NCBI GenBank assembly: GCA_965222155.1
Contig: CBDCTH010000012.1
Coordinates: 640,001 to 704,000, forward strand
Origin: Gammaproteobacteria bacterium
GTDB taxonomy: Bacteria > Pseudomonadota > Gammaproteobacteria > Eutrophobiales > Eutrophobiaceae
DNA length: 64,000 nucleotides
Reading direction: 5' to 3'
Shown: positions 1-64,000 of the stretch, one piece after another
Layout of the letters: each line of letters starts with the position of its first letter
Position numbering within the stretch: position 1 is the first letter of the stretch
Position numbers and translations under genes: made by a program
Notes under the pieces: model-generated
The model's input: the letters and a program-made list of their open reading frames with translations, nothing else
The model's database searches: none
What the model was told of the DNA's origin: nothing

Positions 1-1434
1 GGATTTATGGAGTTCGAACGGGAAAAACAACCGTACCGCCCCGTTGCAGAAAGGCTGGCTGACTGGGGCCAGGTCATGGTGCCCTGGCCGGTTGAACCCT
101 TGAAGGCCCAGGCATCCCGCTGCATGGACTGCGGCATACCGTTTTGTCACCAGGGTTGTCCCCTGGGTAACCTGATCCCGGACTGGAATGACCTGGTCTA
201 CCGGGACCAGTGGCTGGAGGCTATCCAGCGCCTGCATGCCACCAATAATTTCCCGGAATTTACCGGTACTCTGTGTCCGGCGCCCTGTGAGGGATCCTGC
301 GTATTGGGGATTAACGACGATCCGGTGACCATTAAGGCGGTGGAACTCTCCATCATCGACAAGGCCTGGGAAAATGGCTGGATCAAGCCGCAACCGGCGC
401 CACAGAAAACCGCTAAGCGGGTGGCCGTCGTCGGTTCCGGACCGGCGGGCATGGCTGCCGCCCAGCAACTGGCGCGGGCCGGCCACGAAGTGACCGTGTA
501 TGAACGCGCTGACCGGATAGGCGGCCTGTTACGCTATGGCATACCGGAATTCAAAATGGAGAAACGGGTACTGGACCGGCGCCTCGAACAAATGCGCCGG
601 GAGGGCGTGATCTTCAGACCCGCCTGCAACGTCGGCATGGATATTGACGCGCGGGATTTGTGCGAGGAATACGACGCAGTTTTGTTGGCGGGTGGGGCGA
701 CTGCCTCACGGGATCTGCCAGTTCCCGGCCGGGAACTGGACGGTATCCATCTGGCGATGGATTACCTGCCGTTACAAAACAAACGTTGTGAAGGTGACGA
801 GATCCCGGCAGAGCAATTCATCAGCGCGCAAGGAAAACACGTTATTATCATCGGCGGGGGTGATACCGGCGCAGACTGCCTGGGTACGGCAAACCGCCAG
901 GACGCCAAATCCGTTCACCAACTGGAGATCATGCCTAAACCCCCCAATTCCCGGGCATCGGACAACCCGTGGCCGGAGTGGCCGCGTATTTACCGGGTTG
1001 CCTCGGCCCATGAGGAAGGTGTTGAAAGGGTCTACGCAGTTTTAACCAAACGCTTCATCGGCAACGACAAGGGTCAGGTAAAGGAACTGGAACTGGTTGA
1101 AGTGGAAATGCAACATAATGAAGGCCGCCTGAATTTTGTTGAGATACCGGGGTCCAGCTATACACTGCCGTGTGACCTGGTATTGCTCGCCATGGGTTTC
1201 CTTGGACCGGAAAAAGCGGGCCTGTTGGAACAGTTGAACGTCGACCTGACGCAACGGGGCAACGTGAAAAGAGATCGGAACTGGATGACCAGCGTAGATG
1301 GCGTATTTACCGCCGGTGATATGCAGCGGGGACAATCCCTGATTGTCTGGGCCATCGCTGAGGGCCGCTCCGCCGCTCAGGGTATCGACCGGTACCTGAT
1401 GGGCTCATCCGACCTGCCTGCCCCACTCGAATAA
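1..1434 (+). CDS. gltD: Glutamate synthase small (beta) subunit; first few codons lie outside the window
   Basis: CMDCGIPFCHQGCP and CPAPCEGSC Fe-S motifs, GSGPAG and GGGDTGADC dinucleotide-binding motifs, GDMQRGQSLIVWAI; frame open from base 1 (GFMEFER). Confidence 0.95.
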   Translation, partial: GFMEFEREKQPYRPVAERLADWGQVMVPWPVEPLKAQASRCMDCGIPFCHQGCPLGNLIPDWNDLVYRDQWLEAIQRLHATNNFPEFTGTLCPAPCEGSCVLGINDDPVTIKAVELSIIDKAWENGWIKPQPAPQKTAKRVAVVGSGPAGMAAAQQLARAGHEVTVYERADRIGGLLRYGIPEFKMEKRVLDRRLEQMRREGVIFRPACNVGMDIDARDLCEEYDAVLLAGGATASRDLPVPGRELDGIHLAMDYLPLQNKRCEGDEIPAEQFISAQGKHVIIIGGGDTGADCLGTANRQDAKSVHQLEIMPKPPNSRASDNPWPEWPRIYRVASAHEEGVERVYAVLTKRFIGNDKGQVKELELVEVEMQHNEGRLNFVEIPGSSYTLPCDLVLLAMGFLGPEKAGLLEQLNVDLTQRGNVKRDRNWMTSVDGVFTAGDMQRGQSLIVWAIAEGRSAAQGIDRYLMGSSDLPAPLE

Positions 1435-1472
1435 GGTTTTCCAAAATAACGGTATCCGGGACAGGCCACAGC

Positions 1473-2402
1473 ATGTCCGATCTTTCTAAAACTGGAATCA
1501 GCGCCATGGTTCACATCAACAGCCGGGTACCGGAGCGGGCGATGACGGCAGAGATTCTCGGTACGGAGCGGAGCGGTCACGGTATCCGTATACGTGCAGA
1601 CGGTCTGATTGCGACCGTAGGCTACCTGGTGCTGGAAGCCGAACAAATCTGGATCAGGTCCCATCAGGATCAGGGTACGCTTGCCTATATCGTAGCTCAG
1701 GATTATGATTCCGGCATCACCTTGTTGAAACCGGCTCTCCCGCTGGAGGGCAACCATCTCACGCCGGGTTCCAGCAAGGAATTATCCCTGAACGAATCTT
1801 TGCACATATACCGTAGCGGTCATGAGGATGTGTTTCCATGTCGGCTGTTTGCCATGCAGGAATTTGCCGGGCGCTGGGAGTACTTACTGGATTATGCCCT
1901 GTTTACCTCACCCGGCTGTAATGACTGGGCCGGTGCGGCATTAGTGGACCGGTATGGACGGCTTTGCGGCGTGGGTTCGTTACTGATGGAACTTCCCAGT
2001 GATACCGATGAGGAACTGCTGGGTAATATGTTTATCCCCATGGACCTGGTAACACCTTTCCTGGACGAGATGTGTGAATACGGCCAGCGTCGCGTGCCGC
2101 CAAAACCCTGGCTGGGCGCATTGATACAGGAATATGAAGGTAAACTGGTGGTAACGGGCGTGTACCCGAACTGTCCCGCCGACCTGGCGGGGATCAAACC
2201 GGGCGATGTTGTGCTGTCCGTGGATGACGAACCTGCATACGATCTCTCCGGTATATATCGCAAGGTATGGAGCCTGGGCAGCGCCGGCGTAGAAGTTCCG
2301 CTGCTTGTCTCTTCAGCGGGAAGTTTGCGCCATTGCAGGCTGGAATCAATTGATCGTTCCGTATTCTATCGGGCAGTTGCTACGGCAGGACAGGTAAACT
2401 GA
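1473..2402 (+). CDS. Trypsin-like (S1C) protease-family protein with C-terminal PDZ domain
   Basis: GTERSGHG, EFAGRWEYLLD, WAGAALVD, PWLG and AGIKPGDVVLSVD PDZ signature. Confidence 0.75.
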   Translation: MSDLSKTGISAMVHINSRVPERAMTAEILGTERSGHGIRIRADGLIATVGYLVLEAEQIWIRSHQDQGTLAYIVAQDYDSGITLLKPALPLEGNHLTPGSSKELSLNESLHIYRSGHEDVFPCRLFAMQEFAGRWEYLLDYALFTSPGCNDWAGAALVDRYGRLCGVGSLLMELPSDTDEELLGNMFIPMDLVTPFLDEMCEYGQRRVPPKPWLGALIQEYEGKLVVTGVYPNCPADLAGIKPGDVVLSVDDEPAYDLSGIYRKVWSLGSAGVEVPLLVSSAGSLRHCRLESIDRSVFYRAVATAGQVN

Positions 2403-2510
2403 GATACTGTTGGAGGCAAATCCTTCTGGTAATAACAATTTACTATAGTATACTTAGCCAGTTTGATATACTAATTAGGCGCAATTTAGAAAAACAGTGA
2501 GGAGCAAGAC

Positions 2511-2735
2511 ATGCGACATCTTACATTAGTGGTATTTCTGACATTGATTATGGGCTTTGCCGGATGCGGTGATATGGCTGACACAGGGGGTGAGGCTGAT
2601 GCAGGTGACGGTGCTGTGGAGGAGATGACCATGGATGAAGGGGCTGCTGGAGAGGCTGCCATGGAGGAAGGTTCCGGCGATAGCGATACGCCACAGTGGC
2701 AAGTGCTGGAGCAGAACGTAGTACACTCCGAGTAG
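2511..2735 (+). CDS. Small acidic putative lipoprotein
   Basis: GAGGAG RBS, signal peptide ending in lipobox FAGC, low-complexity D/E/G/A body. Confidence 0.6.
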   Translation: MRHLTLVVFLTLIMGFAGCGDMADTGGEADAGDGAVEEMTMDEGAAGEAAMEEGSGDSDTPQWQVLEQNVVHSE

Positions 2736-2745
2736 TAGAGTTTTG

Positions 2746-2785
2746 TTGCGGGAGGGCGGTAATCTATACCACCCTCCCGTACAAT
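2746..2785. terminator. Stem-loop, probable terminator
   Basis: GGGAGGGCGGTA...TACCACCCTCCC inverted repeat directly after the lipoprotein stop. Confidence 0.45.
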
Positions 2786-2957
2786 AATCGCTTTATTTAT
2801 CCTTGAACCGGCCGGGCTCATGGGCAGTTGCCTGGGTGATGTTTAGCCCCTGCCTTTGGTAGACTGTTACAGGTAATCCTGTTCAATACCGGATTTCTCC
2901 TGATTTTGTCCAGGGAGCTTTCCTGTTAATCAATTCATCGCGTTGCAGGAGAAAACA

Positions 2958-3359
2958 GTGGCCAGTGAAATTCCTGAAACTCATAAAGACCTGCTGACAG
3001 GTCCTGTCTATGTACAACTGGCGTCACACATGCCTGACGGATCGATCCAGCTACATCCTGTCTGGTGTGGTTATGACGGTATTCATGTTCTTATCAATTC
3101 CGCAAAAGGACGTGTGAAAGACAAAAACATGCGCGCCAATCCAAATGTTACAGTACTTGCTGTCGACCCTGAAAATCCTTTTCGTTGGCTTGAAGTACGC
3201 GGGAAAGTCGTTGATATCAACGAAGAAGGTGCAGACGAGCATATCGACCAGTTATCGGAGTTATATTTGCAACAGAAACCTTACCCATTTCGGGAAGCCG
3301 GCGAGGTCCGGGTTATATACCGGATCGAACCGGAGCGCGTTATTGCCTTTTCCTCTTAG
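2958..3359 (+). CDS. PPOX-class (putative F420-dependent) split-barrel oxidoreductase
   Basis: PDGSIQLHPVW, GRVKDKNMRANPNV, WLEVRG, IDQLSELY..PYP; GTG start after CAGGAG. Confidence 0.8.
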   Translation: MASEIPETHKDLLTGPVYVQLASHMPDGSIQLHPVWCGYDGIHVLINSAKGRVKDKNMRANPNVTVLAVDPENPFRWLEVRGKVVDINEEGADEHIDQLSELYLQQKPYPFREAGEVRVIYRIEPERVIAFSS

Positions 3360-3384
3360 CGCTCAATCAGTTCAATCAGGTTAA

Positions 3385-4197
3385 ATGCGAGATCACGTCA
3401 GCGCTTCAATTCGCTACACCGTTAATACTGGAGAGAAACCGGTCAGCCTGTCACGGACTCTGGGCGGCAGGATCGAATACAGGAACTGCACCTTTGCCGA
3501 GCACACGGTCAAAATCCACAACGGCCGCAATGAAGCCGATGCGTTCGTTTTTGACCAGCACGGTTTCGTGTTTGTAGACCATGCTACACGGGTGATGGAT
3601 TTTTATGAGAGGGACGAAGTGGAAACAGTCTACTATCCTGAGGCCGAAGCCCTGATCAGGCAAGTGACAGGGGCAACGCGGGTGCATATATTCGATCATA
3701 CCGTGCGCTCAGGAGACGTGGCCCGGCAGGAGATGGGTCTGCGCGAACCGCTGAAGCAGGTTCATAACGACTATACCGACCGATCCGGGCCGCAACGGGT
3801 GCGCGACCTGTTTCCCGAGGAGGCAGAAGATTTATTGCGACACAGGTTTATGATCGTGCAGGTCTGGCGCCCCATCGCGGCTGTGGTGGTCAGCGAACCC
3901 CTGGCGATCTGTGACGCCCGGAGCGTTGCCGAGACAGACCTGATTGCGACGGAGCGCCGGCATCCGAACCGCGTGGGTGAGACCTACACGCTTTCCTATA
4001 ATCCCGGCCATCGCTGGTACTACTTTCCGAAGATGCAACGCGACGAGGCTATCGTTTTCAAGGTCTATGATTCAGCAGTCGATGGCCGCGCACGTTTTAC
4101 GGCCCACAGCTCCTTCAATGACCCCCATACCCCGGAGGATGCGCCGCCCCGGGAAAGCATCGAACTCAGGGCATTGGTGTTTTTCACTGAAATATAA
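3385..4197 (+). CDS. CmcJ/NvfI-family oxidoreductase
   Basis: FDHTVR, VHNDYT, QVWRPI, PLAICDA, HRWYYFP, RESIELR motifs. Confidence 0.8.
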   Translation: MRDHVSASIRYTVNTGEKPVSLSRTLGGRIEYRNCTFAEHTVKIHNGRNEADAFVFDQHGFVFVDHATRVMDFYERDEVETVYYPEAEALIRQVTGATRVHIFDHTVRSGDVARQEMGLREPLKQVHNDYTDRSGPQRVRDLFPEEAEDLLRHRFMIVQVWRPIAAVVVSEPLAICDARSVAETDLIATERRHPNRVGETYTLSYNPGHRWYYFPKMQRDEAIVFKVYDSAVDGRARFTAHSSFNDPHTPEDAPPRESIELRALVFFTEI

Positions 4198-4207
4198 CGA
4201 AACTTTC

Positions 4208-4278
4208 AGAATGGGGACACAGAATGGGGACAGACCCCTGCTTACGACATGCAGGGGCATGCTTAAATCTGTCCCCTG
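4208..4278. repeat. GGGGACAG...CTGTCCCC palindromic repeat with nested CCCCTGC..GCAGGGG module
   Basis: Tandem AGAATGGGGACA, closing CTGTCCCC; the inner module recurs at about 4814, 14024 and 46506. Confidence 0.6.
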
Positions 4279-4293
4279 TCTTGCTGTCTTGAA

Positions 4294-4602
4294 TCACAGT
4301 TTTGCCACCACCGTGGCGTCGTAATAATAAACCTCGGGAGGTTCAGCGAAACATTCGAATAATCCGGGCAGCGTCGCCTGCATGTACTCGCCGTTAAAAT
4401 GATCATCGTGCAGTGTCTTTGTTTCCCATTCTTCAAAGAGAAAATACCTGAGCGCGTCTGCCGGGTCGGGATAAAACGTATAGCGCACTATCCCCGGTTC
4501 GGTCCGGCCCACTTCGACTATTTTTTCCATGATGGATTTGGCCTGCTGCAGGCGCCCTTGTTTGATGGTGAAACTACCGGTTACCAGATACATGATTTTC
4601 AA
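4294..4602 (-). CDS. Putative quinol monooxygenase (ABM domain)
   Basis: RTEPGIVRYTFY, FLFEEWET..LHDDHF pattern; about 100 aa. Confidence 0.75.
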   Translation of the reverse strand: MKIMYLVTGSFTIKQGRLQQAKSIMEKIVEVGRTEPGIVRYTFYPDPADALRYFLFEEWETKTLHDDHFNGEYMQATLPGLFECFAEPPEVYYYDATVVAKL

Positions 4603-4629
4603 CCTCCACTTGAGTCATATAAACTATAG

Positions 4630-5019
4630 CCCGCATATCTCACCAATTGATGCGATGATCGCGCCGGATTTTTTGCGCCAGCGGGTGCCGGAGCCTGCCC
4701 CGTACTTGATACGGGGACCGAAAGCATAGCCGTAGCTATGGTTGGGGGACAAATCGTCAGTCCTGACGATTTGCACGGCGACAGCCGCCCGCAGGGTTGC
4801 GCCCAGAGCCTGCCCCCCTGCTTACAACCGCAGGGGCAAGCTCTGTATGGAGTTGAGCAGGGGGATGGGCGCAATGAACACGTGCCCGCTAGCGCAAAAA
4901 AGACAAGCGAGGGCGCATCAAGCGCAGTCTGTAATGATGATATAATGAGCAGATTACCATAACTTGTTGTCAGCAAACATCTATCCGAAGGCAACAAGCG
5001 AATTGGTGAGATATGCGGG
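4630..5019. mobile_element. MITE copy 1 (non-autonomous, modular)
   Basis: TIR CCCGCATATCTCACCAATT / AATTGGTGAGATATGCGGG; 4-bp direct repeat ATAG at 4626-4629 and 5020-5023. Confidence 0.85.
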
Positions 5020-5052
5020 ATAGTACCAGATCAAAAAGGACAGATTTATTGA

Positions 5053-6570
5053 ATGAATATTGCCATTATCGGTGCCGGCATCAGCGCTATCGCAGCAGCC
5101 GGTATCCTGAACAGGGCCGGTCACAGGACGACCCTGTTTGAGAAATCCGGCCAGGCGGGGGGTGTCTGGGCGGTGGGTTATCCGGGAGTCAGCCTGCAAA
5201 ATACTGCGCACCAATATACGCTGAGTCAATTTCCCTGGCCGTTCAAACCTGCGCTCCATCCAACCGGCGCAGAAATATTGAAGTATCTGGACCTGGCAAT
5301 TGGGGGCCTGGGTCTGGACGTGCGCAAACACACCGAGGTTGTCGGAATGGTTGAAAATACCCGTGACTGGACACTGCAATACCGGGATGAAAGCGGTGTG
5401 CAGGAGCAGGTGTTCGACTATGTGGTATCGGCAATCGGCCAGTATACGGAGGGTAAGCACAAACCGGCATTCCCCGGTCAGGAGACATTCAGGGGCGGGA
5501 TCATCACTGAAAGGGACATTGAATCCCCGGACATGTTCAAGGACAAGCGTACGGTCGTAGTGGGTTTCGGTAAATCCGCTGTCGATATTGTTACCATGGC
5601 AAGTCCTGATTCCGGGCAGGTCTACCACGTGTTTCGCACCCCGCGCTGGATGATCCCGTTAACCTTATTCCGTATCCACTATACCCACGTGCTGTTTTGC
5701 CGTTTGAACACGTTCTTTATGCCCTGCTGGGCACATCCGACAAGGCTCGAACGATTTGTTCACCGGAGACTGGGTTTTCTGGTGGACTCGTTCTGGTTTA
5801 TCATCTCGCGCCTGGTCATCCTGCTCTGCAAGTTGCGCGCAGTATTCAGGGGCCGCGCCGCAAATAAGAGATTGAGTACGCTGATTCCGCGCCACAAATT
5901 CACCAGCGACCTGCGTTCCGCGGCTGCGCTGACTCCAAGGGACTATTTCCGCCTGGTGGCAGATGGGCGTATACAGCCCTGCCATGGGGAAGTATCCCAT
6001 TTCTCCGGGCAAGCCGTATACCTGAAGGACGGCCGTAACATTCCCTGTGACCAGGTGGTTCTGTGCGTCGGGTCGGAAAAACCCACATTCCCGTTCCTGC
6101 CGGATAAATACCGGCGCCTGCTGGAAAGCGAGAACGACGGCGTACAATTGTATCGCCACATACTGCACCCGGATATCCCGCGCTTTGCCTGCGTCGGTTA
6201 TAATCATGGTTTCATGCATGTGCCCGCGGCCGAGATCGGCATGATCTGGCTGTGCGCCTGCCTGAACGGAGATATCCGGTTGCCTTCTCGCGAGGAGATG
6301 ATGAAGTGTATTGACGCAACGCGGGACTGGAAGCGCAGGCATATCAACTTTGAGCCGTCACGCTCCTGCGCCGTCAATACCCGGTTTCAGCAGTACCTGG
6401 ACATCATGCTGCAGGAACTGGGCGTATCACCCTACAGAAAAATGCCAAACCTGTTTGCGGAGATATTTGCACAGTACGGCGCGCAGGATTATCGGCATGT
6501 TTTCGAGGAATACCTGGGTCAGGCCGGGAAACGGAATGCGCCATTACCATCACTACCAATCAACACTTAA
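5053..6570 (+). CDS. Flavin-containing monooxygenase (FMO family)
   Basis: GAGISA FAD motif, GGVW, GFGKSAVD NADPH motif, LYRHILHP. Confidence 0.85.
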   Translation: MNIAIIGAGISAIAAAGILNRAGHRTTLFEKSGQAGGVWAVGYPGVSLQNTAHQYTLSQFPWPFKPALHPTGAEILKYLDLAIGGLGLDVRKHTEVVGMVENTRDWTLQYRDESGVQEQVFDYVVSAIGQYTEGKHKPAFPGQETFRGGIITERDIESPDMFKDKRTVVVGFGKSAVDIVTMASPDSGQVYHVFRTPRWMIPLTLFRIHYTHVLFCRLNTFFMPCWAHPTRLERFVHRRLGFLVDSFWFIISRLVILLCKLRAVFRGRAANKRLSTLIPRHKFTSDLRSAAALTPRDYFRLVADGRIQPCHGEVSHFSGQAVYLKDGRNIPCDQVVLCVGSEKPTFPFLPDKYRRLLESENDGVQLYRHILHPDIPRFACVGYNHGFMHVPAAEIGMIWLCACLNGDIRLPSREEMMKCIDATRDWKRRHINFEPSRSCAVNTRFQQYLDIMLQELGVSPYRKMPNLFAEIFAQYGAQDYRHVFEEYLGQAGKRNAPLPSLPINT

Positions 6571-6574
6571 TGAA

Positions 6575-7001
6575 CCCGGATTTTGCACCAGTGGATGCGC
6601 CCTCGCTTGTCTTTTTGGCGCTGACGGGCACGTGTTCATTGCGCCCATCCCCCTTGCTCAACTCCATACAGGGGCAGGCTCTGGGCGCAACCCTCCGGGC
6701 GGCTGTCGCCGTGCAAATCGTCAGTCCTGACGATTTGTCCCTCAACCAGACAAATCTGCCTGGAGCAGATTTGGACATCCGAAGGATGCCCGCAGGGTGC
6801 GCGCCATGGAGGGCGCACATCAACTACGGCTATGCTTTCGGTCCCCGTATCAAGTACGGGGCAGGCTCCGGCACCCGCTGACGGCAAAAATCTGCCAGGA
6901 GCGGATTTGGACGTCCGCAGGACGCCCGCAGGGTGTGCGCCATGGAAGGCGCACATCTAAAATCCTGCGCGATCATCGCAGCCACTGGTACAATATCCGG
7001 G
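6575..7001. mobile_element. MITE copy 2 (inverted orientation, extra internal modules)
   Basis: TIR CCCGGATTTTGCACCAGTGG / CCACTGGTACAATATCCGGG; flanks TGAA/TTAA; internal sequence is reverse-complement homologous to copy 1. Confidence 0.8.
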
Positions 7002-7019
7002 TTAAGGAGGATAATTATC

Positions 7020-7739
7020 ATGCAAACCGCAATCGTTATGGGGGTAGGACCGGAACAGGGTCTTGGGGCACAGTTATGCAGACGGTTTGCCGGTTTTGGC
7101 CTGCATGTCGTTGTAGCGGGCCGGACCCGGACGAAACTGGATAAGGTTGTTTCCTTGATTGAGGCGGACGGCAACAGGGCAAGCGCTTATGTCGCTGATG
7201 CCACGAACGAGGCGGAAGTGGCCAGCCTGTTCGACGATGCCTCTCATACCGGCCCCCTGTCCGTCGGTATCTATAATGCAGGCAATAATACGCCGGGCAG
7301 GATTATTGATATGGAGGCGGCCTATTTTGAAAACAGCTGGAAAATCGGCTGTTTCGGCGGTTTCCTGTTCGCCCGTGAGGCGCTGAAAAGAATGCGCGGC
7401 TCCGGCGGAACATTGCTGTTTACCGGCGCCAGCGCATCGATGCGCGGGCGGGCCGGATTTGGCGCTTTCAACTCATCCAAGGCTGCATTACGCACCCTGG
7501 CGCAGGCGCTTGCAAAAGAATACGGCCCGGAAAATATTCACGTCGGCCATGTGGTCGTAGATGGCGCAATCAACGGTGAAAAAATCAAGACCAGGTGGCC
7601 GGAGTATGCAGAAAAACTTGGAGATGGAGGGATGATCAGTATCGACGGTATTGTTGACGCATTCGAGTATCTCTACAAGCAGCCCGCAACCGCCTGGACT
7701 TTTGAAGTGGACCTGCGTACGTCAATCGAGTCCTGGTAG
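7020..7739 (+). CDS. Short-chain dehydrogenase/reductase
   Basis: GVGPEQGLG, YNAG, TGASAS.RG, FNSSK, HVGHVVVDG; AGGAGG RBS. Confidence 0.85.
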   Translation: MQTAIVMGVGPEQGLGAQLCRRFAGFGLHVVVAGRTRTKLDKVVSLIEADGNRASAYVADATNEAEVASLFDDASHTGPLSVGIYNAGNNTPGRIIDMEAAYFENSWKIGCFGGFLFAREALKRMRGSGGTLLFTGASASMRGRAGFGAFNSSKAALRTLAQALAKEYGPENIHVGHVVVDGAINGEKIKTRWPEYAEKLGDGGMISIDGIVDAFEYLYKQPATAWTFEVDLRTSIESW

Positions 7740-7782
7740 CAGGGAACACCCTGTGTTATCTATGGCAATCCGTTCCTTTTTT

Positions 7783-8274
7783 CTATTCGTTCAATCGCAC
7801 GTAAGCATCGGTGTCCTTCAGTGCGGCGTTATCTTTTATGTAATCCCAGGCCAGTTTACCGGCATCCCGCAGGGCAAGGTTAGCGCCGGAATCCAGTAAG
7901 GTAAGAATAATGTCAGGGTTGTTGCTCTGGTCGGCTGCCGCATGCAACGGGGTGCTCTCCCTGGCATCTCTGGCATTCGGGTCTGCCCCGCCATCCAGCA
8001 GCGCAATAATGATGCCGGGATTGCTGTTGGACCAGGCCGCCCAGTGGAGCGGGGTGGCTCCCCACTCCTTATCCCGCGCATTCATATCCGCGCCGGCGTC
8101 CACCAGTGCAGTGATAACGTCCGGTTCGTCATTGAACGCAGCTGCAAAATGCAGCGGGGTGAATCCCCATTCATCCCGTGCATTTGCATCAGCACCGGAA
8201 TCAAGCTTTTTCTGAACCATCCTTAAAGTGGCTTTTTCAAAAAAAGTCATAGTGTTCCAGTTTGGGTCTGTCAA
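7783..8274 (-). CDS. Ankyrin-repeat protein
   Basis: Three TPLH.AA repeats with GAD.NARD linkers. Confidence 0.85.
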   Translation of the reverse strand: MTDPNWNTMTFFEKATLRMVQKKLDSGADANARDEWGFTPLHFAAAFNDEPDVITALVDAGADMNARDKEWGATPLHWAAWSNSNPGIIIALLDGGADPNARDARESTPLHAAADQSNNPDIILTLLDSGANLALRDAGKLAWDYIKDNAALKDTDAYVRLNE

Positions 8275-8458
8275 TTTAGTTCCCCGGTGGTTAATCCGAC
8301 CATTTTAGTCGCTAATTCAAACGCAGGTCAATATTCTTGTTACCAAAAAAATAATAAATATATATAAATAATAATTGTTTGCAAGCCTCCGGTCTCTTAA
8401 ACCTTGAACAGGTACAGGGCAAACGCATACTTTTGAATTCAGATGTTTTTGCCCGATT

Positions 8459-8557
8459 CCGTCATTCTGGCGCAGGCCAGAATCCAGTGAATAACCCTTC
8501 ATTACCCTGAGCCTGCGCTGTTGTTTGACTGGATGCTGGCATTCGCCAGCATGACGG
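8459..8557. repeat. Inverted pair of GTCATT..-type REP palindromes
   Basis: CCGTCATTCTGGCGCAGGCCAGAATCCAGT and inverted ACTGGATGCTGGCATTCGCCAGCATGACGG; relatives at about 18070, 26109 and 54043. Confidence 0.65.
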
Positions 8558-8733
8558 GCGGTGTTGTCCGGTTGGTTTCCTGTCTTCTGCAACAGAATCC
8601 AAAAGTATGCGGTTGCCCTGTGAACAGGTAAAACTAGCGGGAACTGCTGAGTTTCAGCTTTTTCCCTTGTTTTTGCCGGGATGACAGCTTATTGTTTAGT
8701 AGTTGCCAACTATGTTATGGAAGTGTTTTATCA

Positions 8734-9810
8734 ATGACTGAAAGATTGATTAACGATCGTTTATTACGAGCGTTACGGCGCCAACCTGTTGATATGACGC
8801 CGGTATGGATCATGCGCCAGGCCGGACGCTACCTGCCTGAATATCGCGCCACCCGGAAGCGTGCGGGTGATTTCATGACCCTGTGCAAGACTCCTGAGCT
8901 TGCCTGTGAGGTTACGTTGCAACCCCTGCAACGTTTCGATCTGGATGCGGCAATCCTGTTTTCGGACATTCTGACCATACCCGACGCCATGGGCCTGGGG
9001 CTGCGCGTAGTGGAGAACGTGGGGCCGCAGTTTGCCCGGCCGCTTCGGTCCGGAGAGGATATCCGTAAATTACGCGTGCCGGATGTTGAAACCGACCTGC
9101 GTTATGTCATGGATGCCGTAAGGCTGATCAAACGGGAACTGCACGGCAAGGTCCCCCTGATAGGCTTTGCCGGCAGTCCCTGGACGATTGCCACATATAT
9201 GATTGAAGGGGGGTCAAGCAAGAATTTCAGCCTGGCCAAGCGCATGCTATATGGACAACCGGACCTGATGCACCGGCTGTTGGGTGTATTGAGTCGCTCC
9301 ATCATCGACTACCTGAACGGCCAGATTGCGGCAGGTGTCGATACAGTTATGATTTTTGACACCTGGGGGGGCATATTATCCCGGGCTGCTTACCGGGAGT
9401 TCTCGTTAGACTATATGCAACGGATTGTCCAGGGCATCAAGACTGAAAACCGGGGTAACACCGTGCCCGTCATTTTATTTACCAAAGGTGGCGGGCTTTG
9501 GATCGAGGATATTGCCGGGTCCGGTTGTGACGCCATAGGAGTGGACTGGAGCGTGGACATCGGCGTTGCACGCAGAAGAGCAGGGGGCAAGGTCGCGTTG
9601 CAGGGCAACCTGGATACGGCAGTGTTGTACTCCTCACCGGCGGCGATACGCAGGCAAGTGACCGAGGTGCTGGCTGCTTACGGGGAAGCCGACGGTCATG
9701 TGTTCAACCTGGGGCACGGCATTCATCCTGATATCGACCCGGATAAGGTGGCTGTGCTGGTAGACACGGTGCATGAACTCAGCCGCCCATACCATTCAAA
9801 CCGGTGCTGA
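8734..9810 (+). CDS. hemE: Uroporphyrinogen decarboxylase
   Basis: [31 protein letters not shown]. Confidence 0.97.
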
Positions 9811-9817
9811 TATTGGG

Positions 9818-9904
9818 GATATTTGGGGTCAGTGTAAAAACGCTAAACGGATTTTACTGATACCTGAGATTCCAAAATGAGTTTTTACACTGACCCCAAA
9901 TATC
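9818..9904. repeat. REPIN-like hairpin, copy A
   Basis: 24-bp perfect inverted arms GATATTTGGGGTCAGTGTAAAAAC with unique spacer. Confidence 0.8.
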
Positions 9905-10101
9905 AATGCTCATCGTCGCAGGCACCCGCTGGCGGCACCAATCTGCCAGTGCATAAGGGGACGGATTTGAAATCCGTCCCCGGAGAGCTACGCTGTGCCC
10001 CAGGAAAGGCGCACATCAAAAATCCTGCGCGTTCATTGCGCCCATCGTCGTGCAAATCGTCTTTCCTGACGATTTGTCATCGCATCCATGAGATATGCAG
10101 G
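9905..10101. mobile_element. Partial MITE (one TIR plus internal modules)
   Basis: Ends TGAGATATGCAGG|CTAG; shares AAAATCCTGCGC, GTTCATTGCGCCCATC and GACGATTTGTC segments with the other copies. Confidence 0.65.
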
Positions 10102-11024
10102 CTAGGGTAAATTCAAAGCAACGCGTCGTGCTGATCGCCAAGGGTTTCTGTATCGGCACGGCAGATATCATTCCCGGGGTGAGTGGCGGCACTATGGCGT
10201 TTATCCTGGGGATTTACGGCGAATTCATTGCAGCAATCAAATCCTTTGACCTTGCCGCGTTGACGGCGCTGCTCAGGCTGGATTTCAGGCAGGCAGCGGC
10301 AAGACCGCATTTCGGCTTTATTTTGCCGCTGCTGTTGGGCATTGTTACCGCCCTGCTGTTTTTTACCCGGGTCGTACAATTACCGCAATTGTTGCTGGAT
10401 TATCCCGAACAGATCTTCGGTTTGTTCTTCGGCCTGATTGGCGGCTCCATCCTGGTCTTGCTGAGGGACCTGGATGGATTAGCTCGCAGGGAAGTTGCCG
10501 CGCTAATAGCAGGAGCGGTTTGCGGTTTCCTGGTGTTCAATATGGTTCCCGTGCAGACTCCGGATGCCGGCTGGTTCATATTTATTGCCGGCACACTGTC
10601 CATCTGCGCAATGATGCTGCCGGGCATTTCCGGATCGTTCGTGTTGCTGATCCTGAATAAATATGCCTACATATTCGCGGCAATCGGTTATCTCAAATTA
10701 TCCGTATTGCTCCCGTTCGCCGGCGGCGCATTGGCCGGCCTGGTCTTTTTCAGCCGTCTGCTGTCATACATACTGGAGCGGTATTACCGCGTTACCGTGG
10801 TTTTCATCACCGGTTTGCTGCTTGCGTCATTAACGGTCATCTGGCCGTTCCAGGAACGTGTCTATGAAACCGTTGGCGGAAATCCGATACTGGTGGACAC
10901 GCATCCCGTTTTCCCCCAGGAGTTTTCGCAGCCGGTACTGATTTCACTCAGCCTCTGTATTACCGGTATCATTGTTGTTCTGCTGCTCAGCAATCTCCAT
11001 AAACCGGAAGCGCGGGGTGGCTGA
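10095..11024 (+). CDS. DUF368 membrane protein
   Basis: KGFCIGTADIIPGVSGGTMAFILGIY and AMMLPGISGS; ATG lies inside the MITE TIR. Confidence 0.85.
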   Translation: MQARVNSKQRVVLIAKGFCIGTADIIPGVSGGTMAFILGIYGEFIAAIKSFDLAALTALLRLDFRQAAARPHFGFILPLLLGIVTALLFFTRVVQLPQLLLDYPEQIFGLFFGLIGGSILVLLRDLDGLARREVAALIAGAVCGFLVFNMVPVQTPDAGWFIFIAGTLSICAMMLPGISGSFVLLILNKYAYIFAAIGYLKLSVLLPFAGGALAGLVFFSRLLSYILERYYRVTVVFITGLLLASLTVIWPFQERVYETVGGNPILVDTHPVFPQEFSQPVLISLSLCITGIIVVLLLSNLHKPEARGG

Positions 11025-11095
11025 ACGAAGCGGTCACAAATCTGCCGGAGCAGATTTGAGTGTATAAGGGGACGGATTTGAAATCCGTCCCCGGA

Positions 11096-11212
11096 GAGAA
11101 GAACCTGCTCAATGAAGAACCGCCGCTGGTAAACGTGGACGGCGCCTACGATTACTACACACACGACCCGCGCGGGCGCATCTACTATGCCCGTTACCAG
11201 CTGCGATTCTAG
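11096..11212 (+). pseudogene. C-terminal remnant of a TonB-dependent receptor
   Basis: EKNLLNEEPPLVNVDGAYDYYTHDPRGRIYYARYQLRF-stop matches the NL.D..P...GR.Y....F beta-barrel terminus; no upstream gene body. Confidence 0.6.
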
Positions 11213-11228
11213 CCCTCAATGACCGGCG

Positions 11229-11247
11229 AATTAGTGAGAAGTGCGGG
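11229..11247. repeat. Solo MITE TIR abutting the next copy
   Basis: AATTAGTGAGAAGTGCGGG followed by CTAG shared with copy 3. Confidence 0.6.
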
Positions 11248-11251
11248 CTAG

Positions 11252-11587
11252 CCCGCATATCTCACCAATCCGCTTGGAGGTAGACTGAAACTTGTGTGCT
11301 ATCAAATAGTTACCTGGTTAATTCGGGTCATGGCATCATCACACACTGCGCTTGATGCGTTCATTGTGTCCGTCCTTGGACGCAACCCTGTGGGCGGCTG
11401 TCGCCGTGCAAATCGGCTGTCCTGCCGATTTGTCTCGCTTGTCTTTTGGCTGCCAGTGGGCACATGCTTCCTCAACCATAGCTACGGCTATGCTTTCGGT
11501 CCCCGTATCAAGTACGGGGCAGGCTCCGGCGCCCACTGGCAGCCAAAATCCTGTGCGATCATCGCATCAATTGGTGAGATATCCGGG
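11252..11587. mobile_element. MITE copy 3
   Basis: TIR CCCGCATATCTCACCAAT / ATTGGTGAGATATCCGGG; CTAG duplication at 11248-11251 and 11588-11591 (contains the lnt stop). Confidence 0.85.
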
Positions 11588-13126
11588 CTAGAGATGCCTC
11601 CTCTTCGGCTGACTGAACAGCAGGATACAAAGCAATAACACCAGTGACAGAATCACGATCGGCTTATCGCCGGCCAGGACGTATGGCGTACTCCCCGCGA
11701 ACAAGGGAACTTTAGCGGCAACGGCATCCGGCTCGAATTGACGTGTCTTGCCGATGATGTTCCCTTTTTCATCGATGATAGCGCTGATGCCGGTGTTGGT
11801 CGCGCGCAGCAGGTAGCGGCCTGTTTCGATGGCCCGCATCTGCGCCATCTGCAGGTGTTGATGGGGTGAGGCAGAAGCGCCGAACCAAGCGTCATTACTG
11901 ACGTTAACCAGTACATCGGCTCCAGGCAGGGCCCGGATGACCTCAGCGCCGAATACGGCTTCATAACAGATGGAAAGCCCCAGGGAGAGGCCGTCGGCTT
12001 GAAACAGCGGCGGGCTGTCCGTGGCGCCGGGGGTAAAATCTGCTATAGGTATCCGCAGGACGCCAAGCGGCCACTCCAGTAACGACTTGAGCGGCAGGTA
12101 CTCACCGAACGGGACAAGGTGGCGTTTATTGTAGACCTGTTGTTTGCCGCCCAGTAATACCAGGCTGTTGAAGTGTGCACCGGTGTCCAGGTTCCTGGTG
12201 GGCAGCCCGATCAGCATGATGGAGCCGTTGTGGCTCGCCGCTCTTTCGAGCTTTCCGATATATTCGCGGACGGTGTGTAAGTAGCCTGGAATAGCCGTTT
12301 CCGGCCAGATAATTAAATCATGACCCCAAAAGGGTTGCGTGATTTCCAGGTAGCGCTCCAGGGATGTGTCTTGATATTCCGGCAACCATTTTACTTCCTG
12401 TGGGATGGCGCCTTGAACCAGGGCCACGTCAATTTCCGAATTACTGTTATCAGTCCATTGGTATTGCCTTAACTGCCAGCCGGCAGCGATAACCAACAGC
12501 AGGATAACAGCCAAAAATATTCTCAACTCCTTCACGATAAGGAGCACACAACCCCCGGCCAGAAAGGCGATGATAAAACTGATGCCGAATACCCCGATGA
12601 GACTCCCATAGCCGGACAGCAGACCGGACGTTTGCGTGTATCCCAGCGTTAACCAGGGGAATCCGGTGAACAACCAGGAACGAACCCATTCTCCCAGGGT
12701 CCATAGCGACGGCATAACGACCAGGAAAAAATAAAAATCAGAGCGTACCGAACGGCAGTTTCCCAGGAATCCGGTCAGGGCCGGAAACAGGGACAGGTAG
12801 GCGACGAGTAAAAAAGTCAGCAGGTAAGCCCCGGCCAGGTTAATCCCGGAAAAAAGATTGATACTGATATGCAACCAGCTGACTCCGACGCCGAACAGGC
12901 CCAGACCGAATAAATAGCCGTTAATAAAGGCTTGCCTGCCGTTGTTGGTGCGCCAGGTCTGGAACAGAAACGCCAGCGTGATAAACGGGATGGCGGATAA
13001 ATTGTACGGTGCAAATGAAAAGGCGGTGGCGCCACCTGCTGCAAGGCACAAAAATCCATTAATGGCCGAACTCGCGGATACCTTACGCCGGCGAGGTTCC
13101 AGGTTGTGAAACAGACGTTTTTTCAA
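11588..13126 (-). CDS. lnt: Apolipoprotein N-acyltransferase (start uncertain)
   Basis: FTGFPW, IWPETA, YNKRHLVPFGEY, ICYE, RATNTGISA. Confidence 0.95.
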   Translation of the reverse strand: MKKRLFHNLEPRRRKVSASSAINGFLCLAAGGATAFSFAPYNLSAIPFITLAFLFQTWRTNNGRQAFINGYLFGLGLFGVGVSWLHISINLFSGINLAGAYLLTFLLVAYLSLFPALTGFLGNCRSVRSDFYFFLVVMPSLWTLGEWVRSWLFTGFPWLTLGYTQTSGLLSGYGSLIGVFGISFIIAFLAGGCVLLIVKELRIFLAVILLLVIAAGWQLRQYQWTDNSNSEIDVALVQGAIPQEVKWLPEYQDTSLERYLEITQPFWGHDLIIWPETAIPGYLHTVREYIGKLERAASHNGSIMLIGLPTRNLDTGAHFNSLVLLGGKQQVYNKRHLVPFGEYLPLKSLLEWPLGVLRIPIADFTPGATDSPPLFQADGLSLGLSICYEAVFGAEVIRALPGADVLVNVSNDAWFGASASPHQHLQMAQMRAIETGRYLLRATNTGISAIIDEKGNIIGKTRQFEPDAVAAKVPLFAGSTPYVLAGDKPIVILSLVLLLCILLFSQPKRRHL

Positions 13127-13934
13127 AACGTATCAAATGTATTCTTCTTTTGTCGGCCCGGAGAACTTTTACATTATAATCGGCAAGCTCAATTATCTCT
13201 CCGCGTTTCGGCAGGTAACCGAATTCATTGATTACCAGACCCCCTATCGTATCATAATCATCATGGCTTAACTGTGCGTCGAAATAGTCGTTGAAGTCAT
13301 CGATGGGTGTGAATGCCTGTACCGTATAACGGTTTCTTCCATGTTGTTTAATGAAGGCTTCCTCGTTGAGATCGTGTTCATCTTCGATCTCACCGACGAT
13401 TTCTTCCATAATATCTTCAATAGTTACCAGACCGGCGATACCGTATTCATCGACTACGATGGCCATATGGTTACGGTTGGTGCGAAAGTCTCTCAGCAAA
13501 ACGTTGAGGTGTTTGCTCTCAGGCACGAATACTACGGGACGCATCAGGTTTTTAACTGCAAACTGCTCCGGTTCATCATCGACAAAACAGGACAACAAGT
13601 CTTTTGCCAGCAGGATGCCCAGTACGTCATTCTGGTCGTCACTGACCACCGGGAAACGTGAATGGCCCGATTCGATCACCGTTTTCATAATATCTTCCGG
13701 CTCGGCCGAGGTCCGTATGACGACCATTTGCACCCGGGGGACCATTATGTCGCCTACCTGCATTTCCGCCACATGCAGGGCGCCCTCAAGCATCATCAAT
13801 ACATCGGGATCGAGGATATTTCTCGCTTCGGATTCCCGCAGGACTTCAATTAATGCCGGCAGATCCCGGGGGGTATTTGAAAAGGTGGTATTGAGTAGCT
13901 TCCACCAGGCTTTCTTGTTGTGACTAGCCTGCAT
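13083..13934 (-). CDS. corC: CBS/CorC-domain Mg/Co transport-associated protein; current ATG is in a MITE TIR
   Basis: IMVPR, SGHSRFPV, VVDEYG, TIEDIMEEIVGEIEDE; position between ybeY and lnt. Confidence 0.92.
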   Translation of the reverse strand: MQASHNKKAWWKLLNTTFSNTPRDLPALIEVLRESEARNILDPDVLMMLEGALHVAEMQVGDIMVPRVQMVVIRTSAEPEDIMKTVIESGHSRFPVVSDDQNDVLGILLAKDLLSCFVDDEPEQFAVKNLMRPVVFVPESKHLNVLLRDFRTNRNHMAIVVDEYGIAGLVTIEDIMEEIVGEIEDEHDLNEEAFIKQHGRNRYTVQAFTPIDDFNDYFDAQLSHDDYDTIGGLVINEFGYLPKRGEIIELADYNVKVLRADKRRIHLIRFEKTSVSQPGTSPA

Positions 13935-14148
13935 ATCTCATTACCAATGGGTGCGAAGACAAATCGTCAGGACAGACGATTTGCACGGCGACAGCCGTCC
14001 GTAGGGATGCGCCCAGAGCCTGCCCCCCTGCTTACAACCGCAGGGGCAAGCTCTGTATGGAGTTGAGCAGGGGGATGGGCGCAATGAACATGTGCCTGTC
14101 AGCGGCAAAAAGACAAGCGAGGGCGTATTCATTAGTGAGATATGCAGG
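13928..14148. mobile_element. MITE copy 4 (short), inserted in the 5' end of corC
   Basis: TIR CCTGCATATCTCA / TGAGATATGCAGG; orphaned corC start MSKDKPP at 14174-14154. Confidence 0.8.
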
Positions 14149-14199
14149 CTTAACGGAGGTTTGTCTTTACTCATTGATTCTCGGCGTGTGTGTTTGGCA

Positions 14200-14667
14200 T
14201 CACCGTGATTCCCCGGGGCTTATTGCAATCTCCGGTAAATAAGGATCGGGGAAACCCAGTTCTTGCAATAATGCGGTTTCTTTTGTTTCCATGATTTCCG
14301 CGTCCTTTTCATTCATATGATCATAGCCCATTAAATGCAAAATGCCATGAATAATAATATGCGCCCAATGCGCGTTCAGGGATTTGGCCTGCTTTACGGC
14401 CTCCCGTCTGAGGACGGGAGCACAAATGACTATGTCTCCAAGCAAGGGCGCGCCAGCATCGTGCAGGGGAAATGAAAGAACGTTGGTTGGCTCGTCGATA
14501 TTGCGCCACCTGTTATTGAGCGAGCGCATTTCATCTTCATCGGTAATGCGGATGGTGACTTCCCCCTCCTTTCCGTCCAATGCCGAACCGGCCCAATATA
14601 TGAGTTCATTTTCAGTCGGAACAGAAGTTTCTGCCGAGATGAACTGTACGGTGACATCAATACCCAT
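14200..14667 (-). CDS. ybeY: rRNA maturation endoribonuclease YbeY
   Basis: TNVLSFP, LGDIVIC, HGILHLMGYDH. Confidence 0.95.
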   Translation of the reverse strand: MGIDVTVQFISAETSVPTENELIYWAGSALDGKEGEVTIRITDEDEMRSLNNRWRNIDEPTNVLSFPLHDAGAPLLGDIVICAPVLRREAVKQAKSLNAHWAHIIIHGILHLMGYDHMNEKDAEIMETKETALLQELGFPDPYLPEIAISPGESR

Positions 14668-14707
14668 AATTCAGCCTCTGTCGTTCATTGTAGCTGAACC
14701 TGAAAGC

Positions 14708-14772
14708 AACAGAGAGCACAGAGGACACAGAGAAAGTGTTTTTAATCTGCGTTTATCTGCGTCATCTGCGGA
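14708..14772. repeat. Short low-complexity repeat remnant
   Basis: CAGAGAGCACAGAGGACACAGAGA followed by three ATCTGCG units, in the phoH-ybeY spacer. Confidence 0.45.
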
Positions 14773-14783
14773 TGAAAAATGGT

Positions 14784-15770
14784 TCATGTCCTGTCGTTAT
14801 TTTCCCGTCGTTCATACGCATTCAATATACGCGCCACCAGGGGATGGCGCACCACATCCCTTGATTTGAAAAAGGTAAAACTGATCCCTGCCTCAGCATC
14901 GAGGATATCAATCACGTGACGCAGGCCCGATTGTTTCCCCTGAGGCAAATCAATCTGGGTAATGTCACCCGTAATAATGGCCGTTGAATTGAAGCCGATA
15001 CGGGTCAGGAACATCTTCATCTGCTCAATGGTGGTATTTTGCGCTTCATCCAGAATAATAAATGCTTCGTTGAGCGTTCTGCCGCGCATGAAGGCAAGGG
15101 GCGCTATTTCAATAACGTTTTTCTCAATAAATTTCATCACCTGTTCAAAGCCGAGCATTTCATACAGGGCATCGTACAGGGGACGCAGGTACGGATCGAC
15201 TTTCTGCACCAGATCGCCGGGCAGGTAGCCCAGTTTCTCCCCGGCTTCCACTGCCGGTCGCACCAGGACCAAGCGCCTGACCCGGTTCTGCTCCAGGGCA
15301 ACCACCGCGCTGGCGACGGCCAGGTAGGTTTTGCCTGTCCCGGCCGGTCCAATACCGAAACTGACGGCATGTTCCCGGATATTGTTCAGGTATAACCGCT
15401 GATTGGGACTGCGGCCCTTGATGATGCCGCGTTTGGTTTTGATGATGACTTCATCTTCCATCCGCTCGTCGAAGGAATCATCAATGGCCTTATCCTGCAG
15501 CCAGAGATGGATTTTTTCCGGCGACAATATATCCGCGGTCGTTGATTCATACAGTTCGGTCAACAGCCGGCTGGTTATGTTGACAATTTTAGCTGTACCG
15601 ATAATTCGAAACGAATTGCCGCGGTTGTTTATCTCAACGCCAAGACGTTTTTCAATCTGGCGCAAGTGGGAATCCAGAGAGCCACACAAATTGGCCAATC
15701 TCTCATTATCAGCCGGTTCAAGGATGACTTCTGCGGAGACGGGATGGGTCTTGTCCGTGGAAATACTCAA
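14784..15770 (-). CDS. phoH: PhoH-family ATPase (YbeZ)
   Basis: GPAGTGKT, RPAVEAGEKLG, DPYLRPLYD, MRGRTL, DEAQN. Confidence 0.95.
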   Translation of the reverse strand: MSISTDKTHPVSAEVILEPADNERLANLCGSLDSHLRQIEKRLGVEINNRGNSFRIIGTAKIVNITSRLLTELYESTTADILSPEKIHLWLQDKAIDDSFDERMEDEVIIKTKRGIIKGRSPNQRLYLNNIREHAVSFGIGPAGTGKTYLAVASAVVALEQNRVRRLVLVRPAVEAGEKLGYLPGDLVQKVDPYLRPLYDALYEMLGFEQVMKFIEKNVIEIAPLAFMRGRTLNEAFIILDEAQNTTIEQMKMFLTRIGFNSTAIITGDITQIDLPQGKQSGLRHVIDILDAEAGISFTFFKSRDVVRHPLVARILNAYERRENNDRT

Positions 15771-15773
15771 GTA

Positions 15774-17135
15774 TCAGATTGTCGCGGCCGGTTGTCGGGG
15801 TAACTCGCGTGCGGCCGGTAATTCCCCGCGTAATGAATTAGGGAGTGCCCGGGTTATTTTAATGCCTACCATCTCACCGATGAGTTCGACCGCGCCGGGA
15901 AAATTCACCACACGGTTATTTTCAGTTCGACCAGCCAGTTCCCGCGGGTTTTTACGGGATGTTCCCTCTACCAGGACTGTTTGAACCGAACCTGTCATGC
16001 TCCGGCTTATGTTCTGTGCCTGTTGATTTATCCTGGCCTGGAGAAGTTGCAAGCGCTGCTTTTTCTGCTCCGGCTGAATCTCATCCGGGTAGCTTGCCGC
16101 CGGCGTACCTGGTCGTTTGCTGTAGATAAAACTGAAAGACTGGTCAAAGCCGATTTCCGCAATCAGGTCCAGGGTAGCCTGGAAATCAGAGTCGGTCTCA
16201 CCGGGGAAACCGACGATGAAATCGGAGGATATACTGATATCCGGCCTGATTTTTCGCAACGTCCTTATTTTCGACTTGTATTCAAGCACGGTATGTCCGC
16301 GTTTCATCAGGGCAAGTATGCGATCCGAACCGCTCTGTACCGGCAAATGCAGGTGGTTGACAAGTTCCGGCACGCGGGCATAAACGTCTATCAAACGGTC
16401 GGAAAATTCAACCGGATGCGATGTCGTGTAACGGATGCGCCGGATGCCGTCGATTGCCGCGATATACTCTATCAGGTCTGCCAGGTCGGCAATGCCGTGA
16501 TCATAGGTAGCGCCGCGATAAGCATTCACATTTTGTCCAAGCAGGGTGACCTCCCTGACCCCCTGTCCGACCAACTCGACTACTTCCGCTATGACGTCAT
16601 CCACAGGCCGGGAAATTTCTTCCCCGCGAGTGTAGGGCACCACGCAGAAAGTACAATATTTACTGCAGCCTTCCATGATGGAAACATACGCGACAGGACC
16701 ATCCGCCCGGGGGTCAGGCAACTGGTCGAACTTTTCAATCTCAGGGAAGGATATATCGACCACTGGCTTGCCGGTATGCTGAGCCGCATCGTACAACCCG
16801 GGGAGCCGGTGCAAGGTCTGCGGACCGAATACGATGTCGACATAAGGCGCTCTCTCGTAAATCGCTGAGCCTTCCTGGCTGGCGACGCAACCTCCCACGG
16901 CTATCATGAAATCGGGCTTGTCCTGTTTCCGCCGACGCCAGCGCCCCAGTTCCGAAAACAGTTTTTCCTGGGCCTTCTCACGGATGGAACAGGTATTGAA
17001 GATAATCAGGTCGGCCTCTTCCGGCCTGCTCGTCTCTTCCATGCCATGCGAAACGTTTAATACGTCTCGCATCTTATCCGAGTCGTATTCGTTCATCTGG
17101 CAGCCGAACGTCTTGATAAACAGTTTCTTACCCAT
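15774..17135 (-). CDS. miaB: tRNA methylthiotransferase MiaB
   Basis: [29 protein letters not shown] radical-SAM motif, C-terminal TRAM domain. Confidence 0.97.
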
Positions 17136-17160
17136 TTTCCATCCAGGTTGTAAGGAATAG

Positions 17161-17268
17161 CTAAATTACACGTTCTTTCCTGCTTTTTCCAGTGTTCCGG
17201 CGTCGTACTTGTGGTTTTCGTCGAAGAGAGCCTGCGCCGGTCCGATCTGGTGATGGATCAACTTCCAT
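17161..17268 (-). CDS. Possible 35-aa basic small protein
   Basis: GGAG 8 nt before ATG; [35 protein letters not shown]; no homology recognised. Confidence 0.3.
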
Positions 17269-17317
17269 GAATCATTCTCCAGGATTATTCGCAATAGAAA
17301 ATGGAAACAGGCGAAAT

Positions 17318-17394
17318 TGGTGGCTATGGGTGGACTTGAACCACCGACATCAGCATTATGAATGCTGCGCTCTAACCAACTGAGCTACATAGCC
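17318..17394 (-). tRNA. tRNA-Met (elongator, CAT)
   Basis: GGCTATGTAGCTCAGTTGGTTAGAGCGCAGCATTCATAATGCTG...GGTTCAAGTCC...AGCCACCA; 77-nt cloverleaf with G1-C72 pair. Confidence 0.93.
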
Positions 17395-17554
17395 ATGGGT
17401 TTGAAAATAGATAGGATTCTGGTAATTGTCCCGGTTTTTGTCAAGGCATATTAAACCTCACCGGCCTTGTCCCAAGGATGTCCTGAAAATATACATTCCC
17501 TGTGCGTACGATATGTTACCCTTATTTGATACGGGCAATCACGGAGTTTTTACA

Positions 17555-17977
17555 ATGAATACAAACCTGAGCTGGGCAGGTGGGGCCGCTTTTATCGGCG
17601 AGTCGGAAAACGGCCGGACAATCGTCATTGACGGACCGCCCGAAGGAGGAGGCAAAAACCTGGGACCGCGTCCCATGGAGACCTTGCTGTTGGGGATGGG
17701 GGCTTGCACGGCTTACGATGTGCTGTCCATGCTGAAAAAATCTCGCCGCCTAATCAGCGATTGTAAAATTGAAATCTCTTCAAAGCGGGCGGGTGATCAC
17801 CCCAAGGTATTCACGGAGATAAGCGTTCATTTCATCATTACCGGAGACAATCTCAAGGATACGCAGGTTGAGAGGGCAATCAACCTGTCTGCGGAAAAAT
17901 ACTGTTCCGCGTCAATCATGCTGGGCAAGACAGCAAAGATAACGCATACCTATCAAATCAAACAAGCAGAAGCCTGA
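17555..17977 (+). CDS. OsmC-family protein (YhfA-like)
   Basis: GPRPMETLLLGMGACT and LSAEKYCSAS. Confidence 0.9.
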   Translation: MNTNLSWAGGAAFIGESENGRTIVIDGPPEGGGKNLGPRPMETLLLGMGACTAYDVLSMLKKSRRLISDCKIEISSKRAGDHPKVFTEISVHFIITGDNLKDTQVERAINLSAEKYCSASIMLGKTAKITHTYQIKQAEA

Positions 17978-17982
17978 TAGTT

Positions 17983-18071
17983 GGATATTTGGGCTCAGAG
18001 TAAAAATTCTCAGCTATAAACCAGTACCACCTGCCAACCTGAACGCATTTTTACTCTGACCCTAAATATCC
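17983..18071. repeat. REPIN-like hairpin, copy B, followed by a GTCATT-type REP (18070-18099)
   Basis: GGATATTTGGGCTCAGAGTAAAAAT ... ATTTTTACTCTGACCCTAAATATCC. Confidence 0.75.
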
Positions 18072-18106
18072 TGGATTCCGGGTCAAGCCCGGAATGGCGC
18101 GGCGTT

Positions 18107-18367
18107 TCAGATTTTCCTGGGGTTGTCCGCCCGGCTGATCGTGAAACTGATAATTTCGTTGTCCTCATCAATGCACAGGATATTATGGCCGGTCCTGGCG
18201 CAGTAGGCTTCGAAATCAATCACTGAATGGGGGTCGGTTGCCTCCACGAACAGGATTTGCCCCGGTTGCATCCTATTCAAGGCCAGTTTTGTCTTCAGGA
18301 CAGGCAACGGGCAGTTCAATCCCTTGGCATCCAGGTATTGATCAAACCTGATTTCTGCATCCGCCAT
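18107..18367 (-). CDS. TusA/SirA-family sulfur carrier
   Basis: LDAKGLNCPLPVLK, ATDPHS..DF. Confidence 0.88.
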   Translation of the reverse strand: MADAEIRFDQYLDAKGLNCPLPVLKTKLALNRMQPGQILFVEATDPHSVIDFEAYCARTGHNILCIDEDNEIISFTISRADNPRKI

Positions 18368-18371
18368 TAGT

Positions 18372-19430
18372 CTAACCTGAGCGCCGCTGTCGTATCGCTT
18401 CAGCAAGTGATTCCAGCACCGGTTCGGTCATCTCCCAGGACAGGCAGGCATCGGTCACACTCAGGCCGTATTCCAGTGATGCCGCATCCTTCAGGGCTTG
18501 TTTCCCTGCTTTCAGGTTGCTTTCGATCATCACGCCGCAAATACGCTTTGAGCCGTCGGCCAGTTGCCGGCAAACGTCTTCCGCAACAACGACCTGGCGC
18601 GTGTGATCCTTATTACTGTTGCCGTGGCTGAAATCCACCATGACCCGTTCGGCCACATCTGCCGCGCGCAATTTTTTGCTTGCGGCCTTTATCGCCGCCG
18701 CAGAGAAATTAGGGCCGCTGGAAGCGCCGCGTAATATAAGGTGACAACAATCATTCCCGGTTGTCGCCACGATCGCAGAGATACCCTGTTTGGTGACCGA
18801 CAAAAAATGGTGCGGGCTTTGTGCGGCGCCGATGGCGTCTATGGCGATTTGTATGTTGCCGTCAGTCCCGTTCTTGAAGCCCACGGGCATGGATAAACCG
18901 GATGCCAGCTCACGGTGGACCTGGCTTTCCGTGGTACGGGCGCCGATTGCGCCCCAGGACACCAGGTCCGCAATAAATTGCGGCGTGATGGTATCCAGAA
19001 ATTCAGATCCGGCCGGCAAACCGATATTGCCCAGGTCTACCAGCAGTTTGCGGGCAATGTGTAAACCGACATTGATCTTGAAACTGTTATCCAGGTACGG
19101 GTCGTTGATTAAGCCTTTCCATCCCACCTTTGTACGCGGTTTCTCAAAATAGACCCGCATGATGATAACCAGGTCATCCTGCAAGCGGTCAGCAGCCTTG
19201 ACCAGGCGGCCGGCATAGTCAAGCGCGGCGTCGGGGTCATGAATCGAACAAGGTCCGACGATTACCAGTAACCGATCATCTTCACCCTTGACGATATTAC
19301 CGGCTGCCAGCCGGGTTTTTGCTATCAGGTTTGACACCTCCTCACTGATCGGCAGTTCTTCCGTCAGGATGGCAGGCGATGTCAAAGGGCGCAGTTCGGC
19401 AATTCTTAAATCATCTGTCAGTTGAAACAT
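18372..19430 (-). CDS. aroG: DAHP synthase type I-alpha, paralog 1 (feedback class not determinable)
   Basis: GPCSIHD, MRVYFEKPRT, IGARTTESQVHRE, GFKNGTDG, SVTDAC. Confidence 0.92.
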   Translation of the reverse strand: MFQLTDDLRIAELRPLTSPAILTEELPISEEVSNLIAKTRLAAGNIVKGEDDRLLVIVGPCSIHDPDAALDYAGRLVKAADRLQDDLVIIMRVYFEKPRTKVGWKGLINDPYLDNSFKINVGLHIARKLLVDLGNIGLPAGSEFLDTITPQFIADLVSWGAIGARTTESQVHRELASGLSMPVGFKNGTDGNIQIAIDAIGAAQSPHHFLSVTKQGISAIVATTGNDCCHLILRGASSGPNFSAAAIKAASKKLRAADVAERVMVDFSHGNSNKDHTRQVVVAEDVCRQLADGSKRICGVMIESNLKAGKQALKDAASLEYGLSVTDACLSWEMTEPVLESLAEAIRQRRSG

Positions 19431-19518
19431 TTCGCTAGTTTAATGTGATAACGCAGCCAATCCCCACTGCTTGACGCGCACATGTTGAAATCCAGGGACT
19501 GCACCGGGATGCTGTCTA

Positions 19519-20817
19519 TTATACCCCAAAACTGTCTCTGTTGATGCTGGCATACCAGCTGCGGGCATAGGCGGCCTCCCTGGCGCGATATTCCATGGGG
19601 GCCTTGAGCGGACTTAACCCGCCTGCCCGTTCTATCAATTTTATCCTGTCGTCTTCGTATCGGTACATGGCATTGACGGAGATACCGTAATCCGGCGCGA
19701 CCAGGCTGTAACAGGTATTGTGATAAAACATGGCGCCGGGTTCGCGCTCGCGTAACAGTGAAATGATCGCAAGACTGCAAGCCTTGGCCTGGCTGTTGGC
19801 GGAGGAAGCTGATTTTGGCATGTTGCCGGCGAGGCAACTGTCGCCCAGGACGTGGACGTCGGGGGCAAGGGTGGACGTAAACGTCTTGTGATCAACCGGA
19901 CACCAGCCGGTTTCATCTGTCAGTCCATGGTCGACGGCCAGCCGGCCGGCCTGCTGGAACGGGATAACATTGGCCACGTCAACCTTGAATTCACCTGCCT
20001 CGGCGTGCAGGGACATGTGTTTCGGGTCAATGCGGGTGACTAGGCCGCCGGCGGATATCGGCACGCGTTCAATCATCCCGGGGTATAGCGAATGCCATGC
20101 TTCCTCAAATAAATCCTGCTTGGAAAAATGTTCATTAGCATCCAGAATCAACAGTTTGGCGCGCGGGTTGGCCCGTTTCAGGTAATGCGCCACCAGGCTG
20201 GCTCGTTCATAAGGACCGGGCGGACAACGGAACGGTGTACCGGGGACAACAATGGCAAAGACGCCGCCGGCACGCATCCCGACCAACTGTTTCTTCAACA
20301 ATGTAAGCTGCTCTCCACCGCGCCAGGCATGGGGCATGGTTGAACCGGCCGTTTCATCATAGCCGGTGAAAATGTGGTTCCAGAGAAAACTGATCCCCGG
20401 GGAGATCACCAGCCGCTGGTAGGGCAGGGTAGTCCCGTCCGCAAGTGTGACAGTCCGTTTTTCAGGATGAATTGCAGTTGCCCTGGCGTGGATGATGTTG
20501 ACCCCATAATCCTTTTTCAGGCCGGTGTAGTCCAGGGTAATCGACGCCGCGTCCCGGATACCACCCAGAACGGCGTTGCCGAACGGGCAGGTGTTATACC
20601 GCATCCCGGCCTCGACCAGTGTGACATTGACGTCCGGGTCAAAGTAACGGATATATTTTGCGCAGGTGGCCCCACCGTAACCTCCGCCTATGATAACGAC
20701 CTTTGGCGCTCCATTACCGGCCGGTTTCGAACAGGCCGGAATGACCGATCCAGCAAACGTCGTCAAGGCGCCCGTTTTGAGTACGTCAGAGAGGAAATGG
20801 CGGCGTGTTTGTGGCAT
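19519..20817 (-). CDS. fccB: Flavocytochrome c sulfide dehydrogenase flavoprotein (FccB/SoxF-like), Tat signal
   Basis: TRRHFL, GGGYGG, PFRCPPGPYERA, MPKSASSANSQAK, NTCYS. Confidence 0.88.
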   Translation of the reverse strand: MPQTRRHFLSDVLKTGALTTFAGSVIPACSKPAGNGAPKVVIIGGGYGGATCAKYIRYFDPDVNVTLVEAGMRYNTCPFGNAVLGGIRDAASITLDYTGLKKDYGVNIIHARATAIHPEKRTVTLADGTTLPYQRLVISPGISFLWNHIFTGYDETAGSTMPHAWRGGEQLTLLKKQLVGMRAGGVFAIVVPGTPFRCPPGPYERASLVAHYLKRANPRAKLLILDANEHFSKQDLFEEAWHSLYPGMIERVPISAGGLVTRIDPKHMSLHAEAGEFKVDVANVIPFQQAGRLAVDHGLTDETGWCPVDHKTFTSTLAPDVHVLGDSCLAGNMPKSASSANSQAKACSLAIISLLREREPGAMFYHNTCYSLVAPDYGISVNAMYRYEDDRIKLIERAGGLSPLKAPMEYRAREAAYARSWYASINRDSFGV

Positions 20818-20818
20818 G

Positions 20819-21154
20819 TTACTTTGCCGGTTGATAAAACATGCCGCTGATCCCGTCGATTTCTTCGTCGGTCAGCGCCTTGCTGATACGCTTCATGATC
20901 GTTCCCTGCTCCTGGTCTGATTTATAAGAGGTCAACAGTTGTTTTATCCGGGTAGCGGTCAGGCCATCAAGTTTCGGTATCGACACTGCGGCGCGGCTGT
21001 CGTCGCTATGGCAAGTTTTGCAGGTTGCGGCAATTAACCGGAAATAGGTCTTATCCGGAGCTTCCCCCGCGCGCACCGGATTACAGGTAATAAGGAACTG
21101 AAGCAGCGCAACAGCGATATACGGAAATTTATAAAGATTGCGAGGATTTTCCAT
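20819..21154 (-). CDS. Monoheme cytochrome c, probable partner of the sulfide dehydrogenase
   Basis: CKTCH heme motif, IPKLDG, TIMKRISK; directly upstream of fccB. Confidence 0.8.
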   Translation of the reverse strand: MENPRNLYKFPYIAVALLQFLITCNPVRAGEAPDKTYFRLIAATCKTCHSDDSRAAVSIPKLDGLTATRIKQLLTSYKSDQEQGTIMKRISKALTDEEIDGISGMFYQPAK

Positions 21155-21243
21155 AACAGGAAGAATAAAGCGATTAGCCCGGTAAAACAAATCCTGAACC
21201 GTCATTCCGGCTTTATGGGCCAAGTAGCCAGTAAGATATAAAA

Positions 21244-21735
21244 CTAGAATAAGACGTTGATGGTTTCCATCTCACCTTCGGTATCGATCAGTTCAACTTT
21301 TTTCCGCGAGATTTTAAAATCATTCACCCCGAATTTTTGCAGGTGGTAGAGCATGTTGCCCGCCCAGGTTTTTTGTGTGTTCAGACGATATTCATGCATG
21401 GTGAATTGTGTATGAACAACATAGCTGTTTTTCTCCTCGTCGATATGATCGAGCATAATATTGGCGCTGCTGTGGGCTGTCCGTGATGCCGGGTTTTGCG
21501 CGTGGAGCAGGGGGTGGGCATAACGTCGGCACCTCAGCTCCATACCAATCTTGTTTTCATAAACGATGGACAAAGATTGTCCGGGTGATTCATCAGAATT
21601 GTCCAGCGGTACCCAGTATTCAGCATCATCAGAGAACAGATCCAGCCAGTCGTTCCAACGCTTTTCATCAATACAACGCTGTTCCTTGTAAATGAACTGT
21701 TGAACGAGAAAGGTATCGTTAATCATCGACTCCAT
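21244..21735 (-). CDS. Aromatic ring-hydroxylating dioxygenase beta subunit
   Basis: DEKRWNDWLDLF..DAEYWVP, PASRTAH, KKVELID. Confidence 0.85.
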   Translation of the reverse strand: MESMINDTFLVQQFIYKEQRCIDEKRWNDWLDLFSDDAEYWVPLDNSDESPGQSLSIVYENKIGMELRCRRYAHPLLHAQNPASRTAHSSANIMLDHIDEEKNSYVVHTQFTMHEYRLNTQKTWAGNMLYHLQKFGVNDFKISRKKVELIDTEGEMETINVLF

Positions 21736-21736
21736 G

Positions 21737-23044
21737 CTACACCTCTGCCGTCATCAATTTCTGCCACATTTCATACTGACTGACAAAAGCACGTTCACTA
21801 TCACCTTCACAGTGTATGCCGTTTTCATCTTCGGTAACCGGACGGGCCAGTCCTCTATGCATGCTGACCGGGGCGCCTACATCGCCTTCCAGTCCGTTTT
21901 GTGCCCGAATCATGACTTCATGGTCATCAACGCTGACGAGCGTCGCCGGTGAATCCAGCATCTGTGCATATTCCATGGAGCGTTGCAAGAGCGCGTCAGG
22001 AGCGCCGACCAGGCGAAACACCCAGGATTCGACCACAGTTTTATTTGGTGCAACGGGTTTAAATACACGTATTTTTTGTATCAGGCACTTTACATGCAGG
22101 TTGGGATAGATGCAGGTGTTATGACGTTGCAGCGACAGGATATCTTTAGTTCGTTCTTCACCGTAGGCTTTTTCCAAAGCTTCGGCATAACCGGGTATCT
22201 CGTCATATTGCGAATGGATGCTGACCTTACCGCCGTTATAACTGTGGCCATTGGCAAGTACGGTACAGCCAAAATCACGTATCCATTCTGCTGATTGCCA
22301 AAATGAGCGGGCCATTTCCACCAGTTGCGATGCCGGCTGGTTGGTTTCTTTCAGGTCATTGGAAAATTTGCTGGCGGTCTGTCCAATGGATGGATGGGTT
22401 CCACCTACATGCATACCGTCCACCAGGTTCTCAACCAGCATCTTCCAGTTGCAGTGATTAATCCACTTAAATGGACGTCCCACTACTTCCAGTCGTCCTT
22501 CAGGTGAACGATCCACCAGGTTATCAATGCTGGCCCTGGTGTCACTCAACCAGCTTCGCAGGTCCATCGGCGGTTGCTTCAAAGCGGCGAATATAAATCC
22601 TTGGTAACTCTCAACATGGGGCACGGATACCATCCGGGCGACTTTTTCACAAGCACCGAAACCAGAATTTTCATAGGCATCTTCCAGTGGAATAGCGGCG
22701 ACACTGCCATCCAGATTGAAGCTGTAGTTATGAAAGTTGCACAGGAAGCGATCAATTTTTCCTGCTGCGTTATTCACCAACCTGGAGCCTTTGTGTGGGC
22801 AGCGGTTGTGAAAAGCTCGCAGCTGGTTGGCAGAATCTTTCACCAGTATTACAGGCTTGACGCCAATATCTGTTGCAATATAAGCGCCCGGCTCGCTTAG
22901 CTGACTTTCGTGTCCGACATAGACCCAGGTTGCACCGAAAATTTTCTCCATTTCCAGATTGAATATGCCCTGGTCGGTATATACGCGTCCATCCACTTCA
23001 GCGCTACCAACCAGGGAATTGAGATCAATGCTTGATTTGTTCAC
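21737..23044 (-). CDS. Aromatic ring-hydroxylating dioxygenase alpha subunit
   Basis: Rieske CPH...CNFH, NWKMLVENLVDGMHVGGTH mononuclear Fe motif, distal DD. Confidence 0.9.
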   Translation of the reverse strand: MNKSSIDLNSLVGSAEVDGRVYTDQGIFNLEMEKIFGATWVYVGHESQLSEPGAYIATDIGVKPVILVKDSANQLRAFHNRCPHKGSRLVNNAAGKIDRFLCNFHNYSFNLDGSVAAIPLEDAYENSGFGACEKVARMVSVPHVESYQGFIFAALKQPPMDLRSWLSDTRASIDNLVDRSPEGRLEVVGRPFKWINHCNWKMLVENLVDGMHVGGTHPSIGQTASKFSNDLKETNQPASQLVEMARSFWQSAEWIRDFGCTVLANGHSYNGGKVSIHSQYDEIPGYAEALEKAYGEERTKDILSLQRHNTCIYPNLHVKCLIQKIRVFKPVAPNKTVVESWVFRLVGAPDALLQRSMEYAQMLDSPATLVSVDDHEVMIRAQNGLEGDVGAPVSMHRGLARPVTEDENGIHCEGDSERAFVSQYEMWQKLMTAEV

Positions 23045-24642
23045 TGGCCACTCCTTTTTACGGTCAGTCTATCCAACAGCGGGCCCGATATGCAAATCAC
23101 ACTGGGTTTTGGCAACGCGTCGCCGCCCTCGGGCCAGTGGCTGATTAATGCGTCAACGGCATCGGAATCCTCGCCCGGATGCTGCACCGACAGAAACAGG
23201 CTGCGCCCATCCGGGCTGAAGCTGGGGCCGGTCAGTTCGGCCCCCGGAGGTGCGGAGGCCACTTGCAGGGGTCTCCCCGCATGTTTGCCCGACATGGGAA
23301 TATAAAAAAGACCGTTGTTTTTAAATGACCGGTAGGGAGGCCTGTTGATCTCGTAAGATGCGATGTCCGTACACACCCAGAGGTTGCCTTTCGGGTCAAA
23401 GACCAGGTTGTCCGGACAGGCAAACCCGCTGGCGTGACCGCCCGCCAGGAAAGTGGCTGCGACAAACTCGAACGCGGACGGATCATTCTCTTTTTCTTCC
23501 AGCTTGAGGATGGAACCGTAGGGACGGGACGGACTCTTGGTCAAAGTAATAAAGACGGCGCCGGAGTGCGGGTCTCTCTCTATGTCTTCGGGGCGGTCCT
23601 GGGGCGTGCCGCCGACCAGTTTTGCCGCTTCGCGGGTACGAACAAGTAATTCTGTTTGGGTTTTGAACATGTCTTTTAACCGCTTATCCCCGGCCACGTC
23701 CAGGGGCAGCCAGCGGCCTTTATCCGTCGCGGCCACGTACAAGGTTCCGCGTTCCAATGAGCCGGGTTCATCGGCAATAAATTTGTAGATACACTCATCG
23801 GTTTTGTCGTCCCCCATGTAGACCACCGGCCGGCCGTCTTTTGCTTCGGTCACTGTCGCGCCTTCATGGGCAAACCGGCCCAGGGCCGTGAGTTTTTTCG
23901 CCGCGCCGCTGAAGGGGTCGACTTCAACCACCCAGCCGTAGTGTTCGGGAGGATGATCCAGGTAACGTTCCCAACCGATAAGACTGCCTTTCTCATGCTT
24001 GCGTTTACCGGAAGCGAAGCTGACGTCGCCATAAAAAAAATGGAAGTTTTCCTCGCAGGTAAGCACGGTCTGCCAGGGCGTGACGCCGCCGGCGCAATTA
24101 CCCAGGGTGCCGACGGCCGCGCGCGCTCCTTGAATCGGCTGCTCTGAAATAATCGGTATCCGTGTCTTGCCATTGATGCGCCGGTTGTAGTGATCATCCT
24201 GAACCAGGCGCCAGCGCCCGCCTGTTTTGTTAATCCTGATGATACTGCCGCCCACCTCCAGGACTTCCCGTTCAATATCATCCCCGGATTTCTCCATCGG
24301 GTCGCGGGGTGAAGCAAAATAAGCTGACAGGATCTCTTCATGGTTCACCCATAACAGGCCGTCGTATTGATTGCCGTCAATGGGGAAGAACGCGGTATAG
24401 TCATTGTTAAACCCGAAGCGCTCGCCGGCGCGGTTGATCGGGTCCATCCATGACACCAGGATTTCATAGTCAAGACCATCGGCCAGGACCACCTCATCGG
24501 CAGTGCCAGGTGAAATGGGGCGAAAGTCCGTGCTGGCAGAGTCCACCCCGGCAGCAAGCAAGGGTGTCACCGGGTACGTCAGCGCGCCGGCGCCTGCCGT
24601 TCTACCCATGAACCTGAGAAATTCGCGCCGGGACCAGGACAT
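23041..24642 (-). CDS. phoX: PhoX-family alkaline phosphatase, Tat signal
   Basis: SRREFL, LWVNHE, NCAGGVTPW.TVLTCEEN, GRFAHE, DRPED, PDN, SVQHPGE. Confidence 0.9.
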   Translation of the reverse strand: MSWSRREFLRFMGRTAGAGALTYPVTPLLAAGVDSASTDFRPISPGTADEVVLADGLDYEILVSWMDPINRAGERFGFNNDYTAFFPIDGNQYDGLLWVNHEEILSAYFASPRDPMEKSGDDIEREVLEVGGSIIRINKTGGRWRLVQDDHYNRRINGKTRIPIISEQPIQGARAAVGTLGNCAGGVTPWQTVLTCEENFHFFYGDVSFASGKRKHEKGSLIGWERYLDHPPEHYGWVVEVDPFSGAAKKLTALGRFAHEGATVTEAKDGRPVVYMGDDKTDECIYKFIADEPGSLERGTLYVAATDKGRWLPLDVAGDKRLKDMFKTQTELLVRTREAAKLVGGTPQDRPEDIERDPHSGAVFITLTKSPSRPYGSILKLEEKENDPSAFEFVAATFLAGGHASGFACPDNLVFDPKGNLWVCTDIASYEINRPPYRSFKNNGLFYIPMSGKHAGRPLQVASAPPGAELTGPSFSPDGRSLFLSVQHPGEDSDAVDALISHWPEGGDALPKPSVICISGPLLDRLTVKRSGQ

Positions 24643-24664
24643 TGTCGGGCTGCCAGGGGGCCTT

Positions 24665-25726
24665 TCAGCGGGACCGGCGCGCTTTGGAGGCTTCGGCCAG
24701 GGAACGTATCAGGTCTTCGGTGTCGTCCCAGCCCAGGCAGGCATCGGTGATGCTCTGCCCGTAGGTCAGCGCTTGTCCCGGGACGACATTCTGCCTACCT
24801 TCCTCCAGGTGGCTTTCAATCATTACACCGAATATCCGATCCTCGCCGTCAGAGATTTGCCGGCATACGTCGGCGCCGACTACCAACTGCTTTTTGTGTT
24901 CTTTCTCACTGTTTGCATGACTGAAATCAACCATGATGCGGGCCGGGAGACCTGCGGCGGACAGCTCGGAGGCAGTGGCGTCAATACTTGCGCGGTCAAA
25001 ATTAGGTTGTTTGCCTCCGCGTAAAATGACGTGGCAGGCATCGTTGCCGGTGGTGGTATAAATGGCTGAATTCCCTTCCTTGCGCAGGGATAAAAAGTGG
25101 TGGGGGTTGCTTGCCGCGCGGATGGCGTCAACGGCGATTTTCACTGACCCGTCCGTTCCGTTTTTAAACCCGACCGGACAGGATAAGCCCGAAGCCAGTT
25201 CCCGGTGTACCTGGCTTTCCGTGGTGCGCGCGCCGATGGCGCCCCAGCTCACCAGGTCAGTGACGTACTGGGGAATGATAATGTCGAGAAATTCAGTACC
25301 GGCAGGGATACCCATTTCGTTCAAGTCGAGTAATAACCCGCGGGCGAGTCGAACTCCTTTATTGATATGAAAACTGTTATCCAGGTCGGGGTCATTAATC
25401 AGTCCTTTCCAGCCCACGGTCGTCCTGGGTTTCTCAAAATACACCCGCATTATGATAAGCAGTTCGTTCCTGTAACTTTCGACCAGCGCCTTGAGTCGAC
25501 CTGCATATTCCTTTGCCGCGTCCACGTCATGAATTGAACAGGGCCCCGCTACCACCAGTAAGCGGCTGTCATCCCGGTTCAGCAGTCCTGTGATTGCCTG
25601 CCTGGTCAGGAAGGTTGTTTCAGCCGCGGTCGCGCTAATGGGGATCTCCTCACAAATCTCCCTGGGTGGCGTAACGGCCTTAATGGAAGCAATCCGTAAA
25701 TCGTCTGTTTCGTACATGCGATGCAA
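24665..25726 (-). CDS. aroG: DAHP synthase type I-alpha, paralog 2
   Basis: Same catalytic motifs as 18372-19430 (KPRTTVGWKG, YGQSITDAC). Confidence 0.92.
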   Translation of the reverse strand: MHRMYETDDLRIASIKAVTPPREICEEIPISATAAETTFLTRQAITGLLNRDDSRLLVVAGPCSIHDVDAAKEYAGRLKALVESYRNELLIIMRVYFEKPRTTVGWKGLINDPDLDNSFHINKGVRLARGLLLDLNEMGIPAGTEFLDIIIPQYVTDLVSWGAIGARTTESQVHRELASGLSCPVGFKNGTDGSVKIAVDAIRAASNPHHFLSLRKEGNSAIYTTTGNDACHVILRGGKQPNFDRASIDATASELSAAGLPARIMVDFSHANSEKEHKKQLVVGADVCRQISDGEDRIFGVMIESHLEEGRQNVVPGQALTYGQSITDACLGWDDTEDLIRSLAEASKARRSR

Positions 25727-25740
25727 TATCCGGTTTCAGG

Positions 25741-26082
25741 TTATCCCGGCGGCCAGGTGAACGACCGGCCGGCAAGAATGTGCAAATGAAGATGAAATAC
25801 ACTTTGACCCACGCCGGCGCCGTTGTTCACGACCAGGCGAAAAGCCTCTCCGATGTCCTGCTCCAACGCTATCTTATTGGCGCTTAACAGCAGGTGGCCC
25901 AGCAGGGACTGATCATCATCTACGGCATCGATCAGCCTGGCAATGGGTTGTTTCGGGATGACCAGAATATGCACGGGGGCCTGCGGGTTGACGTCCCTGA
26001 ACGCCAGGCATTTGTTATCCTCATAAACAATGTCAGCTGGTATTTCCCGTCTGATAATTTTTGCAAAAATTGTCTCTGTCAT
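25741..26082 (-). CDS. Histidine triad nucleotide-binding protein
   Basis: TIFAKII, PQAPVHILVIPK, HLHLHIL. Confidence 0.92.
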   Translation of the reverse strand: MTETIFAKIIRREIPADIVYEDNKCLAFRDVNPQAPVHILVIPKQPIARLIDAVDDDQSLLGHLLLSANKIALEQDIGEAFRLVVNNGAGVGQSVFHLHLHILAGRSFTWPPG

Positions 26083-26108
26083 GGTGGTTATTATTCCGAT
26101 TATGGCCC

Positions 26109-26185
26109 GCCCATTCCTGCGCAAGCAGGAATCCAGTCAGAAAAATTATTCCTTGCTTTCCGAATTCCGGCATTCGACAGAATGA
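26109..26185. repeat. GTCATT-type REP pair (degenerate)
   Basis: GCCATTCCTGCGCAAGCAGGAATCCAGT plus a decayed inverted partner. Confidence 0.5.
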
Positions 26186-26284
26186 TCAAAGAAGATAAGC
26201 GCTTTGGCCACTTACAAAAAAGAGTGCGTATAATAGCAAGGACAGTCCCAAGTAAAAAGCGCTTTGACAGAGAGGTTCTGTTCT

Positions 26285-26737
26285 ATGGAACATTGCGAGC
26301 ATCATCAGGTGAAAACAGGCACTGCCGCAACGGCCGCGACAATAACGCTGCATTGTCTGGCAGGTTGCTCTATCGGTGAGTTCACCGGCCTGGCTATCGG
26401 CGTGCAGCTTGGTTTATCGGTAACCGTTACAGTAATATTAGCGACGCTATTGGCGTTTATCACGGGATTTGCATTGACGTTGTACCCCCTTGTATACCAG
26501 AGATCAATGACATTGGCGCTGGCGTTCAAGACCGTCTGGCTCGGTGAGGTGATCTCGATCGGCGTGATGGAAATCGCCATGAACACCACGGATTACCTTG
26601 TCGGCGGTATGTCCGCTGCCTCAATGATCGACGCGATATTCTGGGTTGGCTTCGCTGCGGCCCTGCTGGCCGGATATATCTGTGCCTACCCCGTAAATTA
26701 TTACATGGTGAAACGTAATATGCCGCGTTGTCATTAG
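26285..26737 (+). CDS. DUF4396 membrane protein
   Basis: TLHCLAGCSIGE, SIGVMEIAMN, AYPVNYYMVKR. Confidence 0.8.
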   Translation: MEHCEHHQVKTGTAATAATITLHCLAGCSIGEFTGLAIGVQLGLSVTVTVILATLLAFITGFALTLYPLVYQRSMTLALAFKTVWLGEVISIGVMEIAMNTTDYLVGGMSAASMIDAIFWVGFAAALLAGYICAYPVNYYMVKRNMPRCH

Positions 26738-27114
26738 TGTATTAGATAGACACCCCGAATTCTTTCATAAGCTGCCTTAATGCGTGCTCGTTCTTTACGT
26801 GACAAGGCTACTACTTTATAGACTACTAAATTATTAACATGCATAGCTTTGCTGGCAGTTTCAATCCTGTGTTTATTTTTCTTGAGCTTATACGCCTTCC
26901 TGGTACATTGAGAACGGATCGAACCAACAGCGAATCGCTTTTCAGCAGATGACAAATTGAATTTTGCTGAGACAGATACATCATCAATATACCGGGAATA
27001 ATTTATATTACGTTCAAGAAAAGCATCCACAATATCCGGTTCAACATCCCACAATACAGGATTTGCAAGGTAGCCACTGGATAATGGGTCTACTGTGGTA
27101 TAATGCTTGTACAT
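26734..27114 (-). pseudogene. Truncated reverse transcriptase remnant (retron-like C-terminal half)
   Basis: SGYLANPVLWDVE (decayed region 4), YSRYIDDVSVS (YxDD), HVNNLVV (VTGLVV-like region 7), LSRKERARIKAA; N-terminal half absent. Confidence 0.7.
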
Positions 27115-27223
27115 CGTACATCCTGAATTTATCCGATCCTATTCTGGATCACAGGTTTAAATATCATTTACTATTTATTGACTTCATATTACATTTGAAA
27201 ATAATGGTACGTTAACTCAAACC

Positions 27224-30124
27224 ATGTTAAATGAGTTGATTACACGGAAGAAAAATCAATGGCTCAGGTCTGATAGCTGTCCCCTCACCGCCCTCTCATC
27301 CTATATCAGGAATCAAGGTCACCTGCGAGAGACCCAGGTGGAAGCGATTGAAACCTATTTGTATCTGAAAATTGAAGGAATCAATAAACCACTGTGGGAG
27401 CTGTTTTCTGAAAACTTCTTCACTGATGATATCGACCTCAACAGGTTGAACATCAACCAGGAAACCAGGAAGTTTCTGCAGAAAAACACGGCTGCTATGG
27501 CTTTGTTCGGTTTATCCATTCAAAAACAGCCGGATGGAAAATCATTATTGCCGGAACTTGAAAAGCTGATCATTGATAACCCATCTGCATTGGATTACGA
27601 GAGAATTATCAAGGATATTTTTTATCAAGTCACCTACTCCGACTACCTGATGAGTCTACCGATGGGCGCCGGCAAAACATTTTTGATGGCAGCCATTATT
27701 TACCTGGATTTATATTTTGCCCAAAATGAGCCGGATAATACAGCGTTTGCTCATAATTTCCTGGTGTTGATTCCATCGGGTCTGAAATCCTCGATTGTCC
27801 CAAGTTTGAGGACCATAGAAAACTTTAACCCTGAATGGGTTATTCCGAACCCCGCCGCCGGTGAAATCAAGCGACAGCTTTCATTTGAAATTCTGGATGA
27901 ACAAAAGTCCGCGAAAAGCAGCAATAGAGTCAGGAATCCCAACGTCCAAAAAGTCAGCCAGTGTTTCCCCAACCCCTTTGCAACCGTATTTGTAGTCAAT
28001 GCCGAGAAGGTGATCCTGGACCGGCTTGATATAACTGCGCGGCAAACTCAGGACTGGATTGGGAAAAGTGAAGATGAACGGGACCGGTTGGCTAATGAAC
28101 TGCGCAACCGGATTGGAAAAATACCCCACCTGTCCATACTGATTGACGAAGTCCACCATGCCGCCACAGATGATATTAAACTGCGCCAGGTGGTCAACAA
28201 ATGGCAGCAGGGCGGCAATATCATCACCGTCCTGGGTTTCTCAGGCACGCCTTTTTTGAGTAAGCCGGACCGGGTTTCCATTAATGAAACAACCAACGTC
28301 AAATTTTCCAGGATTACGAACACCGTTTATTATTATCCGCTTATCAAGGCGATTAACTCGTTCCTGAAAAAGCCACAGGTGAAGATAGCGCAAGGAATGC
28401 AGGACAGGCTGGAAATTATTCGTCAAGGGATAGCCGACTTCCGACAAAAATTTGGCAGGAAACGTTACGCCAATGGCAGCATCGCCAAACTGGCAATCTA
28501 TTGCAGCAATATAGAAACACTGGAGGATCAGGTTTATCCTTTCCTGGTCGGCGAGCTGAAAATTTCGGCTGATGAAATCCTGAAGTTTCACCGGGGTAAT
28601 AAGGGATATCCGCAACCACCGGGTTCCGAACTGGCTTTTAGATCACTGGACCTTCCTGCGCCATACGCTTCCGGGAAACGCTATATCCTGTTGGTCCAAA
28701 TAGGCAAGGAAGGGTGGGATTGTCGCAGCCTGACGGGGATCATTTTATCCCAGCAGGGAGATTGCAAAAGGAATATGGTCTTGCAAACCAGTTGTCGCTG
28801 TCTGCGTCAGGTTGACGTCGAAGCGACAGACAAGGAAGATGCATTGATCTGGCTCAACGACAGCAATGCAAAAACCCTTAACGGTCAGTTAAAACAGCAA
28901 CAACAAACGTCTATTCAGGAAATCAACCAGCTGGATAACGGCACTGGCGATCAGCGAGTACAACGACACTCCAGGATAGAACAATTGGAACTACCTGCGT
29001 TGGATTTTTATCAACTCAAAGTGCATTACCAGACGATTGTTGAGGCCGAAATACAAACGCAGAAAAAATTACAGGACGTTTATGAAGACCTGGAAAGCTA
29101 CCAGGCTTCTGTCTCAATCATTACTACTGATTTTGAAGATATGGAAGGCGGGAAATTGCATATCAGGGAATCCGGCGCGACGCAACCGGCCGGTTTTAAA
29201 CAATGGTTGAACGGTATTGCAAAAACCAGTTTCCACACGATTTCAACTACTCGACTGTATGAGCTTGAAGAACAGTTACAAGCCATTTTTGACGGGATAA
29301 CAATACAGGGACAGAGAAGCAGCTATTGGAATGAACTATACGACCGGGAAGCAATTGAGAGCCGTATTCGTTTGGCGTTCAGCCCCAGGCGTGAACTACA
29401 AACCCGTGACGAGATCATTCCTGAAAAAGCAGAATTGCTGCTGGTGAATAAACTGACGCCAGTAAACATCCATGACAAGCTATACCCGAATGAAGACGAT
29501 ACGAAGAAGATACTGCAATTTGACGAAAACCCGCCGGAAGCAAGAACGGAAGAAGACAGACGGGAAATACAACAGGCTATTGAAAGTCTCAGGAAATTGA
29601 ATATGGATACCAGCCACCTTGAGCAACAGTTGAACGAAAAACACTCAACGGCAGTAGAACAGAGCGACAAGAGTTTTCATTATCTGCCATACAATTTTAT
29701 CCAGAGCGGCTTCGAACTGGAACTGCTCCGGCAAGTATTATCGCTGGATCAATTTCAACAATCCCCGCTGGAGATTTATTACAATGGTGAGCGCGGGTTA
29801 ACCGGATTTGTAATCCATTGTTTTCGGAAAAAGGGACAAAGCTGGCAAAATGTCGGACGCTACACCACTGATTTTTTAATCATCCAGCGTAACGAAAATA
29901 AAAAGGAAATTCGCAAAGTGTTAATGATAGAAACCAAGGGCAGCGGTTATGCTGGTGACCCTGAATTCCAGGGCAGAAAATCGTTTGTCGAAAGCCAGTT
30001 CCTGCGACAGAATAACCGGCAATTCGGCTACGATAAATTTGATTTCCTGTATCTTCAGGACAATGTTGGAATAGACAAAAATATTGCCCAATTAAGTCAA
30101 AAAGTAACCGGTTTTTTTGGTTAA
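27224..30124 (+). CDS. Type III restriction-like subunit: SF2 helicase with C-terminal PD-(D/E)xK nuclease
   Basis: MGAGKT, DEVHH, SGTP, EGWD, Q...RCLR, and YTTDFLI...IETKG. Confidence 0.8.
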   Translation: MLNELITRKKNQWLRSDSCPLTALSSYIRNQGHLRETQVEAIETYLYLKIEGINKPLWELFSENFFTDDIDLNRLNINQETRKFLQKNTAAMALFGLSIQKQPDGKSLLPELEKLIIDNPSALDYERIIKDIFYQVTYSDYLMSLPMGAGKTFLMAAIIYLDLYFAQNEPDNTAFAHNFLVLIPSGLKSSIVPSLRTIENFNPEWVIPNPAAGEIKRQLSFEILDEQKSAKSSNRVRNPNVQKVSQCFPNPFATVFVVNAEKVILDRLDITARQTQDWIGKSEDERDRLANELRNRIGKIPHLSILIDEVHHAATDDIKLRQVVNKWQQGGNIITVLGFSGTPFLSKPDRVSINETTNVKFSRITNTVYYYPLIKAINSFLKKPQVKIAQGMQDRLEIIRQGIADFRQKFGRKRYANGSIAKLAIYCSNIETLEDQVYPFLVGELKISADEILKFHRGNKGYPQPPGSELAFRSLDLPAPYASGKRYILLVQIGKEGWDCRSLTGIILSQQGDCKRNMVLQTSCRCLRQVDVEATDKEDALIWLNDSNAKTLNGQLKQQQQTSIQEINQLDNGTGDQRVQRHSRIEQLELPALDFYQLKVHYQTIVEAEIQTQKKLQDVYEDLESYQASVSIITTDFEDMEGGKLHIRESGATQPAGFKQWLNGIAKTSFHTISTTRLYELEEQLQAIFDGITIQGQRSSYWNELYDREAIESRIRLAFSPRRELQTRDEIIPEKAELLLVNKLTPVNIHDKLYPNEDDTKKILQFDENPPEARTEEDRREIQQAIESLRKLNMDTSHLEQQLNEKHSTAVEQSDKSFHYLPYNFIQSGFELELLRQVLSLDQFQQSPLEIYYNGERGLTGFVIHCFRKKGQSWQNVGRYTTDFLIIQRNENKKEIRKVLMIETKGSGYAGDPEFQGRKSFVESQFLRQNNRQFGYDKFDFLYLQDNVGIDKNIAQLSQKVTGFFG

Positions 30125-30128
30125 TGTC

Positions 30129-32057
30129 ATGCCGATTAAATATATTCCCTACATACCCGACCCGATAAAGGGGCAGGCTCTCCTCAATAATATCCCGCGC
30201 AGTCAACGTCTGTTGCGCTATCGTGACAACGACCGGGTGGTTGAAAAAATACAGCGCGGTATGCCTTACTATGAAGTGGAAACGGTTGAGCAGGTGGGTA
30301 AAACTGACAAGGATTGGAATAACCTGCTGTTGCGCGGGGAGTGTCTGTCCGCCTGTGCTTACCTGAAGGAAACAGGCATCAAGGTGGACCTGGTATATAT
30401 CGACCCGCCCTTTGCCAGCGGCGCCAACTACGCCAAGAAGGTATATATTCGCCGCAACCCGCGCCTAGCGGAAAAAGTCGCCCAGGCAGAACAGGAAATG
30501 GAGATGGAAGAGCTACATGCGTTTGAGGAAACCATGTATAGCGATATATGGCAAAAGGAAGATTACCTTAACTGGATGTATGAAAACCTGATGGCGATTA
30601 AATCCGTAATGTCTGACACTGCCAGCATTTATGTGCACCTGGACTGGCATATTGGGCATTATGTGAAAATTTTGATGGATGAGGTGTTTGGGGAGGAGAA
30701 TTTTATAAATGAAATAGTTTGGATATATTCTGGAAGAGAAATGGATATTTCAAAATGGAATCCGAAGCATGATTGTTTATATTTTTATTCAAACGGAGAA
30801 AAAGTTACGTTTAATACAAACGACGTAAGGGATGCCTATACGGAGGCAACAGAAAATAAATATAGATACGAAGACGATAAAGGAAGGTTTCAGATTAGAG
30901 GTAAAGCAATCAAAGGTAGCCCAGTAGACAGGGCTGATGGTTTGTCTATTGAGTACGAAAAGAAGTATCCAGGGATGACATATCGCCAATATAGCAAAGG
31001 AGGCTCAGCACCAAGAGACTGGTGGAGCATTTCAATGGTTAATAAAGCTGCGAATGAAAGAGTAGATTACGCCACCCAAAAACCCGAAGCCCTGCTGAAA
31101 CGCATTATCAAAGCCAGCAGCGATGAGGATATGATCGTAGCTGATTTCTTCGGCGGTAGCGGCGTCACCGCCAAAGTAGCCCACGACCTGAATAGAAAAT
31201 TCATCCACTGCGACGTCGGCGTCAACAGTCTGCAAATCACCCGAGACCGTTTGCAAGAAGCCAATGCCGGTTTTCAGGTAATGGATATAAAAGACGGCGT
31301 CAGCCTGTTTCGTAACCCGCAACAAACCATGGACAAACTGGCAAAATTAATTCCCGGACTGCAACAACAGGTTCAAGGCATCGGCAATTTCTGGTTCGGC
31401 GCAATCCAGGACAGCAAGCTGGGCAGCATTCCCGTTTATGTGCCGAATTTAATCGACAGCAGCGAAAAAGTGCTGGACGTGCCGATTATCAACCGCATTA
31501 TCAACGAAGAGTTGCAAAAACTGGAATTGACCCCCGCAAAGGCAATCGCCTACTTTGTCGATATTGATGATCGTAAGGAACTGGAGCAATTCATTCGTGA
31601 AAACAATCCTGTTGTTACCGAAATAGAACTGCGCGATCTGAAAACATTACTTGCTCATACTGTCAGCAACGATGAATTCAGCTTCAAGGTTAGCAAAGAG
31701 AAAAACCAATTTGTTACCCGTATCACTGAATTTCACAGCGACCGTCTGCAACAAAAGATAACCGAGTTCAATGACAAAAGACAGTTGAAAACGGCGAACA
31801 GGAATGAGATAAAACCTGTCCTGCTCAGTGATGAGGGGCTGGAGTTGATCGAATGGCTAGCGGTTGATTGCAAAAACACTGTCGGAGCGTGGCACAGCAG
31901 CAGCGAAATTAAAATAGACAAGTTGGGTTATACAAGCATTGATGGCAAGAAAACAAAAAAGTTCTGGGACGGCACTATCATTTCAAAACAAAAACCACTA
32001 CGAATAATAATCCGCAACGTTGCCGGTGATGAAACCATCAAAGCCGTTGATGGTTGA
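30129..32057 (+). CDS. Type III-like DNA methyltransferase (beta class) with C-terminal extension
   Basis: DLVYIDPPF, YVHLDWH, TQKPEALLKRII, DFFGGSGVT. Confidence 0.88.
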   Translation: MPIKYIPYIPDPIKGQALLNNIPRSQRLLRYRDNDRVVEKIQRGMPYYEVETVEQVGKTDKDWNNLLLRGECLSACAYLKETGIKVDLVYIDPPFASGANYAKKVYIRRNPRLAEKVAQAEQEMEMEELHAFEETMYSDIWQKEDYLNWMYENLMAIKSVMSDTASIYVHLDWHIGHYVKILMDEVFGEENFINEIVWIYSGREMDISKWNPKHDCLYFYSNGEKVTFNTNDVRDAYTEATENKYRYEDDKGRFQIRGKAIKGSPVDRADGLSIEYEKKYPGMTYRQYSKGGSAPRDWWSISMVNKAANERVDYATQKPEALLKRIIKASSDEDMIVADFFGGSGVTAKVAHDLNRKFIHCDVGVNSLQITRDRLQEANAGFQVMDIKDGVSLFRNPQQTMDKLAKLIPGLQQQVQGIGNFWFGAIQDSKLGSIPVYVPNLIDSSEKVLDVPIINRIINEELQKLELTPAKAIAYFVDIDDRKELEQFIRENNPVVTEIELRDLKTLLAHTVSNDEFSFKVSKEKNQFVTRITEFHSDRLQQKITEFNDKRQLKTANRNEIKPVLLSDEGLELIEWLAVDCKNTVGAWHSSSEIKIDKLGYTSIDGKKTKKFWDGTIISKQKPLRIIIRNVAGDETIKAVDG

Positions 32058-32109
32058 CGGTGAATTAATATACTTTGCTCCATCTTCTCATTTATAACCG
32101 GGAGTAATA

Positions 32110-32529
32110 ATGGATATACCGTCGATAGCTGTTATTTTGGGTGCCATTTCAAAGGCCATTGAAATCACCAACCGTATCAATAGCAGTGACAATCCAATGG
32201 GAAAGGCTGAAGTGAAACTCCAATTTGCGAATTTAATCAGTGAGCTTGCTGATGCAAAAGTGGAGATAACCAACATCCAACAACAATTACTAGAAAAGGA
32301 TGAACAGATCCGTAACCTTAATGAGCAAATTGCTGTTAAGGGGAAGCTCCAATATGAACCACCTTATTACTGGCTTGTTGAGGACGAAAATAAAGACGGT
32401 CCTTTTTGTCAGTCTTGTTACGATAAGGATAACAAGTTTATCAGACTCTATGATACGCAAGACAATAAGGGTGTCTGGAATTGTAAAGTTTGCAAGAATA
32501 CCTACATTAGCAGCACATTTAATACCTAG
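32110..32529 (+). CDS. Hypothetical protein, coiled coil plus Zn ribbon
   Basis: GGAG RBS; heptad region; CQSC...CKVC; low GC. Confidence 0.7.
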   Translation: MDIPSIAVILGAISKAIEITNRINSSDNPMGKAEVKLQFANLISELADAKVEITNIQQQLLEKDEQIRNLNEQIAVKGKLQYEPPYYWLVEDENKDGPFCQSCYDKDNKFIRLYDTQDNKGVWNCKVCKNTYISSTFNT

Positions 32530-32634
32530 AATATCCAACAAAAAATCTAATTGGAGAGCGAGCTGATCTATTCAAATTTTGGCAAGAGTTATCAAAATAA
32601 TCCGTCATCGCGTCCCAACGGTGATAATTAATCC

Positions 32635-33276
32635 ATGGCTAATCACTTTTCAGACCTGCGCCGGGAATATCGTCACGTGGCATTGCATGAACAGGATGCA
32701 ATGGATGACCCGGTAGAGCAGTTTAAAGACTGGTTCGGGCAGGCTGTCGAGTTCGGAGTACCGCTACCCAATGCCATGGCGCTGGCGACGGCAACAAAGG
32801 ACGGCAAGCCCACAGCCCGGTATGTGTTGTTAAAGGAGATAAGTGAGCGGGGATTTTCCTTTTATACCCATTCCGTCAGCGTTAAAGGCAAGCAGATTGC
32901 GGAAAACCCGGACGTTGCCCTGGTATTTTACTGGTCACAAATGCACCGGCAGGTACGGGTGGAAGGCAAGGCCTGCCTGCTGACTAACGCGGAGGCAGAT
33001 GCCTACTTCAATACCCGGCCCTATGACAGCCGTCTTGCCGTATGGGTCGCGGATCAAAGTAGACCGGTTGATAGTCGGGAATTTCTTGAAACCAAGATGA
33101 CCGAGATTGCAGAACGGTACCCGGGCGATTTCGTGCCCAGGCCTGATACCTGGGTCGGGTATACGGTTACGCCTGAGTGTATGGAATTCTGGCAGGGCAG
33201 GGAAAGCCGATTACATGACCGGCTGCTCTATACCAGGGAGGACGACGGCTGGAAACTGGTCAGGCTGGCACCCTGA
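32635..33276 (+). CDS. pdxH: Pyridoxine/pyridoxamine 5'-phosphate oxidase
   Basis: DLRREY, NAMALAT, RQVRVEG, EFWQGRESRLHDR. Confidence 0.95.
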   Translation: MANHFSDLRREYRHVALHEQDAMDDPVEQFKDWFGQAVEFGVPLPNAMALATATKDGKPTARYVLLKEISERGFSFYTHSVSVKGKQIAENPDVALVFYWSQMHRQVRVEGKACLLTNAEADAYFNTRPYDSRLAVWVADQSRPVDSREFLETKMTEIAERYPGDFVPRPDTWVGYTVTPECMEFWQGRESRLHDRLLYTREDDGWKLVRLAP

Positions 33277-33301
33277 TCCGCAGCACTCGCAAAGTTGCAT
33301 A

Positions 33302-33406
33302 AATCTGTTTCGGGTCTCTCTCCCAGCGTATGGGAAGGGCGGTGAACCTGCAAAGTCAGGACCGCTTAAAAGGGGTTCCTCGCCCGCAGCCCAAACAGGC
33401 AGATTG
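33302..33406. other. Structured non-coding segment of unknown class
   Basis: Nested helices CTGTTTCGGG/CCCAAACAG, TCCCA/TGGGA, GCGGT/ACCGC, CCTG/CAGG. Confidence 0.35.
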
Positions 33407-33597
33407 ATCATACCATGGGCATCGCCGCGGATATACGCTTCTTACAATGTCTATCCTACATTGACCTAAGGAACCTCTGATTAAGTCAGAGGTTTGCGTA
33501 TTTCACTGAATCCTGCCACCCGTTTCACGTGAAGGCTGCCACCCGGAACGCAGCAAAGCTGCCACCCCCAGGCGCGTGATGACGTGGGTGTTGGTCA

Positions 33598-34356
33598 TTA
33601 TGACTCTGTTGGGGTCATCGTCGTCAATGTTTTTTTCTGTTTTCGCATGGATTCACCCTTGAGTTGTATTTTGTAAGCATTATGCACCAGGCGGTCAAGG
33701 ATGGCATCGGCGAGGGTGGGGTCGCCGATGCTGTGATGCCATTTTTCGGCCGGTAATTGACTGGTAGCGAGGGTGGAGCGTGCGCCGTGGCGGTCTTCCA
33801 GGATTTCCAGCAGGTCACGGCGCTGCTCTGCGTTCAATTTGACCAGGCCCCAGTCATCGAGGATGAGGGCCTGGGTTTTTGCCAGGGTGGTGAGGAGCTT
33901 GGGATAGCGTCCATCGCCCTTGGCGATGGACAGGTCCTGGAGGAGTCTGGGCAGGCGCAGGTAGAGGGCGGTGTAGCCGTGCCGGCAGGCGTTGTGTGCC
34001 AGGGCACAGGCGAGCCAGGTTTTGCCGACGCCGGTGGGGCCGGTGATGAGGATATTGAGGTGTTCGCGGACCCACTGGCAGGTGGCCAGTGATTGCATCA
34101 GGGATTTATCCAGTCCGCGCGGGTGGCGATAGTCGATATCCTCCAGGGTGGCATTGTGTTTGAGGCGGGCGCATCGCAGCCGGTTGGACAGGCGTCGGTT
34201 GTCCCGTTCGGTTATCTCCCGGTCGACGAGCAGGCCGAGGCGTTCCTCGAAGCTGAGGGTATCGATATCGGGCACGGACATCTGCTCGGTGAGGGCGGCA
34301 GCCATACCGGTGCATTTCAAGGTCTGGAGTTTGTCCAGGGTGGGATGTATCAACAT
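33598..34356 (-). CDS. istB: IS21 helper ATPase IstB
   Basis: GPTGVGKT, LILDDWG, DAILDRLVHNA, GESMRK. Confidence 0.95.
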   Translation of the reverse strand: MLIHPTLDKLQTLKCTGMAAALTEQMSVPDIDTLSFEERLGLLVDREITERDNRRLSNRLRCARLKHNATLEDIDYRHPRGLDKSLMQSLATCQWVREHLNILITGPTGVGKTWLACALAHNACRHGYTALYLRLPRLLQDLSIAKGDGRYPKLLTTLAKTQALILDDWGLVKLNAEQRRDLLEILEDRHGARSTLATSQLPAEKWHHSIGDPTLADAILDRLVHNAYKIQLKGESMRKQKKTLTTMTPTES

Positions 34357-34375
34357 AGCAGTCTCCTGTCGTGGG

Positions 34376-35917
34376 TCAGTGGTAGTAGGATGGGCCACGG
34401 ATATTGTCGTGGTCATCAGGTAAGGCCGCCTCGGTCTGCTCGGCGAGGGGTTGCCGGTCCAGGCCGTGGCGGAGGATGGATTCGATACTTTTGTAACTGT
34501 GGCTGCCCAGGGTGAGGGCGCGTTGGCAGGCGGCCTCCAGCCGGTCGTCGCCGTAGGTTTTAGCCAGGCGCAGGATCCCTAAGCAACTGCGGTAGGCCTG
34601 CTGGGGGTGCTTGCGGGCAGACAGGACACGGAGGATAAGGGTTTCTGTGGCCGGCCCGACCTGCGCGGCCCAGCGGCCCAGGCGTTGCGGGGACCACTCG
34701 CCGGCCTGGCGGTGCGCCTCGGGCATGTGGGCCGGGACGGTGGTATGACGTGCCTTATGATACGAGCGTCGATGGCTGGCGATGCGCTGGCCGCGATGAA
34801 AGCATTCAATGGTGTTGGCGGTGATGCGCACGTCCAGTTGTTTTTTGATGAGCGCGTGGGGCACGGAGTAGTAATGGCCATGGACCTCGATGTGATAGTC
34901 GATATGGACCCGCGCCTGCTTCCACTCGGCGTATTCGTACGCTTCGACGGGCAGGGGGCGCAGGGCCGGTTTATCCAGTTGCTCAAACAGCGCGCGCCGG
35001 GTGCCCGGCAGTTTCTTGAAGGGCCGGTTGTTGAGCGTCTCCAGCAACGCCCGGATGGCGCGGTTCAACTCTGCCAGGGAGAAGCACTGACGCTGGCGCA
35101 GGGCGGCGAGGATCCAGCGCTCTACCACCTGTACCGCGACCTCGGCTTTCGCTTTGTCACGGGGACGACGCACCCGTGCCGGGACAATGGCGACCCCGTA
35201 ATGGGTGGCCAGGTCCTGGTAGGTGGGGTTGATGTCCGGCTCATAGCGATGCGCACGGCTCACCCCGGCGCGTAAATTATCCGGCACCACCACCTCCGGC
35301 ACACCGCCCAGGTAGGTAAAACAGCGCACGTGGGCGCCGATCCAATCTTCCAGGCCCTGGCTCCAGGTGGCCTCGGCATAGGTGTAGTTCGACGCGCCCA
35401 GCGCTGCCACAAACACCTCTGCCTCACGGACTTCCCCGGTTGCCGGGTTGATGACCTGAGCACGCATACCGGCATAATCCACGAACAGCTTCTCACCGGC
35501 CCGGTGCTCCTGGCGCATGACCAGATCCAGCTTGCCACGCCACGTCCGATAATGCTGGCAGAACCAGGTGTACTGATAGCCTTGCGGGTGAGTCTGGCGA
35601 TACTCATGCCATAACAACTGCAAGGTGACGCCCGGGCGTTTCAACTCCCGATGAATGTGTGACCAATCGGGCACGCCGCGGGCCGCGGCGGGTACAGCTG
35701 GGGCGGGCGGAAACAGCAGACGCTCCAGCGCCCCGTCATCCAGCGCCGCAGGCAGCGGCCAACCCAGCCCGGCCGCCTCGGCCCGGCGCAGGTACTCATC
35801 CACCGCCGGACGGGAAATGCCACAACTCCTGGCTGTCTGGCGTTTGCTCAGGCCCTGGCTCCAGCACAGGCGTAATACGTCTTTTATCTTTCTCATGGAC
35901 AACCTCTTTGCAGGCAT
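34376..35917 (-). CDS. istA: IS21 transposase IstA
   Basis: N-terminal HTH, FVDYAG, VPDNL, PRDKAKAE DDE motifs, YSVP. Confidence 0.95.
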   Translation of the reverse strand: MPAKRLSMRKIKDVLRLCWSQGLSKRQTARSCGISRPAVDEYLRRAEAAGLGWPLPAALDDGALERLLFPPAPAVPAAARGVPDWSHIHRELKRPGVTLQLLWHEYRQTHPQGYQYTWFCQHYRTWRGKLDLVMRQEHRAGEKLFVDYAGMRAQVINPATGEVREAEVFVAALGASNYTYAEATWSQGLEDWIGAHVRCFTYLGGVPEVVVPDNLRAGVSRAHRYEPDINPTYQDLATHYGVAIVPARVRRPRDKAKAEVAVQVVERWILAALRQRQCFSLAELNRAIRALLETLNNRPFKKLPGTRRALFEQLDKPALRPLPVEAYEYAEWKQARVHIDYHIEVHGHYYSVPHALIKKQLDVRITANTIECFHRGQRIASHRRSYHKARHTTVPAHMPEAHRQAGEWSPQRLGRWAAQVGPATETLILRVLSARKHPQQAYRSCLGILRLAKTYGDDRLEAACQRALTLGSHSYKSIESILRHGLDRQPLAEQTEAALPDDHDNIRGPSYYH

Positions 35918-36169
35918 CTGTGTTTCCTCCTTTCAGTAGAAATAAGGACACAGGATACCCTTGGTTATCCACGTCAAACGCGCCGACTATCTACCTCCTT
36001 GGGGGTGGCAGCTTTGCCGTGTAATGGGTGGCAGCTTTGCTGTGAAATACGCACACATAAACTGAAAGGAAACAAATAGTTAGGCAGGTCCGACCCTATA
36101 TTATCCTATCCATCCCCCGTAATCCGGCCCACGCAGCTTGACGGATTTCCGTACTTACCCGTCTGTTAG

Positions 36170-36509
36170 CCCGGATTTCTCACCAGTTGATGCGATGATC
36201 GCGCCGGATTTTGTGCGCCAGCGGGCGCCTGCGACCGAAAGCATAGCCGTAGCTCTGGTTGAGGGACAAATCGTCAGTCCTGACGATTTGCACGGCGACA
36301 GCCGCCCGCAGGGTTGCGCCCAGAGCCTGCCCCTGTATGGAGTTGAGCAGGGGGATGGGCGCAATGAACACGTGCCCGCTGGCGCACAAAAGACAAGCGA
36401 GGGCGCATCAAGCGCAGTCTGCTATAGCGATATAGTGAGCAGATTATCATAACGTATTGACAGCAAACAACTATCCGATGACGACAAGCGAACTGGTGAG
36501 AAATCCGGG
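36170..36509. mobile_element. MITE copy 5 (lacks two nested modules)
   Basis: TIR CCCGGATTTCTCACCAGTT / AACTGGTGAGAAATCCGGG; TTAG duplication at 36166-36169 and 36510-36513. Confidence 0.87.
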
Positions 36510-36598
36510 TTAGGCACTCAAGCCGTCCCGCGAAACCTTGGCGCCACTAATATAATAATCAGTAAGAGAATTAAATGGAAAGGTACAACAGAAGTATT

Positions 36599-36924
36599 TG
36601 GTGGGCCCGGTAGGACTTGAACCTACGACCAATGGATTCACTTTACCCTTTTATTTCTAAAAGGAGCGGACTATCTCACTACCCTCAACCGAATGCTAGG
36701 GTACGGGACGCTCAAGCCTGTTATTAAGAACACTCCAGTTCCCAGGTAGTCTCTGCACCTTCCGAGGGTGTACCCCCGGCTTGGCTCAGGGTTGCCAGTC
36801 CTTCCGCCTTGGCAGGCAGGTGGATTAAGGTTTCCCTGAATTCATCCCGTTCATTTCATATTTTTCAATATGAACGCACCATTTTCGATGAGTCCACTGC
36901 TCTAACCAGCTGAGCTACAGGCCC
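36599..36924 (-). tRNA. tRNA-Ile2 (CAT anticodon), intron-containing; exons 36924-36888 and 36638-36599
   Basis: Joined exons give the 77-nt GGGCCTGTAGCTCAGCTGGTTAGAGCAGTGGACTCAT^AATCCATTGGTCGTAGGTTCAAGTCCTACCGGGCCCACCA; position downstream of rpoD matches E. coli ileX. Confidence 0.9.
36639..36887 (-). ncRNA. Group I intron (IC3-like, 249 nt, no ORF)
   Basis: Exon ends in U and intron ends in G; P AATTCAGGGAAA, Q AACCCTGAGCC, R GTGCAGAGACTA, S GAGATAGTCC; GAAA-capped P2 and P9 hairpins. Confidence 0.9.
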
Positions 36925-36965
36925 AAATAATAATAATAAGAATCACATATAATACGACAGCTTTC

Positions 36966-36989
36966 AAAAAGCAACCCTGGCAGGTTGCT
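36966..36989 (-). terminator. Rho-independent terminator after rpoD
   Basis: AGCAACC/GGTTGCT stem followed by a T-run on the minus strand. Confidence 0.65.
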
Positions 36990-37007
36990 CTGCTCTAATC
37001 CGTTATG

Positions 37008-38849
<1,842 letters not shown>

Positions 38850-38958
38850 GGGCGTCTGAATCCGATTGTCTAGTAGTTGGTCTGCTTGTTAACGATATAT
38901 GGCAAAAAATAATTCTCTATTATAGCACATTATTTAATCAGATCATCGATTAACAGTT

Positions 38959-40716
38959 CTATTTTTTATTCCCACTTTCTTTTGAGTAGCGCCTGCGCAG
39001 TTGCGATTTAGCCTCTTCAGTCAACTCGCTGGGGCTGGATTGGGTGATCTTTTCAATGGATTGTCTGGTTTTAATCAGGTTCAGCTTTTCCACCATATCA
39101 ATGAATTCAAGTTCCGGGTCAAAGTGTTCATCCCTCGGCAATCCGAAACCTGATGCAAGTTCATTCAGTCGTTGCCCGTAGCGCGAACCCCGCCAGTGCT
39201 CGATAATGCCCGCGCAGGTTATTTCGGGATTTGAGTGGACCAATGTAACAAGCTCCGTCAAAAACTCGACGCCCGGAACAGTAATGCCGGACAGTTCAGC
39301 GGGGTCTTCCACAAGCATGGCCAGTTCGGGCTTGTTCAAAATATACGATACGATAGCGCTGATGTCGGCTGTTCTTTCCCGTTTCTGCCGGGACCGGGGA
39401 AGGCCGGGACGACGCTGCGTGGCGCCGGAGCGGTGTTCCTGTAACAGCTTGTGGACTCCTTCGGAATCGATTTGCGCGATACCGGCAACTTCCTGCGTTA
39501 ACAGTACGCGCAGTCCGCTGTCGGGCATTTTGGCCAGGTAAGGCACTATCAGGTCCAGAAAATTTGCCCTGCCTTCACGGGTGGTGGTGCCGGTCCTGGA
39601 TTTTATAGAATCCAGCAGGAAATCGGAGAGAGGAACGATATTTTTATCGGATCGGAATTGTTCCGCACCATATTCCCTGATAAAACTGTCGGGATCATCC
39701 CCTTCGGGCATGAAGTTGAACAACGCCTGTCTTCCCTCACGGAGTTGGGGAACCGTAATTTCCAAAGCCCGCCATGCCGCCTTTTTGCCTGCTTCATCAC
39801 CATCGAAACAAAATATGAGCTGGTCGGCAACCCGGTACAGTTTTTCCAGGTGGTTTTCCGTCGCAGCAGTGCCCATGGTGGCGACTGCGTTGACAACACC
39901 GTTTTGGGCCAGCGCGATCACATCCATATAACCTTCAACAATATAAAGCCTCTCAGGCTGTTTGTTCTTCTGGCGGGCGTGGTAGAGGCCATACAGCTCG
40001 CGACCTTTGTGGAACAGGGGTGTTTCCGGCGTATTCATGTATTTCGGGATATCCTCACCCAGCACCCGGCCACCGAAACCGATGATGCGTCCGCGTTGGT
40101 CGCGTATTGGAAACATGATGCGGTCGCGGAAACGATCGTAAAATCCTTCAGTATCGCGGCGTACTATCATTCCCGCTTCGACCAGGCGGGTTTTAGCTGC
40201 CGCTGACTTGCCCAAAGCGTTTCCCAGGTTTTTCCAGCCCGGCGGGGCGTAACCGATCTCATAATCCTTGATGACCGCGCCGCTGATGCCTCGTTTTTTC
40301 AGGTAATCGATCGCCCTGCCGTCGTTCTCGTGCAGTTGGCACTGGTAGAATTTTGCGGCTTGTTCCAGCAGCTCATATAATTCGTCATGCTGGTTTGAAG
40401 CCGGCTGATAACCCGCTTCGCGCGGGATTTCCAGTCCATACCGTCCGGCCAGGTCTTCTAAGGCCTCAACGAAACCCAGGCCATTGTATTCCATAATAAA
40501 GGTAATTACCGTGCCGCCGGCGCCACAGCCAAAGCAGTGGTAGAACTGCTTGTTCTGACTCACCGTAAAGGAAGGCGTTTTCTCCTCATGAAACGGACAC
40601 AGGGCCTGGTGATCCTTACCGGCTTTGCGCAAGGGGACGCAGCTGTCAATGACCTCGACGATATCGGCCCGCGCCAGCAAGTCATCAATGAAACCTTGAG
40701 GTATTCTACCCGCCAT
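38959..40716 (-). CDS. dnaG: DNA primase
   Basis: CPFH...CFGC zinc finger, DRFRDRIMFPI, EGYMDVI, FDGDEAG TOPRIM. Confidence 0.97.
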   Translation of the reverse strand: MAGRIPQGFIDDLLARADIVEVIDSCVPLRKAGKDHQALCPFHEEKTPSFTVSQNKQFYHCFGCGAGGTVITFIMEYNGLGFVEALEDLAGRYGLEIPREAGYQPASNQHDELYELLEQAAKFYQCQLHENDGRAIDYLKKRGISGAVIKDYEIGYAPPGWKNLGNALGKSAAAKTRLVEAGMIVRRDTEGFYDRFRDRIMFPIRDQRGRIIGFGGRVLGEDIPKYMNTPETPLFHKGRELYGLYHARQKNKQPERLYIVEGYMDVIALAQNGVVNAVATMGTAATENHLEKLYRVADQLIFCFDGDEAGKKAAWRALEITVPQLREGRQALFNFMPEGDDPDSFIREYGAEQFRSDKNIVPLSDFLLDSIKSRTGTTTREGRANFLDLIVPYLAKMPDSGLRVLLTQEVAGIAQIDSEGVHKLLQEHRSGATQRRPGLPRSRQKRERTADISAIVSYILNKPELAMLVEDPAELSGITVPGVEFLTELVTLVHSNPEITCAGIIEHWRGSRYGQRLNELASGFGLPRDEHFDPELEFIDMVEKLNLIKTRQSIEKITQSSPSELTEEAKSQLRRRYSKESGNKK

Positions 40717-40814
40717 TAGTCCTGCCTGCTGAGTGTTAGCTAAGCGAATAGGGATATTATAGCCGGGTTAACACCCTGCATACCGGTGGCTTTGAATAGA
40801 CCCTGACGTTTATA

Positions 40815-41273
40815 CTACGGAGTCAGCCGGGCTTTTACCAGTGTGCTGACTTTGCCCATATCCGCACGCCCCTGCAACGCGGATTTTAATTGTCCCATGA
40901 CTTTTCCCATGTCTTTCATTGATGCGGCGCCTGTCGCGGCTATCACTTCGTCAACTCTGGCATTGATTTCTGCAGCATCCAGCGGCTGGGGCAGGTAGCT
41001 GAGGATGATATCAAGCTCAAACTGCTCTTTTTCGACCAGGTCCTGACGATCCGCCATAGAGTATTGTTGAATGGAATCACGCTGCTGTTTTGCCATTTTA
41101 TCCAGGACAGCCATGACCTGGACGTCATCAAGTTCGATACGTTCATCCACCTCTCGTTGTTTAATGGAGGCAGTGATAAGCCGTAAAGCAGCAAGGCGGT
41201 CTTTTTCCTTACTGCGCATGGCAGCTTTAACATCTTCGTTGATTTGGTGTTTGAGATCACCCATGAAATGCAC
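40815..41273 (-). CDS. GatB/YqeY domain protein
   Basis: KAAMRSKEK.RL, YLPQPL, DMGKVMG; located between rpsU and dnaG. Confidence 0.9.
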   Translation of the reverse strand: MHFMGDLKHQINEDVKAAMRSKEKDRLAALRLITASIKQREVDERIELDDVQVMAVLDKMAKQQRDSIQQYSMADRQDLVEKEQFELDIILSYLPQPLDAAEINARVDEVIAATGAASMKDMGKVMGQLKSALQGRADMGKVSTLVKARLTP

Positions 41274-41289
41274 TGGCCAGGAGGTGCGT

Positions 41290-41505
41290 TCAGTACTGCC
41301 TGATTTGTCGAGGGCCGGTTTTTACCTGGCGCTTCTGGTGGCGTTTTACTGCGGCGGCAGCTTTTCGTTTTCTCATTTGTGTGGGTTTTTCGTAAAATTC
41401 GCGCCGGTGGACTTCAGCCAGTACGCCGGCTTTCTCGCAGGCTCGCTTAAAACGTCGCAATGCGAAATCGAACGGTTCATTATCTCTTACTTTTACACTG
41501 GGCAT
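41290..41505 (-). CDS. rpsU: 30S ribosomal protein S21
   Basis: [21 protein letters not shown]...REFYEKPT. Confidence 0.97.
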
Positions 41506-41679
41506 AGAGTATGTGATTCCTGTCTAATTTATTCAAAAGAATCAACAATTCTAGTAGGAATCACGCCAAATGCAAGAAGAAAAAGATAAAAGGCTCGGTA
41601 GAATTTCTATAGTCGTTCGGCTCGCAAATGTCCGGCTGATGATTACTACTGTACAATATAGATAATTCGGAGACATAGA

Positions 41680-42684
41680 ATGCGCATCCTGGGAATAGAA
41701 ACTTCATGCGATGAAACCGGAATCGCCATCTACGATTCGGAAGAAGGCCTGCTGTCGAATCAACTTCACAGCCAGGTCCGTCTGCACGATACCTATGGCG
41801 GCGTGGTGCCGGAGTTGGCGTCGCGCGACCATGTCCGGCGCATCGCGCCGTTGCTGGCGGCAGCCATGCAGGAGGCCGATTTGGAACCGGGCGCTATCGA
41901 CGGTATTGCCTATACGGCCGGCCCGGGGTTGATCGGGGCATTGCTCGTCGGCGCCAGTGTCGGCAGAAGCCTGGCCTACTCGTGGGGCGTGCCCGCTGTC
42001 GGCGTGCACCACATGGAGGCACATCTGATGGCGGTGATGCTGGAACATGAGCGTCCCGACTACCCGTTTCTTGCCTTGCTTGTTTCAGGGGGGCATACCC
42101 AATTGCTGGAAGTAAGATCGGTCGGTGATTACACGATGCTGGGAGAATCATTGGATGACGCGGCGGGTGAGGCTTTCGATAAAACCGCAAAATTGCTGGG
42201 ACTGGGTTACCCCGGCGGTCCGCAGTTATCGGCCCTGGCGGAGAACGGGCGTAGCGACCGGTACAGGTTCCCGCGGCCCATGACCGATAAGCCGGGGCTG
42301 GATTTCAGTTTCAGCGGACTGAAGACTGCCGTGGCGCTGGTGGTTAAGGAACTTGACGACAAGGATGAACAGGTGCGCGCCGACATCGCCCGCGCTTTCG
42401 TAGAAGCGGTGGTTGATTCCCTGGCCATAAAATGTGAGCGAGCCATAAAACAGACCGGTATCACCAGGCTGGTGGCGGCCGGCGGGGTCAGCGCCAACAA
42501 ACAGCTACGGCAGAAACTGAAACGATTGGCGTATGAGACGGGCGGTCAAATTTTCTATCCAAGGCCGGAATTCTGTACCGATAACGGCGCCATGATCGCC
42601 TATACGGGTTACCTCAAAATCAGCGCCGGTCAACGCGAACCCCTGAAGTTTACAGCCTATCCCCGCTGGTCGCTGGAATATTAA
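41680..42684 (+). CDS. tsaD: tRNA t6A threonylcarbamoyltransferase TsaD
   Basis: [43 protein letters not shown]. Confidence 0.97.
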
Positions 42685-43268
42685 ATATTTATCTTATTTT
42701 CCTCTCCGGCCAGGAGATTTTTAATGTTTGATCGGTGGCGCCAGATTAAAATGACGGACATCAGGCTTACACCGGCAAGTTGGAACGGGGAGGCTATGAT
42801 TAACCAGCAGTATGCGGGTGCAAGCAAGCAGGCCGTGATTGCCGCCAGGGAGGAATACCTGAACAGCAGCGCCACCAGCAGCCAGGAAATAATAAATGCC
42901 ACGCCCAGCAGCCAGTGGAAAGCCAGCAATACGCCGATTAACGTTGCCACCCCCTTGCCGCCGCGAAAACCGAAAAATATCGGGTAGATATGGCCTGTAA
43001 AAGCAGCCATGCCCGCTGCGGCGATAAATACATCCGGCGCCTGGACCAGGCGCAGCAACAGGATGGGAACGAGGCCTTTCAATACATCTCCACAAAGGGT
43101 CAGCAAGGCGGCTGTCTTACCGTGCAACCGCAATACATTGGTCGCGCCCGGGTTGCCGGAGCCCTGTTCTCTTGGGTCACCGAGGGCCAGGGCGTTGCAG
43201 ACAATGACGGCACTGGCAAGAGAACCTGCCAGATAGGCGAGAATTACCAGCCCTGTATAAATGATCAT
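42681..43268 (-). CDS. plsY: Glycerol-3-phosphate acyltransferase PlsY
   Basis: [24 protein letters not shown]. Confidence 0.95.
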
Positions 43269-43318
43269 AATCTTATTGGAATGGCAAATCTCCGGCCAGT
43301 CAAGTTGTTTGTAATGTG

Positions 43319-43409
43319 CAGATATTTGGGGTCAGAGTAAAAATACAGTTTGGCTGGTAGGGAGCGCTGATTTTTTATTATTTATTTTTACTCTGACCCC
43401 AAATATCTG
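43319..43409. repeat. REPIN-like hairpin, copy C
   Basis: 27-bp perfect inverted arms CAGATATTTGGGGTCAGAGTAAAAATA in the plsY/folB divergent spacer. Confidence 0.8.
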
Positions 43410-43449
43410 ATAGCTTATACCAACAGAAAAGCCATGTAACCCGAGTGCT

Positions 43450-43806
43450 ATGGATATCATATACCTGAATGACCTGCGCATTGATACCGTGATAGGTATC
43501 TATGACTGGGAGCGCCGTACAAAACAGACCGTGATCTTCGATATCGAGATGGCTGCCGATATCAGCAAGGCGGCTCAATCAGATAATATCGATGACACTG
43601 TGAGCTACAAGGCGGTGGCGAAACGGCTGATTAGCTACGTCAGTGCGGCGCAGTTCGAGTTGATTGAAACCCTGGCGGAAAAAGTGGCTGGGATACTCCT
43701 GGATGAGTTTAAAGTGCAATGGTGTCGGTTGCGATTGAATAAGCGCGGCGCGGTGCGCGGTGTACGCGACGTGGGCATTATCATAGAACGGGGTAGTAAA
43801 GACTGA
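43450..43806 (+). CDS. folB: Dihydroneopterin aldolase
   Basis: IGIYDWER, VSY, LIETLAE, GIIIER. Confidence 0.93.
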   Translation: MDIIYLNDLRIDTVIGIYDWERRTKQTVIFDIEMAADISKAAQSDNIDDTVSYKAVAKRLISYVSAAQFELIETLAEKVAGILLDEFKVQWCRLRLNKRGAVRGVRDVGIIIERGSKD

Positions 43807-43807
43807 A

Positions 43808-44305
43808 ATGGCGCGTATTTTTATCGGCGTCGGCAGTAACCTGGAACGGGAGAAACACATCAGGGCCGGCATCCGGGAAATCAAGGAAATCTTTCATAAT
43901 TTACGGGTATCAACCATTTATGAAAACAAGGCAGTAGGGTTTGCCGGCGCAAATTTTTATAATTTCGTAGTTGGTTGCGATACCGACCTGGAGTTGGATG
44001 AGGTAATCAGCCGGCTCCACCGAATTGAAGATGGACATGGACGCGATCGGAGCCAGCCACACTTCTCATCCCGTACCCTTGACCTGGATTTGTTGTTATA
44101 TAACGATCTGGTGATCAAGACTGAATCAATTCAATTGCCCCGGCCTGACATCGACAAATATGCTTTCGTACTCTGTCCCCTTGCGGAAATAGCTGCCGAA
44201 CAGCGCCATCCCGTCTCCGCTAAAACCTATGCCCACCTATGGTCTGAATTTGACCGGTCAGGGCAGGAATTATGGCCTGTTGAATTTGACCTGGAATTGG
44301 AATAA
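43808..44305 (+). CDS. folK: 6-hydroxymethyl-7,8-dihydropterin pyrophosphokinase
   Basis: GVGSN, RTLDLDLLLY, FVLCPLAEI. Confidence 0.92.
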   Translation: MARIFIGVGSNLEREKHIRAGIREIKEIFHNLRVSTIYENKAVGFAGANFYNFVVGCDTDLELDEVISRLHRIEDGHGRDRSQPHFSSRTLDLDLLLYNDLVIKTESIQLPRPDIDKYAFVLCPLAEIAAEQRHPVSAKTYAHLWSEFDRSGQELWPVEFDLELE

Positions 44306-44353
44306 TGCGCCCCGTCATAGCAGGGATGTGAATAACGCGTAACTTACAGTGGT

Positions 44354-45085
44354 TCATTGAGACAAGCTTCTGCCACCGTCAACGGCCAGAACCTGACCGG
44401 TGATATAATCAGCCTCGGCAATGAGAAAGTGCACCGCCCTGGCTACATCGACAGGCAACCCCCGGCGTTGCAGCGGGATAGCGGACAGTATCGAGTCTTT
44501 CGCTTCTTCACCCATCCCGTCGGGCCAGAGTATGGCGCCGGGAGAGACGGCATTCACGCGCACGTTCGGCGCAAGTTCCTGAGCCAGGGAGCGGGTCAGC
44601 ATAATCAGGCCGGACTTTGCCACGCTGTACATGGAGTGCTGTGGCAACGGTCGACTCCCGTGAATGTCCGTGATATTGATGATGCAACCCTGGGTTTTTT
44701 CCAGGTGAACGGCGGCATGCCTGGCCAGAAACAGCGGCGCTTTGAGGTTTGTGCCGATAATTTCGTCCCAGGTAGGTTCCTTGACTTGCGGTAACAGGGT
44801 CGGATAGAACATGGAAGCGTTATTTACCAGCGCATCCAGGCTGCCGCTGAGTTCAAGCGCCGAGCCGATTACCCAGTCGTAGGAGGACGCCGCCAGCAGG
44901 TCGGCCTGAACGGTACAGGATGAGTCGGCTCGAATATGGTTGAGTTCATCGGCCAACTGGTTAGCCTTCAGCGCGGAGCGGTTGTAATGAATGACCACAT
45001 TGAACTGCTTTGAATGCAGGTAGCGTGCGGCGGCAGCGCCGATACGCTGGGCGGCGCCGGTAATCAGTACTGTTTTACCTGCCAT
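44354..45085 (-). CDS. Pteridine reductase (FolM-like SDR)
   Basis: TGAAQRIG, IHYNRS, NNASMFYPT, YSVAK; adjacent to folK. Confidence 0.85.
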   Translation of the reverse strand: MAGKTVLITGAAQRIGAAAARYLHSKQFNVVIHYNRSALKANQLADELNHIRADSSCTVQADLLAASSYDWVIGSALELSGSLDALVNNASMFYPTLLPQVKEPTWDEIIGTNLKAPLFLARHAAVHLEKTQGCIINITDIHGSRPLPQHSMYSVAKSGLIMLTRSLAQELAPNVRVNAVSPGAILWPDGMGEEAKDSILSAIPLQRRGLPVDVARAVHFLIAEADYITGQVLAVDGGRSLSQ

Positions 45086-45221
45086 TGCCTGGGTATGATG
45101 TAGCCGGATCCAATTAGGAAATTCTGATTTATCCAGTGCTTCCCTGATTGTATGCGCTCAGGACGTTCTCAGATGCACTATTCATACTGACTATTTGACA
45201 ACATATGTACATCCGTTGCAA

Positions 45222-46448
45222 ATGAATGATAACCAGACCAATGGATTGAACCCGGATTGGCAGTTGCCGGTTCCGGTGCGACAGGCCAGGGAGCACAGCC
45301 ATAATCTCACCGAACTGATCCGCGAACAGATTCATGTGAACGGAGGAAACATCAGCTTTGAGCGATATATGGAAATGGCCCTGTATGAGCCCGGCTGGGG
45401 CTATTACAGTGCCGGGGCAACCCGGTTTGGCGAGTCCGGAGATTTTATTACCGCGCCCCATGTCTCTCCCTTGTTTTCCCGTTGTGTGGCCAGGCAGTGC
45501 CGGCAAGTGCTGGCGCCCATGGCATCAGGCGACATCCTGGAAATAGGAGCAGGGTCTGGGGTCATGGCGCAGGACCTGTTGCTCGAACTGGAGGCATTGG
45601 ATACCTTGCCGGATAGCTATTTCATATTGGAGACCAGTGCAGATTTACGCCTGAGGCAGAAACAATTGTATACCTCCCGCATCCCTCATTTATTGCCGCG
45701 CATAAAATGGCTCGACACATTGCCCGAAAAACCCGTTAACGGGGTTATAATCGCCAATGAGGTGATTGATGCGCTGCCGGTAACGCGAGTAGTGCTGGAT
45801 AAGGGAGTATTGCATGAGTTGTGCGTAGGCCATAACGGGGATGAATTTTACTGGATTAAGGCGCCGCGCCCGGCTGATCCGGTCTGCGCATCCTGGGAAA
45901 AGATCGCCGGTTACCTGGTGGCGCCGCTTCCCGAACCCTTTGTGACGGAGATTAGCCTGCGTGTTGATGCCTGGATCAGATCTATCTCTGAGACACTTGA
46001 ACAGGGAGTCATGTTATTGATCGATTACGGTTACCCGAGGCAGGAGTATTACCACCCGCAAAGAGGTGGGGGAACCTTACTTTGCCATTACCGGCATCGC
46101 TTCCATGACGATCCGTTCTTTTTTCCGGGGCTACAGGATATCACGGCGTCCGTGGACTTCACTGCACTGGCGCAGTCTGCCCTGGACAACGGAATGCAAC
46201 TGGCAGGTTATACCAGCCAGGCCCATTTTCTCATCGGCTGCGGCCTGGCTGAAATAGCCGCGGCTTTGCAAAATGATAAAGGCTGTCCTGAGCCCGCCGT
46301 TTCCGGACAGGTAAAGCGCCTGACCCTGCCGGGGGAAATGGGTGAACGCTTCAAGGCCATCGCATTTACCAGGAATTTCCCGGAGCCATTGATGGGATTT
46401 CAATTCATCGACCAACAGGAACGACTGTGGAAAAAGGGGTATGGCTGA
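45222..46448 (+). CDS. SAM-dependent methyltransferase (MidA/NDUFAF7, DUF185)
   Basis: YMEMALY..GYY, GDFITAP, EIGAGSG, ANEVIDALP, QDITASVDF. Confidence 0.88.
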   Translation: MNDNQTNGLNPDWQLPVPVRQAREHSHNLTELIREQIHVNGGNISFERYMEMALYEPGWGYYSAGATRFGESGDFITAPHVSPLFSRCVARQCRQVLAPMASGDILEIGAGSGVMAQDLLLELEALDTLPDSYFILETSADLRLRQKQLYTSRIPHLLPRIKWLDTLPEKPVNGVIIANEVIDALPVTRVVLDKGVLHELCVGHNGDEFYWIKAPRPADPVCASWEKIAGYLVAPLPEPFVTEISLRVDAWIRSISETLEQGVMLLIDYGYPRQEYYHPQRGGGTLLCHYRHRFHDDPFFFPGLQDITASVDFTALAQSALDNGMQLAGYTSQAHFLIGCGLAEIAAALQNDKGCPEPAVSGQVKRLTLPGEMGERFKAIAFTRNFPEPLMGFQFIDQQERLWKKGYG

Positions 46449-46637
46449 AAATGTATTCATGCCCCGTAGCCATTTGTATGCGAAAGCAGAGAAGTGGCAC
46501 ACAGCCTGCCCCTGCATGCTGTAAGCAGGGGGACGTGCCGTTGACGGACCAAAGGATGGAAATCCAGTCAATTCCATAATTCCTTATAATAAAAGAAAGG
46601 CCACTTAACCATTAAAATAATATAGACGGACTACCAT

Positions 46638-47429
46638 GTGGACATTCTGCAATCAATAATCCTGGGTTTGCTGCAAGGACTCACCGAGTTCCTGCCCATA
46701 AGCAGTTCGGCCCACCTTATCCTGTTGCCGAAACTGCTGGACTGGGCGGACCAGGGCCTGTTGTACGACGTTGCCGCGCATTTCGGCAGCCTGCTGGCGC
46801 TGCTCATCTATTTCAGGCAGGACCTGCAGAAGATGGTCGTCGGATGGGCAAACTCATTCAGCAACGGGCAGAATGCCGAAGCAAATCTGGTCTGGTCATT
46901 GATCATTGCCACCATACCGATCTGTCTGGCCGGTTTGTTTTTTCATCGTGTGGTTGATCTCCTGCGCGAACCCTTAATCATCGCCGGCGCAACGGTGCTG
47001 TTCGGTTTGCTGCTCTGGTGGGCGGACAGCTCCGGTAAACGCCGGCGACGTCTGGATGATTTCCGGCTCAGAGACGCCGTAGTAATAGGCTTGTTTCAAA
47101 TTTTGGCCATGATCCCCGGCACATCACGCTCGGGCATCACGATCACCGCAGGATTGATGCTGGGCCTGGAGAGAGAAGCCGCCAGTCGATTTTCCTTTTT
47201 ATTGGCAATTCCAACCATACTGCTGGCATCAGGCTATGAACTGTTCAACGTGTCTTTCTACGGAATACAAGTGGATTGGGTTGCCTTGTTAACAGTTATG
47301 GTCGTCTCGTTTATCAGTGCATATGCAGCGATACATTATTTCCTGAAACTCATTGAACGCACCGGTATGTTGCCTTATGTCATCTATCGGTTAATCCTGG
47401 GCTGCATTTTATTTGCGCTATTTATATAG
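46638..47429 (+). CDS. uppP: Undecaprenyl-diphosphate phosphatase
   Basis: QGLTEFLPISSSAHL, PGTSRSG, FSFLLAIP. Confidence 0.95.
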   Translation: MDILQSIILGLLQGLTEFLPISSSAHLILLPKLLDWADQGLLYDVAAHFGSLLALLIYFRQDLQKMVVGWANSFSNGQNAEANLVWSLIIATIPICLAGLFFHRVVDLLREPLIIAGATVLFGLLLWWADSSGKRRRRLDDFRLRDAVVIGLFQILAMIPGTSRSGITITAGLMLGLEREAASRFSFLLAIPTILLASGYELFNVSFYGIQVDWVALLTVMVVSFISAYAAIHYFLKLIERTGMLPYVIYRLILGCILFALFI

Positions 47430-47438
47430 CGTGACAAG

Positions 47439-47837
47439 TTATTCCCGCAGAAAAGCCTCATCAACGGGGACCTGCATCCCGCTGGCAAGTCCGTTATTCT
47501 GTTGCGCCAGCGCAATGACGGCAAGCAGTTCCCCGTGCTGTGCTTCACTCATGCCTTTGCCGGCGGCCGCGCTGGTATGTGAATGCACACAGTATTCGCA
47601 GGCATTGGCAACCGAGACCGCAATATAGATCATCTCCTTGGTCAGCGCGTCGATCTCCCCCGGCGCCATCACTTCCTTTGCGCCGCACCAGACACGCTTC
47701 AGCGTAGCCGGGTGATTGGCCAGGGCTTTCCAGAAGTTGTTGATGTAGTCAGTCTGCCGGGTTCGCCGGATGTCGTCATAAACGGCTCTCACCTCAGCAT
47801 CCGCCTCATCGTATTCAATCAGTTTTACCGTAGACAT
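47439..47837 (-). CDS. Carboxymuconolactone decarboxylase/AhpD-family protein
   Basis: KEMIYIAVS..NACEYCVHSH. Confidence 0.85.
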   Translation of the reverse strand: MSTVKLIEYDEADAEVRAVYDDIRRTRQTDYINNFWKALANHPATLKRVWCGAKEVMAPGEIDALTKEMIYIAVSVANACEYCVHSHTSAAAGKGMSEAQHGELLAVIALAQQNNGLASGMQVPVDEAFLRE

Positions 47838-47899
47838 GAAAGGATTCCCCCTTATTGAAATAACAGGATTATAATCCAGGTCCGACGCCAGACCGACTG

Positions 47900-49120
47900 T
47901 TATACCACTCCTTGCTCCTTAACCTCCTTAATCGCCTCGATCCGTCGGGCGCGGATGTGCTCCGCAATCTGTGTGCCTTTCAGTCCTTGCGTATCCAGTG
48001 ATTTTGTATTAATGGACAAGCAGGCTGCGCGGTATTTCATGAATAGCTCAGCTTGCCGGTAGTCCCGCTGTTCCAGGCCCTTGCGTCCCCGCGCATCGGC
48101 TTCGCAGGCAAGCAGGAACTGGGCAAACCGATCCGGACGGCGGAAGGCGTCGAGCCCTTCGAGTTTGCCGAGGATTACGGCGGGGCTCATTTCATCGATA
48201 CGGTGACAGTTGAGGTGGTAGCGAGCAACAATGGTCGCGAGGTCCTTATACCTGTTGGGAATCCGCAGGCGTTCACACAGATCGCTTATCAATTCAACTC
48301 CGCGCGTTCCATGACCGTGATGACTGGGCCATATCTTTTGTGGTGTCGTAGCCTTGCCCAGGTCGTGCACCAGGGCGGCAAAACGTACTTCCGTGTCGGT
48401 GGAGAGTTTTGTCGCTTGTTCCAGCACCATCAACGTATGAAGGCCGCAGTCGATTTCCGGATGATAGCGCTCCGGTTGCGGAATCCCGAACAGGCGGTCA
48501 ATTTCCGGAAACAACCTGACCAGCGCGTTGCATTCCCTGAGTACTTCGAAATAGCGTCGCGGTTGCGGGGCCTTCAAGGCCTTTTCGGTTTCCAGCCAGA
48601 TGCGCTCCGGTGCCAGTGTTTCCAGTTCATTCGCGGCGCTGAGTTCTTTTAATAGTGATAGTGTCTCTTCGGCAACAGGGAAATTCAGTTGCGCGGCAAA
48701 CCTGGCGACCCGCAGCACCCGTAACGGGTCTTCGACAAAAGCCGCCGAGACGTGGCGAATGATCTTTCTCTCCAGGTCTTTCAGGCCGTTGAACGGGTCT
48801 ATCAGATTACCGTTTTCATCCCTGGCGATGGCGTTGATGGTGATATCCCGGCGCTGCAAGTCCTGTTCCAGGGTAATCTCGCCCGAGGTATCAAAAACAA
48901 AGCCCCTGTAACCCGGGCCTGTCTTGCGTTCGGTACGCGCCAGGGCATACTCCTCCCCGGTATCCGGGTGGATAAAAACGGGGAAATCCTTGCCGACCGT
49001 CTTATATCCCAGCGCCGTCATTTCCTCGGGCGTGCTGCCGACTACGACCCAGTCGCGATCTTTCACCTCGAGCCCCAGGAGTTCGTCCCGTACCGCGCCG
49101 CCGACCTGATAAATCTGCAT
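47900..49120 (-). CDS. cca: Multifunctional CCA-adding enzyme
   Basis: VGGAVRD, DRDWVV, RRDITINA, EDPLRVLR, HDLGK. Confidence 0.96.
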   Translation of the reverse strand: MQIYQVGGAVRDELLGLEVKDRDWVVVGSTPEEMTALGYKTVGKDFPVFIHPDTGEEYALARTERKTGPGYRGFVFDTSGEITLEQDLQRRDITINAIARDENGNLIDPFNGLKDLERKIIRHVSAAFVEDPLRVLRVARFAAQLNFPVAEETLSLLKELSAANELETLAPERIWLETEKALKAPQPRRYFEVLRECNALVRLFPEIDRLFGIPQPERYHPEIDCGLHTLMVLEQATKLSTDTEVRFAALVHDLGKATTPQKIWPSHHGHGTRGVELISDLCERLRIPNRYKDLATIVARYHLNCHRIDEMSPAVILGKLEGLDAFRRPDRFAQFLLACEADARGRKGLEQRDYRQAELFMKYRAACLSINTKSLDTQGLKGTQIAEHIRARRIEAIKEVKEQGVV

Positions 49121-49129
49121 GAGAAAAAG

Positions 49130-50050
49130 TTACAGTGTTTCCAGGTACTTGACCATGCGTTTTCGCAGTCCCGCATCCGGCACGCGACCCTTGCCTCCGG
49201 CCATGTTGTCCAGTACGTGCCTGACCCTGGTGGTGGCCGGGATGATACAGGTTGCGGCCGGATGGCCGGCTATGAATTTCAGGAAAAATTGTCCCCAACT
49301 GGCGCAATCGATCTCCCCGGCCCAGTCCGGCAAGGGCTTTCCCTTGACTTTGCGGAATAAATCGCCCCGTTGATAGGGGCGATTAATGATCGTGGCAATG
49401 CCCCTGTCCAGGGCCAGCGGCAGCAACCGCTCATCGGTAGTCCGGTTGGCGATGTTGTAACTCAGTTGGATAAAATCCAGCGGTTCCGTTTTCATGATGG
49501 CTTCCAGTTCTTCATGAAAGCGGCCGTGTGAAGTGGTGATGCCCAGGTAACGTATGCGGCCTTGTTCCTTCCATTCTCTCAGGGTCTTGATATGGATTTT
49601 CCAGTCGCGCAGGTTGTGGATCTGCATGAGGTCCATCTTCTCGACTCCCATGAGTTGCATGGATTCGTTCATCTGGAGAATGCCCGCTTCCCGCCCGTCA
49701 GTCCAGACCTTGGTTGCGGCAAACAACGCGGCGCTGTTTTGCGTAGTTTTCAGCAACTCACCCACAATGCCTTCCGCCGGACCGTACATGGGGGATGAAT
49801 CGATCATCTGGCCGCCGTGGTCGAAAAATACCTGCATAACCTCACCGAGTTGTTCCATGGGCGTGGCATGGGTAAAGGTGCGCGAGGTGCCCAGGCCCAT
49901 GATCGAAATTTCCTCGCCGCCGGCGGGGATGATGCGTTTGATAACATCAGTGGTCATGGCAGATAACATCCCGGGTATAACGCTGACTGCAACAGGAGCG
50001 GTCCAGGCATGCTTGATAAAGTTGCGCCGTGATAGTGTGAGATTTTTCAT
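49130..50050 (-). CDS. Aldo/keto reductase with Tat-like leader
   Basis: SRRNFI, DSSPMYG, ATKVW, DLMQIHN. Confidence 0.85.
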   Translation of the reverse strand: MKNLTLSRRNFIKHAWTAPVAVSVIPGMLSAMTTDVIKRIIPAGGEEISIMGLGTSRTFTHATPMEQLGEVMQVFFDHGGQMIDSSPMYGPAEGIVGELLKTTQNSAALFAATKVWTDGREAGILQMNESMQLMGVEKMDLMQIHNLRDWKIHIKTLREWKEQGRIRYLGITTSHGRFHEELEAIMKTEPLDFIQLSYNIANRTTDERLLPLALDRGIATIINRPYQRGDLFRKVKGKPLPDWAGEIDCASWGQFFLKFIAGHPAATCIIPATTRVRHVLDNMAGGKGRVPDAGLRKRMVKYLETL

Positions 50051-50065
50051 ATCGGGTCACCAGAT

Positions 50066-51367
50066 TCAATTTGTACTGCTATGCAAACGGTCGTGATCAT
50101 AGGCGCTTCCTATGAATACTGCCACGATTGCCCATACTAGCGCAATACCCGTGCCGGCCAGGGCAATTCCCGCCAGTCCCAGTCCGAACCCCTGAGCCAG
50201 ACCGGTATAGGCCCAACCACTCAGCATGTCACCGCCCCGGTATACCACAATGTCTATCACGGGTTTTGTCTTGAAGCGGGTTTCACGGCTCACCAGGGTA
50301 AACAGCATTTCCCGGCCGGGCCGGGTGATGGCATAGTTGCCGGCCCGGCGCACGATTTGCAGGCCCATCAGCACCATAAGCAGGGGGGAAAGCGCCACGA
50401 CCAGCCAGCCGGCGACGATAATAACGGGCACAATCGACAAGGTGACGGTCAACCCGAAGCGGATGGCCAGGCGATTGGTGGCAAACATGGCGGTAACAAT
50501 GGCAAGGGAATTAACGATCAAATCCATCATGCCCCAGTATTGTGAACGGGTAGCCCGATCGAATTCGGCCAGCATATTTTTCAGTTCAAAATAGACAAAT
50601 GTGCTCATGAACGTGTAAAGCAGGATGAACAAGCCGATCCCCAGCAGGTAGCGGTTACTGAAAAAGTCAACGAAACCGGAGAAGGGATTGCCTCCTATGG
50701 TCGCCCGGTCAGCCTGATCCGTGCTGATACTTTCATGATACAAGTCCTCCCGTTTCAGCTTCTCCATATACGTGATCAACGGAATGATCAGCAGCAGCAA
50801 CGCAGCAGCGAGCAGGATCAGGTTATAAACGCCTATCGCCGCTGAGAAAAAAACCGGAATAACGGGTCCGGCAACTGCGCCGATACTGGCGCCGGATGCA
50901 ATAAAACCGAACAGCCTTCTTCCCTGATCCTTTGAGAACGTATCCGCCATGAAACTCCAGAACACCGAGACATGAAACAGGCTGAAGACGCTGAGCCAGA
51001 CGTAAAACGCCTTATCGATGAAGACCGGGTTGTCCACAATCCGCGTGCCCAGGTAGAACGCCAGAAAGGATAAGGAGAAAAAGCCGTATACACCGGGGAC
51101 AAGGCGCCTGAACCTGACCTTTGTTATGGCGCTGCCATATACGGCGACTGCGAGCATGCTGATTACAAAGGTGGCAGTCCACAACCAGCTTAACTCCGCA
51201 TCGGACCAGTCACTGGCCATTGCGTCGCGAACCGGGCGCAGGGTGTAATACGCCACCATCAGGGTGAACATAAAGATGAACGACGTGAACGCAGCCCTGA
51301 TCTCATGGGCCTCGATCTTGAGCAGCAGTCTTATAACTCCGTTTACCCCGGAATCTCCCATTGGCAA
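50066..51367 (-). CDS. MFS/NTT-like (ATP/ADP antiporter family) transporter
   Basis: YYTLRPVRD, FWSFMAD, RPGREMLFT, VYRGGD. Confidence 0.8.
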   Translation of the reverse strand: MPMGDSGVNGVIRLLLKIEAHEIRAAFTSFIFMFTLMVAYYTLRPVRDAMASDWSDAELSWLWTATFVISMLAVAVYGSAITKVRFRRLVPGVYGFFSLSFLAFYLGTRIVDNPVFIDKAFYVWLSVFSLFHVSVFWSFMADTFSKDQGRRLFGFIASGASIGAVAGPVIPVFFSAAIGVYNLILLAAALLLLIIPLITYMEKLKREDLYHESISTDQADRATIGGNPFSGFVDFFSNRYLLGIGLFILLYTFMSTFVYFELKNMLAEFDRATRSQYWGMMDLIVNSLAIVTAMFATNRLAIRFGLTVTLSIVPVIIVAGWLVVALSPLLMVLMGLQIVRRAGNYAITRPGREMLFTLVSRETRFKTKPVIDIVVYRGGDMLSGWAYTGLAQGFGLGLAGIALAGTGIALVWAIVAVFIGSAYDHDRLHSSTN

Positions 51368-51445
51368 TATTTCGTGTATTTTGACAAGATAATAGTTTAC
51401 AGGTAGAACACACTAATAGTCAGAGCTATTGACGCGCCCAGGATA

Positions 51446-51865
51446 ATGATGAACAAAATTTCAAACATTCCGTATATTTCAGACTCTTTTTTTGAGTATG
51501 AGAAACGTATCTGGCAGAATATCTGGTTGCTGGCAGGACATGAAGCTGATGTAAACGAAAATGGGAAATTTATTACATTTGACCTGAGTGCAATTAATGT
51601 TTCTGTCGTCATATTGCGGCAGAGCAGCGACAAATTAAGCGCATTCTACAATATTTGTCCACATCGTAATGGCCGCCTGGCGACCCGGAATGCCTTGACG
51701 GAGGATTGGCCGGTCGTGGAATGGGCGCATCAAAACATGCGTGCGGGTGTAACTGACAAAAGTACTATCGGATCGGATATGGAAACGACGGTAATCGCGC
51801 ATTACGTGAAATTACTGAAGTATCTCGGTCTAAGCGAAGACGAGCTACAAAATGAATACGCCTGA
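51446..51865 (+). pseudogene. Internally deleted Rieske oxygenase alpha subunit
   Basis: N-terminus up to AFYNICPHR joined in frame to C-terminal EDWPVVEWAHQNM; second Rieske ligand pair and catalytic domain missing. Confidence 0.7.
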
Positions 51866-52196
51866 TTTTTCAGATTTGAAAGAGTTTATTGACGAATGGG
51901 GATACGCAGATGCCCATCACCGTTTGAATAAAAGGTCCGATGCGGATTTTTCCGATATAAAAAAGTTTTATGATGCCGTTGTTCCACGTATTGAAGAAAT
52001 CATAGAGTTCCTGAACCGGTTCCCTGTCAACGACATACCCGAACAGTTCAAACCGCTTGCTTACATGGCGCTGGCTGCCTGTGAGGTAGACGACCCCGTG
52101 AATATTTGGGAGGCGTCTGAATTAATGTACATATCCAACTCAAAAGACTGGCGCGTCAAGAAGAGTTTTTATGATTACAACAGCGAATTTACGTGA
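51852..52196 (+). CDS. Hypothetical protein coupled to the Rieske remnant
   Basis: 114-aa ORF overlapping the upstream stop; FSDL..F..EW, FYDA motifs. Confidence 0.65.
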   Translation: MNTPDFSDLKEFIDEWGYADAHHRLNKRSDADFSDIKKFYDAVVPRIEEIIEFLNRFPVNDIPEQFKPLAYMALAACEVDDPVNIWEASELMYISNSKDWRVKKSFYDYNSEFT

Positions 52197-52279
52197 TATT
52201 CAACTTGTTTATGATGGACACGTTCGAATTCGAAAGTATGCGGTTGTCCCATTGATAAAAAATTGGCCTGTTTCTGACT

Positions 52280-52648
52280 TTGTTTGATTCAACTACGCCG
52301 GATCAAGACAGCGGTCTTGAAGATGCCGTCTTTGCCGTCAAGGGTAAAAAGCTGCTCTGCCGGGATTGCCGGCACGTTATTACCTATGACAATCAGGAAA
52401 CAACGCGGCAGGGACAGTTTATTCATTACCGCACCAACCCTGCCGGTTATACGTACGAATTCTGCTGTTATGCAACCGCGCCGGGGTGCTCAACCCTGGG
52501 GGTGGCGACGAGCATGCACACCTGGTTCCCGGGCTATAGCTGGAAACTCGCCGCCTGTCAGTCCTGTGCCGCACACCTTGGCTGGCTGTTCGAGGGTGAT
52601 GCTTCATTTTATGGTTTGATCCGGAACAGGTTGGTTCCGGAAGAGTAA
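52280..52648 (+). CDS. Cereblon-family (CULT/yippee Zn-binding) protein
   Basis: CRDC...NPAG...TWFPGYSW..AACQSC..HLGW.F...FYGL. Confidence 0.85.
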   Translation: MFDSTTPDQDSGLEDAVFAVKGKKLLCRDCRHVITYDNQETTRQGQFIHYRTNPAGYTYEFCCYATAPGCSTLGVATSMHTWFPGYSWKLAACQSCAAHLGWLFEGDASFYGLIRNRLVPEE

Positions 52649-52802
52649 ATTCTACGCATTTCACCCGGCTTTCACCTGAATGTGCAGTATAATGGCTCCT
52701 CCCCCAGCCCGCAGATGGCAGTCGCGCCTGTATATCATGGCAGCCTGTATCTGCTTTGTTTTTTTGGGTTGGAGAGGAACCTGAGGACTCTGGTAGCTAA
52801 AT

Positions 52803-54029
52803 ATGGATAATAAATTACATACAAACGAAACCCGTTCCGATAATACCGTTCAAGGGGCATTGGAAGGCGTGCGTGTTCTCGAACTCGGTCAACTTATTGC
52901 CGGTCCGTTCTGCGGACAGTTATTTGCAGACCTGGGCGCAGAGGTGATTAAGATAGAATTACCCGGAAGGGGCGACCCTATGCGGGATTGGGGTAGAGGG
53001 GAACCCCTGTGGTGGCCGGTAATCGCCCGTAACAAGAAATGTATCACCTTGGACGTAAGAACCGAACAAGGCAATGCCATTATCGGAGAACTGGTTGAGC
53101 AAGCGGATATTGTCCTGGAGAACTTCAGACCGGGCACCATGGAGAAATGGGGACTGGGTTACGCCGATCTGGCCAGGATCAACAAGGGCATTATCATGGT
53201 CAGGGTATCCGGCTATGGTCAACATGGTCCTTATTCGGAGCGAGCCGGTTATGGGGGCATCGGCGAAGCCATGGGGGGGTTGCGTTATATCGTCGGCGAT
53301 CCTTCTACGCCGCCAAGTCGCGTCGGCATCAGTATAGGCGATACGCTCGCCGCCATGTTCGCTACCATCGGGGCCTTGTCGGCGCTGCAATTTCGCCAAC
53401 GTACCGGGCAGGGGCAGGTCGTTGATTCGGCTATTTATGAAGCGGTGCTGGGCGTAATGGAGTCCATGGTTCCGGAATACAACCAGCTTGGTATCATCAG
53501 GGAGCGCACCGGTTCGATATTGGAGAAAATTGCTCCGTCGAACGTCTATCCCACGGCGGATAACGATATGATCATCATGGGGGCCAATCAGGACTCAGTG
53601 TTTGCCCGTCTGTGTGAGGCCATGCAACAACCGGAACTGGCAGCGGATGAGAGATTCAGCACCCACATAGCCCGCGGAAAAAACCAGGCAGAACTGGATG
53701 AGTTGATCTTTGCCTGGTCAATAAAATTTACGGCTGATGACCTGCTGGCGCTGCTGGAAAAACACGCTGTGCCGGCGGGACGGATTTATCGCGTCCCCGA
53801 TATGTTGAATGATGAACATTTCAGCGCTCGGGAAAGCATAGTAGACGTGGGCCATCCGAAATATGACAACCTGAAAATGCAAAACGTGTTTCCCCGGTTG
53901 TCGGCCACACCCGGTAACATAAAATGGACCGGTCCTGAGTTGGGGCAACACAACCAGGAAATCTACCAGGAGTTGCTCGACTACAGCCCCTCTGACCTGG
54001 AACGCATGAGTCAGGACAAGATCATATAA
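52803..54029 (+). CDS. CaiB/BaiF family III CoA transferase
   Basis: IAGPFC...DLGAEVIKIE, RNKK, ENFRPG, P.LGQHN. Confidence 0.9.
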   Translation: MDNKLHTNETRSDNTVQGALEGVRVLELGQLIAGPFCGQLFADLGAEVIKIELPGRGDPMRDWGRGEPLWWPVIARNKKCITLDVRTEQGNAIIGELVEQADIVLENFRPGTMEKWGLGYADLARINKGIIMVRVSGYGQHGPYSERAGYGGIGEAMGGLRYIVGDPSTPPSRVGISIGDTLAAMFATIGALSALQFRQRTGQGQVVDSAIYEAVLGVMESMVPEYNQLGIIRERTGSILEKIAPSNVYPTADNDMIIMGANQDSVFARLCEAMQQPELAADERFSTHIARGKNQAELDELIFAWSIKFTADDLLALLEKHAVPAGRIYRVPDMLNDEHFSARESIVDVGHPKYDNLKMQNVFPRLSATPGNIKWTGPELGQHNQEIYQELLDYSPSDLERMSQDKII

Positions 54030-54042
54030 GGACGGTTTATCT

Positions 54043-54138
54043 ACTGGATACTGGTATTCACCAGTATGACGGCGAAGGACTTCGTCATGACAGCGAGGGA
54101 CTTCGTCATGCCGGACAGGGATTGTCCGGTATCCAGTC
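54043..54138. repeat. GTCAT-type REP cluster between convergent genes
   Basis: ACTGGATACTGG..CCAGTATGACG, tandem GGACTTCGTCATG, GTCATGCCGGAC..GTCCGGTATCCAGT. Confidence 0.6.
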
Positions 54139-54168
54139 ACAGGGACGTAAAGGTCGGGGGGAGCAGGC

Positions 54169-55185
54169 TCAGGTATACTCCCTGATGAGTTCGCACAGAG
54201 CAGCGATATGCCGGGGGCGGTCGTTCAGGGCAGGGATGTAAGTAAATTTTTCCCCACCGGCGGACAGAAAAAAATCCCTGTTCCGTATTTCAATTTCTTC
54301 CAGTGTTTCAAGGCAATCTGCCGCAAATCCAGGGCAGATTACCTGTACGTGTTCGATACCGGTCTTACCCCATTCCTGCAGCAGCTTGTCCGTATAAGGC
54401 TGTAACCATTCGCGGGGACCGAAACGAGACTGGAACGATACTTCCCAGCGATTTTTATCCAGTTCCAGCTGTCCGGCCACAAGATGCGCGGTTGCATGGC
54501 ATTCATCAGAATAAGGATCCCCGGCAAGAACATAATCCTTGGGTAAACCGTGAAATGAAAACAGCAGTTTATCCGCTTTGCCGGATTGCGCCCACTGCGC
54601 GCGGATGCTTTCTGCCAGGGCATCAATGTAGCCGGGATCATCATGGTAGCTTGTGATCATGCGTAACTGGGGGATACGGCGCCAGGTTTTCAGCACGGCG
54701 GCAACCGCATCGAATGTCGACGCCGTTGTCGCGGCTGAATACTGCGGGTACAGGGGCAGGATCAGCAGTTTCTTCAGGTTGTAGCTGCGCAGTTTCTCCA
54801 GGGTCGACCGGATCGACGGGTTGCCGTAACGCATACCCAGCTCTATGCGGTATGATGCTTCGGCGCTTTCACCCAGCGCCGACCGGATAGCCCGGCATTG
54901 TTTTTCCGATATGACCAGCAGGGGCGAGCCTGCTTCAGTCCATACTTCACGGTAAGCCCTGGCGGAACGACGCGGACGCAGCCTGAGAATGAAACCGTGC
55001 AATATGGGCCACCAGAGTAACCTTGGCGTTTCAATGACCCGTGGGTCCGATAAAAACTCCGCCAGGTATTTTCTCAGCGCGGCCGGCGTCGGCGCGTCGG
55101 GCGTCCCAAGATTGGTAACAAGAATCCCGGTGGTCGTCGGCGTATCGTATTTGAACTCGGGGTTGCCGCTGTATCTAGCCCGCAT
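54169..55185 (-). CDS. hemH: Ferrochelatase; current ATG is in a MITE TIR
   Basis: NLGTP, LPLYPQYS..TT, FSFHG, FQSRFG, DCLETLEEI. Confidence 0.96.
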   Translation of the reverse strand: MRARYSGNPEFKYDTPTTTGILVTNLGTPDAPTPAALRKYLAEFLSDPRVIETPRLLWWPILHGFILRLRPRRSARAYREVWTEAGSPLLVISEKQCRAIRSALGESAEASYRIELGMRYGNPSIRSTLEKLRSYNLKKLLILPLYPQYSAATTASTFDAVAAVLKTWRRIPQLRMITSYHDDPGYIDALAESIRAQWAQSGKADKLLFSFHGLPKDYVLAGDPYSDECHATAHLVAGQLELDKNRWEVSFQSRFGPREWLQPYTDKLLQEWGKTGIEHVQVICPGFAADCLETLEEIEIRNRDFFLSAGGEKFTYIPALNDRPRHIAALCELIREYT

Positions 55186-55513
55186 TTCTCACCAGTTGAT
55201 GCGATGATCGCGCAGGATTTTTGATGTGCGCCTTCCATGGCGCACACCCTACGGGCGCCCTGCGGGCGTCCAAATCTGCTCCGGGCAGATTTGTGACCGC
55301 TAGCGGGTGCCGGAGCCTGCCCCGTACTTGATACGGGGATCGAAAGCATAGCTGTAGCTCTGGTTGAGGGAGCATGTGCCCGCTGGCGGCAAAAAGACAA
55401 GCGAGGGCGCATCAAGCGCAGTCTGTTATGTTGATATAGTGAATAGATTATCATAACGTATTGACAGCAAACAACTAGCCGATGACGACAAGCGAACTGG
55501 TGAGAAATGCGGG
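55179..55513. mobile_element. MITE copy 6, inserted in the first codons of hemH
   Basis: TIR CCCGCATTTCTCACCAGTT / AACTGGTGAGAAATGCGGG; flanks CTAG/CTGA; orphaned ATG at 55521-55519. Confidence 0.87.
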
Positions 55514-55625
55514 CTGATCATCTGTTGTCGTTACAACTCTGCCGTACTCGCGTCATTATGGGTTAGTCCTGAAAACTTCACCAGTGGTTCCGGCTTGGGA
55601 CAGACTCCGTTTCTCGCCCCGTACT

Positions 55626-55662
55626 ATATAAAATAACTATCGACAGAATAGATATAATCAAA
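55626..55662 (+). promoter_or_regulatory. Putative OxyR binding site upstream of catalase
   Basis: ATAT-N7-CTAT-N7-ATAG-N7-CAAA versus consensus ATAG-N7-CTAT-N7-ATAG-N7-CTAT. Confidence 0.6.
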
Positions 55663-55733
55663 TTTATTTATTAAACGAGTGTATCTATACTCCTGTCTAA
55701 ATCAATAACATTCATTTTGGACGGAGGTGGTAT

Positions 55734-57224
55734 ATGAAACACAAAACCTTGACAACGTCATCAGGCGCACCCATCGCCGATGATCAGAATTCACTGACTG
55801 CCGGACCTCGCGGGCCAGTGCTGATGCAGGACTGGCAGTTAATCGAAAAACTCGCGCATTTCAATCGGGAACGCATCCCTGAGCGTGTTGTTCACGCCAA
55901 GGGGACCGGTGCCTACGGCACGTTTACCCTGAAAAAAGACCTGTCGGATTACACCGTTGCCGAGTACCTTAACGGCGCGTATAAACAATCGGAAGTATTC
56001 GTGCGTTTTTCAACCGTAGGCGGGGAAAGCGGATCGGCCGATGCGGAGCGTGACCCGCGTGGATTTGCCGTCAAGTTTTATACCCGGGAAGGTAACCACG
56101 ATATAGTCGGCAACAATACACCGGTCTTCTTCCTGCGCGACCCGAGCAAATTCCCCGATTTCATTCATACGCAAAAACGCAACCCGGTGACTAACTGCAA
56201 GGACCCGGAAGCGGTATGGGATTTCTGGGCATTGAATCCGCAGGCCATGCACCAGGTCACCATCCTGTTTTCCGATCGGGGTGTACCGGCCGATTACCGG
56301 CACATGAACGGCTACGGTTCCCACACCTATTCAATGTGGAACAACAAGGGAGAACGTTTCTGGGTGAAATGGCATTTCAAGACACAACAGGGAATAAAAT
56401 GTCTGACGGAAGCGGAAGCGCGGGAAACGTGCGGTCAAGACCCCGACCACGCGCAACGGGACCTGGTCGCGGCCATAAAGAGTAAAAACTATCCCAGGTG
56501 GACGGTTAACATTCAGGTCATGCAGGAAAAACAGGCTGAGACCTATGCAATCAATCCATTTGACTTGACCAAGGTATGGCCGCACAAGGATTTTCCGTTG
56601 ATTGAAATCGGCGAGTTGGAGTTGAGCCGTAACGTTGACAATTATTTTGCGGAAACCGAGCAGTCTGCTTTTGCGCCCAGCAACCTGGTTCCGGGTATCG
56701 GCGCCTCACCTGACAAAATGTTACAGGCCCGGCTGTTTGCCTACCAGGATGCGCACCGGTACCGCATCGGAGCTAATTATAATGATCTGCCGGTGAATTA
56801 CCCTCGTGCGTCCGGCGCGGAAAATTACCAGCGCGCCAGCGCTATGGCGGGCACAAAATGCCCGTTTGATCATGGACGCATCAACAGTGGCGCTGCTGAC
56901 GTCAACTACGGGCCAAATTCAAAAGGCGGCCCGGAGGAAAAACCCCAGTACCATGAACCGCCTTTGAGGCTCGACGCCACAATGATTGAACGCCATGATC
57001 ATCGCGCCGGAGCGGATGATTATTCCCAGGCCGGCGCCTTGTTCCGACTCATGACGGATGATCAGCAACAGCAAATTGCAAATAATATTGCCGGCAGTCT
57101 GGGGCAGGCCTCACAGGAAGTACAGGAACACATGTTCGTGCACTTCGATAAGTGTGACCGGCAATATGGCCGGATGGTTCGGGACGCGATTTCCATGCAA
57201 ACCGAACTGGCGCAGGCATCCTGA
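55734..57224 (+). CDS. katA: Monofunctional heme catalase (small subunit)
   Basis: FNRERIPERVVHAKG, VGNNTPVFF, RLFAYQDAHRYR. Confidence 0.95.
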   Translation: MKHKTLTTSSGAPIADDQNSLTAGPRGPVLMQDWQLIEKLAHFNRERIPERVVHAKGTGAYGTFTLKKDLSDYTVAEYLNGAYKQSEVFVRFSTVGGESGSADAERDPRGFAVKFYTREGNHDIVGNNTPVFFLRDPSKFPDFIHTQKRNPVTNCKDPEAVWDFWALNPQAMHQVTILFSDRGVPADYRHMNGYGSHTYSMWNNKGERFWVKWHFKTQQGIKCLTEAEARETCGQDPDHAQRDLVAAIKSKNYPRWTVNIQVMQEKQAETYAINPFDLTKVWPHKDFPLIEIGELELSRNVDNYFAETEQSAFAPSNLVPGIGASPDKMLQARLFAYQDAHRYRIGANYNDLPVNYPRASGAENYQRASAMAGTKCPFDHGRINSGAADVNYGPNSKGGPEEKPQYHEPPLRLDATMIERHDHRAGADDYSQAGALFRLMTDDQQQQIANNIAGSLGQASQEVQEHMFVHFDKCDRQYGRMVRDAISMQTELAQAS

Positions 57225-57927
57225 CGCGGGCGAGACGGAGAGCGGGAATTCGGAAACAGGTTTGAGTTTGGAGCAAGGTGTTTTTAACGAGCACATAGCC
57301 GTCGACGTAGGCAACCGGGCAGTGGCCACACTCCTGGTGGAAAAGCTGTGCGCGACACTGATTCTGGCCAACTACTCCCGGCTTGTTGTTGACCTGAATC
57401 GCGATCCGGACGACCCCACCGCGTTCATTCCGGAGAGCGACGGCGTGGACATACCGGGTAATCAAAATCTTGGCGCCGCGGAAAAGCAGCGACGAGGTAA
57501 TTCAATTCACCGGCCTTATCACGATGCCATAGACGGTTTGATCGACGATTTTCTGAGGCAGGGTACCGTACCCGTCATTATCAGCGTCCACAGTTTCACG
57601 CCTGTACTGGCAGGGCAGCGCCGTCCCTGGCATATCGGTGTGCTATGGGACAAGGACCCGCGCATCGCACTCCCCCTGCTGACAAGGCTCAGGCAGCATC
57701 GGGATTTGATCGTCGGCGACAATGAGCCTTATTCAGGCCATCACCTTGCCGATTATACGGTTGATCACCATGGGGAGGGCAGGGGACTTGCCAACGTTTC
57801 CATTGAAATACGGCAGGATCTCGTGTGTGATATGTCCGGTGTTGAACAATGGACGGCGCTCCTCGTCGAAGCCTTGTCGGAGATACTGGCCGATGAGACG
57901 CTGTATCAATATTTGGGGTCAGAGTAA
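57225..57927 (+). pseudogene. N-formylglutamate amidohydrolase, apparently 5'-truncated
   Basis: HIAVDVG, YSRLVVDLNR, SVHSFTP, DNEPYS, IEIRQD present; N-terminal CDHAS-type motif not seen; upstream ORF extension overlaps the catalase out of frame. Confidence 0.6.
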
Positions 57928-57991
57928 AAATACGTAACAATGGACCTGCAACACCAATCGACGGACGTATTTTTACTCCGACCCCAAATAT
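57909..57991. repeat. REPIN-like hairpin, copy D, overlapping both flanking stop codons
   Basis: ATATTTGGGGTCAGAGTAAAAATACGT ... ACGTATTTTTACTCCGACCCCAAATAT. Confidence 0.82.
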
Positions 57992-60459
57992 CTGAGCGCC
58001 AGCACAGGTGGCGTGGATAAAACCTTGTATGTCCCGGCCAGTCCGGCGATGACGATAATCGATGTACAGAGTATCGGTGTGATTAGCCAGACCCAAGGGT
58101 TAATCACGACATCCATGTTAAAGACATATTCAGCCAGTAATATTTCTGCAACGGTGGCGGTCAACCCTGCAATAACTCCAGCAATCAGCCCGAGACAAGC
58201 AAACTCCGCCAGTAAACCGGCCAGTACCTGAGCGCGCCCCGCGCCCAGAGTCATTAACAGGGCAGTTTCGTGCCTGCGCTCATCATGGGTGGTTTGCAAC
58301 GCGGCAAGCAAGACAATGAGCCCGGCCAGCAAGGTAAAACCGGCAACAAATTCCACTGCCAGCACCACCTGTTCCATGATCTTTCGAACCTGTTTGAGAA
58401 TGGCGTCCACGTCGAAGACGGTGACGCTCGGCCAGGCCTTGACGAGGTCGGTGAGCAGTTGCTTTTTTTCAGCAGGTAAATAGAAACTGGTAATATGGGT
58501 AGTTGGGTAATCATCCAGTGTACCCGGGTTGGCAACGACGAAAAAATTCACGTTGAACGTATCCCAGTCAACCCACCTGGTATTGGCAACCGTACCAATC
58601 ACCGTGTTATCGGCAATTTTGAACTCAAGCCGGTCGCCCAGGGAAATCCCCAGGGTATCCGCGAACTCTTCTTCAAAGGAAAACAGGTTCTCATCGGTAG
58701 CATTCCACCATTCGCCGGTCAGCAGGCGGTTATCATCCTGCAATGTTTCCGCGGTGGATAAATTGAATGTCCGCCGGGCAAAACGTTTTGCCCGTTCATC
58801 GGTGTAGTCGTCGGTGTTAACCGTCCTGTCATTAACGCTCGTCAGTCGGGCTCGGATCAACGGATACGAGCGCGTCACAAGGCCGGTCCGCTCCCTGATA
58901 AACTCCCTGACCGCGTCCACCTCATCCGGCTGGATGTTAATGAGGAAGTAGTTGGGGGTATCGGCAGGCAATCGATTGCGCCAGTTCGCCAGGAGATCGG
59001 TCCGGATCAGCGTCAGCAGGGTAAGTAGCATCACACCGAGACTGATAGCGAGGATTTGCGCAGTGCTCAGGCCGGCCCGGCGAACGATATTTGCCAAGCC
59101 GAATCGGGCCGCGACGCCTACTCCCGACCTCAGTCCGGTCAACCGGCGAATAGCCAGCCGAGCCGCCAGAAACGCTGCCAAAGCGGTGAGCGCCAGTCCG
59201 CAGAAACCATAGACAAACAGCTTCCCACTGCCGGATTGCCACAGGGCCAATAACAACAGACAGCCAACGGCTGCCAGGTAAATTCCCAGGTTGTTCAACG
59301 GCAACGGCGTCAGGTCGCGCCTCAGCACCCTCAGCGGGGTGACATTTTTCAGACGCAGAATTTGCGGCATGGCAAAACCGAGCGCCGTCAATACACCGGC
59401 TGCCAGGCCGCTGAGCACAGGGGCCGGGGATGGCGCCGGTAATGGTCTTGACACCAGATCGTTCATCAGTACGGTCAGGCCGGTCTGTCCCAGGTAGCCC
59501 AGCCCGCAGCCGATTGCGCTACAGATCAAGGCCGTGATAAACAACTGGATGAGATACAGCTTGACGACCGTATCCGGGCCGGCGCCGAAGCAGCGCATGA
59601 TGGCGCAATTATCATAGTGTCTGACCGCATAGCGTTGCGCCGACAGTGCGACCGCCAGCCCGGCCAGGGCGATGCTGGCCAGCACGGCAAGCCCCAGGAA
59701 TTGCTCGGCCCGGTCCAGGGCGGTGCGCAGTTCGGGCCTGGCGTCACGGATACCCCGTACCTCATATTCAGGGTGATCGTCGATCAGGGAACGAAATCCG
59801 GTCACTGCCTCGCCTGCCCCGGCCAGCAAGAGTCGGTATGTCACCCGGCTGCCGGGCAGAATAAGGCCGGTGGCTTCAAGGTCCGCGAGATTCATCAGCA
59901 ATCTCGGCGCAATATTGAACATATCACCGCCGCGATCGGGTTCATAAGTCAGGACCTTGGCCGCAGGCAGGGTTGACTCACCCAGGTTGATTCGAGTGCC
60001 GACGCGCAAATCCAGCAATTGAAACAGTCTTGGGTCGAGCCAGACGGCGCCCTGTTGCGGGATGGCGTCGGCGCCGTATTCCATGGCAAACAACTCATCT
60101 GAAACCTGCAGCCGGCCCCGTAACGGGTAACCGGTTTGCACTGCCTTGACCTGCGCCAGTTCGAGTTTTCCGGCATGGACGACAACACTGGAGAAACTGG
60201 CAGTGAGCGCCGTGTTCAAACCCAGGTCTTGCGCGTGCTCGATAAATTCCTGTTTGAACGGTTCTGCCGAGCTCACGACCAGGTCTGCGGCAAGCAGTTC
60301 GGTGGCCTGGATTTCCGTCACCTGGTTCACTCTATCGGTAAAGAAATCAACGGATGTCAGGCTTGCGACGGCAATGATCAGGGCCAGGCCGAGCAGGCGC
60401 AGTTCTCCGCCCCGCCAATCCCGGCCAAGCTGCGAAAGTGATAATTTAACCAGGGACAT
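57973..60459 (-). CDS. ybbP: ABC transporter permease (YbbP/FtsX-like)
   Basis: RDWRGGEL, YPLRG.L, PNYFLINIQP, VNFF; follows ybbA. Confidence 0.85.
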   Translation of the reverse strand: MSLVKLSLSQLGRDWRGGELRLLGLALIIAVASLTSVDFFTDRVNQVTEIQATELLAADLVVSSAEPFKQEFIEHAQDLGLNTALTASFSSVVVHAGKLELAQVKAVQTGYPLRGRLQVSDELFAMEYGADAIPQQGAVWLDPRLFQLLDLRVGTRINLGESTLPAAKVLTYEPDRGGDMFNIAPRLLMNLADLEATGLILPGSRVTYRLLLAGAGEAVTGFRSLIDDHPEYEVRGIRDARPELRTALDRAEQFLGLAVLASIALAGLAVALSAQRYAVRHYDNCAIMRCFGAGPDTVVKLYLIQLFITALICSAIGCGLGYLGQTGLTVLMNDLVSRPLPAPSPAPVLSGLAAGVLTALGFAMPQILRLKNVTPLRVLRRDLTPLPLNNLGIYLAAVGCLLLLALWQSGSGKLFVYGFCGLALTALAAFLAARLAIRRLTGLRSGVGVAARFGLANIVRRAGLSTAQILAISLGVMLLTLLTLIRTDLLANWRNRLPADTPNYFLINIQPDEVDAVREFIRERTGLVTRSYPLIRARLTSVNDRTVNTDDYTDERAKRFARRTFNLSTAETLQDDNRLLTGEWWNATDENLFSFEEEFADTLGISLGDRLEFKIADNTVIGTVANTRWVDWDTFNVNFFVVANPGTLDDYPTTHITSFYLPAEKKQLLTDLVKAWPSVTVFDVDAILKQVRKIMEQVVLAVEFVAGFTLLAGLIVLLAALQTTHDERRHETALLMTLGAGRAQVLAGLLAEFACLGLIAGVIAGLTATVAEILLAEYVFNMDVVINPWVWLITPILCTSIIVIAGLAGTYKVLSTPPVLALRYLGSE

Positions 60460-60483
60460 TGATGTTTGTGATATCTGAATATC

Positions 60484-61161
60484 TCAGGTTAAGCGGCCGC
60501 CGGCGAGAGTCAACTTTCTGGAACAGTGGCCCGCCACAGTTGGATCATGGGTGACCAGGATCAGGGTGGTGCCGTTCTCCGAATTAAGGTGAAACAATAA
60601 ATCCACGACTTGTACTGCCGTTTCCTGATCCAGGTTGCCGGTCAGTTCATCGGCGAACAGCACCAGCGGTGTGCCGGCAAAGGCCCTGGCTATGGCGACC
60701 CGTTGTTGTTCACCGCCGGATAACTGGTTCGGGTAGTGGGCGGTTCGAGCCGCCAATCCGACCCTGGCCAGTTGCGCCTGCGCCAAAGCCCGTGCGTCGC
60801 CGTTCCCTGCCAGTTCCAACGGCAACATGACGTTTTCCAGAGCGGTCAGGCCCTGCAATAACTGGAATGATTGAAACACGAAACCCACCCGCCGGTTGCG
60901 CAACTTTGCCCTGCCGGCTTCATCCAGCGTGGTCAGGTCCGTGTTGTCCAGGATGACTCTGCCGTTTGTCGGCAGGTCCAGGCCTGCCAGTATGCCGATC
61001 AGCGTCGACTTGCCGGAACCGGATACGCCCGTTATCGCCAGGCTCTCTCCAAATTTGATTTTAAGGTTGATATTGTCCAGGATAGTCAGGCTGCCGGCAG
61101 GGCCGATGACCCTTTTGCCCAGATTTTCCGCCCGGATAACATAATTTGAGGTTTGTTCCAT
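60484..61161 (-). CDS. ybbA: ABC transporter ATP-binding protein
   Basis: [31 protein letters not shown]. Confidence 0.88.
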
Positions 61162-61783
61162 GTTCAGGTTGATTATTTTTATAGTGAGTTTGATACTACC
61201 ATTGTCCGCGCCCGGTTCCGAAAAAACCATCCTGGTTCTGGGTGACAGCCTGAGCGCCGCCCACGGTATTGACGCACAAGCGGGCTGGGTGGCCCAATTA
61301 CGGCAGCGACTAAGCCGCGCCGACTACCGCTATGAAGTCACTAACGCCAGTATCAGCGGTGAAACCACCCATGGGGCGAATACCCGTCTCGACCTCATTT
61401 TAAAAGAGACAACACCGGATATCACCATCGTTGAACTGGGCGGTAATGATGGGCTGAGGGGTATTCCCCTGGCGGAAATCAAGGCTAATCTGACCAGTAT
61501 TATAGAGAAGATTTCTGCCGCTGACAGCAGCATTGTCCTGGTGGAGATGCTGCTGCCGCCAAATTACGGCGCGGCCTATATAGAAGAATTTGTAACCATA
61601 TACAAAAGCTTGGCCTTGAAGGATAATGTTATTCTGACCCCGTTTATTCTGGATAATATTGCCGGTGACCCGGATTTAATGCAGAGTGACGGCATTCACC
61701 CGACAGCCAAGGCTCAGGAAATAATGTTGGACAATATTTGGCCGCATCTTAATTCGCTGCTGGCAACGGATACCGGTCGATGA
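61160..61783 (+). CDS. tesA: Acyl-CoA thioesterase I / arylesterase (SGNH)
   Basis: GDSLS, NASISGETT, ELGGNDGLRG, DGIHP. Confidence 0.9.
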   Translation: MFRLIIFIVSLILPLSAPGSEKTILVLGDSLSAAHGIDAQAGWVAQLRQRLSRADYRYEVTNASISGETTHGANTRLDLILKETTPDITIVELGGNDGLRGIPLAEIKANLTSIIEKISAADSSIVLVEMLLPPNYGAAYIEEFVTIYKSLALKDNVILTPFILDNIAGDPDLMQSDGIHPTAKAQEIMLDNIWPHLNSLLATDTGR

Positions 61784-62355
61784 ATTACTGTAATGACTGT
61801 GGCGCCCAGGTAGTACAGAAGATACCACCCGATGATAATCGGTTGCGCTTTGTATGCGCTTCCTGCGATACGGTTCACTATCAGAATCCGAAGATAGTCG
61901 CCGGTTGCATTCCCGTATGGGAGGACAAGGTGCTGCTGTGCAAACGCGCTATTGAACCCCGTTACGGCTACTGGACCCTGCCCGCGGGTTTCATGGAATT
62001 GGGCGAGACCTCCCATGCCGCCGCACTCAGGGAGACTCTGGAAGAGGCCAATGCCCGGGTTGAGATAATCAACCTGTTTGCATTGTTCAACCTGCCCCAC
62101 GTCAACCAGATTTACCTGATGTTCAACTCCAATCTTATGGATCTGAATTTCTCCGCCGGCGATGAGAGCCAGGAAGTGGCGTTGCTTTCCCGGGATGAGA
62201 TCCCATGGGAACAACTGGCCTTCACCACGATCCGCTACACACTGGAATTTTTCTTTGAAGATCAAAAAAACGACAGCCACCGGCTGCATACGGGAGATAT
62301 TATCCGTAACAGCTCAAGCCACGAATTCCTGACCGGCCCGGAAACCCGGTATTGA
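61780..62355 (+). CDS. NUDIX hydrolase with N-terminal Zn ribbon
   Basis: CNDCG...CASC, YQNPKIV, GFMELGE....A.RET.EEA. Confidence 0.9.
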   Translation: MNYCNDCGAQVVQKIPPDDNRLRFVCASCDTVHYQNPKIVAGCIPVWEDKVLLCKRAIEPRYGYWTLPAGFMELGETSHAAALRETLEEANARVEIINLFALFNLPHVNQIYLMFNSNLMDLNFSAGDESQEVALLSRDEIPWEQLAFTTIRYTLEFFFEDQKNDSHRLHTGDIIRNSSSHEFLTGPETRY

Positions 62356-62418
62356 GTCGATTTCCGGATTCCGGAATTGCCGTACCTGACAGTTATTACA
62401 TCAACGTGAGAAATAAAA

Positions 62419-63606
62419 ATGATAAAACCACATGGATCCGATGAACTGAAGCCGCTGTTCGTCGAAGATGAAGTACGGCGACAAGCGCTGCTGGAAGAAG
62501 CGGAAACCCTGCCGCAGTTGTTGCTCAATTCGGCTGCCGCGGCCAATGCGGTGATGCTTGGCGCCGGTTATTTTTCGCCGCTGTCCGGCTATATGAATGC
62601 CGCCGATGCAATCAGCGTTGCCGGGGAAATGCACACCACTGCCGGCCTGTTCTGGCCGGTGCCCTGTCTGAACATGAGTGCCGACACCGCGACGATCAAT
62701 GGCGCCACGCGTATTGCATTACGCGATCCAAACGTCGATGGCCGGCCGGTTATCGCAATACAGGATGTGGCCTCCGTGGACACCTTGTCTGCTGATCAAA
62801 TCGCGCTGATCACGGAAAAGGTCTTCGGCACCCTGGACCCGAATCACCCCGGCGTAGCGACGTTTACAGCGTCCGGAAACCGGCTCGTGGCAGGTCCCAT
62901 ACAGGTATTGAATTACAGTTACTTCGAGCAGGATTTTCCCGACACTTTCAGGACAGCCATGCAGATTCGCGCGGGGATCGCCGCCACTGGCTGGGAAACA
63001 GTCGTCGCCTTTCAGACGCGTAACCCCATGCACAGGGCCCATGAAGAATTATGCAAGATGGCAAAGGCAGCGCTGCAAGCCGATGGCGTACTGATCCACA
63101 TGCTGTTGGGGAAGTTGAAGCCGGGGGATATTCCCGCCGATGTGCGTGATGCGGCCATTCGAAAAATGGTGGAGTTGTATTTCCCCGAGAATACCGTCAT
63201 GGTAACCGGCTACGGTTTCGACATGCTCTATGCCGGCCCGCGGGAGGCGGTACTGCATGCCGTGTTCAGGCAGAATGCCGGTTGCAGCCACCTGATTGTG
63301 GGGCGCGACCACGCGGGTGTCGGCAGTTATTACGGCCCGTTCGACGCGCAGGCCATTTTTCGCGGACAGGTTCCTGAAGGCGCGCTGGAGATAAAAATAT
63401 TCGAAGCGGACCACACTGCGTATTCAAAAAAACTGAACCGGGTGGTTATGATGCGTGACGTTCCGGATCACAAAATGGAAGATTTCGTACTCCTGTCCGG
63501 GACAAAAGTACGGGAAATGCTGGCCGCCGGCCAACCGCTGCCGGAAGAATTTGCCCGCCCCGAGGTGGCCCGGATACTCATGGAGCATTATCAACAGTCT
63601 GCCTGA
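62419..63606 (+). CDS. sat: Sulfate adenylyltransferase (homo-oligomeric Sat)
   Basis: AFQTRNPMHRAH, YAGPREA, IVGRDHAG, SGTKVR, RPEV. Confidence 0.95.
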   Translation: MIKPHGSDELKPLFVEDEVRRQALLEEAETLPQLLLNSAAAANAVMLGAGYFSPLSGYMNAADAISVAGEMHTTAGLFWPVPCLNMSADTATINGATRIALRDPNVDGRPVIAIQDVASVDTLSADQIALITEKVFGTLDPNHPGVATFTASGNRLVAGPIQVLNYSYFEQDFPDTFRTAMQIRAGIAATGWETVVAFQTRNPMHRAHEELCKMAKAALQADGVLIHMLLGKLKPGDIPADVRDAAIRKMVELYFPENTVMVTGYGFDMLYAGPREAVLHAVFRQNAGCSHLIVGRDHAGVGSYYGPFDAQAIFRGQVPEGALEIKIFEADHTAYSKKLNRVVMMRDVPDHKMEDFVLLSGTKVREMLAAGQPLPEEFARPEVARILMEHYQQSA

Positions 63607-63650
63607 AGCCCCTTTGAAAAAAGAATTTGCACCTGCATCAAGTATTTTTG

Positions 63651-63678
63651 TTGACATCTGATTTTTTTCCACTATATT
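63651..63678 (+). promoter_or_regulatory. Sigma-70-type promoter for groES
   Basis: TTGACA-N16-TATATT immediately before the CIRCE element. Confidence 0.6.
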
Positions 63679-63679
63679 G

Positions 63680-63706
63680 TTAGCACTCACATTGGTAGAG
63701 TGCTAA
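63680..63706 (+). promoter_or_regulatory. CIRCE element (HrcA operator)
   Basis: Perfect TTAGCACTC-N9-GAGTGCTAA. Confidence 0.93.
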
Positions 63707-63763
63707 CAATTTCATTATATTCATAAAACAACAGAAGTTTAGCTCACAGGAGGTAATCAATAT

Positions 63764-64000
63764 ATGAATATCAGACCTTTACACGATCGCGTGGTCGTGC
63801 GGCGGCTGGAAGAGGAAAAGATGTCCCCCGGCGGGATTGTCATCCCTGACAGCGCTACTGAAAAGCCAATTCAGGGAGAGGTCGTTGCTGTCGGCAACGG
63901 CAAGATCCTGGATAACGGTGAGGTCCGTGGCCTGGACGTCAAAGAAGGAGACAAGATCCTTTTTGGCAAATACTCCGGCACGGAAATAAAAATTGACGGT
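63764..64000 (+). CDS. groES: Co-chaperonin GroES (runs off the window end)
   Basis: AGGAGG RBS; [14 protein letters not shown]...GGIVIPD...KYSGTEIK. Confidence 0.96.

Follow-up and report, generated by a model that had tools for sequence, protein, structure and literature searches.

A sole detectable tRNA-Ile2(CAU) gene, very probably split by an IC3-type group I intron, downstream of dnaG-rpoD in a gammaproteobacterium

Four classical types of tRNA intron are distinguished in bacteria, Leu.3Ug, Arg.5Ug, fMet.2Ug and Ile2.5Ug, all of them belonging to subgroup IC3, and 5292 split tRNA genes have been counted in about 80,000 genomes (Williams 2020 preprint). The intron of Azoarcus BH72 is, according to the excerpted text of its source (PMC13168695), 205 nt long, lies in the anticodon loop, leaves a 3' exon of 40 nt and self-splices in vitro. 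Here we report on an intron of this kind in a stretch of 64,000 nucleotides from a bacterium of the family Eutrophobiaceae (assembly GCA_965222155.1, contig CBDCTH010000012.1, positions 640,001 to 704,000; the whole stretch is called the window below). The interrupted gene is very probably the sole detectable tRNA-Ile2(CAU) gene of the genome, of the ileX type, located downstream of dnaG-rpoD and split by a 249-nt IC3-type group I intron. On its sequence, the intron is a member of Ile2.5Ug, the long-known IC3 class of Azoarcus. The cyanobacterial and plastid tRNA-Leu(UAA) introns (Leu.3Ug, likewise IC3) share with it the core pattern, a similar size and the lack of an open reading frame, but they sit in another tRNA, at another loop position (after U34), and use another guide sequence.

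The split tRNA(CAU) gene runs from 36924 to 36599 on the minus strand. A first-pass annotation, made by a model from the sequence alone, had given these limits to the nucleotide; the strand was missing there and is minus. The 5' exon (36888-36924, minus, 37 nt) contributes the 5' strand of the acceptor stem, the D arm, the 5' strand of the anticodon stem, the loop nucleotides C-U and the anticodon. The anticodon (CAT at 36890-36888) ends the exon, and its final U stands at -1 of the 5' splice site. The intron follows (36639-36887, minus, 249 nt); it is IC3-like, contains no open reading frame and ends with a G at 36639, the omega-G. The 3' exon (36599-36638, minus, 40 nt) begins with A37 A38 and continues through the 3' strand of the anticodon stem, the variable loop, the T arm and the 3' strand of the acceptor stem to an encoded CCA. 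Joined by a script, the exons fold into a cloverleaf of 77 nt, in which the acceptor stem has 7 bp, the anticodon stem 5 bp and the loop the sequence C-U-C-A-U-A-A; ARAGORN reads them as tRNA(cat) and labels the product tRNA-Met. The description of two tRNA halves which give a clean 77-nt cloverleaf once the 249 nt after the CAT are removed was thus correct.

The intron is inserted between anticodon nucleotide 36 and nucleotide 37, that is, past the fifth nucleotide of the anticodon loop (C-U-C-A-U / A-A). Moving the junction by one base in either direction alters the product. The intron ends in a base other than that at the end of the first exon, and it begins with a base other than that at the start of the second exon, so that only a single cut gives the product of the intronless alleles. 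Six such alleles from loci of the same genus were read. Their loop is C-T-C-A-T-A-A, their 5' segment ends at the same base as that of the window, and they differ from the predicted product at 1-3 positions, which lie in the D and T loops. These alleles fix the junction, and the terminal G which had been noticed before (G286 of the pre-tRNA, window 36639) is invariant across 25 aligned sequences.

With Rfam RF00028, the check which the first-pass annotation had named for its group I assignment, we obtained a match at 36899-36647 on the minus strand that scores 85.1 bits (gathering score 50, E 3e-20) and covers model positions 1-253 of 253; the assignment therefore stands. No reading frame longer than 36 aa overlaps the intron, in agreement with the claim that it has no ORF. 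The intron alone folds with a minimum free energy of -85.6 kcal/mol (z = -3.38). From 14 related pre-tRNAs RNAalifold recovered P1, P2, P3, P4, P5, P6/P6a, P8 and P9 without guidance, with compensatory change in 35 of 92 pairs. We further aligned 25 sequences with MAFFT, 10 of which belong to the window's class, the other 15 being named public records. The structure was fixed by hand from the window's sequence, P7 was added as a pseudoknot, and pairing was then counted on the 25 sequences. In this hand-set structure 93.6% of the cells are paired, compared with 35.6-46.1% when the partners are slid by 1-3 columns. Double changes, that is, changes on both sides of a pair, are found in 42 of 65 pairs, and none of 500 shuffles reaches any of the five measures. 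The helices P3, P4, P5, P6a, P8 and P9 are paired in 82.6-100% of the cells, with double changes present.

The individual elements, all on the minus strand, are as follows. The internal guide sequence (3' strand of P1, 36875-36880) pairs its G-U-G with the exon C-A-U and forms the splice-site wobble U37.G46. This U.G pair is found in 25 of 25 sequences, and the P1 proposed earlier, exon CAU with intron GUG and U.G at the splice site, can be retained. P1 also changes in step with the anticodon of its host. In a copy from another genome (G038) the exon ends in CUU instead of CAU and the guide reads GAG instead of GUG, so that an A-U pair turns into U-A. P2 (36855-36874) is a hairpin of 8 bp with a GAAA loop, and both-side changes occur in 8 of 8 pairs among the 25 sequences. 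The 5' strand of P3, P4, P5 with a variable extension, P6 and P6a, which include the P and Q elements, occupy 36755-36849 in the Rfam alignment and are paired in 97-100% of the cells. The 5' strand of P7 (R element, G-A-G-A-C-U-A, 36747-36753) pairs with 36668-36673, the invariant 3' strand (S element, U-A-G-U-C-C), and the six pairs are the same in 25 of 25 sequences. With 100% of its cells paired and no variation, P7 fits the structure but gives no covariation support. We presume from the family that P7 is the guanosine-binding helix. The 3' strand of P3 (36704-36710) is paired in 100% of the cells with double changes in 3 of 7 pairs, the P8 hairpin (36680-36703) has double changes in 6 of 8 pairs, and the P9 hairpin (36647-36664, 7 bp) has double changes in 6 of 7 pairs and a GAAA loop which is invariant in the 25 sequences. 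Both P2 and P9 are thus capped by GAAA, as had been noted. The intron has no domain of the size of P5abc, and its presumed GAAA receptor motifs are non-canonical. Only the G038 copy has, in P5, the 11-nt motif which we take to be the canonical GAAA receptor; in the window a variant stands in its place.

The likeness to the Azoarcus intron is extensive. Both introns have the same type of host tRNA, the site past the fifth loop nucleotide, U at -1, the omega-G, P1 formed by exon CAU and guide GUG, and the R and S core elements; both cap P2 and P9 with GAAA and lack an ORF. The 3' exon has 40 nt in both cases, and 249 nt in the window compare with 205 nt in Azoarcus, both figures for the latter as in the excerpt of PMC13168695; the expectation of a larger relative was therefore justified. 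The additional length is mainly due to a hairpin of about 30 nt in J7/3, to which a longer P5 extension is added.

This extra hairpin lies at 36717-36746 (minus) between the 5' strand of P7 and P3', which therefore do not follow each other directly in the window's intron, and it contains a conserved 3' internal loop (C-U-U-A-A-U-A-A-C). Relative to the RF00028 consensus it is an insertion. It is found in 23 of the 25 aligned introns, that of the window included, and its helices show double changes in 7 of 9 pairs of the alignment. In the remaining two, the betaproteobacterial introns L030 (Polynucleobacter, 223 nt) and L143 (212 nt), the columns are gapped. We take these two introns to resemble the Azoarcus intron in sequence. 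In the intron tree they are split from the 23 hairpin-bearing introns by a branch with 100/100 support. The hairpin marks a structural variant within Ile2.5Ug; membership in the class is unaffected, because the class is defined by the host tRNA and the insertion site. A literature search for IC3 introns with a P7.1 found, among the papers listed, no description of such an element, which is not to say that it is unpublished.

A conserved hairpin with an invariant internal loop, extra relative to the Azoarcus-like introns L030 and L143, could serve as a protein-binding or stabilising module. Excision would then need a host protein, for instance a chaperone or a tRNA-binding factor, and the non-canonical GAAA receptors would also suit such a requirement. 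However, the core is complete, neither the intron nor the neighbouring DNA encodes a partner protein, and the class relative from Azoarcus self-splices in vitro according to the excerpt of PMC13168695. We therefore consider a need for a protein unlikely.

The CAU anticodon alone cannot separate a methionine tRNA from tRNA-Ile2, and ARAGORN labels the spliced product tRNA-Met. The host could accordingly be an elongator-like tRNA-Met, in which case AUA decoding would not be at stake. Several observations nevertheless speak for tRNA-Ile2. The genome has three CAU tRNAs in all, two called by ARAGORN and the split gene. One of the two others resembles an initiator in its 1:72 mismatch and its GGG/CCC anticodon stem; the second has the acceptor stem G-G-C-U-A-U-G, as in elongator Met. 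An initiator-type and an elongator-type CAU tRNA are thus already at hand. At 63 of 77 positions the spliced product agrees with the E. coli tRNA-Ile that adjoins mug; the genome's own Met tRNAs reach 55 of 77 (elongator) and 54 of 81. Its acceptor stem, G-G-G-C-C-U-G paired with C-G-G-G-C-C-C, contains C4-G69 and C5-G68, which we take to be the TilS determinants in E. coli, and tilS itself is present in the genome (PF09179, 50.8 bits, in a 444-aa frame, C12:1951293-1951475).

The location points in the same direction. The tRNA gene lies 84 nt downstream of rpoD (37008-38849, minus; NF004208 824 bits, TIGR01391 471 bits), the gene directly upstream, and dnaG is found at 38959-40716, upstream of rpoD. 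The order rpoD and then tRNA is also seen in three named relatives (L056, L133 and L134). In E. coli the order is presumably rpoD-mug-ileX, and the position in the window agrees with this tRNA-Ile locus. Finally, no other tRNA of the genome would read AUA. A methionine identity of the host is in our view extremely improbable. Judged from its sequence and setting, the host is a tRNA-Ile2 of the lysidine type, in which C34 would be converted to lysidine and which would be charged with isoleucine. The tRNA-Ile(CAU) of the lysidine type which the annotation had put forward agrees with the locus downstream of rpoD, with the two other, Met-like CAU tRNAs and with the presence of tilS. On the other side of the tRNA gene, directly downstream, lies an IS21-family pair (istA 513 aa, istB 272 aa; 33598-35917, minus), and past this pair pdxH (32635-33276) is encoded on the plus strand.

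In its own genome the exons have a single match at E<=0.001, and the 46 tRNA calls made by ARAGORN in the genome include no UAU anticodon and no third CAU tRNA. A search of the assembly for an intronless tRNA-Ile2, which the first-pass annotation had asked for, found none. Likewise, the intron-bearing gene is the sole exon match in four relatives with complete single-contig genomes (G019, G002, G014 and G022). AUA codons were counted in a crude set of 2058 long ORFs. They amount to 12.1 per 1000 codons and 20.5% of the isoleucine codons and occur in 2017 of the 2058 ORFs; rpoD alone contains 11 of them. With the sole Ile2 gene split and AUA nearly everywhere, an inactive intron would be very hard to tolerate. 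The use of AUA together with the sole copy is the strongest argument, an indirect one, that the intron is likely to be active. As the assembly consists of 12 contigs with 7.28% contamination, a second, unassembled Ile2 copy is formally still conceivable. Since all AUA codons would depend on one intron-bearing gene, splicing could also act as a gate which ties AUA decoding to the supply of guanosine nucleotide or Mg2+ or to temperature. In such a scheme, which we hold to be quite improbable as a whole, the J7/3 hairpin that the Azoarcus-like introns lack would do the tuning.

We suggest that splicing would proceed in the following steps. The precursor would be transcribed from the minus strand, possibly together with rpoD, and the intron would fold into the P1-P9 core. 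P1, formed by the exon C-A-U and the guide G-U-G, would present the U.G wobble, and P7 would bind an exogenous guanosine for the attack on the 5' splice site. The terminal G at 36639 would then take the place of this guanosine, and U36, with its 3'-OH set free, could join A37. TilS would presumably lysidinylate C34 of the resulting 77-nt tRNA, which could then read AUA. A promoter scan between rpoD and the tRNA gene gave no convincing site. Inspection by eye shows a G+C-rich hairpin of 6 bp with a T-run behind it at 36960-37005 (minus), just past the stop codon of rpoD; an A+T-rich stretch then extends to the tRNA. A terminator scan did not list this hairpin.

Four metatranscriptome runs from four studies were available as assembled contigs, which may include DNA and carry no RNA ends or levels. 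Contigs containing the intron at 90-99% likeness are found in three of the studies (X1, X2 and X5). Record 18 of X5 holds the unspliced gene, and record 1 of X1 the intron with the downstream flank. Record 11 of X2 covers 36652-36886, lies wholly within the intron and ends 1 nt short of the 5' end of the intron; it is at most a weak hint of free intron RNA. Ligated exons of this organism were not found among the contigs of the four runs. One contig of 170 nt (X1 record 2) joins 36638 to 36888 and skips exactly 249 nt. We do not accept it as a spliced product, as both flanks are unlike the window; most likely it is the intronless gene of another organism.

The contigs thus offer no direct evidence of splicing, and one may ask whether the intron, genuine by descent, splices poorly or not at all. 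The gene would in that case be inactive or decaying, and a tRNA outside the assembly would have to read AUA. The state of the assembly given above would leave room for such a tRNA, and the IS21 element just downstream suggests a plastic region. A dead copy is, however, difficult to bring into line with the conservation of the intron. Across the 25 sequences the core elements do not vary and compensatory changes maintain the helices. The intron also persists in ten further species of the genus, with 85-98% identity. The sole exon match in the four complete single-contig relatives and the spread of AUA through nearly all long ORFs also speak against it. We regard a dead intron as very improbable and continue with a functional one as the preferred reading.

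The genus allows the history of the intron to be followed. Among 23 species genomes, that of the window (G000) included, the intron is found in 11 with 85-100% identity. In another 11 of the 23 (G001, G003, G004, G005, G007, G008, G010, G013, G018, G020 and G021) the same gene is uninterrupted, and the exons abut at the predicted junction. The exon search gave no match in G011, a genome of 83% completeness. Presence was mapped on an rpoD tree of 22 rows with a midpoint root, G006 being omitted on account of its rpoD, which gave a match in two pieces. At least two changes are required on this tree, and none of 500 label shuffles does as well. The rows that branch deepest, G017, G012, G009 and G002, carry the intron. 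The intron is absent from two well-supported clades and from G013, which lies inside an intron-bearing clade (100/100). The simplest reading is that the intron was mainly inherited with its locus and precisely lost at least twice, as it looks from a tree rooted at its midpoint only, on which gains are possible as well. In the genome left out (G006, contig C719, L173/L174) the rpoD upstream of the intron-bearing tRNA is seen in two pieces, residues 1-360 and 402-588, and may be broken or misassembled.

Beyond the genus, an even sample of the same class has an intron match (E<=1e-8) in 27 of 399 other genomes, with one genome unscored; with the window's own genome counted, the matches fall in 25 of 321 genera. 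A core-motif scan with one genome per species, which is a sample and not a census, gave at least 120 loci in many phyla. Among the 121 matches listed, at least 16 are CAU tRNAs cut after the anticodon, with junctions placed by the U(-1)/omega-G rule. We tallied 135 rows, namely these 121 matches and 14 loci of relatives, and at least 32 of them are Leu(UAA), the others being spread over Asn, Arg, Phe and further tRNAs. ARAGORN with introns enabled gave no intron-spanning tRNA call for 33 of the 135 rows and shifted anticodons for many; the junctions were re-derived by the U(-1)/omega-G rule, which left 18 rows ambiguous and 3 inconsistent.

The closest named full-length relatives among the matches listed come from a Woeseiaceae MAG (80%) and from Gammaproteobacteria MAGs (79% and 73%). 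Further named relatives among them are Lysobacter daejeonensis, a Rhodanobacteraceae MAG, a Ca. Azotimanducaceae MAG and a MAG of the K189A clade, and records from Burkholderiales have the same host and junction. The public tRNA(CAU) introns from Woeseiaceae (L056), Gammaproteobacteria (L133 and L134), Lysobacter daejeonensis (L116), Rhodanobacteraceae (L098) and Burkholderiaceae (L062) agree with the window in host, junction and hairpin-bearing architecture and differ from it only in the lengths of peripheral loops (introns of 234-294 nt) and in sequence. The gammaproteobacterial ones are 69-80% identical to the window's pre-tRNA, whereas the betaproteobacterial L062 matches at the exons only. 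RpoD of the window is 58-65% identical to RpoD of five named relatives, a range that does not place the genus. From the nearest intron relatives the organism can be taken to be a gammaproteobacterium, as the first-pass annotation had supposed. In the intron tree the window's genus groups with the Woeseiaceae intron (97/96 support); the tree as a whole, with 15 of its 22 inner branches open, is too poorly resolved to derive a copy in a tRNA(CUU) from an Ile2 copy.

This copy is found in G038, a genome from another family of the same class (L017:1501-1814, minus). The intron is homologous, has the same type of J7/3 hairpin and occupies the same loop position. Its host has the anticodon CUU and a body like that of tRNA-Lys, and the guide G-A-G offsets the change from A to U in the exon. 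G038 has an intronless Ile2-like gene in addition (C59:20653-20727). The case looks like retargeting between look-alike tRNAs by a single compensating change of the guide. The IC3-type core pattern is also present in contigs labelled Pacearchaeota and Methanosarcinaceae (L039, L074 and L104). At the two Pacearchaeota loci ARAGORN with introns enabled called a split tRNA (Asn), and at the Methanosarcinaceae locus it made no tRNA call. In a similar Pacearchaeota case mis-binning was suspected (Williams 2020 preprint).

The genome of the window has further group I matches. Its sole 23S rRNA gene in the assembly (G000:C12:1665448-1666545, minus; L002:1501-1844) contains one of 55.2 bits, above the gathering score, and a second, weaker one of 32.3 bits lies about 800 nt further 3'. 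Just upstream of this 23S gene, tandem units of about 128 nt with 87-96% identity occupy G000:C12:1669290-1670178 and surround an ARAGORN call of tRNA-Ile(GAU) at 1669704-1669780. An 89-nt call of 'tRNA-Ile(gat)' elsewhere (G000:C4:126382-126470) has two mismatches atop the acceptor stem and a long extra arm and is for these reasons probably not a genuine tRNA-Ile.

The split gene matters chiefly for annotation. Default ARAGORN does not report it, neither in the window nor in the whole genome, as the warning that standard tRNA calling may miss or split the gene had anticipated. With introns enabled, a run which had likewise been proposed as a check, ARAGORN finds the split gene, but junction and isotype are wrong: the intron is placed 2 nt too far 5' and the tRNA is called tRNA-Gln(CUG). 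We reject this placement, as it puts a C rather than a U before the splice site and its product is contradicted by the intronless alleles. Where default callers miss the gene and the intron-aware mode mislabels it, this genome and those of the ten other intron-bearing species of the genus would seem unable to read AUA.

In summary, the intron does not lead to new questions about group I introns in themselves. It is one more instance, and a well-documented one, in which an essential tRNA function would rest on a ribozyme, and the same locus with and without the intron in close relatives offers a natural comparison for the cost or benefit of carrying it.

Follow-up and report, generated by a model that had tools for sequence, protein, structure and literature searches.

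The ferrochelatase gene hemH of this genome is probably translated from a Shine-Dalgarno (SD) sequence and an ATG that belong to the terminal inverted repeat of a transposon, a reading drawn from comparative sequence analysis to which we assign a probability of roughly 0.8. A lone in-frame ATG is a 1-in-3 event; it is the comparative and genome-wide data that raise the case above chance. The claim of the original prediction that the terminal repeat gives hemH a new SD and start is upheld by a series of three states of the site, the lack of an early alternative start, selection on the gene, and other genes that begin in the same way. Positions given below are those of the window, i.e. the whole 64,000-nucleotide stretch analysed; G000 denotes the genome carrying it, and G014 and G019 the relatives used for the hemH comparison, G019 being the closest.

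The hemH gene and the inserted element

The hemH ORF (54169..55185, minus strand) encodes 338 aa beginning MRARYSGNPEF, of which residues 19-336 form the ferrochelatase domain (Pfam PF00762, E 1.8e-118), and it is the single PF00762 gene of the genome. It is under purifying selection, with a dN/dS of 0.16 against G019 and 0.14 against G014. The proposed present start, the ATG at 55183..55185 (minus strand), lies inside the hemH-proximal terminal repeat of the element, and the next in-frame ATG, GTG or TTG is found only at codon 61, inside a Pfam domain that begins at residue 19. The native start ATG (55519..55521, minus strand; ...CAG ATG ATC AGA TAC... in G014) is stranded upstream of the element, and the ORF that it opens (MISPHFSPVRL..., 31 codons, 55426..55521, minus strand) crosses the distal repeat and stops inside the element, 243 nt before the repeat ATG. 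Further upstream, CATAAT (55555..55560, minus strand), a -10-like hexamer, lies in the sole hemH-upstream stretch that is conserved across the genus and is, on that conservation, presumed to mark the native hemH promoter; the promoter scan makes no call there. A catalase gene (55734..57224, plus strand) is divergent from hemH and adjoins it in G019 too, hence the hemH flanks are collinear there.

The element itself spans 55179..55513 (335 bp, CCCGC...GCGGG), has no transposase and is absent from the site in G014. Its terminal inverted repeats occupy 55179..55197 on the hemH side and 55495..55513 on the distal side, the latter pairing with the former in read-through RNA; taken with 2 nt of each target duplication, the arms (55177-55197 and 55495-55515) are 21 nt long, 100% complementary and 297 nt apart. 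The hemH-proximal target duplication, CTAG (55175..55178), makes up parts of codons 3-4 (GCT AGA), and the distal one (55514..55517, CTGA on the plus strand, TCAG on the minus strand) equals the empty-site sequence of G014. The two copies, CTAG and TCAG, match at 2 of 4 positions, and the insertion size of 335 + 4 fits a 4-bp duplication, for which the consensus across the element family is YTAR, perfect in 32 of the 77 pairs. The insertion, after hemH codon 2, adds 339 bp in all, as had been proposed, but the CT-AG originally counted as repeat is target duplication, which leaves 335 bp for the element.

On these sequence features the insert classifies as a non-autonomous MITE derived from the IS1380 family. 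Ends starting with CC and a duplication of 4-5 bp characterize this family, and the CCCGC... ends and 4-bp duplication found here agree with its feature list. Two autonomous relatives of 1768 bp are present in the genome (G000 C12:1242097-1243864 and C4:218571-220338), with CTAG duplications and ends related to those of the element (CCCGCATATCTCAC...). Their transposase matches NF033539 (E 8.8e-92, 307.9 bits, cut-off 180) and PF13701 (E 2.9e-119); the ORF spans positions 3-362 of the 419 of the NF033539 profile and may be truncated. The genome census of the element gave 87 BLAST matches and 220 ends; 77 copies are paired and measure 121-590 bp, and the family is present in 19 of the 23 genus genomes searched. 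An Rfam scan of 54900-55800 on both strands, with E up to 1, returned two sub-threshold chance matches only.

The site is seen empty, filled and reduced to a solo repeat. hemH is uninterrupted in G014 (...GACAAC AG ATG ATC AGA TAC..., reading MIRYSGNPEF), and the G000 site is this sequence plus 339 bp; excising them gives the G014 site letter for letter and restores, as foreseen, the in-frame native ATG at 55521. The native N-terminus had been given as M-(I/T)-RYSGNPEF, and this insert-free orthologue confirms MIRYSGNPEF, with I as the second residue, T being wrong. The G019 gene, in turn, reads ...GACAAC|TGGTGAGAAATGCGGGCT|AGATAC, a pattern consistent with the loss of 329 bp between two CAAC tetranucleotides, which took the native ATG together with the element body and left 18 nt of repeat. 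hemH is intact and single in G019, and since the native ATG is deleted and a TGA lies two codons upstream of the repeat ATG, the latter (MRARYSG) is the only possible start of the gene. No insert-free relative begins with MRAR, the sole relative that does being G019, with its repeat remnant. The comparison of G000 with G019 reveals hemH as a mosaic (98-99% nucleotide identity in the 5' part, 73-81% in the 3' part), so the common insertion may stem from local recombination and not from species ancestry. A related-locus search of genome contigs found no relatives nearer than G019 or G014. Both element junctions at hemH are matched with 0 differences in contigs of two public runs, which may be the source data, and none of the public-run contigs compared joins across the element as an empty-site allele.

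These data bear on the alternative that hemH starts elsewhere, either at a downstream non-canonical codon (e.g. the ATT at residue 21) or at the native ATG by some bypass of the element. hflX apparently uses ATT in five relatives, and rare starts may be tolerated in the lineage, but the ATT at residue 21 of hemH lacks an SD, and RYSGNPEFKYDTP upstream of that residue is conserved across the genus orthologues. As for the native ATG, its frame meets a TAA after 31 codons and, two codons short of the repeat ATG, a further stop, TGA, and G019 has no native ATG; we regard this alternative as highly improbable.

Under the preferred reading, with hemH started by the repeat, the MITE would have entered the 4 bp that come directly after ATGA of the native start, severing the gene from its own ATG. 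The outward end of the element would then offer a TGA stop, GGTGA, a 3-nt spacer and an ATG that by chance falls in the hemH frame, and ferrochelatase, formerly made as MI-RYSGNPEF..., would now be made as MRA-RYSGNPEF.... The insertion would have survived because this repeat variant carries an ATG, and the repeat start looks like an exaptation filtered by selection rather than design.

The ribosome site and the leader

The element end and the duplicated target read CTGGTGAGAA-ATG-CGG-G|CT-AG. GGTGA, an SD-like sequence (55189..55193, minus strand), stands 3 nt before the repeat ATG, and the TGA at 55191-55189 is a stop in the hemH frame, two codons before that ATG. The 16S rRNA of this genome ends ...GGATCACCTCCTTA, and GGUGA forms 5 Watson-Crick pairs with its UCACC, which substantiates the complementarity to the anti-SD claimed earlier. 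The SD duplex energy is -7.4 kcal/mol for the repeat, -1.6 kcal/mol for the native site of G014 and -6.6 kcal/mol for another genus member. The 3-nt spacer after GGUGA equals 6 nt after a GGAGG core, a spacing that is near optimal.

Transcription from the native upstream promoter would read through the element, whose structured body would become the new 5' UTR of hemH. When the full read-through leader is folded (z = -5.05), the two repeats pair and the probabilities of the SD and AUG being unpaired are 0.000/0.001 in G000, as against 0.36/0.45 in G019 and 0.51/0.76 in G014. With SD and AUG predicted to be buried at equilibrium, efficient initiation would need an extra, assumed unmasking step by which the repeat-repeat stem would be kept open. 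Ribosomes on the 31-codon ORF of the native ATG, which crosses the distal repeat, might open the stem, an RNase III-type enzyme might cut it, or transcription might start inside the element. Termination-reinitiation is not available directly at hemH, because 243 nt separate the stop of the upstream ORF from the ATG. The loss of the body and of the distal repeat in G019 would lift the masking burden.

The need to escape this fold favours an alternative in which the same ATG is used, but the hemH mRNA starts at an outward promoter within the element or undergoes RNase III-type cleavage in the repeat stem, leaving the SD and AUG free; transcription or processing signals would then come from the element in addition to the start. 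RNase III cleaves long perfect duplexes, Correia elements being processed in this way; likewise, the IS1380 family includes members with well-known outward promoters, ISEcp1 among them, and a perfect TTGACA is found 49 nt from the other, hemH-distal end of the element. This hexamer, however, lacks an acceptable -10 and lies at the wrong end of this copy for hemH, and a scan of both strands of 55000-55800 gave 0 sigma-70-like promoter sites. In addition, a UbiD-like gene started by the repeat is placed directly behind the stop codon of its upstream gene, which argues that read-through transcripts are in use at least there. On this evidence we hold the promoter or processing alternative to be unlikely. 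No sense-strand terminator was detected in the element, the one terminator-like hairpin being on the plus strand only, antisense to hemH. Concerning RNA data, no run contained more than 0.12 of the sampled words, and the metatranscriptome contigs recovered, which show 5-6 differences and hence come from relatives, break off short of the junction, at 55146 and 55120; RNA contigs cannot show 5' ends, and those found are uninformative on the start or the leader.

The predicted masking could also be taken to mean that hemH is silenced, that its ATG fell in frame by a 1-in-3 chance and that heme or ferrochelatase activity is obtained otherwise; the organism is known from metagenome assemblies only, and heme supplied by a partner is conceivable. 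This is hard to reconcile with an intact 338-aa ORF that is the only PF00762 gene and is kept under purifying selection (dN/dS 0.14-0.16), with a neighbouring gene that encodes catalase, a heme enzyme, with the deletion in G019, which removed all else yet kept exactly the repeat ATG, and with the same replacement in seven other genes, including mnmG, hflX and sufS. We give silencing very little credence.

Repeat starts at other genes and across the genome

Judged against orthologues from 5 relatives per gene, the repeat ATG replaces the native N-termini of seven further genes of G000. These are mnmG (MNT(C/H).QEY in the relatives, MRASEQEY in G000), hflX (an apparent ATT start at A|TTAA|T, now MRVNTLNT), the UbiD-like gene (MDMET.., now MRANTLS), a PEP-mutase-like gene (MTLQRSKS, now MRAKS, from a solo repeat), sufS (MI(S/N)PQ, now MRVDPT), an S15 peptidase gene (GTG-SGQKSE, now MRARQASE) and pcm (MSSKFQGIG, now MRAKHFQGIG). 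The Pfam domains of mnmG and of the UbiD-like and PEP-mutase-like genes begin before the next possible start codon. Four of 18 further ATG-type ends in G019 are the starts of ORFs whose lengths run from 113 to at least 497 codons, and one of these ORFs is a short-chain dehydrogenase whose glycine-rich motif is found from residue 7, which by sequence makes at least one more gene with an N-terminus replaced by the repeat ATG. An aminotransferase gene (C12:2932574) was left unclassified, the five relatives offering no close orthologue (33-35% identity). C9:20588 and a hydantoinase gene were left out of the orthologue comparison; the hydantoinase gene retains its native ATG 3 codons downstream.

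Of the 220 ends in G000, 85 carry the ATG and 135 do not. The portable initiation cassette of the original prediction hence exists as an ATG-bearing repeat variant, but not as a property of the element at large. ATG-type ends lie in frame with ORFs of at least 200 codons in 14 of 85 cases and non-ATG (ATC-type) ends in 7 of 135 (one-sided Fisher p 0.006), counts that include a few 3-mismatch matches (by our estimate, about 10 would arise by chance genome-wide), the duplicated recR locus as two entries, an ORF that is probably antisense and one IS flank. The +1 frame, used as a control, shows no difference (9/85 against 11/135, p 0.35), so the genome-wide in-frame excess that had been anticipated is found against an internal control. 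Judged from nearby start codons, 0 replaced N-termini are found at non-ATG ends. With ORFs of at least 150 codons, ATG-type ends are distributed over frames 0, +1 and +2 as 15:10:3; 1/3 is not a fair null here, because the TAR stop of the duplication closes one frame, and the comparison with ATC-type ends was relied on in place of this crude ratio.

A tentative extension, which we consider possible but doubtful, is that the element end and the duplication act as a stop-SD-start-stop module (TGA-GAA-ATG-CGGGC-TAR) that re-couples translation. The native start would remain active and enter the element in a fixed frame, (S/N)PHFSP, at every in-frame insertion, ribosomes on this frame would melt the repeat-repeat stem, and two of the three exit frames would terminate at most 8 nt from the repeat ATG, handing over to it. 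The upstream ORF stops 8 nt after the A of the repeat ATG in mnmG and sufS; for the UbiD-like gene the upstream TGA lies 6 nt before that ATG, and for hflX the ORF ends 70 nt short. Among the 5 cases with a full element, 3 have an ORF from the native start that stays open as far as the module, compared with 24 of the 145 other element orientations (p 0.04); hemH is not among the three. The codon that closes the upstream ORF of hemH (TAA) is a stop in 20 of 31 family copies and CAA in 3, including mnmG and hflX. Selective opening of the upstream ORF via CAA was considered and dropped, the hflX element being inverted and CAA looking like a subfamily marker. If true, the module would explain how essential genes, at least 8 in one genome with hemH, mnmG, hflX and sufS among them, can accommodate a strongly hairpinned transposon within their first codons, and why the body is later deleted to leave 'MRA/MRV' solo-repeat starts across the genus.

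Significance and relation to known systems

If the repeat start of hemH is correct, a transposon may enter an essential gene within its first codons without killing the cell, provided that the element end carries a ribosome-binding site (RBS) and an ATG, and the set of tolerated transposon insertion sites becomes wider. Mobile DNA would then be rewriting N-termini and 5' leaders in three visible stages, from the empty through the filled site to the solo repeat. In practical terms, gene callers will put several housekeeping starts of this lineage on repeat-derived ATGs, and the common MRA/MRV N-termini with their 17-nt upstream sequence could be misread as a regulatory motif. Unrelated genes, such as those of heme synthesis, tRNA modification and Fe-S assembly, may also come under common post-transcriptional control through the repeat hairpin.

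Compared with full IS1380 elements, the hemH element is short (335 bp) and without transposase, and the known effect of that family on neighbours is the donation of promoters, not of start codons. The Correia elements of Neisseria (also CREE or NEMIS) are alike in being long-TIR MITEs co-transcribed with their neighbours, and the hairpin that the TIRs form in the mRNA can be expected to influence expression. They have a TA duplication, IHF sites, promoters and RNase III processing, whereas the element described here stems from an IS1380-type parent and duplicates 4 bp (YTAR); to our knowledge, Correia elements have not been described as start-codon suppliers. The terms 'start codon' and 'ribosome' are absent from a 2024 review of the functions of prokaryotic MITEs.

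Starts encoded by repeats do have precedents. For MITEAba12 of Acinetobacter, which has an ISAba12 parent and a 9-bp duplication, the possibility is stated from the consensus, with 'data not shown', in the relevant part of the report (PMC6382973), whereas the present case has an SD and concrete genes compared with their orthologues. In the pneumococcal BOX repeats, an expressed ORF that extends beyond the repeat can take its start codon from boxC; in the section of the source that treats them, these ORFs are orphans without good SD candidates and replace no conserved housekeeping starts (PMC3049150), unlike the conserved starts replaced in this genome. Rickettsia palindromic elements are tolerated inside essential coding genes, where, in the account consulted, they are translated in frame (PMC10969869), whereas in the present element the hemH frame is interrupted by stops, and the gene begins anew at the far end.

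The closest published analogue is provided by the REP2 repeats of Neisseria, the nearest likeness, with Borrelia IR-A/IR-B, in the portion of PMC3184786 that deals with them. REP2 repeats lie upstream of genes and are described there as holding a promoter, an RBS and an ATG, with no terminal inverted repeats (PMC3184786). The likeness consists in an RBS and ATG within a repeat that are fused to the downstream ORF, here hemH and seven genes more. The element described here, in contrast, derives from a transposon, has TIRs and is flanked by a target duplication, and no promoter was found in it; its insertions fall within the first codons of genes, where they substitute new N-termini for the native ones and later decay, leaving a solo repeat as the start. 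Hence, it resembles REP2 in its role in translation but is not a member of REP2.

The insertion at hemH and its family

The hemH gene (54169-55185, minus strand) encodes a protein of 338 residues, with the Pfam Ferrochelatase domain at residues 19-336 (E 1.8e-118). The source genome has no other PF00762 gene, and the dN/dS of hemH is 0.16 against the relative G019 and 0.14 against the relative G014. A 339-bp insertion lies at its first codons (ATG CGG GCT AGA TAC...), bounded by perfect 21-nt inverted repeats (55177-55197 and 55495-55515). Beyond it the minus strand reads ...ACAACAG ATG ATC AG, and this native ATG (55521-55519, minus strand) now opens just a 31-codon ORF that stops within the insertion. 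The next in-frame ATG, GTG or TTG of hemH is codon 61, deep within the domain; the divergent catalase gene begins at 55734.

The inserted DNA is a MITE, and its family is of IS1380 type. In the 4.55-Mb source genome BLAST finds 87 matches to it; the 17-nt terminal motif, with at most 3 mismatches allowed, is present at 220 ends, and 77 end pairs delimit copies of 121-590 bp. Besides, there are two 1768-bp copies with ends related to those of the MITE, whose ORF matches NF033539, "IS1380 family transposase" (307.9 bits, cut-off 180), and PF13701. In one of them (L061, contig C12:1241597-1244364) the transposase ORF has 394 aa and matches the profile just from position 3 to 362 (of 419); a C-terminal truncation is possible, and the family may have lost its mobility here. 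The window holds other copies or fragments at 4630-5019, 6594-6989, 11252-11587 and 36170-36509 (C12:644630-645019, 646594-646989, 651252-651587 and 676170-676509). Three identical repeat ends with 79-nt spacing at C12:1250834-1251010 form an array in which a short unit that contains an end is repeated in tandem, unlike a normal paired element.

Flank alignment gives the true termini as CCCGC...GCGGG followed by a 4-bp duplication of consensus YTAR, hence the element proper comprises 335 bp (55179-55513). The GCT-AG that the original prediction assigned to the repeat is duplicated target outside it. Duplications are perfect in 32 of the 77 pairs (CTAG 15, TTAA 9, TTAG 5, CTAA 2, ATAG 1). At hemH the copies are unequal, CTAG on the proximal (55175-55178) and TCAG on the distal side (55514-55517, hemH strand), the latter as in the empty site of G014, and other mismatched pairs likewise show the canonical YTAR at one side only; this might result from gene conversion by another copy or from donor flank that was carried over. 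Of the 23 genus genomes searched, 19 contain the exact pattern of end plus duplication (80 in the source genome, 35 in G002, 33 in G019, 31 in G006, 15 in G014), and a reversed control pattern gave 0 matches.

The repeat ATG as the proposed start codon of hemH

Of 41 genomes searched 39 matched, and hemH loci were taken from 30 of these; the three closest were aligned. G014 (88% aa identity) shows an uninterrupted ...GTAACGACAAC AG ATG ATC AGA TAC AGC... (MIRYSGNPEF), identical to the source genome minus 339 bp. The observation behind the original prediction is confirmed. The MRAR start is found in G019 only among the 21 same-genus hemH loci inspected; the remaining genus members start MARYSG, MVSYSG, MVSF.. 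or diverge further. In the more distant G010, an independent end of the same family (TTGGTGAGATATGCGGG plus TTAG) lies about 75 nt upstream of the hemH start (L050).

In G019, whose HemH has 91% aa identity and whose hemH has the same catalase neighbour, the site is ...GTAACGACAAC / TGGTGAGAAATGCGGGCT / AGATACAGC..., with 18 nt of the repeat kept, the rest of the element absent and the native AGATGATC lost. Its junction falls in a CAAC tetranucleotide. Since CAAC precedes both the native ATG and the proximal repeat in the source genome, one 329-bp microhomology deletion would turn a state like that one into G019, the reverse route being impossible by this reconstruction. The G019 gene is intact and single-copy, and as a TGA stands two codons ahead of its repeat ATG (55185-55183, minus strand, in the source genome) it can start only there; no other finding speaks as strongly for the repeat ATG as a working start codon. 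Between the two genomes hemH is a mosaic (first 90 codons 98-99% identical in nucleotides, 3' third 73-81%, upstream intergenic region 203/209), which suggests a recombination breakpoint within the gene; a common insertion history may therefore be local.

The 16S rRNA of the source genome ends in ...GGATCACCTCCTTA, and the GGUGA:UCACC duplex between repeat and 16S tail has -7.4 kcal/mol, against -1.6 at the native G014 site and -6.6 for the GGAGAAGG of another genus member. GGUGA and ATG are 3 nt apart; counted from a GGAGG core this would be 6 nt, a distance within the usual working range.

Other genes probably begun by the repeat

All 220 ends were scanned for an ORF opened outward from the ATG position, whose codon is ATG in 85, ATC in 103, ATA in 23 and other in 9, and nine candidate genes were each compared with five relatives. 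In eight of the nine, hemH included, repeat-encoded MR(A/V) replaces the relatives' native N-terminus; the ninth, an aminotransferase, has no close orthologue among the five. Thus mnmG reads MRASEQEY (relatives MNT(C/H).QEY), the UbiD-like gene MRANTL (MDMETSPNTL), the PEP-mutase-like gene MRAKS (MTLQRSKS) and sufS MRVDPT (MI(S/N)PQ). The S15-family peptidase changes from GTG-SGQKSE to MRARQASE, with an orthologue in G014 only, and pcm from MSSKFQGIG in G002 to MRAKHFQGIG in the source genome, G019 and G014. In mnmG and the UbiD-like and PEP-mutase-like genes the Pfam domain starts ahead of the next possible start codon. The PEP-mutase-like gene and pcm of the source genome, G014 mnmG (17/21 positions kept) and G019 pcm each have a solo or decayed repeat of the kind seen at G019 hemH. 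Of 18 further ATG-type ends in G019, four lead into ORFs, with lengths of 113, 262, 417 and at least 497 codons; a short-chain dehydrogenase reading MRANKTVLITGAAQRIG is encoded by the one of 262 codons.

Concerning hflX, it reads MRVNTLNT here, and the relatives seem to begin at the ATT within A/TTAA/T. In all five (L077-L081; G014, G020, G018, G019, G002) no ATG, GTG or TTG lies upstream of the conserved N-terminus and ATT AAT is conserved at the expected protein start, suggesting a non-canonical ATT start; the MITE landed in this A/TTAA/T (C12:1612629-1613033), giving a canonical SD and ATG instead. The recR gene (contig C1:5169 and C12:20566) starts MQAEPPRLS after ccGGTGAGAAATGCAAGCTGA, which has the look of a solo repeat that is old and decayed; two contigs each carry this locus, and estimated genome contamination is 7.28%. 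A recG-like ORF of 691 codons (C12:2122541-2122779 and downstream) is open into an element in the +1 frame, the sole outgoing frame without a stop, with its start codon 42 nt within, so that the body rather than the end may supply it.

In the genome-wide in-frame test that the original prediction asked for, 14/85 ATG-type ends had an in-frame ORF of at least 200 codons, against 7/135 non-ATG ends (one-sided Fisher p 0.006), counts that take in some 3-mismatch ends, with an estimated ~10 chance matches genome-wide. In the +1 frame the classes are alike (9/85 against 11/135, p 0.35). ATG-type ends lie at a greater distance from the nearest start codon beyond the element (Mann-Whitney p 0.012, after exclusion of one IS flank and two probable non-genes and with a single count for recR). 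We read the excess as survivorship, first-codon insertions lasting only if the ATG variant lands in frame.

Leader, unmasking and known systems

A sequence scan gave no promoter-like sites or sense-strand terminators in or around the element, and the sole genus-conserved upstream stretch holds a -10-like CATAAT (55560-55555); transcription would therefore come from the native upstream promoter and read through the element. A terminator-like hairpin with T-run inside the MITE (55200-55221, plus strand), antisense to hemH, would halt transcription that comes in from hemH and heads for the catalase gene. At equilibrium the 434-nt leader folds at -164 kcal/mol with the two repeats paired (z -5.05 for a similar stretch). 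The probability of SD/AUG being unpaired is 0.000/0.001 in this leader, 0.36/0.45 in G019 and 0.51/0.76 in G014. As pairing buries both signals, something must open the stem: ribosomes from the native ATG might translate the 31-codon ORF over the distal repeat during RNA synthesis, the long duplex might be cleaved, or an unrecognised promoter might lie inside the element. The G019 deletion removes the masking, which fits a body that is a burden and an end that is the useful part.

Because an in-frame repeat ATG fixes the duplication phase, reading from the native start invariably runs into the element as (S/N)PHFSP. Two of three outgoing frames are closed no more than 8 nt from the ATG, by the TGA of GGTGAGA or the TAR of the duplication. 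The native-start ORF crosses the whole element to these stops at mnmG (156 codons, 456-bp element), sufS (107) and the UbiD-like gene (52-54), a layout that is classic for termination-reinitiation; it falls 70 nt short of the repeat ATG at hflX and 243 nt at hemH. Over all copies, 27/150 element orientations have this frame open throughout, and the comparison of 3/5 with 24/145 (p 0.04) is only suggestive of a possibly general mechanism, one that does not cover hemH. The original prediction had the repeat provide start codon and SD, and the element a new 5' UTR; the first two are supported, and the leader role we infer.

A description of an IS1380-derived MITE donating SD and ATG was not found in the main texts of the open-access full-text literature, and the terms "start codon" and "ribosome" are both absent from a 2024 MITE review (PMC10969869). 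Rickettsia RPEs, as described there, are translated in frame with no gene restart, unlike the hemH element. Pneumococcal boxC can encode a start, but a good SD is absent there (PMC3049150), and for MITEAba12 its authors mention terminal start codons that could fuse to neighbours (PMC6382973). The closest published analogue is Neisseria REP2, which, with similar Borrelia repeats, is described as a dispersed repeat whose promoter, RBS and ATG are fused to ORFs (PMC3184786); REP2 is without terminal inverted repeats, whereas the hemH element has them.
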